From Octopus vulgaris (taxonomy: Eukaryota): a stretch of 64,000 nt of DNA. Within the stretch, counting starts at the first letter, position 1, and the number at the start of each line of letters is the position of its first letter. The stretch is from the NCBI GenBank assembly GCA_951406725.2, contig OX597816.1, positions 168,082,001 through 168,146,000 of the forward strand, given 5' to 3'. Made by a program: the position numbers and the translations under genes. The notes under the pieces were generated by a model. The model was not told the DNA's origin and did no database searches. It worked only from the letters and a program-made list of their open reading frames with translations. Shown in pieces: positions 1 to 64,000 of this stretch.

Positions 1-1
1 C

Positions 2-76
2 CGTGGCAACAACTGGGAGAGTACACAATACTTCAATAAGAGTGGTTGCTCTGAAAATTCTTTGAAGAGCCTTTTG
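2..76 (-). CDS. Slo2: Slo2/KCNT-like exon E (75 bp, phase 0 to 0), S3: QKALQRIFRATTLIEVLCTLPVVAT; gene continues beyond window
   Basis: Acceptor aaatttttcAG, then 25 open codons that align with KCNT [25 protein letters not shown] (recalled). Position 1 would be the donor G; the T lies outside the window. Confidence 0.85.
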
Positions 77-199
77 CTGAAAAATTTCAAAATTTCAAAT
101 AATTAGATTTATAAATTACATCCTACAAGGGCATTTGGTTTTGTCAAAAAGAACACTCTTTTATTAAGATACTGACCAATATAAGCTGCCATAAAGTCA

Positions 200-660
200 T
201 GAGGAGAAAAATTACCTTGTTTAATGTTAAAGGACAATACAATGATATTAAGCAGAGCCAGATACTTTCCAATAGTGTTTATAATTTTCTTTGATGTTCT
301 TTTCAAACATGCTTTTTGCAGCATCTCGTGGTTATACCGTTCCCACCACTCTTGCAGCAAAGGGATTTTTGCATCTCACAATTGCTCTAACATACTGTGC
401 AAAGATTTCTGTATCAGAAAGTCATGATCAATTTACTCCATCTACTACCATCCATATTTGTCATTTAGAGACTGTTACCAAATTTGTGTACTTGAATTCT
501 GCAATCTCAGGTAATTTCTCCTTCAAGAGAAAATTCAGACAATTGCTCCCTTGAGGCCAAAAAAGCTAATTGGTATCCAAATGTACAATGCTAGCATCAT
601 GAGCACAGTCAACTACAGCAGAAAATCTTGGACCCTGCATTCCTGCCAACACTTTCACAT
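200..660 (+). mobile_element. Degraded RTE-clade LINE RT fragment
   Basis: LETVTKFVYLNSAISGN resembles the RTE LEVVDxFxYLGSxIS motif, with stops around it. Confidence 0.55.
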
Positions 661-897
661 ATGCTATTTAAAAAATATTTTATGCATCTCACAATGTTGA
701 AATCCCATTTATATATCCCCTCACTCTTTATACAATGACAATTGCATTGACTTAATTCCTAAAGACTTGCTCTTTAGAGAACTGGCTGAGGATAAAATCC
801 CAAATATAAGGTTTTAGTAATCATTCAAAGTGATCTACAAATATAATCTTAAGTCATATGCTATTAATATCAAAATCTGAAAAACAATGGTCTAGAT

Positions 898-1006
898 CAG
901 TGGCTCCCAAACTTTTTACAGTGGTTCCCAACAGTAGTTCCCAATCTTTTTATTTAAAGGAGTTTTCCCATGGACCCATTTTTATATGCTTATCCTTATG
1001 TATGTA

Positions 1007-1053
<47 letters not shown>

Positions 1054-1389
1054 TAGAAAGACATAAATCTGGAGAAGAAGCACACTAAGAAGTAGAGTAG
1101 TGTATATCTTTTCCTGGTGAAAGCTGGTTTATGGGGTTTAACTTTATGGCACATTGTCAGACCCCAAGATCTGTTGGCCAATGACCCCTTTAAAATACAG
1201 ATGGGAAAAGTCTAGATTATCCCCCTTTGCCGATAGCAATTAGCAAAGGGAAAATAATGCAGACTTTTCCCATCTGTGTTTTAAAGAGGTCATAGGCTAA
1301 TAGGTCTCGGGGTCTGATGATACACCATAAAGTTAAACCCTTATGGACAGGCAACCCAGGGTAACCCCATAAACTGGCCTTCACCAGGA

Positions 1390-1437
<48 letters not shown>

Positions 1438-1517
1438 TTTTGAATTTAGTTCACAGACCCTCAGTATTACCTTTGTGGACCACTAGGGGTTTGCAGACCA
1501 CAGGTTGGGAACCACGG
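898..1517. mobile_element. hAT (Charlie-type) MITE with nested foldback element
   Basis: TIRs CAGTGGCTCCCAA / TTGGGAACCACGG and 8-bp TSD gTCTAGAt / cTCTAGAt. Confidence 0.8.
1111..1390. mobile_element. Foldback (near fully palindromic) MITE
   Basis: TTCCTGGTGAA...TTCACCAGGAA ends. Arms pair along most of the length, e.g. CAGATGGGAAAAGTCT / AGACTTTTCCCATCTG. Confidence 0.8.
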
Positions 1518-2303
1518 CTCTAGATGAAAATAAAAACTGGGAAGAAAGGGTGCAGATAGAACTTTGCAATAGATAGAAGTTATAAAGCTGTAGTTAGAAG
1601 AAATCAATAATTCTCTGTGCTGTTGTGGCAGCAATAACAAATCCAAATTGGAGATTTTTTTACAATTTTTACAATAGCTTTCCTTGGAAGATAAGATAAA
1701 ACTGCAAAAGAGTATGTAAAGAAAAATTTGGTCATTTCTAAATACAAATGAATAACTTCATGAAATGTAACTGTCATGTAATAGGCAAGCAAGTGCATTA
1801 TCACAAGAATTGTTGACTTGCATGTGTATGAGACAATTTAGTAAAAAGAGAAAGTTATGTTTGTTAGAATATTGTGAAGAGGAGAATATTTAATTCCACA
1901 TATCACACTTTGTCAGAGGATGAGAAAATATAAGAAAATTTAGTATGATAGAAAGACAGTGAGAGACAATAAATAGAGAGAGAGAGAGACGGGGAGGATG
2001 TTAAAAGATATGATATAGGGAAGGGGGTGACAAAAAGTAGTAACAAGATAAAAAATATCTGTAATGGAAGATGTAAAAGTTGAACTGCCAAGATAAGATG
2101 CCTGTTTAAAGAATAAAAAAAGAAATATAATATTAATTTAAAAAAGAAAGTAATAGTAAGTGGCATGCAGTAAAAGAAAGAAGAGAGCAAAAGAAGCAAA
2201 CAAGAGCAAGTAAAATGCAATAGAGAGAATTGAAAAGAGCAAGAATAAGCAAGAATATTGGATTAAAGGATAAGTTGCTCAATTAGTTCACAAAGAGTAC
2301 ACA

Positions 2304-2705
2304 GGTGCAGGAGTGGCTGTGTGGTAAGTAGCTTGCTAACCAACCACATGGTTCCAGGTTCAGTCCCACTGCGTGGCACCTTGGGCAAGTGTCTTCTACT
2401 ATAGCCTCGGGCCGACCAAAGCCTTGTGAGTGGATTTGGTAGACGGAAACTGAAAGAAGCCCGTCGTATATATATGCGTGTGTGTGTTTGTGTGTCTGTG
2501 TTTGTCCCCCTAGCGTTGCTTGACAACCGATGCTGGTGTGTTTACGTCGCCATCACTTAGCGGTTCGGCAAAAGAAACCGGTAGAATAAGTACTGGGCTT
2601 ACAAAGAATAAGTCCCGGGGTCGAGTTGCTCGATTAAAGGCGGTGCTCCAGCATGGCCGCAGTCAAATGACTGAAACAAGTAAAAGAGTAAAAGAGTAAA
2701 AGAGT
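2304..2705 (+). mobile_element. SINE family A (tRNA head, CORE-like CCTTGGGCAAGT, internal TA/TG microsatellite, (AGTAAAAG)n tail)
   Basis: A-box TGGCTGTGTGG and B-box GGTTCAGTCCC. More than 10 near-identical copies occur in the window. Confidence 0.9.
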
Positions 2706-3080
2706 ATTTAGAAATTGGAAAATAAGTTTCACTTTCTTAATCTTATGACTATCACAAGATTCATGACACAATATAACTTCACAAACTGAAATAGATTAAG
2801 AGGTTGCAAGTTTGGAGTGATCCTAGCTACTATCCAGGACGAGGAAGTTTGAATATAATCACTTGAATGTATAAAGGAAAATAGTAGTTTACATTAGTTA
2901 AAATGATTATATCATCTGATGAAGGACTCTTCATGAAAAAAAAAATTTGTTGAAGAGAGAATGATTTTGATGCCACTATTTATTCCTTAACATTCGGCAC
3001 ATAGATTATCACCCATATGTAACTTAGACACTTCATAACAAACTTACACAGGAACCTCAAAAAATAAAAGCCCCCTTTAA

Positions 3081-3300
3081 CCCTTTCATTACTCTATTTA
3101 TTTTGAGATGCTCTGTATTTCTTTCAATTACTTTAGATATAACAAAGAATTTAGTAAAATAACTTAGTTATCATTCAGCTAGTGTTAGGAACATAAATTG
3201 TGACTAAGGTTTGATGGGAGATTTTAATTCAAGACTTAAGAAAACAAGACATTTGTACTCAGAACCAGAGCCGGTTTCAGCCGGGTTGGTAATGAAAGGG
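3081..3300. mobile_element. piggyBac-type MITE (220 bp)
   Basis: TTAA TSD on both sides, TIR CCCTTTCATTAC. Same family as 11179 and 40188. Confidence 0.9.
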
Positions 3301-4040
3301 TTAATGGTAACATTGCAAGCTAGACTCCTTCAACAGTTTTTATACTATACTCTATCTATAAGGACATAAAATTCTGGATAACAAATTTTGGGCCTTGTGA
3401 TTTCTTATGCTTTCACATATATTGTTACCAAAATTGCATCAAAAACTTTGTGCTGTCCCTGTAAAACCAGAATATGCTTTCACCCAAATCAGATGCTGAC
3501 TATTTTCAAGACTCAACATTGAAGTATTGCTCACATATGTGCAGTGGTGTTGCAACACACACAAGCAGTCTAAACTGTATCCCGAAAAGGCATTGGATGA
3601 TTGGAAAAGATTCCCTCACATAAATTCTCTCTGCATCAGCAACCACTAAACTAAAAGGTTGCATATCCACTCCACTCAAAACCACTCAGCATCCTGTCTT
3701 TTTCCATGTCTCATCCCTATTTTGTCTCATCCCTTATTTCTACACTAAACACAGCATAATCATTTTTTCTTAAAGCTACAGTTCCTTTGAATTCCTTTGG
3801 ACCATTTTAAAGCAAAATTTCAAACTAAATGTCAACTGATTCAATTCCATAAGTATTGAAAAGCCTGCGAGAATTACAAGCACAGCTCTCCTGATTCTTA
3901 CTGTATAAAACTAGATAAACTGAGATTTTATGAAAAGCTTCAAATACAGCAATACCGTGCAGAACAAATTATTTTGACTTCAGTTGAAGCATTAGATAGT
4001 CTAATTTTACATTTTTTTTTCATTCATTTCTCCAATCTAT

Positions 4041-4232
4041 CATCATCATCATCATTGTTCGACCGTGGTCGAGACAATGGAATTTACCATGCTATGCCAG
4101 ACTTCACGGTCCATCACAGCATTACGGAGGTCCTGTTGCAGGATGCCTGTATCCCTGGAGATTACATCAGGGTAGGAGAGTGTGCACCCTCTGGTATTGC
4201 GAGTAGATGGCTTTCTAGAGGCAATTTCTACT
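4041..4232 (-). mobile_element. 5'-truncated RTE-type LINE 3' end with (ATG)n tail
   Basis: Minus strand encodes RGCTLSYPDVISRDTG...AVMDREVWHSMV, an RTE-like C-terminus, followed by GAT repeats. Confidence 0.7.
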
Positions 4233-5041
4233 CTTCTCCTCTGGAAGCCATCTACTCTCCAATCTAACCTTGAACTGACAATAGTTCAGTGATAGAATTT
4301 TATGAAATCACAGGAAAAAATGGATAATGCATTTTTTCAAATGATTCAATTTCCTAGATCTGGTGACACAGGACACATTAAAATCATTTTCCAATTCATC
4401 ATTTTGATTTAATGTCACCAAAACCTTAGCCCATATCTTAGATGAGAACCTTTTACCTAAGTTGCCTTCTTCTGAGCTCTAATCATCTTTCATATTTTTT
4501 AAGCAAACACTTCTTGTCAAACTACTCAAATGTAGCTGCTATCAATTATATGAATGATGAAAAAAAATGGATGAAAAATTTTGTAGATCAAATTTTAAAA
4601 CAGGGACTAAAAACTGCTTGTATGCGACACTGAAAATATTTCAGACTAAAAATCTAAATATGCTGATGCATGGGTACAGCCTATCTTTCAAAATATAGCT
4701 CATTGGCAGAAACAGTTTCTTCTGAAAAAAGAAAATAATGAATATTAGAAATGCTCTTTAGAAACAAAACTGAAGGAAACGGTAATAAAAAGTATTCTTA
4801 AAGCGGTGATGCCCCAGCATGGCTGCGGCCTTCGGGCTAAAACATTTTTAAGGATTTAAGGATTTAACTGAAAATACAATAATTAATACACACTGTATCT
4901 AATTGTATTATATGGAAATACATGTATTAATTAGTATCTATAACAACAACAATTAGTATTTAGTGTTTCACTGGGTTTTTTAGTATGTTATATAGCTCAA
5001 TTAGTACTAATGTATTTGTTTTTAAGTTGTTTTTTTCTCAC

Positions 5042-5150
5042 CTTACGTACAACATAGAGTTGTAAAATAAATTTTGAAAGCATTACAAATGACAGAACAA
5101 CTTGTGCTATCCATAATCCGAAGGGGCGGTGTACCCAAGCAACAACATAC
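5042..5150 (-). CDS. Slo2: Slo2/KCNT-like exon D (109 bp, phase 2 to 0), S2: YVVAWVHRPFGLWIAQVVLSFVMLSKFILQLYVVRK
   Basis: Acceptor atttacacAG and donor GTgaga. The WVxR..LW..QV pattern is typical of KCNT S2. Confidence 0.92.
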
Positions 5151-6259
5151 CTGTGTAAATGATAATAATATAAACAAGTTTTCAGAGAAGTTAATTCCCT
5201 AATGTTCATGTAACCTGATTATATCAAATTTTGATGAAACAGAATTAATTAAAAACAATTATGCTTGAAAAAATAATTAATAAAATATATCTGAATATTT
5301 GAATCTAATAATACTTCTGCCAACTTGCATTAGGCATGATGACAGACATACCCTATAGCCCATCTATATGACATCGTTTCAAAGGTAATGCCACTAAGGG
5401 TCACTGCTCCTTACTCTTGGGGTTTACTTCTTCAACTTCCCTTCAACAGTATTTAGAAGCAACACAAAGAATATTAATTTGGGATTTCCAAGTATAATCG
5501 CTTGAAGACGCTTGACAGACACCAGAATCAGTCAATAAAACTGACCTCAATACATGACTGGTACTTTATTTTATTGACCTGTTATTGTAGGCAGTGCTGT
5601 CAGAATGCCAAGAGCTGGAACAGAGACTGCAAAGCATCCTATTTAACACTATTCTTGCCAATCCACTGCTCTGAAAGGATCAAAAGCAAATTTCACCATA
5701 GTAAGATATGGACTCAGGTGCAGAGAATCAGAACAAATGTTGGTTGAACAAATTTGCCTATTCAATACTTTTATTCTGTGCATGTGCTTATGTATATGTG
5801 CGTGTATTTGTAGTACTGAGATTACTCACTGTTACCAATCAGAATTTCATGTCTACTGTTGAGTGTGTAACTAGTTTATGATTTATAAGATATGATATTT
5901 ATAACAAAATATTTATGAGTGTTTAGTCACTGGGTATAGAATGGATCAAATGAAAAGTAATGGTATAGAAAATGATGTAATAGAAAAATATAATAACACA
6001 CACACATACATGTAAAGTGAGTGTTTTTGTGTGCAAAAAAATACTTGAAAAATTAACTAAATAAAAGACTAACTACAAGTCTAATATTTTGAATAATTTT
6101 ATTTACAATCACTTCAAAGTTTCACTAGTTATCAGCTTCATCAAAAGTGTGAATTGCCTAACTGAAAGTACTGTTCATATACATGGGTATATACATAGGT
6201 ATTTTAAGTACAAAGTAATTGAAATTAGATCAAGTAATGGAAACTATGAAAATTGTTTT

Positions 6260-6705
6260 TTAGTGTACCTGCACACCTGCCACAGGTAAAGACTACTTTC
6301 TTCGTTAGTCATCCAGGGATTCCACTGCACTTCTTATGTGTCCATAGCTTGCACTGTGTACACCTTACAGAATTTCTTCTGACAACTTTTCTACATATTG
6401 TGCAGGGCCATCTTCCTGAAGGGATCTATGATTTGTTTATTTTCCTATTTATCAATACTTTGATTTTGGCTAGATTCACTCTAAGGCCCTTTGATTCCAG
6501 ATCTTGCTTCCATACCTGAAATTTCTTCTCTAGATCTGGTAGTGACTCGGCAATAAAAACAAGATCATCAGCATAGAGGAGCTCCCAAAGGCAGCTGATC
6601 TTAAATTACTCAATTATAGCTTGGATGACCATGATAAATAAGAGGAGGCTAAGAACTGAACCCTGGCAGACTCCTGTTTGTACACTAAACTCCTTGCTAT
6701 ACTAA
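6260..6705 (-). mobile_element. Degraded RTE RT fragment (same family as 18417-20303)
   Basis: Nucleotide similarity to the WELLYADDL and Cys-rich region of the intact copy, e.g. tcatcagcatagaggagctccc. Confidence 0.85.
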
Positions 6706-8583
6706 ATTAATTTAGCATTAGAATTCTTCAAGTTGTATAAAAATAGTTATTGTCTGCATCATTCGAAAGAGAAATAAATTCTGCATAAGGTGTAAACGAT
6801 AAAAATAATTTGTATTGTGCTAGTAACAAAATATTTTGTAAGAAATAGATCTTTTATCATCGGTCTTAAATTTATTTTCACCAGTGTATGTACATACAGA
6901 TATACATATACACACATATAAATGTATATAGGAATATGCTGTCTTTGAGAAGCCTGCAAAATCCAACCACTAGATTTTTCTTGCTTTTCTTTACTTGCTT
7001 TGCACACATCCACACACACACACACACACATACACACACACACACACACATGTATATATCAATGTTTTATGCTTCCCTTGCTGGCCAGGGGTATATGTAT
7101 TTGAGGCATGTTGCTTTACCTAAATGGGTCAGATGATTCAATCTCAGTCGCATTTCATTTTAGACTTGGTATCTACATTTGAATGGCCTTCTTAATACCA
7201 TCTACTTTACACAGTGCACTGGGCGTGGTTTTTGTGCCCCCCCCGTCCCACCAGCACTAGAGAGGTAGCCATGTGGTCAATACGACTGAACTTCATGACC
7301 CTAATCACTTGCCATCTTTTTTATAGAGTGAGACGTATGAATGATAGAGGCATATATCATACTGATGAGAGTGACATGTGATAAAGGGAAGTATTATCAG
7401 ACTTCATAGTGATCTTAGAAAGGAAAGTATATTCATGGCAATATAACTAAGATGACAAGGAGAAAGAGAAATCTATGTAACCTAAGACATTGACAGTGCC
7501 ATGTGATGATGACAGACAGAAGAGGAGTTGGGGTGAAGGTAGAATGAACTGGGTACATGTGGCCCAATGAAGCCACCTTCATGTAGGCTACAAGAAGGGC
7601 TGGAGGAGTCAAGGTAAGCAACTGGTGGTGTGACAAATGAAAAACAGGTAAGTTCTGTACCTAAATGCAGTACAAGAAGTGAGGGGAGATAGTCAGAATA
7701 GGTGCAGTGGCATCCTTTGTTACTCTGACTGGATGTAATGAACAATGAATAGAAGGGATCCTCTGCCATCCTCAGCCACATTGAGAGTTAAAGTGAGAAA
7801 TGAGCAATAAGTGTGAGTAAGAATGAGTGAAAAAAAAATGCAATATATAGTGAACAGAAGAGAAGCAATGAAAGCATGGACAAGGGAGAGCAATGTATGG
7901 GGAACAGAACAGCAATGTATTGCCATCCTTAGTCATACCAACAACAGTGTAACTGATAAGAAAAAGGAGAGAATGGAAATGAGTAATAGGAACACGAGTG
8001 TAAGAAGGAGAGATACAGGCATGAGCAAAAGGTAAATGAATGACAATGGTATGGGTAATAGACAGATGAGTAATAGAGACATGAGACAGAAGGAACAATA
8101 AACAGAGTGACAAGTGATATGGGTGTTAGATGGGTAAGAGGGATATCAAAGAAGTCGATAATGTAGGCTAGATAGTAGGCAGACAAGCATGTACATGTGC
8201 ACTAGAGTGGCCCTTAACAATAGGTAATTTTTCAAAAGTTACAACTTCATTTTCCACATGCTATGCTTGAATATTTAGATAATACAAGCAAGATGCACAA
8301 AACTTTCGGCAGAAGAACACTAGTATGGTATTTACATGTAGGTTGAAAGCCAAGCGTTTTTACAATAGATGCAGCAAGTATTTTTGTCTCTAGAGCCAGG
8401 TATTTTTGATATTAATACAACAAAGTGCTAACACCATATATCTAGTTCTTTTGTGTCTTTAGAAGAGTCTACTCAGTTGCAAGCATTCAAGCAAGATCTC
8501 TGGTTTGAATATAATTTTCATTCTTCCTTCCACTGGTTACGGAGGCTCTAAGAGGGTAATAAGTATTGGCTATTCTCTTCTGT

Positions 8584-8890
8584 GGAGGCACATGGCCTAG
8601 TGGTTAGAGCAGCGAACTCACGGTCGAGGGATCGTGGGTTCGAATCTCAGACCGGACGATGTGTGTGTTTATGAGCGAAAACACCTAAGCTCCACGAGGC
8701 TTCGGCAGAAGGTAATGGCGAAACTTCTGCTGATTCGTTCGCCACAACTTTCTCTCACTCTTTCCTCCTGCATTTTGCAGCTCACCTGCGATGGACCGGT
8801 CTCCCATCCAGGAGGGGAACCTATACACCAAGAAACCGGGAAACCAGCCCTTATGAGCCAGGTATGGCTCGAGAAGGAACAAACAACTAT
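8584..8890 (+). mobile_element. SINE family B (tRNA-derived)
   Basis: A-box TGGCCTAGTGG and B-box GGTTCGAATC. Related copies at 12785, 36162 and 45966. Confidence 0.85.
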
Positions 8891-9391
8891 TCGCTTCTGA
8901 TTAAACCATTCAAAAGACTGTTAACCCTTCAAGATCTTTAATTAACCAATCAACTCAGCCACCCAGATAACTCTCATTGTTAATTATTAAGTCCCAGAAA
9001 TTGCAATTTCATGGTTTGTGTAACCTAAGTTAAAAACTGACAAGAATATCTAATGACAAACAATGCAACTACTATAACAAAATATGCTAAGTTTAGAAAT
9101 TTATGTTATAAAGGAAAATATATTAAAGCATTGAAAATTGGATATGATCTAATACTCAATAACTCATTCATGGACAAAATTAATTGCATGTACTATTGTA
9201 TTTATTATAAAACTACTGTAATTAAAACAAGCTATGCTTTAAAGTGGCTCAGTAAAATTTCCAAAACAAATTCTTGTTCAAAAAAAGCAAATAGTTTATG
9301 GAGCGAAATATTGTGACTGTTGATTTAAAAATGGATATCTCTTATGATAAAAGGCAGTCTGCAATAATAGTTAAAGTAAAGCATATCTTAC

Positions 9392-9460
9392 CAGTTGATT
9401 GGTTTGGGGCGTGAAAGTTCTGAATGATTGCTTTCTTCTGTGGCACAAGGGTACCCATAG
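9392..9460 (-). CDS. Slo2: Slo2/KCNT-like exon C (69 bp, phase 2 to 2), S1-S2 loop: YGYPCATEESNHSELSRPKPINW
   Basis: Acceptor ttttgtttcatAG and donor GTaaga. TG|C completes Cys and TG|G completes the Trp of the conserved INW. Confidence 0.88.
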
Positions 9461-9848
9461 CTATGAAACAAAACAGTTTTGATTAGTTTTTAATTTCAAT
9501 TTGCTTAGTTTTTAGTTTCAGTTCAAAAATGATCAGTAATGAAATATAATTGGTATGTCGTTTACATCAGTGATAGTATATAATTAAGCCTAATTATCTG
9601 TCACACTGAAACACAACAAAATAATGATGTCTAACATTGGCACAAACCTACAAGTTTACAGGAAGGGAATGGTAAATTAAATTAAATATGTTCATCAGAA
9701 ATTAAATGAATTAAGAAATTTGACATGTACAAATATTTATTTCCCCCCACTGTATACAAAATATATATGTATATATATATATATAATATATTAATAAATA
9801 AAATAAAACATATGCGTATATATAAACATAGATGTACGTATATATATA

Positions 9849-9905
<57 letters not shown>

Positions 9906-9989
9906 GATAAAACATATATCAAAAAAGAGGCACATGCTAAAGAATAGAGCAGTAATTGTTACAACAAAAATATTTTTATATCTTGGACA

Positions 9990-10052
9990 TAGAGTAACCC
10001 AAGATTTCATATCCAGAAAGCCAAAGCTTTGTGGACAGTTCATCAGATTCTA
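9990..10052 (-). ncRNA. Degenerate type I hammerhead ribozyme motif (Penelope-associated)
   Basis: Minus strand: TAGAAT CTGATGA ...TCCACAAAGC-tttg-GCTTTCTGGA.. GAAA TCTTGG GTT ACTCTA. Lies downstream of the minus-strand Penelope RT. Confidence 0.55.
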
Positions 10053-10371
10053 TATAAAGACACAAATTTTAATTTTCTATGTTGCAGACATGAGGAAAAG
10101 CTCAGAAATTGAGAAATAAAGTCTTCACATAAATGTTAATGAGGGCAGGTTGTCTACCCTGAACCAGAGGATAAAACATCCCTTATAAACCCGAAAAGGC
10201 TTAACGAGCAAATGAAGAGATTCAATTTTCCAGTAAGTAGCCCTTGAAGTGGACACATTTAGAAAATACTTGTTTCCGACAGATTTCATATAGTCCTTAA
10301 GAATTTTGGCTTTCTCCATGATGCATATTTTGCAATGGCCACTTACATTAATATATGGACGTAAAATAATA

Positions 10372-10800
10372 TATGCACATAAAAAGCACCATCCGAACGT
10401 GGCCGTAGCCAGTGCCGACTTGACTGGCTTCTGTGCCGGTGGCACATAAAAAGCACCATCCGAATGTGGCCGATGCCAGCGCCGCCCCGACTGGCTTCTG
10501 TGCCGGTGGCACATAAAAAGCACCATCCGAACGTTGCCAGCGCCGCCTTGGGTGGTTTCCGTGCCGCTGGCATGTTAAAAGCTCCAACCGATCGTGGCCG
10601 ATGCCAGACCCCCCCCCCCTGGCACCTGTGTAGGTGGCACGAAAAAAGCACCCACTACACTCGCGGAGTGGTTGGCATTAGGAAGGGCATCCAGCCATAG
10701 AAACTCTGCCAGATCAGACTGGAGCCTGGAGCAGCCCCCGGCTTCCCAGACCCCGGTTGAACCGTCCAACCCGTGCTAGCACGGAAAACGGACATTAAAA
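10372..10800 (+). mobile_element. RTE 3'UTR-derived repeat (family D)
   Basis: Repeated GTGCCGGTGGCAC-TAAAAAGCACC modules, then GGAAGGGCATCCAG...GCTAGCACGGAAAACGGAC. Confidence 0.85.
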
Positions 10801-11178
10801 AGGAACCCTCAGGGTCAGATTTCTTGACCTATGTTGAACCTTTGCTGAATAGCACTGTCTTCCTGGCATGCAAGATAACTCCAACATCACTATCACTAAT
10901 ATCTGTGAAGTGCCTTCAACAATAACTCTTTAGAAATTGATGGATAAAAGTTAACAATGTTGAATTGTGTAAATCTAGCTCTGCCTCTGTCTCGGTTAGC
11001 AATAAACCATGAAGTTACCTCATTGGTGCTGCACCATAGCAGGAGGCTCATGTGCCTTCTTATGCCATCATTAATCTTCTTCAGTATATACTTACTCGCC
11101 TGGCCAATCTTGGACTTGGCCTGCTTGATCAGGCAGCATTTGGGGGTTAGAGGCAAAATTCAGCTTGTGGTCTTTTAA

Positions 11179-11388
11179 CCCTTTCGTTACCAACCCAGCT
11201 CTGGCTCTGAGTACAAATGTCTTGTTTTCATAAGTTTTGAATACAAATCTTTTACCAAACCTTAATCACAATTTATGTTTCTAACACTTGTTTAATGATA
11301 ACTAAGTTATTTTACTAAACTCTTTGTTATATTTAAAGTAATTGAAAGAAACACAGAGCATCTCAACAGAAATACAGTAATGAAAGGG
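11179..11388. mobile_element. piggyBac-type MITE inserted in Penelope RT
   Basis: TTAA TSDs, TIR CCCTTTCGTTAC. It splits the FITL/KDHK codons. Confidence 0.9.
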
Positions 11389-11740
11389 TTAAAGTAATAA
11401 AGGCATTTCTCTCGGCCAAGATCTCTACACAGTCTACTATACCTAGGCTAACTGCTATCTGTTTAGCATCACAGTTAATGTTATTAGAAGTGGGTGGGGA
11501 AGTGCATCTGTATTTTTGTGTAATTGAATCATTTAAAAGCCTATTGTAAGTGTGTGTATCTATCATGTATAAGTTCTTAGTCTTATCTGAGTAGATTAAG
11601 GACCTATTAGAGTTTCTTATTTGTTTTGTATATTTTCATGGAGTTTATTTTGAAAAGGGGAAAAGGACTTATGGAATTTCAGCCTGGGTAGGTCCTAACA
11701 TATGGTAAAACAGAGGGTTAACATTTGATATAATAAACAG

Positions 11741-11904
11741 CATAGTCATGGCTATGTGATAAGAAGCTTGATTCTCTACGACATGTTCTGGGTTCAATCC
11801 CACTGCATGGCACCTTGGGTATCTTTTATGATAGCCTCGGGCAAACCAAAGCCTTGTGAGTGGATTTGGTAGATGGAAACTGTAAGAAGCCTATGGCATA
11901 TGTG

Positions 11905-11942
<38 letters not shown>

Positions 11943-12158
11943 TGTGTGTGTGTTTGTCCTCCTGCCATCGTTTGACAACTGATGCTGGTGTATTTATGGC
12001 CCCATAACTTAGCAGTTCAGCAAAAGAGACTGATAGAATAAGTACTAGGGTTACAAAGAATAAGTTCTAGAGTCAATTTCTTCAACTAAAACCCTTTAAG
12101 TGTGTGCTTCAGCATAGCCGCAGTCAAATGACTGAAACAAGTAAAAGAATAAAAGAAT
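11741..12158 (+). mobile_element. SINE family A (diverged)
   Basis: Same head, body and tail as 2304-2705. Confidence 0.85.
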
Positions 12159-12195
12159 ATCTATCCATTTTACTCATATTTTGAATTCTGGGCAT

Positions 12196-12358
12196 CCTGG
12201 CATTAGGAAGGGATTGGCGTCAGTAAGGGATTGGCATTAGGAAGGACATCCAGCTGTAGAAACACTGCCAGATCTGACTGGCCTGGTGCAGCCTTCGGGC
12301 TTCCCAGATCCCAGTTGAACCATCCAACCCATGCTAGCATGGAAAGCGGATGTTAAAC

Positions 12359-12397
<39 letters not shown>

Positions 12398-12398
12398 A
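12196..12398 (+). mobile_element. RTE 3'UTR-derived repeat (family D) with (GAT)n tail
   Basis: GGAAGGACATCCAGCTGTAG...GCTAGCATGGAAAGCGGA followed by (GAT)n. Confidence 0.85.
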
Positions 12399-12784
12399 AT
12401 GCTGGCACTACATCAAGTACATTTGATATAATGCAAACATTATATTTTATTTTAATGTAATAATTGTATAACGTATATTATAATTTGTACCTTACGACAT
12501 ATGTATATATTCTAGAAGTCAAAAATTATCTGCACTTTCACCAAAACTTTTTTGAGCTGTCCACACTGTTTTCAGTGTCCACATGTTAAATTCTGGTATT
12601 CCTATGGTTATGTAACAGAAGTCTGACCTTGATCACTCGAGTTTTTTTTCTTGTGTTTGAGAGTAAACATTGTCACTCTGCTGGCTGTGTGCCCCAAGAA
12701 AGAACAGAAACCATTGAGATGTTTTCTCTGGTCTAAAGGTGTGTCACAAGCTGAAAAGCATTGCCATACACATTTCTACATGGT

Positions 12785-13167
12785 GGAGGCGCAATGGCCC
12801 AGTGGTTAGGGCAGCGGACTCGCGGTCGTAGGATCATGGTTTCGATGCCCAGACCGGGCGTTGTGAGTGTTTATTGAGCGAAAACACCTAAAGCTCCACG
12901 AGGCTCCAGCAGGGGATGGTGGTGATCCCTGCTGTACTCTTTCGCCACAACTTTCTCTCACTCTTACTTCCTGTTTCTGTTGTACCTGTATTTCAAAGGG
13001 CTGGCCTTGTCACTCTCTGTGTCATGCTGAATATCCCCGAGAGCTACGTTAAGGGTGCACGTGTCTGTGGAGTGCTCAGCCACTTACACGTTAATTTCAC
13101 GAGCAGGCTGTTCCGTTTATTCGGATCAACCGGAACCCTCGTCATCGTAACTGACGGAGTGCTTCCA
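12785..13167 (+). mobile_element. SINE family B nested in mariner
   Basis: tRNA-like head GGAGGCGCAATGGCCCAGTGGTTAGGGC. Confidence 0.85.
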
Positions 13168-13351
13168 TATCCCATCTACATGGTACAACATTCCACCATG
13201 TAGAAGTGTGTATGAATGGATCAAGGAGTTTAAAAAATGACTGAACGAATGTGAAGCATAAAGAGGAAGCAGGACATTCCATCAATCTCCATCACAGGAA
13301 TAAAAATTCAACAAGCTCAAGAGATGGTTCTGGCAAACTGATGAGTGACTA

Positions 13352-13499
13352 TCTGTTTCTTTATTACCCACAAGGGGCTAAACATAGAGGGGACAAACAA
13401 GGACAGACAAACGGATTAAGTCGATTACATCGACCCCTGTGCGTAACTGGTACTTAATTTATTGACCCTGAAAGGATGAAAGGCAAAGTCGACCTCGGC
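13352..13499 (-). mobile_element. SINE family C 3' half nested in mariner
   Basis: Reverse complement of 17643-17788. Confidence 0.85.
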
Positions 13500-14374
13500 A
13501 TCAATGAGATGGCGTGTTCTCTACAAATTAGTCATGCTTCTGCATATGAAATCATTGACAACAAGCTTTGCTTCCATAAAGTCCAGGCAAGCATAGGTAC
13601 CTAAAGAGCTCACCAAAGTACATAAGTGCAATTGTGTGAGGATCTGTCAATGCTTACTTGATAGCTACAAGGATGAAGGCAAAGCCATTTTGGAGAGAAC
13701 AGTCACAGGGGATGAGACCTTGGTCCATCACTTTGAGCCAGAGTTCAAATGGCAGAATATGGAGTGGAAACACCTAAAATTGGCAGCAAAAAAAGAAATT
13801 CAAGACTCAACAATCCACTGAAAAAGTGTTGCTAACCATTTGGGGATTGCAGAAGTGCCTATATTGGAACATTGCCTGGAAAAGGGGTCTACAGTCACAA
13901 GGGTAGGTAGCAGTGAAATGCTGGTCACAAACTGAAACCAGTAATTTGTACCAAACACCAAGGTCTGTTGTCAAATCAAGTGTTATTGTTGCATGACAAT
14001 GCACGCCTACATACAGCAGTCTACACTGGCGAAACCAATGAAAAATTGGGTTTCAGGTTACTGGAACATCCTGCATACAGTCCAGATCTTGTATCTTCTG
14101 ATTATCACCTCTATGGTCTGATTAAACATCCTTTACAAGGTCATTGACTTGCTACAGATGAAGAAGTGTGAGAAGTGGTGCATAAATGGCTGTGTGACAA
14201 GCTGCAAACATTCTTCTCCAATGACATAAGCAAGTGGACCACAGGAAGAAGTGCAATGAAAAGCAAGGAGACTACGTCAAAAAAGGATGTACTGATCAAA
14301 CCCTGTCTTTTGTTTCAATAAATTACAGAAACAAGTGCATGTATAATTTTTTACTTACTCTTGTGTATATATAT

Positions 14375-14650
14375 ATCATCATCGTTTAACATCCGCTTTC
14401 CATGCTAGCATGGGTTGGACGGTTCGACCGGGATCTGGGAAGCCAGAAGGCTGCACCAGGCTCCAGTCTGATCTGGCAGTGTTTCTACAGCTGGATGCCC
14501 TTCCTAACGCCAACCACTCCATGAGTGTAGTGGGTGCTTTTTGCGTGCCATCGGCACGGAAGCCAGTCGAAGCGGCACTGGCATCAGCCACGTTCGCATG
14601 GTGCTTTTTATGTGCCACCGGCACAGGGATCACAACAACAATTTCAATTG
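14375..14650 (-). mobile_element. RTE 3'UTR-derived repeat (family D)
   Basis: (CAT)n then CGTTTAACATCCGCTTTCCATGCTAGC on the plus strand. Confidence 0.85.
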
Positions 14651-14683
<33 letters not shown>

Positions 14684-15444
14684 TATATGTAAGAAAGAAA
14701 GAGATACACATATACACATATGCATATTCTCTCTGGTAGGGATGAATTCATGTTGCAAGATTCCTGGTTTGAAACCATATGTTGAAACAGATATTCTTAT
14801 ATTTCAGGGTCGTCATTTTTTTTTTTTTTTTTTGTACAAAAGAAACACATGCACTATATATTCGTTCTTCACTTGTTTATTACTGTTCTTATTCTAACTC
14901 ATGTCCATTGTCTGAAAATGGATTTCAGATAAAATAAGACAGGAATAAACAAGTGAAAAACGAGTATATAGTGCGAGTGTATATTTGGAAAAATAAAAAA
15001 ATGTCCATCTCAAAGTATAACAATACACACACACACACACAAACAGGACAACTGGTTGTTGAGATATTAGGGGTTTTCTGGGTATAGATACCCAAAACGA
15101 TGCATAATGGGAAAATACTCCAAAAATAACTTAACCCTGAAAGGGAAGAAACTCTAACCTTTCGATTAGACATGGTAACTTGACAATGAAAAAATGAGTT
15201 GTTTATACAGTAAATATTTCTATTTTCGTTCTTTAAAAAGGAGCACTGCATCCTTCAAAACTTCCATGCTTCCTGAGATTCGCCAACACTACACTTAATT
15301 TTCTCCCCTCCATACACACGCAAGCATGTATCTGACTCATATACTGTTCACTTCCCAGACATTTGTACATTACTGCATATACTTTATACGCACTTTTGAC
15401 AAGCTGTGGTGTACCTGAGCACTGTATACAATAATTTCATTATA

Positions 15445-15505
<61 letters not shown>

Positions 15506-16337
15506 CACACAAGTGAGTGAACAAAGAAAAGAAATAGGCACTCAACACATTTAGTAGGGGTTACATGTATTATCATTTAAGACAGATTGACTTGGCTCCA
15601 TGCAACTTAAAGTTTTGCAGGCTTCTTGCGGAAACCTAGTTTGACAGGCTCAGGAATGGACAGGTGCAGAAAGTTCAAGATAGCAACCAGAAACTGGGCT
15701 GCTATTGGTCAAGGTGGGTCACATGATGTTATTAGAAGTGAGATCAACATTCCAGCAACATCAAATACACTAAAAAAGGAGAATTTCTCAGACTGTGTAG
15801 CTGAAGAGGAAGCTGGTGGTGTAATTTTCTCTAACCAGTCTTGGAAATGACTTACAGGACAACAAATCCATGGCCAATGGTGTGTGTGTGTGTGTGTGTG
15901 TACGTGTGTGTGTATGTGTGTGTGTGCATGTGCGTGTGTGTGTATGCGCATGTGTGTGTGTGTGCATGTGTGCGCGTGTGTGTGTGTGTGCGTGTGTGTG
16001 TGTGTGTGTATGTGTGTGTAAACAGAGATGAAGGTAGAAAGCTATAGAGGATGCATAAGCTTAGAAGATCAGCCTATGGTTTGCACTGGCATCAGTGGTT
16101 AGGTACCCCACCCTTGGTTATGGGACAATCAGTGTTGAGGCGCAATCAGTGTTAAGGTGACATAATTGGGTTACAGTGACCAGTGGTATGAAGTTCACCA
16201 GGTGGGTGTATATCTGATAGCAGCAATAAGATAGTTCGTATTTCCTGTTGGCAGACACTACAGGTTGTTGAAGAAGAGCTGGCAATTGCATGTACTGAGT
16301 GAATAAGGTGAGACCCTGTTGATGATATGTATATATA

Positions 16338-17185
16338 GGCGCAGGAGTTGCTGTGTGGTAAGAAGCTTGCTTACCAACCACATGGTTCCGGGTTCAGTCC
16401 CACTGCGTGGCATCTTGGGCAAGTGTCTTCTGCTATAGCCCCGGGCCGACCAATGCCTTGTGAGTGAATTTGGTAGACGGAAACTGAAAGAAGCCCGTCG
16501 TATATATGTATATATATATATGTGTGCGTGTATGTTTGTGTGTCTGTGTTTGTCCCCCTAGCATTGCTTGACAACCGATGCTGGTGTGTTTACGTCCCCG
16601 TCACTTAGCGGTTCGGCAAAAGAGACCGATAGAATAAGTACTGGGCTTACAAAGAATAAGTTCCGGGGTCGATTTGCTCAACTAAAGGCGGTGCTCCAGC
16701 ATGGCCGCAGTCAAATGACTGAAACAAGTAGAAGAGAGAAAAGAGTATATAGGTGCAGGTGCGGTTGTGTGGTATGAAGCTTGCTTCCCAACCACACAGT
16801 ACATACAGGTTCAGTCCCACTGTGTGGCACCTTGAGCAAGTGTCTTCAACTATAGCCTTGGGCTAACCAAAGCCTTGTGAGTGGATTTGGTAGATGGAAA
16901 CTGAAAGAAGCCTGTCATATATGTGTGTATTTGTATGTGCAAGTGTGTATGTATATATATATATATCTATGTGTGTGTGTCTTTGCGTCTGTGTTTGTAC
17001 CCCCATCATCACTTGACAACCAGTGTTGGTGTGTTTACATCCCCGTAACTTAGCAGTTGAGCAAAAGAGACCGATAGAATTATTACTAGGCTTTAAAAAA
17101 ATAAGTCCTGGGATAGATTTGTTTGACTAAAACCCTTCAAGGCAGTGCTCCAGCATGGCCACATCAAATGACTGAAACAAGTATT
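16338..17185 (+). mobile_element. Two tandem SINE family A copies (16338-16745, 16752-17185)
   Basis: Two full head-body-tail units in head-to-tail arrangement. Confidence 0.85.
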
Positions 17186-17557
17186 TACTTGTTTCAGTCA
17201 TTGTATGCACCCCAACAATCAGAATATATGGTCATACCACCTGACTGGCCCTCGTGCTGGTGGCTCGTAAAAGCACCCACTACACTCTCAGAGTGGTTGG
17301 CGTTAGGAAGGGCATCCAGCTGTAGAAACTCTGCCAGATCAAGATTGGAGTCTGGTGCAGCCATCTGGTTCACCAGCCTTCAGTCAAAATCGTCCAACCC
17401 ATGCTAGCATGGAAAGCAGACAGTAAACGATGATGATGATGATCATCATCATTGGTTCCTAGGGAACAGCTGTGTTTAGGTGGCATTATTCACTACTTGT
17501 CAATTCATTGAGAAGTAGAACATACCAGAACTGGATGAATGCCACCATATATTTCTG

Positions 17558-17788
17558 GGCGGCGAGCTGGCAGAAACGTTAGCACGCCGGGCGAAATGCG
17601 TTACCGTATTTCGTCTGCTGTTACGTTCCGAGTTCAAATTCCGCCGAGGTCGACTTTGCCTTTCATCCTTCCGGGGTCGATAAATTAAGTACCAGTTACG
17701 CACTGGAGTCGATGTAATCGACTTAATCCGTTTGTCTGTCCTTGTTTGTCTCCTCTGTGTTTAGCCCCTTGTGGGTAGTAAAGAAATA
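17558..17788 (+). mobile_element. SINE family C (central domain GCCTTTCATCCTTCCGGGGTCGATAAATTAAGTACC)
   Basis: A/B-box-like head (GAGTTCAAATTCC). Near-identical copy at 41197-41428, older copies at 26810 and 59276. Confidence 0.85.
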
Positions 17789-18170
17789 TATATTTCTGTA
17801 TGAATGGCATAAACCTCGAAGAAAAAAGTGAGGTGTAATTTTGAATGTTCCACCAGCAAAGAACTTTTGGGACTCTTTTAATAAAATTGTATATTTTCAC
17901 CTTCCAGTATATAATGATATATGTTTCTATAGAGCTTCATCAGCTGTCAAATCCCATTGTTTGATCTGTTTCCTTTAGATTATTCAAATAGTCATTGTGA
18001 ACATTGTGAACGCAGGAGTGGCTGTGTGGTAAGTAGCTTGTTTACCAACCACATGGTTCCGGGATCAGTCCCACTGCGTGGCACCTTGGGCAAGTGTCTT
18101 CTAGTAAAGCCTCGGGCCGACCAAAGCCTTGTGAGTGGATTTGGTAGACGGAAACTGAAAGAAGCCTGTC

Positions 18171-20689
18171 ATCATCATCATCATCATCATCGTTTAACGT
18201 CCGCTTTCCGCGCTAGCACGGGTTGGACGGTTTGACCGGGTCTGGGATGCCAGGGGCCGCTCCAGGCTCCAGTCTGAATCTGGCAGAGTTTCTACGGCTG
18301 GATGCCCTTCCTAACGCCAACCACTCCGTGAGTGGATTGGGTGCTTTTTACGTGCCACCTGCACAGGGGCCGGAGGGTCCGGCATCGTCACGATCGGATT
18401 CGAGCATTTTAACGTGTCAGCGGCACGGGGGCAACGAGGTCCGGGGTACTTTGGGGATCGGGGTATTTTGGGGATCCAGGGTACTTTGGGGATCCGGGGT
18501 ACTTTGGGGATCCGGGGTACTTAGAATGGGTAGGGGGGTACTTAGAATGGGTAGGGGGTATGTGGAATTGCTGCAGAAAGCAGCCCGGGTCTTTGTAGTC
18601 ACAGCATATCTCCAGAGATCTCGGTCCTTCGCCATTGCCTCAGTGAGGCCCAATGCTCTGAGGTCATGCTTGACCACCTCATCCCATGTCTTCCTGGGTC
18701 TACCTCTCCCCCTGATACCTTCAACTGTTTGGGAGTGGCACTTCTTCACACATCTCTCTTCATCCATCCGCAGCACATGACCATACCATCGCAAGCGTCG
18801 CTCTTGCACACCACATCTGATGCTTCTTATATCCAGCATTTCTCTCAGGATACTTACACTCTGTTTTGCGTGCACACTGACACTACACATCCAGCGGATC
18901 ATGCTAGCTTCATTTCTTTCAAGTCTACGCATGTCTTCTGCAGTCACAGCCCATGTTTCATTACCGTGAAGCATGGCAGTTCGCACACATGCATCATATA
19001 ATCTACCTTTTGCTCTGAGGGAGAGGCCTTTTGTTGCCAGTAGGGGTAGGAGCTTTCTGAACTTTGCCCAGGCTATTCGTATTCTAGTGGTGATACTCTC
19101 TGTGCATCCACCTCCGCTACTAACTTGGTCTCCCAGGTAGCGGAAACTATCAACTACTTCTAGTTTCTCTCCCTGGAGTGTGATGGAATCTGTTTTCTGA
19201 GTGTCTGTTGTGTCTATTGTCCCTGTGCATCTGCCGCACATGAAAGCTATCTTATCTGTTAATTTCCCTTTAATGTTGCTGCACCTCTTATGTGTCCATA
19301 ACTTACATTGGGTGCATCTTATGGAGTTTCTATCTGTACCTTTCCTACAGGTTGAGCAGGGCCACCTACCCGAGGGGATGTGTGTTGAGTACCTCTTGCT
19401 GCTTACTAATACTTTGGTCTTTGCTACATTTATTCTAAGGCCCTTTGATTCCAACCCTTGCTTCCATACCCGAAATTTCTCTTCTAGTTCCGGTAGTGAT
19501 TCTGCTATGAGAGCTAGGTCATCGGCATAGAGGAGCTCCCAGGGGCATCCCGTTTTGAATTCCTCTGTTATTGCTTGAAGGACTATGATGAACAAAAGGG
19601 GACTGAGGGCTGAGCCCTGGTGCACACCTACTTCTACTCGGAATTCTTCACTATATTCGTTGCCAATCCTAACCTTGCTAACAGCCTCTCTGTATAGAGC
19701 CTGTACAGCCCTTATTAGCCATTCTTCAATCTCCAGTTTCCGCATCGACCACCAGATAAGGGAACGGGGAACCCTGTCAAAGGCTTTCTCCAAGTCTACA
19801 AAAGCTATGTAGAGGGGTTTATCTTTAGCTAGGTACTTCTCCTGCAGTTGTCGGACCAGGAATATAGCATCAGTGGTGCTTCTACCTGGTACAAAACCGA
19901 ACTGCATTTCATCTAAACAAATTCTCTCCCTAATGAGATTGGTTATGACCTTCTCTGAGACCTTCATCACCTGGTCCAACAGTTTGATACCTCTGTAGTT
20001 ATTTCTATCTAGAGCATCACCCTTACCCTTGTAGCAGTTGACTATGGTACTGCTGCACCAGTCATTGGGTATGGCTCCATTGTGAACTACCTGGTTTACA
20101 ATGCGGGTGACTATGGCATGGCCCACATAGCCAGCTGTTTTAAGCATCTCAGCAGTGATTCCTGATAGGCCAGGGGCTTTGCCTGGTTTCATATCCTTAA
20201 TTGCCTTATCTACAAGGGAGCTGTCTATTCGGGTAGCTGGTCCCTCTACTGGGTCAACATTTGGCACACGCCGTGGGCAGGAACTGGTGTTAGCAGTGGA
20301 CATTTGTTATCGTCACTGAGTAACGTAATTAGGTAGAGGAAAGAAATACAGATATTCTAGAGTTGAGTTGGGGAGGGGGGTCCAGTTGAGGCGGGTAATA
20401 TAGGGGAGCAACCAGTGGGGAAGGTTGGGGTAAGGAGGAACGATGGCAGGAAGGGTTGGTGTAGGTTCCTAAGAAATAAAAACGTAGGATATTACGAGGC
20501 GGGAGGGTACTAAAAGGGGATGGTCGGATTGAGGCAGTGTCAGGAGGAAGCGTAAGATCGGTGGGCAGTTGATGAGCTATGGCGCTAGCAGCTTGTCTTA
20601 AGCATATGAGGAGAAGGGTACTAAAAGGGGATGGTCGGATTGCCGAGGCGGGAGGGTACTAAAAGGGGATGGTCGGATTGAGGCAGTGT
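18171..20689 (-). mobile_element. RTE-clade LINE, TSD-flanked, lacking the APE endonuclease
   Basis: TSD CCTGTC at 18165-18170 and 20690-20695, (ATG)n tail, pyrimidine-rich 5' region and a single RT ORF. Confidence 0.9.
18417..20303 (-). CDS. RTE reverse transcriptase (628 aa) with internal PHD-like Cys/His finger
   Basis: KAPG, NYRGIKLL, QFGF.PGRSTTDAIF, FVDLEKAFDRV, GVHQGSALSP, YADD, FRYLG, RLRWYGHV and GRGRPRKTW all lie in one open frame. Confidence 0.95.
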   Translation of the reverse strand: MSTANTSSCPRRVPNVDPVEGPATRIDSSLVDKAIKDMKPGKAPGLSGITAEMLKTAGYVGHAIVTRIVNQVVHNGAIPNDWCSSTIVNCYKGKGDALDRNNYRGIKLLDQVMKVSEKVITNLIRERICLDEMQFGFVPGRSTTDAIFLVRQLQEKYLAKDKPLYIAFVDLEKAFDRVPRSLIWWSMRKLEIEEWLIRAVQALYREAVSKVRIGNEYSEEFRVEVGVHQGSALSPLLFIIVLQAITEEFKTGCPWELLYADDLALIAESLPELEEKFRVWKQGLESKGLRINVAKTKVLVSSKRYSTHIPSGRWPCSTCRKGTDRNSIRCTQCKLWTHKRCSNIKGKLTDKIAFMCGRCTGTIDTTDTQKTDSITLQGEKLEVVDSFRYLGDQVSSGGGCTESITTRIRIAWAKFRKLLPLLATKGLSLRAKGRLYDACVRTAMLHGNETWAVTAEDMRRLERNEASMIRWMCSVSVHAKQSVSILREMLDIRSIRCGVQERRLRWYGHVLRMDEERCVKKCHSQTVEGIRGRGRPRKTWDEVVKHDLRALGLTEAMAKDRDLWRYAVTTKTRAAFCSNSTYPLPILSTPLPILSTPDPQSTPDPQSTLDPQNTPIPKVPRTSLPPCR

Positions 20690-20695
20690 CCTGTC

Positions 20696-20765
<70 letters not shown>

Positions 20766-21188
20766 GTCTGTGTTTGTCCCCCTAGCATTGCTTGACAACC
20801 GATGCTGGTGTGTTTATGTCCCCGTTACATAGCGGTTTGGCAAAAGAGACCGATAGAAAAAGTACTGGGCATACAAAAGAATAAGTCCCGGGGTCGATTG
20901 CTCGATTAAAGGCGGTGCTCCAGCATGGTCGCAGTCAAATGAGTGAAACAAGTAAAAGAGTAAGAGAATAAAAGAATGAAGCATTCCATGAGCCTGTTGT
21001 CTTATTTTCGTAGTAACTATTCCTTCATTCACTTGAGTTGCATCAGAACAGTTTGTGAATGATGTGAAGATGTGTTAATATGTTGGACATTTCTTTCCTT
21101 TCTGTATAAATGATTTCATGCCTGGCATTGTCTCCTCCTTCTACGTCTAAAAATAGATGACCTCATTGGCATCAATTTTGTCAAAACT

Positions 21189-21525
21189 TGTATGTATGTA
21201 TGTATGTATGTATGTATGTATGTATGTATGTATGTGTGTGTGTGTATGTGTGTGTGTATGTATGTATATATGTATGTATGTATGAAATGTATGTATGTAT
21301 TATGTATGTGTGTATGTATGTATGTATGTATGTAAGTATGTATGTATGTATGTATGTATGTATGTATGTGTGTGTGTACGTATGTATGTATGTGTGTGTA
21401 TGTATGTATGTGCGTATGTGTGTGTATGTATGTATATATATATATATATATGTATGCATGTATGTATATGTGTGTGTGTGTGTGTATGCATGTATGTATA
21501 TGCATGTATGTACATATGTGTGTAT
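21189..21525. repeat. (TATG)n/(TG)n compound microsatellite
   Basis: Direct reading of the sequence. Confidence 0.95.
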
Positions 21526-21532
21526 AATGTAT

Positions 21533-21950
21533 AAGGTGGGAGAAGAGAGAGAAGTTTTGTCAAGCGAATGCTTCAATATATGATGGGTGAATGTAGCAAG
21601 GATGGCACGTGTGAATTTCAGAGCCACCTTGAGCATAATCCTATGAACCAGAAAAACAAAGGAAAAAGAAAGTTACTAACTGTAAATTTGTTATTGTGTG
21701 ATATTATTGCCCGGGGTTACCGTGGTCTTTGCATGGGTTTTTCTTTCCACGGATAAGTCTTTCCACTTTTGGGAACTACGTGTTTTCTTTTAGTACTATT
21801 TTGACTTTTGTATATCCCAAATCATTTCGATCCCTTTTGATCGTTGTCCCTATTTTAATTTTGTTTTGTTTTCGCCCCCTCCCCTCAAAAAGAAAAACTC
21901 TACATTGTATTTGTCCCCTCTATGTTCAGCCCTGTGTGGCCAATAAAGTA
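21533..21950 (+). mobile_element. 3' end of a LINE (L1/Tx1-like ORF2 C-terminus plus 3'UTR)
   Basis: EREVLSSECFNI*WVNVARMARV, then a T-rich UTR ending TTTGTCCCCTCTATGTTCAGCCCTGTGTGGCCAATAAAG. Confidence 0.5.
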
Positions 21951-21980
21951 AGTTATCTGACTATCTATCTCTCTATCTAT

Positions 21981-22020
<40 letters not shown>

Positions 22021-22389
22021 ACCTACCTACCTATCAACCTATCTATCTACCATCTATGTATGTATGTATCTATCTATCTATCAGTTTTTTGTCCACGGTG
22101 ATATCAAAAAATACCACCAAAAACAGTACTGCCAACACCAACACCACTACTTCAAATGGTACAACTAACACCTCTACTACCAACACAACCACTACCAAGG
22201 CCACCACTACTAAGGACAAAACAAATTTCGCTGAAGCGATAAAACAAAAGAGAACAATTGTCAAATCCACTGCCCAACAAATAAACGACACAAAAGCCCT
22301 TCAAATAACATGAGTTCATGGCTGTTTCCTGCACCAGCTTCACATAGCAACCCCAGCCCATCCAAAATATCTTGGATCGCAGAACGGCC

Positions 22390-22760
22390 TGCTGTGCTTG
22401 AGGAGACCTATTGAGTCAAGTACATCAACATCAAAATAAAAATCAAATGAAAATTGTAGCTGTGATAACCTTGCTGATGGCACGTAAAAAGCACCATCCA
22501 AACGTGACCATTGCCAGCGCTGCCTTAACTGGCTTCCTTGCCGTTGGCATGTAAAAAGCACCAACCAATCGTGGCCATTGCCAGCCTTCCCTGGCACCTG
22601 TGCCGGTGGTACGTAAAAAGTACCCACTACACCAGCTGTAGAAACACTGCCAGATCAGACTGGAGCCTGGTGCAGCCTCCTGGCTTCCCAGACCCCGGTT
22701 GAACTGTCCAACCCATGCTAGCATGGAAAATGGATGTTAAACAATGATGATGATGATGAT
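22390..22760 (+). mobile_element. RTE 3'UTR-derived repeat (family D) with (GAT)n tail
   Basis: Hairpin modules and the family D terminus. Confidence 0.85.
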
Positions 22761-22795
22761 GTATATATATATATATATATATATGTATATGTAAG

Positions 22796-22837
<42 letters not shown>

Positions 22838-22908
22838 TATATATATATACACACACACACACACATATATATATATACACATATATCTATATACATATAC
22901 ATATATAC

Positions 22909-22940
<32 letters not shown>

Positions 22941-22959
22941 TTAGATATACATATATATA

Positions 22960-23822
22960 ACTTAGAATAACCTAGAAAGGTTTTGGCCAGTATTGGCCCA
23001 GGCCATGTCTAACTTAATAGCACCACCTGGTGAAGTCTTTCAATTCAGGATTTGGGCACCAAAGCCCATTCAAGCAGAGAGTTATTGTTTGCGGAGACAT
23101 ATCCGGGTGTGGGTGGTTTGTCTGGGACTGTTTGAAGGAATTTGTCCAAAGACTTCTTGAATTTTGTGTGTTCTTTTTTGACGTGTCCTGGTGTAATGTT
23201 GAAGAGAGCGGGTCCAATTGAGGTGAAATAGTTGTGCCGTATTGTCGTTATGTGATGCGATTTAGATTTTTGCTGTGGACGGATGGCACGTGGTCCAAGC
23301 CTTGGATGTATTTTGAAGGTGATGCCAACATCATTCGGACAGTGCTGATGGAAAATATTCCACATCATACAGATAATGTAGCGTTCATGTCGTCGTTGGA
23401 GTGAATACAGTTTCAGCTTCTCTAGTCTACCCCAGTAGTCAAGGTCTGACATGCCATCTATCTTTTTTGTGATTGACCTTTGGGGAGCTTCAATTCTCAT
23501 AATATTTTGTTTTGTGTAGGGAGACCACAGTGGACAGCAGTATTCAAGGTGGGGTCGGGCAAAAGTGGAGAAGAGAAGGATAATAGTGTGGGAATCTCTC
23601 GACTGGAAGGTTCTGAGAATCCAGGAACACATTCTGCGGGCCATGTCAACTTTGCTGCTTATATGTGTAGCCCAGCTTATGTTGTTGTCCACTGTTACTC
23701 CCAAGTCTCTGATGTTGTTGGATGCCATGAGAATTTCTCCAGAAGGAAGGGAGTATGGGAGTTTCAGAGCATCCTCCCTTCCAAAGTGGATCAGTTCGAA
23801 TTTGTCTTCGTTTAGCAACATT
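22960..23822 (-). mobile_element. 5'-truncated CR1-group LINE (ORF2 C-terminus)
   Basis: RDLGVTVD..ISW..HI, RPHLEYCCPLWSP and Y..RL..LKLYSLQRR.ER motifs in ORF 23045-23836. Confidence 0.9.
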
Positions 23823-23847
23823 TTATTCACATACATATATACATATA

Positions 23848-23885
<38 letters not shown>

Positions 23886-23888
<3 letters not shown>

Positions 23889-25129
23889 TCATCATCATCA
23901 TCATCATTTAGCGTCCGTTTTCCATGCTAGCATGGGTTGGACGGTTCAACTGGGGTCTGGGGAGCCCGAAGGCTGCACCAGGCCAGTCAGATCTGGCAGT
24001 GTTTCTACAGCTGGATGCCCTTCCTAACGCCAACCACTCCGAGAGTGTAGTGGGTGATTTTATGTGCCACCGACACAGGTGCCAGACGAGGCTGGCGAAC
24101 GGCCACGCTCGGATGGTGTTTTTATGTGCCACCGACACAGGTGCCAGACGAGGCTGGCAGACGGCCACGCTCGGATGGTGTTTTTATGTGCCACCGACAC
24201 AGGTGCCAGATGAGGCTGGCGGACGGCCACGATCGGATGGTGTTTGTTACGTCCCCAAAGCACGGAGGCCAGTCTATGCGGTACTGGCTACGGCCACGTT
24301 TGGATGATTTTCTTGTGTGCCACCGGCACTGGTACCACAAAGATACAAATTCCATTGATGTTCATCTATTTTGATTTGTTTTGATTTGATTTGATTTTCA
24401 CTTGCCTCAACAGGTCTTCACAAGTGTCACAAGAAGGAAGGTATGCACAGGTGGACTGACTACGTCCCAGGTAGGGGCCACGGGTTATGGCCTGACTAGT
24501 CTTGCCGGGTCTTCGGATGGTGTTTTTATGTGCCATCGACACAGGTGCCAGATGAGGCTGGCGAACGGCCACGATCGGATGGTGTTTGTTGCGTGCCCAC
24601 AGCACGGAGGCCAGTCGATGCGGTACTGGCTACGGCCACGTTCGGATGGTTTTCTTGTGTGCCACCGGCACTGGTACCACAAAGATACAAATTCCATTGA
24701 TGTTCATCTATTTTGATTTGATTTGATTTGATTTTCACTTGCCTCAACAGGTCTTCACAGGTCTTCACAAGTGTCACAAGAAGGAAGGAAGGTATGCACA
24801 GGTGGACTGACTACGTCCCAAGTAGGGGCCACGGGTTATGGCCTGACTAGTCTTGCCGGGTCTTCGGTTGGTGTTTTTATGTGCCACCGACACAGGTGCC
24901 AGATGAGGCTGGCGGACGGCCACGATCGGATGGTGTTTGTTATGTGCCCACATCACAGAGGCCAGTCGATGCGGTACTGGCTACGGCCACGTTCGGATGG
25001 TTTTCTTGTGTGCCACCGGTACTGGTACCACAAAGATACAAATTCCATTGATGTTCATCTATTTTGATTTGGTTTGATTTGATTTGATTTGATTTTGATT
25101 TTCACTTGCCTCAACAGGTCTACACAAGT
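23886..25129 (-). mobile_element. RTE 3'UTR copy with internal tandem duplications (58-bp and about 345-bp units)
   Basis: (CAT)n at 23886. Repeated blocks start near 24178, 24519 and 24871. Confidence 0.85.
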
Positions 25130-25199
25130 ATATACATAATATATATATAGACAATAAAATGTATATATATGTGTGTGTGTATGCATGTATATATATATG

Positions 25200-25544
25200 A
25201 GATAATAGTTTCACTTTTAATAGTTTCAGTATTAATAGTGAGACTATTAAAACTGGAAGTATTATCTTACATTACAATAGAGATGTTATTGTTTTGCTTT
25301 TGACAAGTAATACCGAAATAGTGTAAGAGACAAGAGATTGCCCTGGGTGCACATTAGGCAAGAAGTTTTTGGCCCATGACACTGCACGTACCCTAAGTAA
25401 GGCATGTATAAAATTTGAAGGAAGTCCGACAGGTAGTTCTCGAGTTTTAGTAATGCACACATACTGATACACAGGACAGACAGACAGACTGACAGATAGA
25501 TAGACAGACAGATGCACATTCTCAGTTTTATATATATATAGAGA
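25200..25544 (-). mobile_element. Helitron-type non-autonomous element, 5' part
   Basis: Minus strand begins TCTCTATATATATAAAACTGAG followed by a (TCTG)n tract. No 3' CTAG end seen. Confidence 0.6.
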
Positions 25545-25557
25545 TTTGGTCAACATA

Positions 25558-25967
25558 GGTGCAGGAGTGGCTGTGTGGTAAGTAGCTTGCTAACCAACCA
25601 CATGGTTCTGGGTTCAGTCCCACTGCATGGCATCTTGGGCAAGTGTCTTCTGCTATAGCCTCGGGCCGACCAAAGCCTTGTGAATGGATTTGGTAGACGG
25701 AAACTGAAAGAAGCCTGTCGTATATGTGTATATATATATATGTATGTGTATGTGTGTGTATGTGTTTGTCCCTCTAGCATTGCTCGACAACCGATGCTGG
25801 TGTGTTTATGTCCCCGTAACTTAGCGGTTTGACAAAAGAGACTGATAGAATAAGTACTGGGCTTACAAAGAATAAGTCCCGGGGTCGATTTGCTCGACTA
25901 AAGGCGGTGCTCCAGCATGGCTGCAGTCAAATGACTGAAACAAGTAAAAGAGTAAAGAGTAAAGAGT
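25558..25967 (+). mobile_element. SINE family A
   Basis: Full-length match to the family. Confidence 0.9.
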
Positions 25968-27842
25968 ATTTGAATTAAAAACATAGAGAAAATGTATTCA
26001 GCATAAACACAGGTAATCTAAAATATGGGATTTACTAAACAAAAGGCTGTAGGACATATTCCTGTGAATTTATTATCAAACATTCAAAGAGTTCTTCACC
26101 TGAGCTTTTCATTTTGTTGTTTTTATATTGTAGTTGATATCACAGCAACTGGAAATGCATTGAGTAGTCATTAGAATCCAAAGAAGTAAGACTATAGTTG
26201 ATGATGAAGTGGATAAAGGGCTGATCACATGGATCAGTAATTTGAAAGCAGGCTGCTTATTGATTGTGTATAATTGTAGAATGTGATACAATTATTCCAT
26301 TGATAACAGATGTTTCTGCTATCCACTTCGATCAACCCTTATACAAAATCTATTGGTACCACTTTTAAAACCACCAAAACACCAAGTATCATTTTTCCTT
26401 TCAACAATATTTTTTTTGTTGCCAGTATCATCAATAATTTTTTTTGCTGTGAATAAATATACACATCCAACAAATATCTCTCACAAAGTTATTCCAATTA
26501 ACTGTTGCACTTGCAGCTCATTTATTAGAATTTTTTTTTTTTTTTTGGAGGACAGTTGATTGGTTGCCTGAGTAAAAGATCTTTCATTTATAGACTATTT
26601 TTTTTATATGTATGACAGTTCCACTTCATCATCATCATCATCATCATCATCGTTTAGAGTCCGCTTTCCATGCTAGCATGGGTTGGACGGTTCAACTGGG
26701 GTCTGGGAAGCCAGAAGGCTGCACCAGGCCCAGTCTGATCTGGCAATGTTTCTACGGCTGGATGCCCTTCCTAGTGCCAACCACTTCTTAATATTAATTG
26801 GAGACTCAAGGCAGCGAATTGGCAGAATTGCACAATGGGAAAACTGCTTTGCAGCATTTCATTCACTTTTACATTCTGAGTTCAAATACCGCTGAGGTCA
26901 GTTTTGCCTTTCATCCTTTTGGGGTTGCTAAAAGAAGTACTAATATAACACTGGGGTCAATGTAATCAACTCATTTGTCCCTTAAAATTGCAAGCTTTGT
27001 GCCAAAATTTGAAACAAAAACGCACAGGAATTTTTGGCCCATTTCACAACTTCATGAAAGGTATTACATTGTTCCCTCCACATCTCAACTGGTGACCAGA
27101 TCGAGAATAATTTTTCCAAAATTAATTTCTAAAGTGCTCAAATCCAGGAATGGTAATTGTTGAACTATTTGGGGGAAGAGCAGAAATAGGATTGTATGAT
27201 TTTGGATGTAGTGATTTCAGAACTGAAAAGTATTGTGACTGTTGTGTACCATACATTACATAAAAACATCAGAACACTAAACTGTTCAGAAGATTGCAGC
27301 AAATAACCTCATAAAAAAGTCAATAGAGAGTGAAAGACTACTACCATTAACCATTTTAATGCATATAATAATGTCTTGAAGATGACCATCTGAATAAGAC
27401 ATTTTCAAAAATATCTTTCAGCAATCTTATTCAATTTCCGGTTTTGTGAATGCACACTTTATAACCAAATTTCAACACACACTGAGATGATAGGTTTAGG
27501 CTGAGGTCATCCTTCATTGAAGGTAGTCCAATCATGACGATCACATTTTTTAAGGCTAAATGTGTCCCAGACAACATCTATCCAGGTTCTTTACTTATTA
27601 AATAGTTAATGAATCGTATATGATTAAGAACCTTTTCCCAAAGAGTTCTAAAATATTGTTCTCTAACAAGGTGCCGGCATGGCTGTATGGTAAGCAGTTT
27701 GCTTCCTAACCACATGGGTCAAGCTTCAGTCTCACTGTGTTGCACCTTGGGCAAATATCTTCTACTGTAGCCTCAGGCCGACCAAAGCCTTGTGAGTGGA
27801 TTTGATAGAAACTGAAAGAAGACCATTGTGTGTATGTATGTG

Positions 27843-27896
<54 letters not shown>

Positions 27897-27979
27897 ATCC
27901 AACATGAAAACATAACAATGTGAGGACGTGGAACAAATATAGTATTATTGGACACTCAGGAAGGAAGGGAAGAAGGAGG

Positions 27980-28014
27980 GTTTAACATTTCGAGCGGAGC
28001 TTTTCATCAGAAAC
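27980..28014 (-). ncRNA. Minimal type I hammerhead motif
   Basis: Minus strand: GTTT CTGATGA A AAGC-tcc-GCTC GAAA T GTT AAAC. Stem I is GTTT/AAAC and stem III is loopless and near-palindromic. Confidence 0.65.
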
Positions 28015-28199
28015 ATAGGAAAAGGAAAGATCCAGAGAAGGGAAGACGGAGGAAAACAAATCACCAACAGTACACACGCGGTCACATTATGAGTGTATTT
28101 TTGCTTTGTTAACAATTAACACGGAAAAAATAAATAAATAGTTACCAGGGTAGCAAAAAATCACACAAAATATTACGCTTAATTTATACAGTAACTCTT

Positions 28200-29620
28200 A
28201 CTTCCCATATTGACCAATCTTAAGTACATTAGCAAATTTAGTAATCATTCTAGGGCAATTACTAAGAACTTAGTTAAGAATATTTCATTTAGATTTTCTA
28301 AATTATCTGCTAATGTTGACATTTTCAATGATAACGCTAAATTTTATAACTCTGCCTTAATTAAAGCAGGTTATACAGAGAAAATTTTCTACATAGATTC
28401 TACTCAGTCTAATTCTAAATTCAATAATGTAGATATGAATTCTAGTTGTAAAAGAATTATTGATAACAAACATAACTTATGCACTGATACAAAGTGGATG
28501 AAGGGAGATAACCCTTATTTAATCCCCTATTATCATTCTAAAAGTAAATGTAACATTTTCATAAATAATTACGCTAAAAATACTAGTAAAAATATTTGGC
28601 TAATAGTTCTATATGGGAGACAAATTAAATCTAATCTCCCACTGCTATTTCGTCAAGCTATTGTTAGGAATTTTCCAAAGAATTCTAGGTATTACTCTAT
28701 TATCAATTCACATACAGCTAGGATTGGTTTTTTCCAACACAAAAAAATCTCTTACAAATTATCTCTTCACATAATAACAAACTGTTAAATATTAATACAT
28801 TTACTAATACTAACATTAATTTAGCTAATACCATCCACCACTCTAGAAATATTAATAACAAGGTTATTGTATCCGAAGTCAATTCCAACAGAATTAAGTT
28901 TATGTCAAGTAACTCTAAAATTAAAAATTCTATATACCAGTGTATAATCAATACTAGGAATAAAGTACGATTTTACATTGGGAGCACATCGTTAGAGTTA
29001 TCTAAAAGAATTTCTATTCATCACTCAATATTTAGGGATAGAAATAAACATAACAGTACTGGGCTCAGTAAATTAATTTCGGATCTAAAAGACCACAATG
29101 AACAATTTAATTTAGAATGGTTGATTCTCTCAATCTCAATACCTTATGACAAAGCCAAGGGATTCTATCTTCTCTGTAATTCTGAACTATTTTTCATTAT
29201 TTTTTCTAAAAATCCCCTAGTAAACACGGTTATAGAGCGTGCATATCGATGTAAACATTGGCAAAAACACACCTTTAGTGCATATAAGTAGTCTCTATCA
29301 TTATATATAATTTAAAGATTAATTTCCTTTATATTTAACATTCACTATTAATATCCCTACTCTTTCTTTAAGCTACTTCTGACGTTATATCATATAATGT
29401 TTTTTCAAACAATATTAACAGCGTTCAGTAAATCACTATACATATCCATCATTTTTTTGATAAAATGTCTTATTGACGAGTTTCATTTTTTCACTTCCAT
29501 GAAGAGAAGATTGCATTGTTTAATACCATTTATTCTTTTGAATAATATCAGTGAAATCTTTGAAATATGTGTCGAAAGTAAAAAGTATTTGATTTATACC
29601 TGCGTTAAACTCCATTTATA
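28200..29620 (+). mobile_element. Penelope-like element 3' part: RT thumb, GIY-YIG endonuclease and terminal region
   Basis: SNHSRAITKNLVKNIS.RFSKLS...YNSALIKAGY and SIYQC...FYIGST...KRISIH...STGLSK...W.IL...LCNSE...CKH. Confidence 0.9.
29493..29579 (+). ncRNA. Degenerate type I hammerhead motif at Penelope 3' end
   Basis: ACTTCC aTGAAGA GAAGATTGCATTG...CAGTGAAATCTTT GAAA T atgt GTC GAAAGT; C3 is mutated. Confidence 0.55.
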
Positions 29621-30473
29621 TATATATAGATCATCACCATCATTTAAAATCTATCTTCCATGTATGCATGGGTAGAACAGTTGACAGGAGCTGGCCAGGT
29701 AGAAGACTACATCTGTCTGTTTTGGCAGGGATTTTACACCCAGATGCCTTCCTGATACCAACCACTCTGCAGAGTGGACTGAGTGCTTTTTACATGGCAC
29801 CTGTACAAGTGAGGTCAGCTTTGGCAAGATTTTTACAGCTGGATGTTCTTCCAAATGCCAACCACTTTACAGTGTGGACTGGATGCTTTTAATGTGACAC
29901 CAGCACTGGCAGGGTAACCAAGTAACTTGTGCAAGACAAGGAATCTTGAGAGTGGGGGGAACATTGGAGGAGGGGATCTTGTGTCAGATGATGAAATGTT
30001 AGTGTGCCACAGAGAAACATAAAAGCAGAAGCAAGTGTCTTGCTATAGAGGAGGTACATGATTACCTCGCTAGATAGAGAGAAAGAGAAGAGCGAGACAG
30101 AGAAAGTGATGGAGAAGAGAGAGACAGAGGAAGAAAAGAGAGAGAGAAAGAGGAAGAGAAGGGAGGGGGAAGGGAGAGAAAGGGGGAGAGAGAGAGAGGG
30201 ATGAGAGAAAGGTACACGAAAGAGGACAGAAACAGGTGTGCTGATGCAAAAGAGATACTTGATTACCTAGCCAGAGGAAAAAGCGAGAAGAGAGTGAGTG
30301 ATGCAGAATAATGGCAGAAACAGGTATGCTGCTGTTATATGTATATGTGTATGTAGTACAACTAAAATTCCTCAAGGTGATGCCTTGGAATGGTCATAAT
30401 CTAATGACTGAAACAAGTAAAAGATAACATTTGAATTTGAATGTTACAACATCTTATTTTTTAAAACTTTTTG

Positions 30474-31709
30474 TTAGGTCATCCCATAAATAATGAGGCT
30501 TTTTTAAACTTTTATTTTTCGAAATTAAGATAAACAAAGTTCTCTTTTAAACTAAAATATACTCTTCTTCATTTTCTACAATGGAAGACTTGCAAGGTCC
30601 CTTTTCCAAAATTCACATGTCCATGATGAAAATTACTTCTCCAGTACTGTTCTGACTTCATCTACAGAATTCATATTTTTCTGTCCAAATAATTTTGAAG
30701 ACTGCACAATAAATGATAATCAGATGGGGCATTGTTTCCCCTTCAAACTGCTCCAGCTTTTGGAATGGCACCCTCGTTGTATGTGGCCGAACATTATCCT
30801 GATGGAAGAACACCTTTCATCATGAAACCAAAGGTGATTATTTTTCTTCTAGCGCTGATTTAAGCCACTGAAACTGCTCACAGTAGATCTCCTTTGTTAT
30901 CATTTGGTTTGGGTTTAAAAGTTCAAAGTGGAGTAAACCTTTCATATCCCACCAAACAGATAACAACACCTTACATGGGTGAAGACCTTCTTTAGCCTGG
31001 GGTGCCCATGTTTCTCCTGTCCCTACCCATTGCCTTCAGCACTTGACAATTTTATAGAGAACCCATTTCTTGTCACCAGTCACTATTCAGTCCAAAAAAA
31101 GGTTCATTCATGAGACGTGACAGCAAAGAAGAGCACACATTCAATCTCTGCACATAATTAGACTCAGAAAGTTTGTGAGGAACCCATTGACCCAATTTGC
31201 TGACTTTTCCAATGGCACACAGGTGTTGATGAATGGTTGAATGGCCAAATCCAAGCTTCTCTGCTAGTTCCTCAACAGTTACGATGTGATTTTGTTCCAC
31301 CAGGGTTTGCAGAGCATCCTTGTCCAACTCTACAGATCTTCCAAGACAAGGTTCCTCTTGTAGGCTTTATTTTTGGCTCAGAATTTCTAGAACCACCATT
31401 GACACTGGCTTTGTCTGATCCCCATATACTGCATTAATATTCCTCACCATTTCCATTGCATTGTTGTCTTTATTGAACTCATAAAGCAAAATATGATGAA
31501 TATGCTCTTTTGTCACTTCCATTACAGCTTTGAAAAAATAAGTGTTAGAATCGAAATGCACTCTTCAAAAGTTTGACAAAGAATAAGTCAAGGTAAAATT
31601 ACTACCTGCCTTTATAGCAAGTTGATACAGGTAGTTTATCCTATCTCCTCTGACTTTTAGTTCATACAGTTGGGAAAAAAAAAAACACACTATTTATGGG
31701 ATGACCCAA
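30474..31709 (-). mobile_element. Full-length decayed mariner transposon
   Basis: TIRs TTrGGTCATCCCATAAATA, with TA at the right end. Motifs MEVTKEHI..ILLYEFNK, GQWVPHKL, HQDNVRPH and APSDYHL, with stops and frameshifts. Confidence 0.92.
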
Positions 31710-32010
31710 TATTTTTTTTATTTGTTTTGCCCATTGAACTTTGGCTTTGCTGAGGCACTGCCTTAAAAAGTGTAGTCAAACAAATTAACCCCAACAGTTA
31801 TTTCTTCAATTCCGTACTGATTCTATTGTCAAACCACTAAGTAAAAAGGACATAAACAAACCAACACTGGTTGTCAAGTGATGATGAGGGAGTAGAAACA
31901 CAAAAACACACATACACACACATATATATACATACATACACATACACTCACATGCAAACACACAAATACACACACACACATACATATATATGTGTATATT
32001 TATCTATCTA

Positions 32011-32059
<49 letters not shown>

Positions 32060-32479
32060 ATATATAAATATACTGTAAATGCTTGTGCAACTGCATGCAC
32101 ATATGTGTGATGCATGTATATATAAATGTATATGCATGCATATGCATGTATAAATACATATATGGATGCGCATAAGCATGCATGTGTATATATGCATGTG
32201 TATGTATAGGAATATGTCTATATCAGGATATATTTGTGTGTATATGTATACATGTTTGCAATTATATATGCATGTGAGTGCATGTGTACGTATGCCATTA
32301 TACCTTCTTTCCTCCTCTCCTATTCCTATATATCACTAACCTATCAAATACCTCAATTTATAGTAATTTCACATCCTTGTATTCTTCCCTCCACCTCAAA
32401 TTTTACTATCAAAATCACTATTCACTTTGGTATCACACCACCCATACCTTTTCTCTACCATTTCTCTACCTATCCCTTA

Positions 32480-32940
32480 ATCATCATCATCATCATCATC
32501 GTTTAGCGTCCGTTTTCCATGCTAGCATGGGTTGGACGGTTCTACTGGGGTCTGTGAAGCCAGAAGGCTTCATCAGGCCCAGTCAAATCTGGCAGTGTTT
32601 CTACGGCTGGATGCCCTTCCTAACGCCAACCACTCCGTGAGTGTAGTGGGTGCTTTTTACGTGCCACCCGCACAGGTGCCAGACAGAGCTGGCAAACGGC
32701 CATGAACGGATGGTGCTTTTTACGTGCCACCGGCACGAGGCCAGTCGGGGCGGCACTGGCAACGGTCGCGAAACAGAAGGTTCTCTTACATGCCACCGGC
32801 ACTGGTAACACATCTGCAATTTCCATTGATCGATTTCGATTCTGATCCTCACCTGCCTCAACAGGTCTTCACAAGTAGAGTTTCGACATGCCGCCGGCAC
32901 TGGTAACACATCTGCAATTTCCATTGATCGATTTCGATTA
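32480..32940 (-). mobile_element. RTE 3'UTR-derived repeat (family D)
   Basis: (CAT)n plus family D body and a small internal duplication. Confidence 0.85.
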
Positions 32941-33543
32941 ATGCAGCTGTCATATCACCCCTACTCACATACCTCACGTTATTTTACTCCTTACCTTCTC
33001 ATCTCTTCCTATCCCTCCCCCACACCCCTCCCACCTTCCCATCACATTATCTTGACCACCAACTAACACTCCTTTTCTCACTTCCTTCACTCTTTTTTCT
33101 TTTTCTTTTCTTCACTCTTTGTTTTTCTCTCTCCTTTTGCCTATTTTTCTTTTTTTCTCTCTTTCTTCCTCTCATTTTCTTTTCCTGTTTTAAATTTGAC
33201 CTGTCTCCTCTTTCTAATCATACACATCTCTCCTCCTTTCATCTATCCACAATATTACCAATACATTCTCAAATTTTCATTCACACCACAAAATCCTTTC
33301 AAATGAGGACCACTGATTACATGGCTCCATATTTTGAAATGACTAAACATGAACTACTATTGGACTTATATACTACGTACAGGAAACTTTTTTACCCTTC
33401 TATACAGTATTTTCCTTGAATAATGAAACAGCAACTACAATATCCTTATATATCTTATTTCTACTTTCATTCTCTTATTTCCCTCGATATTCCCTGTCTA
33501 CACCTTTTCCACCATAATTCGAACTCAAATATTTTCTCACACT

Positions 33544-33591
33544 GTCTCTAATGAAGGGATATCCATAATATCCCAGAAACAGCTGTAAGAC
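33544..33591 (+). ncRNA. Degenerate type I hammerhead motif
   Basis: GTCT CTaATGA A GGGATAT-ccata-ATATCCC A GAAAC agct GTA AGAC; G5 is mutated to A. Confidence 0.6.
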
Positions 33592-34472
33592 TATTTCATT
33601 ATAAATGCCCTGAAAACTCCTCACAGCCTTGGATTTGTTATCTCATTCTGTCTAATATATATATATATATAAATATACATACATATATATTGTATTAATA
33701 AAATATAGAAAACAGGTATGGTAATGCCTAGGATATATTTTTGCCTTAGAAGAAATTAGATGTCCACAGTCTAGGATACATTCTGCCCTAAAAAAAAAGT
33801 AGGTGGCCACAGCTGGAATGCTTTTCAATAAATGTTTTCCCAATTAGAGCTAAATGTATTATTTTTGTGTTAAAAATTCAAAATAAATTCCAACATGTCC
33901 AGATCTGAAAAGTAAACTGCTACATCAAGTAATATTTAAGAAAAAATATTCAATCTCTGGGGTTTCATAGATTACTGTTATTATTTTGCTCTAGACGTCT
34001 GCAATAAAACCCATAATTTTAAACTTTCCATGGCGATTTACATAATACCAAGTGATTTCAATAATGGAAAGGAAATTTGATAATATTCATGTTTATTTTG
34101 TTATTACCATTACAGTGGTCATGTTGTGTGAAGGACCTAGTTTTTGTCCCAATTATAATGATTCTGATTACTCAAGTCCAGTAATGAAGTCCCACAGTAA
34201 AACATTTGTCTGTGTGGGATATTCTATCTTCAGAAGCTTTAATTAACTGAATATCCTAGTTCATCTCTGTTAAACTGGTAACGATGTTAAAAACACTGAT
34301 TGCACAATTATCAAATTAAGTTACATGATATAACATGTAAACATATAAAACATGAAACATTACAATAATATGAATGTTGTAAGTCATCATTGACATAACA
34401 GATTTAACACTTTCATGTTAATTCATAATTAGCAGGAAATTTTCATTATTATAGAATTCCCTAGTTTTCTCA

Positions 34473-34905
34473 AGTATGATCGTTACCAGCGTCGCCTTAC
34501 TGACACTTATGCCTGTGCTAGTAGGGTGCCAAGAACACCATCCGAGCGTGATCATTGTGATCATTGCCAGAGCAGCCAACTGGCTTCCGTACCCATGGCA
34601 TGTAAAAGGGCACCATTCGAGCATGATCGTTACCAACGTCACTTCACTGGCACCTGTGTCGGTGGCACGTGTAAAAAGATTCGAGCGAGGTCATTGCCAG
34701 TACTGCCTGACTGGCCCCCATGCCGGTGGCACGTAAAAAGCACCCACTACACTCTCGGGGTGGTTGGCATTAGGAAGGGCATCCAGCTGTAGAAACTCTG
34801 CCAGATCAAGACTGGAGCCTGGTGCAGCCATGTGGTTGCCAGCCCTCAGTCAAAACCGTCCAACCCATGCTAGCATGGAAAACGGATGTTAAATGATGAT
34901 GATGA
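34473..34905 (+). mobile_element. RTE 3'UTR-derived repeat (family D)
   Basis: Hairpin modules and (GAT)n tail, about 100 bp from exon B. Confidence 0.85.
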
Positions 34906-35002
34906 AATAAAAATATCTTACTAATCATAATTTCATTTATAAAATAACATACAGTTATAAAATGTAGAGTGAGGTACAATGATTGCATGAAATATAACTT
35001 AC

Positions 35003-35099
35003 CAATCATATTCTTGCTGATCATCAATAATAACACGAATGACATAAAGGAGACAAGCCAAAAGACGTATGATCAAGTCAAATATGATAGCCACTCGAC
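35003..35099 (-). CDS. Slo2: Slo2/KCNT-like exon B (97 bp, phase 1 to 2), S1: RRVAIIFDLIIRLLACLLYVIRVIIDDQQEYDC
   Basis: Acceptor ttttattttcAG and donor GTaagt. LLACLLYVIRVIIDD matches the KCNT S1 motif LLTCLLYIVRVLLDD (recalled). Confidence 0.92.
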
Positions 35100-35172
35100 C
35101 TGAAAATAAAATCTAATATTAGGAAAAGGAAACATGAAAGAAAAATGTAGCATTTTACTATTTCTACTATTC

Positions 35173-35845
35173 TTGTACTCTTTACTCCTTTACTTGTTTC
35201 AGACATTTGACTGTGGTCATGCTGGAGCACCACCTTTAGTCGAACAAATCGATCTCTGGACTTATTCTTTCTAAGCGTAGTACTTATTCTATCGGTCTCT
35301 TTTGCCGAACCAGGTCTGCTCAGGACTTAGTGCTTGCTTTTTCCATGGGTATGAGTAAGTATTTTATTTATGTCTTACGTATTTATCGCTGACGAGGGGA
35401 AAATTCTTATGAATTAACCCCAAAATTGGAACCAATATGGTAATAACGGAATTTTTTAGAAATTTCTATCGGCATGTTTCAAGACGCATAAATTATATTG
35501 GTTTTCACAATTTTGTCGGTTTTCGGCATATTTAGCATTAGAATTTTTCTTTTGTCCTTATTTTGTAAGTTATTTATAAATTTAACCTTTAAAGGTATTT
35601 TTTGATATGCTGGCCATTGATAAAATTTTTTTTTTTGAAAAAAATTTTATCCTACATTAGTTATATATATATATATATATGACAACGGGCTTCTTTCAGT
35701 TTCCGTCTACCAAATCCATTAACAAGGCTTTGATCGGCCTGAGGCTATAGTAGAAGACACTTGCCCAAGGTGCCACGCAGTGAGACTGAACCCGGAACCA
35801 TGTGGTTAGTAAGCAAGTTACTTACCACACAGCCACTCCTGTGCC
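35173..35845 (-). mobile_element. SINE family A split by a hammerhead-bearing insert (about 35312-35660)
   Basis: 3' part at 35173-35311 and 5' part at 35680-35845. Confidence 0.75.
35378..35448 (+). ncRNA. Degenerate type I hammerhead motif
   Basis: TTATCG CTGACGA GGGG..AATTC-ttat-GAATT..CCCC aAAA TTGG-aa-CCA ATA TGGTAA; G12 is mutated to A. Confidence 0.6.
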
Positions 35846-36161
35846 TAGTAATTTTTTAATAAATAATTCCAATTTTCTTGGGAGGGAGGATAATGAAAAT
35901 TAAACCAATAATTCTATTTTGCAAAAATATTCATATTATCAAATTCATCTTAATAAAGTATACCCATTACGGGTATACAGAAAAATTATATTCTATCTTT
36001 TACTAGCTTCAATCACTAGAGTGCAGCCATGCTGGAGTATAGCCCTGAAAAATATTAGTCAAACAAATCAACCCCAATATTTATTTTACTTTTTAAAAGC
36101 CTGATAATTACTCTATCACTTCTCTTGCTGAACCACTAAGTTTATGCAAAGTCATGCATGT

Positions 36162-36452
36162 GATAACGTCACGTGACCAACCAGTCCATCAGATGTAGTT
36201 ACACATCGCTGGTCACAATGCGTTCGCATTGTTTTAGCCTTCGAGTGACGTCACCCCGCTGGCTAAGCGAGCAGGCCAACAGAGGAAAGAGTGCAAGAAA
36301 GAGTGGAGAAAGAGTACAGCAGGGATCACCACCCCCTGCCGGAGCCTCGTGGAGCTTTTAGGTTTTTTCGCTCAATAAACACTCACAACGCCCGGTCTGG
36401 GAATTGAAACCATGATCCTACGACCGTTGCCTTAACCACTGGGCCATTGCGC
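36162..36452 (-). mobile_element. SINE family B
   Basis: Reverse complement of the family B head. AAAGTCATGCATGT flanks both ends as a likely TSD. Confidence 0.85.
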
Positions 36453-36627
36453 AAAGTCATGCATGTATATATAAATATCTGTGTGTATGCTGCGACTCAA
36501 AATGCAATTTGAGAAAATTGATATTACCTAAGCAGTGTTAAGGTTTGTCATGCTGTAATATGATTCTGAACATTTTGTGTTCCTTTTCTAATTTTACCTT
36601 TAAGCTTATAATCCTCTTTTTTAAGCA

Positions 36628-36661
<34 letters not shown>

Positions 36662-36662
<1 letters not shown>

Positions 36663-37088
36663 GGCGCAGGAGTGGCTGTGTGGTAAGTAGCTTGCTAACC
36701 AACCACATGGTTCCGGGTTCAGTCCCACTGCATGGCATCTTGGGCAAGTGTCTTCTGTTATAGCCCCAGGCCAACCAAAGCCTTGTGAGTGGATTTGGTA
36801 GACGGAAACTGAAAGAAGCCTGTCGTATATATGTATATATATATATATATATATATGTATATGTGTGTGTGTGTGTGTTTGTGTGTCTGTGTTTGTGCCC
36901 CTAGCATTGCTTGACAATCGATGCTGGTGTGTTTACGTCCCCGTCACTTAGCAGTTCGGCAAAAGAGACCGATAGAATAAGTACTGGGCTTACAAAGAAT
37001 AAGTCCCGGGGTCAATTTGCTTGACTAAAGGCGGTGCTCCAGCATGGCCGCAGTCAAATGACTGAAACAATTAAAAGAGTAAAAGAGT
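36662..37088 (+). mobile_element. SINE family A
   Basis: Full-length match to the family. Confidence 0.9.
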
Positions 37089-37292
37089 ATATATAAGTAT
37101 ATATAAAATATATATATACATAGTAGCTGCTTTCTCATATACAAGCAAAGAAATTGCAAGAAAGAATAACTGAAATGAGTCATTGATGATGCAATGTGAG
37201 GCCCTTGTATGACTCTTGAACCCAGCCAAAGATTTGGATATTCAATTTCATAATGCACAGTATGAAGTCTTTTCAATCCTCCAATTGAAAGG

Positions 37293-38160
37293 CATACATA
37301 CATACACACATACATGCATACATACATACATACATACATACATACATACATACATACATAAATACATACATACATACATACATACATACATGCATACATA
37401 CATACATACATGCATACATGCATACATACATACATACATGCATACATACATGCATACATACATACATACATGCATACATACATGCATACATACATACATA
37501 CATACATACATACATACATACATACATACATACATACATACATACATACATACATGCATACATACATATACACATACATACATACATACATACATACATA
37601 CATACATGCATACATACATACATACATACATACATGCATACATACATACATGCATACATGCATACATACTTACATACATAAATACATGCATACATACATA
37701 CATGCATACATATACACATATATACATACATACATACATACATACATACATACATACATACATACATACATACATACATACATTACACACACATACATAC
37801 ATGCATACATACATACATACATATATGCATACATACATACATACATACATACATACATGCATGCATGCATGCATACATACATACATACATACATACATAC
37901 ATAAATACATACATACATACATACATACATACATACATACATACATACATACATACATACATACATACATACATACATGCATACATGCATACATACTTAC
38001 ATACATAAATACATGCATACATACATACATGCATACATATACACATACATACATACATACATACATACATACATACATACATACATTACACACACATACA
38101 TACATGCATACATACATACATACATACATATATGCATGCATGCATACATACATACATACA
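37293..38160. repeat. (TACA)n microsatellite array, about 870 bp
   Basis: Direct reading; source of the HTYI/MYVC pseudo-ORFs. Confidence 0.95.
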
Positions 38161-38378
38161 TCGAATCTTTCATGTGTTAACATGTACCTCCCTACAACAA
38201 TGTAAGCTTTCATTTAGTCAAGATACCCTTGGCCTAACAAGTAGCCTATGGTATACACCTTGCTTGGATATTTACCTCTTCCAAGGTTCTGCTTGCTATT
38301 TAACATATGTAGCCCGACGCCATTCCTTAACTCATGTATGCATATACATATGTATGTGTATGTGTGTGTATGTATATG

Positions 38379-38420
<42 letters not shown>

Positions 38421-38422
38421 TA

Positions 38423-38535
38423 TATCTGAAGTCAATTCCAACAGAATTAAGTTTATGTCAAGTAACTCTAAAATAAAAGATTCTATATACCAGTGTATAA
38501 TCAGTACTCGTAATAAAGTACGATTTTACATTGGA
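38423..38535 (+). mobile_element. Short Penelope GIY-YIG fragment
   Basis: Nearly identical to 28870-28982. Confidence 0.8.
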
Positions 38536-38723
38536 GAACCATCAAATGCAAGTGCACCATCATTCATGCAGACATTTCTCTCCTATGACATCACAATTTT
38601 CTCTCACACACTGTCTTGCAATCTGAAATGCTTAAGTCTTAAGTCGTCACATTGCTGAACATAAGCAAATGTCTTCTTTTCTGCTTCTTCCCTGTCTAGA
38701 TATACATGTCTCCTAGCTTCCTT

Positions 38724-38938
38724 TCATCATCATCATCATCATCATTTAGCGTCCGCTTTCCATGCTAGCATGGGTTGGACGGTTCAACTGGGGTCTGTGA
38801 AGCCAGAAGGCTGCATCAGGCCCAGTCTGATCTGGCAGTGTTTCTACAGCTGGATGCCCTTCCTAACGCCAACCACTCCGTGAGTGTAGTGGGTGCTTTT
38901 TACATGCCACCCGCGCAGGAGCCAGACAGAGCTGGCAA
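38724..38938 (-). mobile_element. RTE 3'UTR-derived repeat (family D)
   Basis: (CAT)n plus family D terminus. Confidence 0.85.
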
Positions 38939-40187
38939 TAGTTCCCTGCTACCCCAAATCTTCCAGGTCTTTCAGGGCTGTTTCTTTGCTCTAATGAACT
39001 TGTCTACAGCATTATTCCACCACCACGTCACCCTAGGTCTGGATGGGATTTTGCACCAGCTGCAGATTAGGGTCTGTGGCACTCAGCAAGCTGTCCCGCA
39101 GGAATTCCCAGTTGCTCTCTATGTTACAAGTCTATAGTTCCTTCTCTTTCTCATCAAATTTCTCAATTAGGATGTCCCTAAATTTATAACCATATGAGGG
39201 CTCCTTAAGTTTCTTCTATTGATATTAATGCGAAAAAATTTCTGATTTCTTGTAAAACAGCAGGATGTTTTGTTAGAGAGCTTTTGATCATATATTTTCT
39301 CAACCAAGACTGTCTTGGAGTTACATGTATTAGTGATCTTTGAGATGAAATTTTCTCATGCATCTTCATTTGTAAAATCCTGGATATACCAAACTGTCAA
39401 ATGATTGTCTTGAAAAATTTCTGTTTCAGATTATATAATACAAAATACTCAAGACATTTTTATTTGATAAATAATTTTGACACATTTTCATTAAGTGCTT
39501 ACGTTTTTTATACTTGAATTTTTATAAATCTATACACACTATTTTGGACAAGTTGCAAATTTTCATTTCAGCAAGACGGTTTATTATAAACTAAGTGATA
39601 AAATGAGCAGAAGAACAAGAAATGTACAGAATCATATTACAGCATGACAAACCTTGACACTGTTATTGGTAATATCGATTTTCTCAAATTGTATTTTGAG
39701 TCTCATGCACAGACACAGATACCCATATGCACATTACATTACACATGACATTACACAAAATTTTGAGAAATCAAGCACTGATGTTACAGGAAATGAAACT
39801 GTCAACAACAAAGATAATGTTTTATAAATAAAAGGACTGTATTGGAAAACATATTAATACTTAATCAGGTGTTATCTCTAAAAGATTTCCATCTGTGGCT
39901 AATCAATAAGATTGTTTTCTTATATAGCTACAAAGCTAATTAAGAATTTGTTAGATTGAATATACTCAGATATACCTGTTTTGTCAATTTTAGAAGGATT
40001 TTGCCTCAAAATGTAAAAGGCTCAAATTAAGAATCTTAATCAATTCTACTGTTTCTGGTTACTGAGTCAATGAAAGAATTACTACATTGTCCCTAAACCA
40101 TTATGGGAAAATCTACATTACCTGCTAAGCAGTAATGGGGCTTTTATGAGGCTTCCAAATCAATCCTTGCTAGTTTGGAGACCTTAA

Positions 40188-40407
40188 CCCTTTCGTTACC
40201 AACCCGGCTGAAACCGGCTCTGACTCTGAGTACAAATGTCTTGTTTTCATAAGTTTTGAATTAAAATCTTCCACCAAACCTTAGTTACAATTTATGTTCC
40301 TAACACTAGCTGAATGATAACTAAGTTATTTTAATAAATACTTTGTTATATTTAAAGTCACTGAAAGAAACACAGAGCATCTCAAAATAAATACAGTAAC
40401 AAAAGGG
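40188..40407. mobile_element. piggyBac-type MITE (220 bp)
   Basis: TTAA TSDs, TIR CCCTTTCGTTAC. Confidence 0.9.
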
Positions 40408-41196
40408 TTAAAGAAGCTCTCCAAGTCACTAAGTTAACAAATGAGCCTGTAGATGGTTCTGTCTTATAACAGAAATAATAGTCAAGTCTACATCAAATCA
40501 CACCCTACTATCCCAAAGAATACTTACTGCTCTTCCTATCCCTAAAAAGATAGAAGGATTAAAACTGATTTCATTTAACCAGGAGCTTCATTTGTATAAA
40601 ATTTTGCTTATTGTACTCATACTTAATTTCTAACTTTGGTGAACATAACATATTTGAAGGAAAAAAGGGTAGCCAATTGAATAATCTTGGTAAACTATTT
40701 GTACTGGTGGAAGTTTATAGTGCTAGGCTTTTTGTCCTGTTCTCCACCATTCTGTGATTCCATGATTTTACAGATTTGCTCATCCAGCAAAATTTAGCAA
40801 ACAGATCACCCTCAAACTATATCATGCTATCTCTCAACTACTTTTCTATTAATCCTATTAATGAAGTTGCTTTGTTGGCAAAAACAGCAGACTGCCACTT
40901 CATTTACATTACATGATCTAAATCTGCTTCACTTGTTCTAAGCTCAAAGCCAAGAGTGTCTTGTTTTTCATCCTTCAGAAAAATCAGTAACATAATCAAA
41001 CAATCGTAAATTTAGCCTTTCAGTGTTGTAATTTAGTTTACCAGTTATGTTCTGTGTTCTAGTTGACATAATTCTGAACAGCATTCAAGGAACAGAGATT
41101 AATTTAAAGGGGATAAAAGCCAAAGTAGTTGAGGTTATATTTCCTGGACAATTAACAGTGTAGATATTGGAGATTAACAGGTAGTGCTGGCAGAAA

Positions 41197-41428
41197 GGTG
41201 GCGAGCTGGCAGAAACATTAGCATGCTGGGCGAAATGCATAGCCGTATTTCGGCTGCCGTTATGTTCTGAGTTCAAATTCCGCCGAGGTTGACTTTGCCT
41301 TTCATCCTTTTGGGGTCGATAAATTAAGTACCAGTTATGCACTGGGGTTGATGTAATCGACTTAATCCGTTTGTCTGTCCTTGTTTGTCCCCTCTGTGTT
41401 TAGCCCCTTGTGGGTAGTAAAGAAATAG
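41197..41428 (+). mobile_element. SINE family C
   Basis: Match to 17558-17788. AGGTAGTGCT occurs near both flanks as a possible TSD. Confidence 0.85.
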
Positions 41429-42949
41429 GTAGTGCTAACAACATTATTAGGTGGACAAGGTTAGAGAACATTCTGAGCAGTTAAATTATCAAAAAGTAAA
41501 GTGATAGTGATGTTAACGTCATGAAGGCAGACCCTTGTTTCTAATTTTCTATATTGAAGGAGAAGCTCACGGGGTAAACTACAAAGAGTTAAGGACTATT
41601 TTTGTAAAGACAAGAATATAGTCAAGTGCAGATATACTATTTAAAGCAATCTAAGTAGATCGAATGGCAATGTCTGTTCAAGTGGAATTTAAGCCCAACA
41701 TGGTGAGATATCAAGTGAGAGAGAATAAACAACTATTTTGGTGTTAATTACTTGTCTTTACTGAATGACTTGATGACTCAGTAATGATTTGATTTCATTC
41801 AAATACTTCAGTTACGACAACACTGTTGCCCTTAACATTATGAAATCCTTTAACTGTGTCTAACATGCGAACTTCCAAGTTTTGCTACCTGCTTGTGAAC
41901 TCCACCCCATTATCTCTCTTTTCTTGGACTGGAAGCTTCCTTTTAGATGGGACTATTGCAACATAAGCATGCAAGGTTCTCTCTAGTCAATGCTCTTTCT
42001 TTTGTACAATAACAACTTGTTTGATGTCTCTTCTAACAATGCAGAATGTAATGGTCCACATGCAACCCAGACATCACCTCCAAACCTAAACTGTTTCCAT
42101 AAATAGAGGTCTAAAAAAATCTTCTTATGAGGACATAACAATGCAATCGCTTTTAACAGCACAAAGATACAATCATTTCTCATACGAAAGAAGCAGTACC
42201 TCATTTTCTTTAGTCTTTAACAACATGCAACTGAAACCCTAAAGGTTGCTGCAAACTCTGGACCTCATAATTACTTATGATCTTTCCCATAAATCCCAAT
42301 GTATAACATTACTAAAACTGCATCCATAACACTAGACTGTGTTTTTAGGGACATAAAATGCTTCAACTCCAATTAATTACTGACTCTATACAAAACTGAA
42401 ATAAGACCCATAATGCACCACTGCTTCCATATCTGGAACACTGCTGCTGCTACACAATCTAGATTGCATTCAAAAGAAGGCTGTCCCACTGAGTCACATC
42501 ACTCTCTTATGTAACATGCTATAACCTTTGCCTCACAGACATACTATCTCCTCTCTGCCTTATCTAAACTAGATAGTTGCATATTACTGCCATCCAACAC
42601 AGCTGTCTCTATTGCATTCCTTTCATTACTCCTGCTGTATCTTATCCTTGGGATCTGCATTAAACACTTTGCTGAATCCTCCCTTCAACCTCCTAGAATT
42701 CTCATCCTATTCTTGCTTTTCTTGTAGTGCTAACTTACAGAGGTTCAAACTGAAGAATAATTCTATTGATCTCACCAATCTCAAATGGTCTGTGAGGTAC
42801 ATGAGAAATCTACCTGTTTCTCTTGACTAATCCATTAGAAAACATGCATAACAACACTGACAAGTGTAAATTCAGAGTCATAGAGTGGCTAGCAGCAAGC
42901 CCAACTTCTTTATAGCTGCATCGGTATTCCACTATAGAATGATATACTA

Positions 42950-43344
42950 CTAGCAGTATCGCCCGGCATTGCTCGGGTTTGTAAGGGAAATAACTATATA
43001 AGCATTTTTAGAGATGTAAAGTATAATAGCCATCTCATTATGGCTAACCACAAAGGTGGGGTGTTACTGTAGCTTTTTACGTTCTGAGATTTAATAATAA
43101 ATTTTTAGAGAGTTACTACCCTTATATATGCCAAAAATGCATTAAAAATGGGAAAAATTGATGGTAAATTTTTTTAAAATTGTAGACTCATCGTTGACGC
43201 GCGCTAATACCCAGAAGAGCTCGATATGAATCACGACTATAAGATACCCGGTTTTGGTTAAACTGCACCGCAAAATGTGGGAGTAGTTAGGAATGTAAAT
43301 CGTAGGAGACAGACAGCACACAACCTCACTTTTATATATAAAGA
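42950..43344 (-). mobile_element. Complete non-autonomous Helitron
   Basis: Minus strand: A|TCTTTATATATAAAAG...CCCGAGCAATGCCGGG hairpin...CTAG|T. Confidence 0.85.
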
Positions 43345-43411
43345 TTATTCACAACAAATATGTTTAATGTTATCAAACTAGAAATAAAATAATTCACACA
43401 AGTATACTTAC

Positions 43412-43488
43412 GGGCTGTTGAATCCTTTATAATCACCCTTTTCAAACGTCCTTTCAAAGAAGCATCTCTGTTGGATGTCTTGATTGAA
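43412..43488 (-). CDS. Slo2: Slo2/KCNT-like K+ channel, coding exon A (77 bp, phase 2 to 1), SIKTSNRDASLKGRLKRVIIKDSTA
   Basis: Acceptor ttataatttcAG and donor GTaagt. The peptide aligns by eye with the KCNT pre-S1 motif (ENTFKERLKLFFIKNQRSS, recalled) and joins the next exon in frame. Confidence 0.75.
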
Positions 43489-43769
43489 CTGAAATTATAA
43501 ATATATATTTTAAGAAATCAAATGAGTGAATAAATCTGATATTACTTACAGCTGTTATTGTTGTAGTTTCCAGAGGTTGTAATTCTGTAGGAAATAGAAA
43601 ACACAAAGTATATACTTGCTGTTGAAGTAATGGTTTTATTGCACCGGAATTAAGAACCAAGAATATTGGTTCCATAAGTATTTTCTTGAACATGTAATAA
43701 TAATGTTGGTGTTATGACTTTACAAATAATTTCCTTTGGATTGAGATGAGGTGAAATTTTTGAGTTGAA

Positions 43770-43965
43770 AAAAAAAATTGATGGTAAATTTTTTTTTAAA
43801 TCGTAGACTCATCATAGACGCATGCTAATACCCAGAAGGGCTCGATGTGAATCACAACTATAAGATACCCGGTTTTGGTTAAACTGCACCGCAAAATGTG
43901 GGAGTAGTTAGGAATCTAAATCGTAGGAGACAGACAGCACACAACCTCACTTTTATATATAAAGA
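43770..43965 (-). mobile_element. 5' part of the same Helitron family
   Basis: Near-identical to about 43150-43344 and retains the 5' TC end. Confidence 0.85.
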
Positions 43966-44179
43966 TTTTCTCCCTGATAACAAACTACAGGTTTTTTTCT
44001 GTAGTAGTTTACTTGAAGACACACGTGGATGGGCAGGGGAAGGTAAATGAACCTCATTCATATTTTGAATTCGGCGGTACTAACACTGAATATGATCTGT
44101 CTGATACCATGGAGAGATAAGTTCAATTATTCCAGTACCTTCGAATTTAATATTTCAATATTTAATTATTGCTGGAGTG

Positions 44180-44260
44180 CCATGCTGATGAGGAAAATGG
44201 TTGGTAAAGTATAATTCTATATTCTTTATTCCAATCTAATTCTGAAACGCGTGTACATGG
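44180..44260 (+). ncRNA. Type I hammerhead ribozyme motif with extended stem II
   Basis: CCATG CTGATGA GGAA..TTGG.TAAAG..CTTTA..CCAA..TTCT GAAAC gcgt GTA CATGG; all core nucleotides are intact. Confidence 0.8.
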
Positions 44261-44454
44261 GTGACCAGATATTGATTGATTTTCGTTACTTTTCCTCTCT
44301 GCCTGTGTGTATTGTTTTCAAGTATTTTGGTTTCTCTGGGAGTCCCTTTTAAAGTAGAAGAAATAGCTAAGGTTTTTGGCTGCTATTTCTAAACTTCGGT
44401 ATGTGGTAAAGCAAGTCTTTGCTGAACCCTAATTATTAAGTATATATATATATA

Positions 44455-44650
44455 TCATCATCATCATCATCATCATCATCGTTTAACGTCCGTTCTCCAT
44501 GCTAGCATGGGTTGGACGGTTCGACCGGGGATCTGGGAAGCAAGAAGGCTGCACCAGGCTCCAGTCTTATCTAGCAATGTTTCTACAGCTGGATGCCCTT
44601 CCTAACGCCAACCACTCCGTGAGTGTAGTGGGTGCTTTTTACATGCCACA
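44455..44650 (-). mobile_element. RTE 3'UTR-derived repeat (family D)
   Basis: (CAT)n plus family D terminus. Confidence 0.85.
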
Positions 44651-45333
44651 CACACACATATATATATATATTGAGAGAGAGAGAGAGAGAGAGAGAGCAT
44701 AATGTGAAACATATGGAGACTTGGGTTCATAACTTATATCCTATGAAAACTGACGTAGAAATTAGACTTTGTACAAAAGATAATGGGAAATATGATGTGG
44801 GTAAAAGTTTAGAATTCAGAAAGCCAACACAATATATGGAAAGAGAATTGCAAATAAGAGAACTTTCAATCTGGTACTCTATTTAGAGTAAAGTTGCTTT
44901 TGATAGCATTCCTGGTTATGTTACTAGATGTCTTGTATGAATTAATTAAAGGATATACTTCAGGCAGTTCAAAAAAAAATAATCACAGACAAGTAGGCAG
45001 ATCTTTCCTTTTAATTCATAAAAGTTAATTTCAGCTCTTTTCCAATGTTACTCGGTAGTAGCTCCCCTTAGCACTGATCAAAGCTTGCTGTTTATATTTC
45101 AGTTCTGTACCATACCTTCTATCAAGTTGCTTCTGGGCCACCAGGATCATGTGCAGGTAAGAGTATAGCAGTTAAGATGCTCTGGAGTCTTTCACGAAGA
45201 CAATTATTGTAACTCAAATGTACATCATTAAATAAAAACATATTATCCATTACAATTGCAGCGTGAAAGGTGTTTGTAAGCCATTTAAGAAACACACAAA
45301 AGCCGTTCGATTCACTTCAACATTTAAGTTTAA

Positions 45334-45383
45334 TTTGTCAAAATATTTTCGTCGCTAAAATCCGCGACCTGTTCACTGACAAA
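45334..45383 (-). ncRNA. Minimal type I hammerhead variant with G3-C8 core
   Basis: Minus strand: TTTGTCA GTGAACA G GTCGC-ggatttta-GCGAC GAAA ATAT TT TGACAAA. Confidence 0.7.
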
Positions 45384-47034
45384 AATCCGTGCTGCATCTT
45401 GATCTCAGATCAAATCACTTGCTATGCGAGTACATCTCCATATTATCCATTACTACCTATAAAGTGGCCAATCTTTCTAGCAGTAGTGATAAACTACACC
45501 AGCTTCCTATGCATCACCAACTTCTGATAAGTTTTCTCCTGAATCTCATATAATATCAATTGTTTTCTAGTGAAATTAATTATGTCACCAATGAAATGAG
45601 CACATATGCTGTCATCTGGTGCTCAGTTTAGGCAAGCATTTCATTAATTTACATGCAAAATGAAAGAAGCATCAGAAGTCAAAAATATTTTGAGAGGTGG
45701 GTATGGACTGATTTCTTTCGATGTGCCATGCTCTACCATTGGTAAGTTCAAAGTAAACATTTTTTCTAAGAATTTTGTATTTCTTCTTTGATAGTTTCTT
45801 ACTTTTGAAAATATTACAATATAAATGGCGGTGCCCCAGCATGGCCACAGCTCTTGAGCTGAAACTAGATAAAATAAAAATAAATAATAATTAAAATATT
45901 TAATCATTTCTGTGCTCATTAATCTTTGTTCTGTGCGGCTTCATAAGTATTAATTAATATAAGGTGGAGACACATGGCTTAACGGTTAGGGTGTTATGCT
46001 CATGATTGCAAGATTGTGATTTTGATTCCAGGACTGAATGATGCATTGGGTTTTTGAGCTAAACACTTCATTTCATATTACTCAGTTCCACTCAGCTGAC
46101 AAGAATAAATAATCCTGTGATAGACAGGCATCCTATTAGTGGGTAGGGGATATATATGCCACAGAACCTGGGAAACTGGCCTTATGAGCCTATGACTCAG
46201 AAAGGACCTTTGATACTTATTTTTTTCTCTGTATTGATATAAGGGAGCTGAATTGAATTTAAATGAAGAAGTACAAGTGTTAGTTAATTAAATGACAATA
46301 TAGAGAATTAAAACAGATATGTAAGTAAAATTACTGAAAGGTAATTTGTTATGAATGCTTAACTGAAATTTTGATTTGAATAATACATAGAATGACATAC
46401 ATCATATTTCAGGATAGACTGTAAGTAGCAAAGTGCAAACAATTTTTACTTCATATTTGTTGGTCTTGTAGCTCACTTGGTAATGATAAACATGATTGTA
46501 TAATTTGGTGAATAACGTACTTGAAGATAAATCATCAATACACTTGTAGATGAGTAACTATTTTCCGCTGAGAAGTTTACTGCACAGGTAGATAGCTTTA
46601 TTATAACACTTCTCTTCATAATAGTCCTTGAACCCATTCCAAAGTAAATCTGGACTGAAAAAGAATTTCTCTCTCAGGAATCCTAAGATAATTATTGTGA
46701 GAATGAGTTCAACTTAAGCATTCTTAATGTAGGTAGCCTTAATGTGACCCATTCAAATGCTCAACAATAAAATGAAGCAGTAGAATAGTAATGTTAGTAC
46801 ACAAGGAAATGGTTGATATTGTGTAGAGAGAGAGAGCAATCAATAGGTGACATCAGTTAGTCATGCAGACTATAGGAAGTGTATAATGGAGGAGGGGGAG
46901 GATGAAGAACGTTTTCTAAAATGTTTATGAAGTCCATAGTTGACGCAGATGTGGTATAGTTAGATATTAGATTATAAAGAATGCAATAGCAAATTGACTA
47001 GGATGAAATCCACTTTGTTAACAACAGAAAGGAC

Positions 47035-48130
47035 ATCATCATCATCGTTTAACGTCCGCTTTTCATGCTAGCATGGGTTGGATGGTTTGACTGTGGGCTG
47101 GCGAACCAGATGGCTGCACCAAGCTCCAGTCTTGATCTGGCAGAGTTTCTACGTCTGGATGCCCTTCCTAATGCCAACCACTCCGAGAGCGTATTGGGTG
47201 CTTTTACGTACCACTGGCACGGGGGCCAGTCAGGCAGTACTGGTGACAACCTCGCTTGAATTTTTTTGGCCAGACAGGTGGTACTGGCAACGACCTCACT
47301 CGAATTTTTACATATGGGCCAGTTAGGCAGTACTGGTGACAACCTCGCTTGAATTTTTTTGGCCAGACAGGTGGTACTGGCAACGACCTCACTTGAATTT
47401 TTACATATGGGCCAGTCAGGCAGTACTGGTGACAACCTCGCTTGAATTTTTTGGCCAGACAGGTGGTACTGGCAACGACCTCACTCGAATTTTTACATAT
47501 GGGCCAGTCAGGCAGTACTGGTGACAACCTCGCTTGAATTTTTTTGGCCAGTCAGGCGGTACTGGCAACGACCTCACTCGAATTTTTACATATGGGCCAG
47601 TCAGGCAGTACTGGTGACAACCTCGCTTGAATTTTTTTGGCCAGACAGGTGGTACTGGCAACGACCTCACTCGAATTTTTACATATGGGCCAGTCAGGCA
47701 GTACTGGTGACAACCTCGCTTGAATTTTTTTGGCCAGACAGGTGGTACTGGCAACGACCTCACTCGAATTTTTACATATGGGCCAGTCAGGCAGTACTGG
47801 TGACAACCTCGCTGGTGACAACCTCGTTGAATTTTTTTGGCCAGACAGGTGGTACTGGCAACGACCTCACTCGAATTTTTACATATGGGCCAGTCAGGCA
47901 GTACTGGTGACAACCTCGCTTGAATTTTTTTGGCCAGACAGGTGGTACTGGCAACGACCTCACTCGAATTTTTTACACATGCCAACGGCACAGGTGCCGG
48001 TAAGGCTATGCTGGTAACAATCCTGCTCGAATGGTGCCTCCTACATGCCACCAGCACGGGAGCCAGTTAGCCGCTCTGGCAACGATCACGCTCAGATGGT
48101 GCTCTTAGCACCCTACTAGCACGGGGCACA
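47035..48130 (-). mobile_element. RTE 3'UTR-derived repeat (family D) containing a 93-bp minisatellite
   Basis: (CAT)n at 47035 and family D body on both sides of the array. Confidence 0.85.
47223..47978. repeat. Tandem array, 8 copies of an about 93-bp dimeric unit
   Basis: Units start at about 47223, 47316, 47409, 47501, 47594, 47687, 47780 and 47887. Confidence 0.92.
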
Positions 48131-48614
48131 TATATATGACATATTTATTAGAAGTGGAACTTTGTGAAATAAGAAAGAAAACAATGATTCAGAATAGCAG
48201 CAACAATTAGGTAAGACTAAACAGCCAAGATTGATATTTCATATATATGAGAACATGAAAGTAGTTATTAAAATGACTATGAATTAGAAACAGTTACGAC
48301 ATGCAAGAACAATTGCAGATTATGACGAGTTTTGTGAAAAACATTACAAAGTATAAAATAAGCACAGGTTTAATATTAGGAAGTTATAGATAAAATGACA
48401 CAACATTAGAACCTATTATATGCAAATTCATATGACACACTCCTGTTTAAAACCAGACGCTAAACATATTATATTGCAATTGAAAGGAAATGCTTCTGAT
48501 TATCATCAAGTCAAGCCAATGTACTACAAATGATTTCTAGATGAATTGATTTTAGTATCAAAACTCATAAACTAATACAATTAACTTAGCAGGTTCTGCG
48601 TTGTTTGTTTTTAT

Positions 48615-48987
48615 ACTCTTTACTCTCTTTTACTCTTTTACTTGTTTCAGTCATTTGACCCCGGGACTTATTCTTTGTAAGCCCAGTACTTATTCTATCG
48701 GTCTCTTTTGCCAAACCGCTAAGAAACGGGGACATAAACACACCAGCATCGGTTGTCAAGCAATGCTAGGGGGACAAACACAAACACACAAACACACACA
48801 CACATATATATATACATATATACGACGGGCTTCTTTCAGTTTCCGTCTACCAAATCCACTCACAAGGCTTTGGTCGGCCCGAGGCTATAGTAGAAGACAC
48901 TTGCCCAAGATGCCACGCAGTGGGACTGAACCCGGAACCATGTGGTTGGTTAGCAAGCTACTTACCACACAGCCACTCCTGCGCCTA
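48615..48987 (-). mobile_element. SINE family A (internal deletion near tail)
   Basis: Reverse complement match to the family. Confidence 0.88.
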
Positions 48988-49801
48988 TAATGTAATACAA
49001 AATGTAATACAAAAATTTAAAATTTGTTGGGAGTATCTTAACAAAGCAAAGACTATATATTATGCATGTTTTTTCTTTTTTATGCAGGGCTGGTACAATC
49101 ATTAAGCAAACCTAGGTAGTCATCTAGGGCACAAAATCCTTGAAGTACATGACTAAATGGATTAGAAATAGTCATTAGACAAGGAACATTGCAATATAAA
49201 TTTTTCATTCCAAATATCTATTTCATTGAATGCATCCACTATTCAATGATCTTTGATAATTCAATAGTGTTTACATTGTCAAACATTGCTATCCATTTTA
49301 AAGTAACAATGTAAGTTCTGGATATAATCCTTAAATTAGTTTAAAAGAGACATACACTGTCAGCAGCCATGCTTGATGTAATACTAGAGGAAAATGCAAG
49401 GGACATAACTATTTTAAGACATCAACAGCTCTTCTAACACAATGGGTTTTGTATTTTTCTTTTGGTTGTTCCCTTGAAGAAGTGTTTTATCAAATAGTAT
49501 ATCCTATACTTGGCAGATAGGTAAAGAATAAAGTTTTGATCATGAATGAATTAGGGGATTACAATTGTGTTGCTTTACATGAAAATGTATAGAAACTATT
49601 CACTTTTATTGCTTGTGAAAGAAACAGGTACTTAAAATAGTGATGACACTGTTGTTTTCCTTTTGATGTTATTATTAAGAAATAGGATTTCTAGGATATT
49701 AATCCACTTCTTTTCAGGATGTTAAATGTAAAACATTTGTTTGGTTTCATTTAGAAGTGCATGGCAAAAAGAGAAAAAGTAATAGGTGGAACAACAAAAA
49801 A

Positions 49802-50224
49802 GGATCTTTTCGGTTTGAACGGCAGTTTTTTCTGGCGGTGTCATATGAAATTGTCATCCATAATTATGACCCTAGTATCGATCTATTGCATTTCAATCTG
49901 TTTTAGGGTTAGGGTTAGGGGTGGGGGTGGGGGGAAGGGTATCTTTTTTTCTTCACAAATGTAAATAAACCCAATCTGTTTCTTAAACGAGGGACATATT
50001 CATATGGCACAGAATGTTTTTTACCTCAATAGACGTCAGTCATTGGTTGAAATTACAGAAATTGAAGAAAAAAAACAACAAATATCTTACAAACTATAGA
50101 ATTTTCTCAATAAAGCCAAGAGAAAAGGATGTTTTATAAACACATTCTACCAGTATACAAAGTTTAAAATTTTTTAGTTACCTAGAAATTATGTTAGAAA
50201 CTGCCGTTCAAACCGAAAAGATCC
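49802..50224. mobile_element. MITE with GG-starting TIRs (Merlin-like) and internal (TTAGGG)3
   Basis: TIR GGATCTTTTCGGTTTGAACGGCAGTTT at both ends. Flanks acaaaaaa/ataagaaa match at 6 of 8 positions. Confidence 0.75.
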
Positions 50225-50405
50225 ATAAGAAATAAAAAGTTAAGATAAAGAAAAAAAGGAAGAAACAGTGTATGAGAATAAAACATAGACTGGGCATTAA
50301 AAAAATAAAAAAACAACCAGCACAGGGCGAAATTTGGAGAATTTTCATCATAAGGAAGATAGTAAAGAAATTTATAAGGCAGTTGCATATCAAGAACTTG
50401 TAACA

Positions 50406-50568
50406 GGTGTAGGAGTGGCTGTGTGGTATGTAGCTTGCTTACCAACCACATGGTTCCGGGTACAGTCCTACTGCATGACACCTTGGGTAAGTGTCTCCTA
50501 CTATAGCCTTGGGCCAACCAAAGCCTTGTGAGTGGATTTGGTAGACGGAAACTGAAAGAAGCTCGTCG

Positions 50569-50613
<45 letters not shown>

Positions 50614-50832
50614 TTGTGTGTCTGTGTTTGTCCTCCCAACATCGCTTGACAACCGATGCTGGTGTGTTTACATCCCCGTAACCTAGCGGTTCGGCAAAAG
50701 AGGCTGATAGAATAAGTACTAGGCTTACAAAGAATAACTTCTGGGGTCGATTTGCTCGACTAAAGGTGGTGCTCCAGCATGGCCGCAGTCAAATGACTGA
50801 CACAAGTAAAAGAGTAAAAAAAAAAAGAGTAA
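50406..50832 (+). mobile_element. SINE family A
   Basis: Full-length match to the family. Confidence 0.88.
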
Positions 50833-51684
50833 ACAGATAACTTTTAATTTGCATTAGATGCTACTAAATTGATGAAATAAATGAAACCAACTTAATGTTT
50901 CAACAAATTGAGAACATTTTGTTTAATGATCAGGCTATGATCATATGAAAGATATATACAGTACTATTTAGTGAAAAATACACTGTTTATAAAATTGATC
51001 CTGCATAACTGGAAAGGTGAGAAATTTAAAATTCTATCTTGAGTGGTTAATAATAGCCTTTATGAATTTCACATACGCTACTGTATATTCTGAATAGAAA
51101 TCTTAAAGTAGATTTCCGATAGAATTATATGTCTTAGTTAAAATAGTTAAAATAGAATGAAAAGTTGTTCCACTCAAGAAAGTTAAGTATAGCCATAGTT
51201 AAATTAGCTCTTTATCTATTTGGATGGAAACTGATTTTATATTTATAAGGAATCTTTCATTCTTCACATTCTAAAGAATGAAAGTTTCTTTATTTCACAT
51301 TTTCACATGAAAATCGTTCATATTTTATAACTAAAAGTTTTCCTATTTTAGTAGGGCAGGGTATGAAATGTTCAATTAAACTATCTAATTTTCTCAGATA
51401 TTGTTGTATACATGTTTGGCAACTTATATGAGCTGTAAAAGATGTATTTTGATATATTCAAACAGGTATTTATTAAACACATATTATTCAATCCTTTATT
51501 TATTTATTTTTTTAATAGTATTACACCTTTGAAAATTATTTGTCAGACTTTAAATGTTCTCAACATTAAAAGAAAAATTTTTTTCAAATAACTTAGTTTC
51601 CATTTGACATGAGATGCCATTCATAGGTTCCTGTTTGACAGCTGAAGTAGTCAATCATGTCAACTATAGACTTAAAGCTAATAG

Positions 51685-52020
51685 AAGATCGTTACCTTGT
51701 CGCCTTACTGGCACTTGTGCTGGTGGCACATGAAACATTCGAGCGAGGACGTCGCCAGTGCCGCTGGACTGGCTCCTGTGCAGGTGGCACGTAAAAAGCA
51801 CCTTTTGGACGTGGCTGTTGCCAGTACCACCAAACTGGCCCTCGTGGCGGTGGTACGTAAAAGCACCCACTACACTCTCGGAGTGGTTGGCATTAGGAAG
51901 GGCATCCAGCTGTAGAAACTCTGCCAGATCAGATTGGAGTCTGGTTCGCCAGACCTCAGTCAAATCGTCCAACCTATGCTAGCATGGAAAGTGGACGTTA
52001 ACTGATGATGATGATGATGA
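51685..52020 (+). mobile_element. RTE 3'UTR-derived repeat (family D) with (GAT)n tail
   Basis: Hairpin modules and family D terminus. Confidence 0.85.
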
Positions 52021-52657
52021 AGTGAGCTTGTGTTATGAAGAATAACATTGGGGGTGGAGTGGGGGAGCAAGTGGAGGTCCTATGCTTGATTGAACAAAGG
52101 ATGGAGAAGCAGCTGACTAAGAAGTTACTTAGATTTTTGTCTGTTTGAAGTTTGAAGGGGAAGATTGAAAGAGTGGTTACGGTGTTTGTTTGTAGAAAGT
52201 GTTAGCTACAGAAATCTCGCAAATTTTTCTGTGAGATAACATCACACTTGAAACATATCGAAAATGCAAATAAAATTATGCCAGATACAAATTGTTTGCA
52301 TATGGTACAAGACTAACACTAATTACAACACGAAGAAGAAGAAAACAGAAAACTTATAACACAGAGAACATATGACTGTTCCTAAGTGTCAAGAAATTGA
52401 AAGTTCAGCCAAAGGAATACGTCCCTAGCAAGTTGATAGATGACAACAGTTGCAGAACATTTCAGTGGTTAGCAAAAAATGGAAGGAAAAGTTAGCAAGG
52501 AGCAGTATTAATAAGATGGATATGAGGCAAAGCATCAGGGGTGTCAAAGTAGGAGATAAGCACAGTAGTGTTCTGCTCATAAACATAAGACACATGAAAT
52601 GTTCTGAATTGTAAAGCAGTATATTGGTATGAATCAGAATGTCCTTGTGGGGAAATA

Positions 52658-52860
52658 CAGGGGCCGGACAACATAATGGAAACACCTTAAAATTTCAAAC
52701 AAATTTTTTTTATATGGGGTAGGACTACCTTTGGCAGTAATTACAGCTTGAATTCTATGAGGTATGGATTCGTACAAACTTTAAATTGTTTCCAAAGTAA
52801 TTTTTGTCCATTCTTTAGCTAAAACAGTCTCTAGTTGTTGTGATGATGGTAGAGGATATC
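52658..52860 (-). mobile_element. Terminal fragment of the Tc1 family at 62571
   Basis: TA CAGGGGCCGGACAACATAATGGAAACA and the following sequence match 62571-62780. Confidence 0.8.
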
Positions 52861-53010
52861 CTAAAACTTAAGATATGATAAAATGAATAATGGGTAAATA
52901 TATATATACTACATTCAGTATATCCGATCCATGCTAGCATGAAAAGTGGATGTAAAAGAACAATGATGAGGATGAGGATGATATAAAGGAATAATATAAT
53001 AGAAAAATTA

Positions 53011-53176
53011 TGGAGTAGGAGTGGCTGTGTGGTAAGTAACTTGCTAACCAACTACATGGTTCCAGGTTCAGTCCCACTGTGTGGCACCTTGGGCAAGTGT
53101 CTTCTACTATAGCCTCGGGCCGACCAATGCCTTGTGAGTGGATATGGTAGACGGAAACTGAAAGAAGCCCGTCGTA

Positions 53177-53248
<72 letters not shown>

Positions 53249-53464
53249 TGTGTCTGTATTTGTCCCCCTAGCATTGCCTGACAACCGATGCTGGTGTGTT
53301 TACGTCCCCGTCACTTAGCGGTTCGGCAAAAGAGACTGATAGAATAAGTACTGGGCTTAAAAAGAATAAGTCCCAGGGTCGATTTGCTCGACTAAAGGCG
53401 GTGCTCCAGCATGGCTGCAGTCAAATGACTGAAACAAGTAAAAGAGTAAAAGAGTAAAAGAGTA
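53011..53464 (+). mobile_element. SINE family A
   Basis: Full-length match to the family. Confidence 0.9.
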
Positions 53465-54177
53465 TGCCATAGAATGAAATAGCATCTAAAAAGGATTTCA
53501 GTTTATGGTTGAAGCTATTTCATCCTACTTGAACTGTGAACAAGCTTTGGTTTCAGTCAAAAGAATCAATGTATTAGCGAAAGTAAAAATGAAGTCACCA
53601 AAGTGTTACATAAAAGGAATTCATACAAAAGTGATTTTCAATTAAATTCCAAAGATGCGAATGGGAACAATTTGATTAAATGGATACTAATTCTAATGGG
53701 AATAAGGTTTTAGACATAGATACATTACAACTTTATGGTTCACTGAATAATTCTATTTTGTGAAATCTTGAAATATTATATGTTAGTGTTGCATTACTTA
53801 TTTTGCCAACTATTTCAGTCAAATCATGCCATTGATATTATATTCCAGGTCATTCTTTTTAGTGACATTTGACCCATAGCTTCCTGAACTCATCATCGAA
53901 TGTTTGGTATCTCATGTGTATTAGCGTATCTTATCTGATGTACTCTCATGTATTTAATTGAATATATTGAATAGATTACAAACCACAAAAATAGTACATT
54001 CTTTGTTTGGCATACTTAGTAACAGTTACACATTTAATACCTTTCACACCCATTTTATTCAGAATAAATCTTGTAAAAAAAATGAAGTATAAAAAGTATA
54101 TTTTAGTAGTATACATGCTCCACAGCTGTGCTGAATCATTTGACAATTTAATGTCTAAGTATTATATCAGTCTTTAA

Positions 54178-54396
54178 CCCTTTAGTATTTAAACCGGCCA
54201 GATCTGGCCAAAATAGTTAATCTGTTTTATGTTCAAACTGACCAGATCCAAGCTCTCACACCTACCCTACAATGTTATTCTACATTAAGTAATTACACCA
54301 TCAAGATCTTGAAGATATGAGATAATGCATGATTAATTCAAATTAATGGGAATCAATAGGCATTATGTTTGATTGAATAATCTGAACACTAAAGGG
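54178..54396. mobile_element. Second piggyBac-type MITE family
   Basis: TTAA TSDs, TIR CCCTTTAGT.TT.A. Confidence 0.8.
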
Positions 54397-54944
54397 TTAA
54401 ATATAAAGTCAGTCTATAATTTTTCACTAAATATTTTTCCATTAAGAAGAAGACAAATAAGTACAAAACAATGAACTAGAAATTGTGTGCCATTACTTCA
54501 TAACCATTTGCTAAATATTTTTGGAGATAATTCAAATTCTTATGTGATATACTCTGAACTTAGCAAGGCTATCAATAAGGTAAGACAAAATGTTTTGCTG
54601 AAAAAATCTTGATAACAGATGAGTGACTTTGTTGATACAGCCACTCACTTATATGAACATAATGGATAACACCATGATGGCTATTCCAGTGTGCATAAAG
54701 GCACCAGCTGTGGTGTGCAATATGGAGAGGAATAAAAGCTTCTGGAGTTCTGCAATGCAAATAACCAAACCATTTACAAAACTAACTTCAGGATACCAAC
54801 CAGTCAGCCAACTATACAGCCACCTACCATTCAGGTGAACAGGTAAATAAGTTAGATTTCCTACTCGGAAACAGAGTAGAAATGCAGTTGTCAACAGTAA
54901 GTTTTTTTCTCACTGAAGAATGTATTATTCAGTACATATCAAAA

Positions 54945-55373
54945 GCAAAATCAAAATCGATGACTGGCGTCCATGCTAGCAAGGTGCAAAGAGCACCATA
55001 CGAGCGTGATCGTTGCCAGAGCAGCCAACTGGCTTCTGTGCCAGTGGCACATAAAAGAGCACCATTCGAGCATGATCATTACCAAAGTCGCCTTACTGGC
55101 ACCTGTGCTGGTGGCATGTGTAAAAGGATTCGAGTGAGGTCATTGCCAGTACCGCCTGACTGGCCCTCGTGCCGGTGGCACGTAAAAAGCACCCACTACA
55201 CTCTCAAAGTGGTTGGCATTAGGAAGGGCATCCAGCTGTAGAAACTCTGCCAAATCAAGATTGGAGCCTGGTGCAGCCATCTGGTTCACCAGCCCTCAGT
55301 CAAAATCATCCAACCCATGCTAGCATGGAAAGTGGACGTTAAACGATGATGATGATGATGATGATGATGATGA
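54945..55373 (+). mobile_element. RTE 3'UTR-derived repeat (family D) with (GAT)n tail
   Basis: Hairpin modules and family D terminus. Confidence 0.85.
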
Positions 55374-55693
55374 TATATCAGCATGAGTTAGACATAGAGA
55401 CAAAGGTAATGTGGAGAAGAAGGGTATGGAAACTGAAAGACCCCTCAATTAGACACAGATTCAAAGAAGTACACGGTAACATATATGTTAAGACAGATGA
55501 GAAGACAGATACCTATATATAGAAGACAACTGGACATTTCAAGAGAATCTGCTGTTAATAACAAATAAGATCTTTGCATGGAGCAAGGTTCTAACTTGGA
55601 CAACATCGTTCCTCAGATCACACATTGCAAACAAATCCACAGGCCTACACAGCTATCATCACAACAACCAATTTGTAAGGTCAAACTCTACCC

Positions 55694-55911
55694 CAGTGGT
55701 TTTCAACCAGGGTTCCACGGAACCTTAGGGTTCCACCACTACAGTCCAGGGGTTCCGCAAGAAGTTACAAAACTGCTAAAATCAGCAGTAATTTTTAATT
55801 CTCCTGTGCAGATATGAGTGCATAAAACTATTAAATTATTGCACAGGGGTTCCTCGAGCCAGTGGAATGTTTCCTTGGGGTTTTGCTCCAGCAAAAATTT
55901 GAAAAGCACTG
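55694..55911. mobile_element. hAT MITE
   Basis: Perfect 8-bp TSD CTCTACCC; TIRs CAGTGGTTTTCAA / TTGAAAAGCACTG. Confidence 0.9.
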
Positions 55912-56399
55912 CTCTACCCACATACTTATACAAGACATCCATCTTACCAAAGTTGTCTTTTCAAGTATCTATGGACAGCTGCGAGTCACATGGGACTCAC
56001 TGCAAACACTTTCATAAGCTGTCACCATAAGCTTTTGCATTTGTTTAGATCAACGAACAAAAAATTTGAATGCTCTCCATTGACATGGACTGTTGTTAAT
56101 AAATGAGCTCTATTTTTCAAGGAATTGTGAGATTTTGTTTAATTTGAAAGTTTCGCATTTTAAGGGAGCCAAGTTACTAGACTACGACTATGCTGGGGCA
56201 CCAGCCTGAAGGGTTTAGTCAAACACATCAACCCCAGTATTACTTTTTTAAGTCTGATATTCATTCTATTCATTTCTTCTGGTAAACTGCCAAGTTACAG
56301 AGACGTAAACAAACCAACACTTGTTATCGAGAGGACAGGGTTGTTATCGAGAGGACAGACTTGTTATCGAGAGGACACAAAGCACAAAGACAGGCAGAC

Positions 56400-57480
56400 A
56401 CACACACATATACACACATGCATTCATGCATACATACATACATACATGCATGCATGCATGCATGCATGCATGCATACATACATACATACATACATACATA
56501 CATGCATACATACATACATACATAAATACATACATACATACATACATGCATGCATGCATACATACATGCATACATACATGCATACATACATACATACATA
56601 ACATGCATACATACATACATACATACATACGTACATGCATACATGCATACATACATACATACATACATACATACATACATACATACATACATACATACAT
56701 ACATACATACATACATACATGCATGCATGCATACATACATACATCCATAAATACATGCATATATACATACATGCACACATACATACATACATACATACAT
56801 ACATACATACATACATGCACATATACATACATACATCCATACATACATGCATATATACATACATAATACATACATGCATACATACATAATACATACATAC
56901 ATAATACATACATGCATACATACATGCATGCATACATGCATGCATACATACATACATACATGCATACATACATACATACATACACACATACATACATACA
57001 TACATATATACATACATACATGCATACATGCATACATGCATACATACATACATACATGCACACATACATACATATATACATACATGCATACATACATGCA
57101 TGCATGCATGCATACATACATACATACACATACATACATACATACATACATACATACATACATACATACATACATACATACATACATACATACATACATA
57201 CATACATACATACATACATACATACATACACACATACATACATACATACATACGTACATACATACATACATACACACATACATACATACATACATACATA
57301 CATACATACATACATACATACATACATACACACATACATACATACGTACATACATACATACGTACATACACACATACATACATACATACATACATACGTA
57401 CATACATACATACACACATACATACATACATACATACATACATACATACATACATACATACATACATGCATACATATGCA
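56400..57480. repeat. (TACA)n/(TGCA)n microsatellite array, about 1.1 kb
   Basis: Direct reading of the sequence. Confidence 0.95.
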
Positions 57481-59520
57481 TATCAGCTCTCAGTCCCTCT
57501 TGTCCATCATAGTCCAGCAGGCCATAACAGAGGAATTTAAAACTGGCTGCCTTTGAGAGTTCCTCTACAATGATGACTTTGTTTTTATAGCTGAATCACT
57601 ATGAAAACGAGAGAAGAAATTTCAGGAGTGGAAGCAAGGTCTGGAATCAAAGTGACTAAGAGTTAATTTAGCAAAGACCAAAGTCCTAGTAAGTAGGAAA
57701 ACAAACAAATCACAAATCCTTTCAGGGAGATGGCCCTATTCAATATGTAGAAAAGGTGTAGATAGAAACTCCATGAAGTGTACCAAGTGCAAGCTATGGA
57801 CACATAACAAAGTGCAGCGGTATCAGAAGGTTAACAAAGAAAGTAATCTTTGTGACAGAACCACAGGTACAACAAACACTAGCAATGTACAGAAAATAGA
57901 CTTTCTCAAGTGCCCAGGGGTATACTTAGAAGTAGTAGATAGCTTCCAATACCAAGGTAACTAAGTCAGCAGTTGAAGAGGATGATCTGAAAATGTAGCC
58001 TGCTATGTGTCCCTTTTTCAAGGTGGTGCCCCAGCAGTCTAATGACTGAAACAGAAAACAAATAAAATATTTTCTCTTTTCAATTTTTAATGTTTGGTCT
58101 CACAGCTAAAACGGAAATGACAAATTTTTAAGTTTTTATAAGTGTAAAAGGGATTAAAATTTCAACACTTCATATCAAATGTTCCAACAAGAATAGGCAG
58201 AAAATCAGAGCTTGGATCAAGAAGACACTTTCAACCAATCACAATTCTGTTTACATAATCAGTTTGATCAATCACCTTTCTCTGTCAGTTTAGTAAAGTG
58301 TCATCCAAGCTGATGTTTATTGGTAATTAAACTTAATTTGCAACACCTGTGCATATTTATCAGCTTTGTTTTTGTTAGTAATTCTTAACAACTTTTCCTG
58401 TGATTTGATTTGAGAAGACATACAGCAGTATGCTAAAGATCGGACATAATCTCTTGTGGGCAAGAAATGTAAAATAAAGTTTATTATAAGCAACACAAAC
58501 AATTCATGATTTGATAGCTTTCAATGTGATACCTGTTAAACAGATATTATTTTTATTGCATGAAAATTTAATAAAATCTAATCATAAGTGAAGTTATACT
58601 AAATAAAACTAAATTGAAAACCTTTTCCTCTGGCCATATCAGCAATTCTGAAAACTTTTGGGTGCGAAAATTATCCTGAAAATCACCTGCGTAAATTACA
58701 CAGGTGTGCAAATTACATTGGTTTTTATTGTAATTAAAAAAAAGATTATAGAATAAGTTTAAGATTCGGGTGACACAAGTATACATACTTTACAATCATT
58801 ACATACATATATACTCACACACATGTACATATATTCTATTAGAAGGATGATATATAAAAGTATATATAAATAAAAACAAGCAAAGAGAAGTTATTCAGAG
58901 TGACTAGTGACATGTATTTGAATAACTAATATATTAACGGTCTATTAAATAACATATATGATAAATTCCAGAGAGGATAAACCAATTGGTTCATGGCAAT
59001 TAATACCAACTCTAAGTGAGAAGGGGATAAAATATCAAGAATCAAAACTTTTCCAAAACTGATATGCCATTGAAGGAAAGATAGTTTGATTGTCTGGAGA
59101 CAAGAGAACAGCTGGAAACACATATTTCTGCCTCAGTAAGTATCATCAGCACATCATATGTGCTATCTTTGCATCTAGAACTGGTGCGAAGTGATAGGGT
59201 TACTCCCTCTGGGTGTGGAAATAATTTCAATAAATCAAAATTTTATCTATGTTTCTTAATATACCCCTATTCAAGGGCAACAAGCTGGCAGGATTGTTAG
59301 CACACCGGATAAAATGCTTAGTGGCATTTCAGCCACTTTTATGTTCTGAGTTGAAATGCCACCAGAGTAAATTTTGCCTTTCGTCCTTCCAGGGTTGATA
59401 AAATAAGTACCAGCTGAGCACTGGGGTCAATGTAATCAACATAGCTCCAGCCATGAACCTGCTGGCCTTGTGCGAAAATTTGAAACCAATATACTCTTAT
59501 TCATCTTTGTTTCATATGTG

Positions 59521-59555
<35 letters not shown>

Positions 59556-59564
59556 GTATGTGTT

Positions 59565-59595
<31 letters not shown>

Positions 59596-59862
59596 TTGTG
59601 TGTGTGTGTATGTATTCTTTTACTCTTTTACTTATTTCAGTCATTACACTGCAGCCATGCTGGAGCACCGTCTTAAAGGGTTTTGTAGTCAATGAAATCA
59701 ACACCCGGACTTATTCTTTGTAAGCTTAGTATTTATTCTATTGATCACTTTTACCGAACCGCTAAGTTATGGGGACATAAACACACCAACATCGGTTGTC
59801 AAGTGATGGTGGTGGGGACAAACATAGACAAAAAGACACACACACATAAATATATACATATA

Positions 59863-60925
59863 CAGTATCACACAGAAGTATGTACACCCCTAAAAAATTT
59901 CAGTAAAATTGCCATTACTCTGATAATATCAAAGAAAATCAAATGAAATTTATACTGAATAAAATATATTATACATGCAAACATTATGCAAGTTTGGAAT
60001 ACAAAACAATAAACATTTTCAAAGATATGAACGAAATATTAAAATTCAAACGTTGCAAAAATATATACACTCTAAACGAAATTTGCTATATTCAATATTT
60101 TATCCACTTTTTTTTATTAAATTCAGGTATTGCTGATAATTTCAATTCTAATAAATTATTTCTCCTAGCATTTTTGCACCAGTCATTGTTATTGCATCTG
60201 CAAGAATTCTGATTTGTGTACAGTGGTGAAAATCTTCCTTGTGATTAAAATGACACCAAGAGGAAAAGAATTGTCTGAAGATTTGAAGAAAATTATTTTC
60301 AATTTGCACAAGAATGGTTTAGCAAACGAATACATATTTGCATAAACACAGTTGGCAAAGTACAAAGCTACTGGATGGCCAAGCAATAAACATCATCCAG
60401 GTCATCCTTCTATTTTAACTGTGTGTGATATTCACCACCTCCAACGTTGCATGATGGATGGCAAATATTGTACCACTTCATCTTTGACCCAAAAAGTGTC
60501 TTCTGTTAGTGGAAAAAGTGTATCTGCCCAAACAATAGACTGAATTTGAACCCGTGTGATCTTCATGGACACATTCCTTGAAGGAAGCCTTTCTTCACTA
60601 TCAGGCATAAATCAAGTCATCTTTCTTTTGCTGAAACCTATGTTGAGTAAGGGGAAGAAGTTTTGGAATAAAATTCTTTATTATGACAAGACTAAAATCA
60701 ACTTGTTTGGGTCAGATGGTATAAGACGAGTATGGTGATGACCAGGTGAAGATAATAGCAACAAATGCACCGTCCCTACTGTGAAACACGGCGGCAAAGT
60801 GTTATGCTTTGGGGGTGCATGAGTGTGGCTGGTGTGGGAGGGCTCACATTTATTAAGAGAACAATGGATTCAAGGCTTTATTTTGACGTATTGCAGAAAA
60901 CAATGTTGAAAAGCATCAAGGAGAC
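59863..60925 (+). mobile_element. Decayed, 3'-truncated Tc1 transposon
   Basis: TA|CAGTATCACACAGAAGT start. Motifs MTPRGKELSEDLKKII, FWNKIL..DKTKINLFGSDG..RVW, PTVKHGG and VMLWGCMS. Confidence 0.88.
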
Positions 60926-61129
60926 CCACAGAAGCATAATTGTTGAAGATACTCTGTAGTTTTGTTTGTTGAGTGTGAGGGTGCAACATCTTGTATGAAT
61001 ATTATGGTTGCTTTGAAGGTGATCCTTTGCTTATTTAACCAAGGTTCAAAGTGCTCTCTCAGAAAGGCTATGTAAGCACCTGTGGTATTTTAACACCAGG
61101 CATTTTCCAACAACCCACAAAAATACCTC

Positions 61130-61300
61130 CAATAATACCTGCCCAAAATCATGATGCCTCTGCTCCTTGTTGGCACCTCAAGCATTGATAACGATCTTGT
61201 CCATTTGCAACCCATCTCTTGCCCTAACCATAAGGTTCATCAAGGATAACACGAGTTACATCCATAAACAAAACTTTTGAAATGGGCAGATGAGAAACAT
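61130..61300 (-). mobile_element. Fragment of another Tc1/Tc3-like transposase
   Basis: Minus strand SKVLFMD...LDEPYG...W...RCQQGAEA resembles KVLFTDE..LDGPDG...RQQGGG. Confidence 0.55.
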
Positions 61301-61454
61301 GAAGGTTGACTTTCCAAAAGTTTTCTTTATGGACAAAACTCTTGCAGTAAAATGCTGAGAGACTGAGACAAGAGATTAGGCTGTGCAGCAGATGCATTCA
61401 ATCCGTGCTCCTACAGTAAATTAAAGATTAAAACCCAGATGCTGATAATTATAT

Positions 61455-61490
<36 letters not shown>

Positions 61491-61496
<6 letters not shown>

Positions 61497-61895
61497 ACTT
61501 GTTTCAGTCATTTGACTGCGGCCATGTTGGAGCACCGCCTTTAATCGAGCAACTCGACCCCGGAACTTATTCTTTTTGTAAGCCCAGTACTTATTCTATC
61601 AGTCTCTTTTGCTGAACCGCTGAGTAACGGGGACATAAACACACCAGCATCGGTTGTCAAGCAATGCTAGGGGGACAAACACAGACACACAAACAAACAC
61701 ACCCACATACACATATATATATATATACATATATACGACAGGCTTCTTTCAGTTTCCGTCTACCAAATCCACTCACAAGGCATTGGTCAGCCCGGGGCTA
61801 TAGCAGAAGACACTTGCCCAAGATGCCACGCAGTGGGACTGAACCCGGAACCATGCGGTTGGTTAGCAAGCTACTTACCACACAGCCACTCCTGC
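61491..61895 (-). mobile_element. SINE family A
   Basis: Reverse complement full-length match to the family. Confidence 0.9.
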
Positions 61896-62570
61896 ACAAA
61901 CATACACATACAAAGATGCGTATCATTATTTTATTAATCTAATTTAAATAATACATTAAGTACACAAAAAATGGGACAATTTCTATTGATTAAAATTTTT
62001 TCTGTACATTATTCTGAGCTCTGTGAATACATGCATCAGCCACTTGAATTATTTCCCTTAGCTCACATTTTACATCAATGTACAAATTGCAAGTTGATAA
62101 AATATCAAGTCTTACAGTCTTAAAGCATACATCACCAAAAAACAATTCTTATGGGTTAGTAGGTTATGAGATTTCCATTCATTTGCCCCAATCTTTTATT
62201 GCACAACAGTGTATCCCTTTCAGTGATATATCATCTTGAAACAAAATATAGCAATTAATTTATCTTTTCTATCTAAAGACACACTAACATAAGGTTAATG
62301 TGAATACCTTCTACGTTATGTGTCATCACCCTCCGTATAATTGGATACTGTAATTTTGGTTATTGATACTTAACAGGAAAAAATTTATACACACAGACAC
62401 TTAAAATATTTACTTGACACGGTGTGCTTAGATTAAATTTCTAAATAGAGCTACATCATGTGCTTAATATAGAATTTTTAACCTCTGTGTGAAAAATATA
62501 CCACAAGACTTTCAACAGTTATGGATAAAGAATGATTTGGTTAATATGCAAGAGAAATGTTATATATATA

Positions 62571-63820
62571 CAGCGGTTGGATAAAATAATGGAAACATCT
62601 TAAAATTCCAAACAAATTTATTTTAATATGGAGTAGGACTGCCTTTGGCAGTAATTACAGCTTGAATTCTATGAAATATGGACTCGTACAAAGTTTGAAT
62701 TGTTTCCAAAGGAATTTTTTGTCCATTCTTCAGCTAAAACAGTCTCCAGTTCTTGTAGTGATGATGGTGGAGGATATCGACTCCTTACTTGTTTTTCTAA
62801 AATAAACCATAAATGTTCAATAATATTGAGATCTGGAGACTGTAGTGACCAGATAAGATGTTCAACTTCACTAGAATGTTCCTTGTGCCATTCCGTAACA
62901 ACTTTATCTGTGTGAATTGGTGCATTATCATCCTAAAAGATTGTGTTTCTCTCTGAAAACAGTTCCGCAACCTTATAATAAATTTGATCAGATAAAATGC
63001 TTAAATAGTCTTGACTATTACTTCTGCCACAATGGGAAACTACTGGGCCAGTGGATTTCCAAGATATAGCCCCCACCCTCCCAGATCATCACAGATCCTC
63101 CTCCATGTTTGATAGTTGGAAGAAGGCAGTCTGGGTCAAATGCTTCTTTTGCTTGTCTCCACAAATATACTCGGCTGGTGTTGGAAATAGGGTAAAGGGT
63201 GACTTATTTGAGAAACAACATTCTTTCACTGCTCTAGAGACCAATTCTGTAGGTTTTTACTCCACTCTAAACACTTTGCAACGTTTGTTTTTGAAAGTAG
63301 TGGTTTTCTGATTACAACCCTCCCATGAAATCTAGCTCTGTGCAGCTCCCGGCAAACAGGTTTTGTGGAAACTGGGTTTTTGAGGTGGTCATTAAGCTCT
63401 ACAGTAACTTTGGGAGCTGTACTTTTGTGATCCTTTCTAACAATTAATGTAAGAGTCTGACAGTCTCAATCTGAAAGTTATGGTTTTCTTCTGGAATTTT
63501 GTTTTGAAAAACTGTCATTACTTTCAAGACAGTACTTCTTGATATACCAAACATTTCGGCTGATTTTATTATGCTAGCACCTGCCATATGAGCACCAACA
63601 ATTTGAGCTCTTTGAAAGTCCAATAGATCTGTCATTTTAACGAATTTTAATTACCTTTTTCTGACAATATCTGAAAAGAAACAGCAATTTTAGCAAAACA
63701 TATTAAGCAACACTAATAAGTCAAAAAACATAAAAATAAACAAGCTTTTGACGGTTTTATAGATATTCAAAATTATGATGCTATGATGCTACGTGTTTCC
63801 ATTATTTTGTCCAACCCCTG
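62571..63820 (-). mobile_element. Full-length decayed Tc1 transposon
   Basis: TIRs CAGsGGTTGGAyAAAATAATGGAAACA with TA on both sides. MTDLLDFQRAQIVGAHMAGAS starts at 63635; frameshifted. Confidence 0.92.
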
Positions 63821-64000
63821 TATATAGGTTTGGTGATACAAACACCAAAACAGAATTCAGAACATCAGTATATATATTTTATTATTAATCAGGAAAAGTT
63901 ACAGAGTAACTCAAAGGCTGAGAGTTCCATTGCTAATGCATAACATTTTCAGCCCTGCCGATTTTTAATAATAAAATACATATATGCATGCAGTGTGTTA

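Follow-up and report, generated by a model that had tools for sequence, protein, structure and literature searches.

A G3-C8 hammerhead core is a family trait of a young Penelope-like element in Octopus vulgaris

In Octopus vulgaris, we identified a large family of hammerhead motifs in which core positions 3 and 8 form a G-C pair, whereas natural hammerheads almost invariably have C3-G8. The motif was found in a window of 64,000 nucleotides (the whole stretch of DNA analysed here, positions 168,082,001 to 168,146,000 of contig OX597816.1), and the swap is a trait of the family, not a quirk of the window copy. The motif belongs to a 206-nt unit that is the 3′ end and pseudo-LTR (pLTR) of a young autonomous Penelope-like element (PLE) with an RT + GIY-YIG ORF. 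As to its function, we favour as the probable reading a slow, protein- or dimer-assisted self-cleaving ribozyme that acts in the element's own RNA and not in the host intron where the window copy resides.

The motif is a type I minimal hammerhead, composed as follows:

45334-45383, minus strand: whole hammerhead motif, with G3-C8 core and U17 (sequence reading, RNAfold, strict descriptor)
45383-45377 / 45340-45334, minus strand: stem I, 7 bp
45370-45376, minus strand: core positions 3-9, GUGAACA, with G3 at 45376 and C8 at 45371
45369, minus strand: extra G between A9 and stem II
45368-45364 / 45355-45351, minus strand: stem II, 5 bp, with a loop of 8 nt
45350-45347, minus strand: GAAA
45341/45340, minus strand: predicted cleavage site after U17 (45341), unit positions 59/60, placed by hammerhead numbering

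All the elements of the hammerhead named in the first-pass annotation were thus recovered on the minus strand by reading of the sequence, RNAfold and the descriptor. The three-way junction with stems I and II comes with U4 G5 A6, A9, G12 A13 A14 A15.1, U16.1 and H17, and a palindromic AU mini stem III region lies on the minus strand between GAAA and U17. Positions 3 and 8 form a Watson-Crick pair, G-C in this copy, and the canonical C3 + G8 identity is absent. The minimum free energy structure returned by RNAfold contains both stems (z -3.4; 1 of 200 shuffles was equally good), and a strict descriptor that allows either C3-G8 or G3-C8 gave one match in the window and none in 150 Markov-resampled windows. 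The hallmarks described for minimal PLE hammerheads (PMC4209133) are also present, namely the extra nucleotide at 9/10.1, G10.1-C11.1 and a palindromic 15.2-16.2 region; the intermolecular stem III duplex is predicted to be weak (-2.0 kcal/mol). As the annotation had anticipated for a standard hammerhead search, the Rfam hammerhead models gave no match to the motif at E up to 10. With a G3-C8 family of about 8,000 motifs, CUGANGA-type descriptors and Rfam therefore miss a whole class.

In the window, the motif sits in a short insertion (45254-45438) flanked by perfect 15-bp direct repeats and made of two head-to-head pieces of the 206-nt unit:

45239-45253, plus strand: left target-site duplication, 15 bp, 100% identical to 45439-45453
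45439-45453, plus strand: right target-site duplication, 15 bp, 100% identical to 45239-45253
45254-45399, minus strand: arm 1, pLTR unit positions 1-146, running from 45399, the fixed 5′ end, up to the first of the 3′ ends (alignment to the 206-nt unit)
45401-45439, plus strand: arm 2, an inverted PLE tail piece, unit positions 165-203, without hammerhead, head-to-head with arm 1 (unit alignment, opposite strand)
45255-45284, minus strand: first 10 codons of the element ORF, with the ATG at 45284; the same ATG opens a 129-codon frame into the element body at locus L384
43412-43488, minus strand: host exon with AG/GT ends (contig pieces 43410-43491, splice signals)

These borders replace the compact unit of about 140 bp (TGCAGC...GCTGCA) first proposed, whose 6-bp inverted hexamers are not borders. 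The interval 43410-43491 is covered by contig pieces from two studies (X1 and X4) that continue elsewhere at both sides; the RNA status of these runs is the tool's guess, and contigs cannot show RNA ends or circles. Unique DNA from 43491 to 45700 had no cover in three RNA-like runs. From the exon-piece contigs, the splice signals and the uncovered flanking DNA, we conclude that the insertion is intronic, upstream of the exon, and sense to a minus-strand host transcript, which agrees with the initial placement of the motif in host pre-mRNA sense. A Pfam search with two frames of the 77-nt exon was blank. Two candidate exons, 45026-45154 and 45459-45539, were not supported: the frames read contain stops, and the three RNA-like runs leave both intervals uncovered.

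A motif that is intact, that lies in sense orientation in an intron and whose two insertion junctions are both present in DNA run X15 might have been recruited by the host for cutting or regulating its own pre-mRNA. We regard this as highly improbable. The copy differs from the subfamily majority at only 2/145 positions, so the motif is intact because the copy is young; there is no partner motif in cis, and about half of intronic insertions are sense by chance. Selection on the window copy, which had been suggested from the exact swap and the perfect stems, is not supported either. Indeed, genomic copies lose G3 or C8 at 3-6%, which is close to what is seen at position 7, a free position (changed in 3 of the first 100 G3-C8 matches), and argues against constraint on individual copies. 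The window copy is most likely a passenger in the host intron and, as a single motif without a cis partner, likely inert.

The window holds further mobile sequences. Decayed pieces of a 778-codon PLE family lie at 28170-29290 and 38425-38544 (both plus strand), and an older PLE family remnant at about 9980-11180 (minus strand) has its own canonical-core hammerhead-like motif that starts at 10046 on the minus strand. Head-to-head pLTR pieces of a sister (S-type) family are found at 14742-15025, a LINE-type RT frame of 629 codons at 18420-20306 (minus strand; Pfam RVT_1, E 5e-30) and a tandem array (93 bp, 8 copies, 94% matches) at 47223-47981.

Genome-wide, the swap is the rule in this family. 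The 25-mer downstream of the motif has 4,315 exact matches in the 2.8-Gb genome and, with the flanking family context held fixed, 7,341 of 8,041 motifs are G3-C8. The others combine G3 with another base at position 8 (443) or another base at position 3 with C8 (227), or have both positions changed (30, several of which are junction artefacts or unrelated sequence); control searches for the four states gave 0, 0, 0 and 1. When the core was read without selecting on it, G3-C8 was found in 61/63 and 13/13 young copies. The expectation that the swap is fixed across the family is thereby confirmed. Two loci with C3-G8 within the family (L081 and L082) were considered as ancestral relics and rejected: about 0.6 such loci are expected from the single-change rates (hand counts), and the partner arm at L081 is G3-C8. 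Of the first 100 position-8 single changes, about 30 give G, which is high for a transversion; this excess could come from mutation context, conversion or minor templates.

The unit derives from an autonomous element, in line with the Penelope-terminal origin put forward at first. Some arms extend upstream by 23 nt (409 exact matches), and pieces of an ORF were found in 10/12 fetched loci with paired extensions. At locus L384, a pLTR-ORF-pLTR tandem with a period of 4,261 bp carries the hammerhead in its pLTRs; a second locus, L426, has an open frame of 1,025 codons. Motifs read at both loci identify an RT and, at the C-terminus, a GIY-YIG, and the linker upstream of GIY-YIG (CX3CX2C) matches the CX2-5CxxC mark of Neptune/Nematis. 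No fully intact full-length ORF of the family was seen, L384 having a stop and frameshifts and L426 lacking the N-terminus. A frame of 755 aa matched no Pfam family; in the atlas, the element protein has neighbours at 0.96-0.98 with RVT_1, HTH_animal or GIY-YIG. Over 150 RT residues, 12 places show 100% identity, which points to recent activity. The pLTR cores at ORF-bearing loci read GTGAACA in 26/28 cases; with the pLTRs of ORF-bearing copies, the window copy shares 95-98.6% identity. The start of the ORF falls within the unit (window 45284), some 56 nt downstream from the predicted cut site, so that the tail consists of the first codons, as in the anole element. Other PLE hallmarks are two 3′ ends (the tail being optional), inverted 5′-truncated partners and AT-rich targets. 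About 45 family RT copies stand among the matches listed, for about 8,000 motifs.

Several other relationships were considered. A separate non-autonomous SINE family was replaced as an explanation once the ORF-bearing tandem had been found. Two young PLE families of 778 aa and 717 aa were rejected as mobilising partners, their termini having no significant similarity to the unit. At L202, a sister hammerhead is found upstream of a PLE ORF that is decayed; this was rejected as proof of a partnership, as that ORF has its own 3′ hammerhead, and sister pieces occur in 4/30 PLE-selected loci versus 6/60 background loci; the sister hammerheads were linked to PLE ORFs later, through protein homology. 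At three loci (L027 about 1700-2000, also L045 and L046), which are duplicated, a full-length unit stands just before an intronless coding stretch that by eye is dCMP-deaminase-like.

The ends of the copies inform on how they were made. We mapped 98 arms, picked by the downstream 25-mer from the first 100 listed matches, all on C1. At the 5′ side, 56/98 arms begin at unit positions 1-4 and none (0/98) at positions 58-61, where the predicted cut falls; at the 3′ side, 36/98 end at 143-151 and 55/98 at 204-209, which gives two 3′ ends about 58 nt apart. Head-to-head inversions occur in 27/57 loci, nearly all with one arm ending at each 3′ site. A (TA)n tract adjoins 42/57 loci, and duplications of 9-14 bp were found at 11 non-TA sites. 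In these 57 loci the short copies are single or inverted arms, one locus having a partial same-strand repeat without a second motif. The short copies support, at the genomic level, internal RT initiation in the 5′ pLTR as the source of SINE-like inserts; they may also propagate themselves.

This pattern also bears on the suggestion, made in the first-pass annotation, that the unit could be retrozyme-like or circular. A short, high-copy unit with a type I hammerhead is what a non-autonomous retrozyme spreading through hammerhead-cut circular RNA would look like, and an origin of retrozymes from PLE pLTRs has been proposed (bioRxiv 10.64898/2026.07.22.740005). As none of the 98 arms starts at the cleavage site, this idea fails; moreover, the short copies are single or head-to-head, tandem short units each with a hammerhead were not seen at the 57 loci, and the unit is nearly identical to the pLTR of an ORF-bearing element. 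We consider a retrozyme extremely improbable.

Comparison with related families shows that the swap is a true compensatory change, as had been claimed. An older family (39 matches; 78-82% identical downstream, hence about 20% diverged) has the same 5′ end, tail and inversions, and its core, read without selecting on it, is G3-C8 in 16/23 copies and C3-G8 in 0/23. Its motif has N7 = C, another loop II and G-C in place of U-A at stem I pair 6; the region of stem III is shorter by 2 nt and still palindromic. Thus loop II and N7 vary freely between the two G3-C8 families and the stem III palindrome survives a 2-nt change in length, whereas the other core positions, G10.1-C11.1, U16.1 and H17 are kept. 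Homologous sister families of the same genome (52-63% identical downstream) are C3-G8: this state was found in 25/27 fetched copies of sister S1, whose stem I is imperfect, and in 79 of the first 100 of 147 sister matches (hand count). A sister autonomous element of 1,312 codons, 54% identical in RT/EN over about 810 residues, also has a C3-G8 hammerhead in the pLTR upstream of its ORF start, found through an N-terminal protein search. C3-G8 being the rule elsewhere, parsimony makes G3-C8 the derived state. One further locus, L191, combines a decayed PLE ORF with a U3-A8 hammerhead that follows it downstream and has a tail of the sister type (about 830-880, minus strand).

We also looked for covariation in an alignment of 24 distinct rows drawn from young copies and sister copies; it omits the old family as well as sister S1, whose stem I is imperfect. 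In this alignment 95.5% of cells pair, and the 3-8 states are CG 13, GC 8, UG 2 and other 1. Two-sided changes are seen at 3-8, at 10.4-11.4 (GC 11 / AU 10) and at 15.2-16.2 (AU 9 / GC 8); stem I pair 6 also changes on both sides between families, from U-A to G-C. Three such pairs are not above shuffles (194/500), each representing about one event. The G3-C8 state is one evolutionary event.

A single event, genomic copies that decay freely and the imperfect stem I of sister S1 could all be expected if the swap were two neutral accidents in a decayed ribozyme, carried along by a successful master element. We judge this very unlikely, because the changes are exactly complementary at the one tertiary pair and because two families retained the swap even as changes came to N7, loop II, pair 6 of stem I and the length of stem III. 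The cleavage-site nucleotide may have helped. U17 is present in both G3-C8 families and, among the copies examined, C17 only in C3-G8 copies; G3-C8 was reported, with data not shown, to be less active beside C17 than beside G17 (PMC3884650). From this remark and this distribution, U17 may be permissive for the swap.

The cores of other young PLEs in this genome depart from the canonical one elsewhere. In the active 1,312-codon sister, A9 is changed to C in 96 of the first 100 of 3,251 matches (hand count; for instance L429 5883-5935, and L428) and kept in 3 of those 100 and in the older locus L432; the A9C change is likely damaging. In two further families with intact RT+GIY-YIG frames, at L195 (717 codons, 2.59-kb tandem) and at L159/L162 (778 codons), a hammerhead-like motif has a C4 core, CCGAAGA, in 24/25 and 24/34 matches at fetched loci; its pairing was read by eye, and RNAfold did not return a hammerhead fold. 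The A9C core of an active sister and C4 in two families suggest that cores drift and that a high copy number needs no canonical ribozyme.

We can propose the following course of events for the self-cleaving reading. Transcription would start at unit position 1, and the RT would use internal start points near position 147 or 207; in vitro, the anole PLE has been shown to initiate in this way, its tail being defined by two internal RT start sites (PMC11167929). Starts in the 5′ pLTR would account for the inserts of 150-207 nt, which number in the thousands, and head-to-head pairs such as the window copy would arise when both target strands prime. With G3-C8, the catalytic tertiary pair would be retained at a lower cleavage rate. 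The cut could detach a 59-nt leader, likely capped, from the ORF, or it could serve late in the cycle to trim tandem transcripts; at the 3′ pLTR, it would part the RT start from the ORF. Since none of the 98 arms starts at the cleavage site, uncut RNA would be the template, which would make fast cleavage costly. As a cut would remove the leader or the RT start from the ORF, a slow, gated ribozyme would be tolerable.

Published experiments are consistent with such an attenuated ribozyme. In the anole PLE, single C3G or G8C changes kill cleavage and the double C3G/G8C partly restores it; cleavage needs protein, and the insertion substrate is uncut RNA (PMC11167929). Elsewhere, G8C was reported to cost 10^5-fold, with partial rescue by C3G (PMC8495972), and minimal PLE hammerheads to cleave weakly, as dimers (PMC4209133).

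The start site deserves a comment. Long copies have a (TA)n tract some 30 nt upstream of position 1, a distance that would suit a TATA-initiator layout. An extra G precedes 10/18 unextended full-length arms, and an A is found there in 19/26 arms chosen for their likeness to the window copy; a cap-like extra G before position 1 is weakly supported. The 23 nt before unit position 1 (L384 4490-4520) resemble the TATA-to-initiator spacer after (TA)n and also a 3′ splice site with a branch point; in the old family, the region upstream of position 1 has a different sequence and a similar length. Use of this region as a 3′ splice site was not supported, as 0/18 unextended full-length arms have element-body sequence upstream.

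The main alternative is that the motif has no useful cleavage, its fold being kept as a protein-binding site or through overlap with an internal promoter, so that G3-C8 would preserve only shape or promoter DNA. Downstream promoter elements sit 24-30 nt after the transcript start, and the core lies 24-30 nt after a fixed 5′ end that is common to both G3-C8 families. Templates are uncut, one sister family is highly active with A9C and two more families have C4; besides, hammerhead mutants of the anole PLE do not impair insertion in vitro (PMC11167929). On the other hand, the rest of the core is kept between the two families about 20% apart, together with G10.1-C11.1, U16.1, H17 and the palindrome of stem III. 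In the full-length hammerhead structure, the 3-8 pair is formed in the active conformation. By our estimate, two random core changes would hit 3-8 in a complementary manner about once in 165 (1/55 x 1/3). We therefore hold a non-cleaving role to be unlikely, though a serious contender, and retain the slow self-cleaving ribozyme as the preferred reading.

In the searchable literature, we found only engineered G3-C8 when looking for a natural G3-C8 or an octopus hammerhead, and the survey of PLE hammerheads by Lunse et al. 2017 may already include the variant. Among the motifs examined from the 56-motif alignment of PMC4209133, none is G3-C8, and the motif had no match in the Craig 2021 supplement. 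It is tempting to go further and to see here the first natural catalytically active G3-C8 hammerhead, with cleavage tuned down, all four young PLE families core-dampened (G3-C8, C9, C4, C4) and slow cleavage selected because the uncut RNA is the template; we offer this fuller version tentatively, as a possibility that may well be wrong. The role of the hammerhead in PLEs has been described as unclear (PMC8557442). The sister autonomous families of one genome, with G3-C8, C3-G8 and A9C, form a natural series for distinguishing cleavage that is tuned, dispensable or protein-gated.

The octopus motif is closest to the minimal type I hammerheads of metazoan PLEs (Cervera and de la Pena 2014, PMC4209133), with which it shares the pLTR location, the extra 9/10.1 nucleotide, G10.1-C11.1, a palindromic or absent stem III, a frequent U17 and a predicted dependence on dimers. 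It differs by its core, the 56 representatives of that set having C3 or U3 cores, with a natural covariant U3-A8, and by its extra nucleotide, which is G here and H in the published consensus; that set includes no cephalopod. Natural 3-8 covariation is also known from U3-A8 hammerheads (Perreault et al. 2011, PMC3088659), where the pair is U-A instead of G-C. Non-LTR retrozymes are likewise short non-coding units with type I hammerheads and a link to PLE pLTRs; however, they have tandem units with ends set by the hammerhead, neither of which was found for the octopus short unit at 57 loci and 98 arms.

At the level of the element, the Neptune and Nematis EN+ PLEs (Craig et al. 2021, PMC8557442) have in common with the octopus family a C-terminal GIY-YIG, the CX3CX2C linker, CCHH-type residues, (TA)n targets, inverted 5′-truncated partner copies and a tail at one end, a likeness drawn from the linker and these features. 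Unlike in Neptune/Nematis, the octopus family has roughly a hundred times more short pLTR-type copies than RT-bearing ones. Finally, the PAc Poseidon element of Anolis carolinensis (Frangieh et al. 2024, PMC11167929) shows the same hammerhead near the ORF start, AT-rich targets and uncut template, as well as two internal RT start sites and a tail within the first codons. Its ORF starts in stem II, whereas that of the octopus element starts about 56 nt after the cut site, and the octopus element is further set apart by a tail of about 58 nt and a protein with the CX2-5CxxC linker. The PAc hammerhead is C3-G8 and its G3-C8 form is an engineered rescue, while in the octopus G3-C8 is the natural state.
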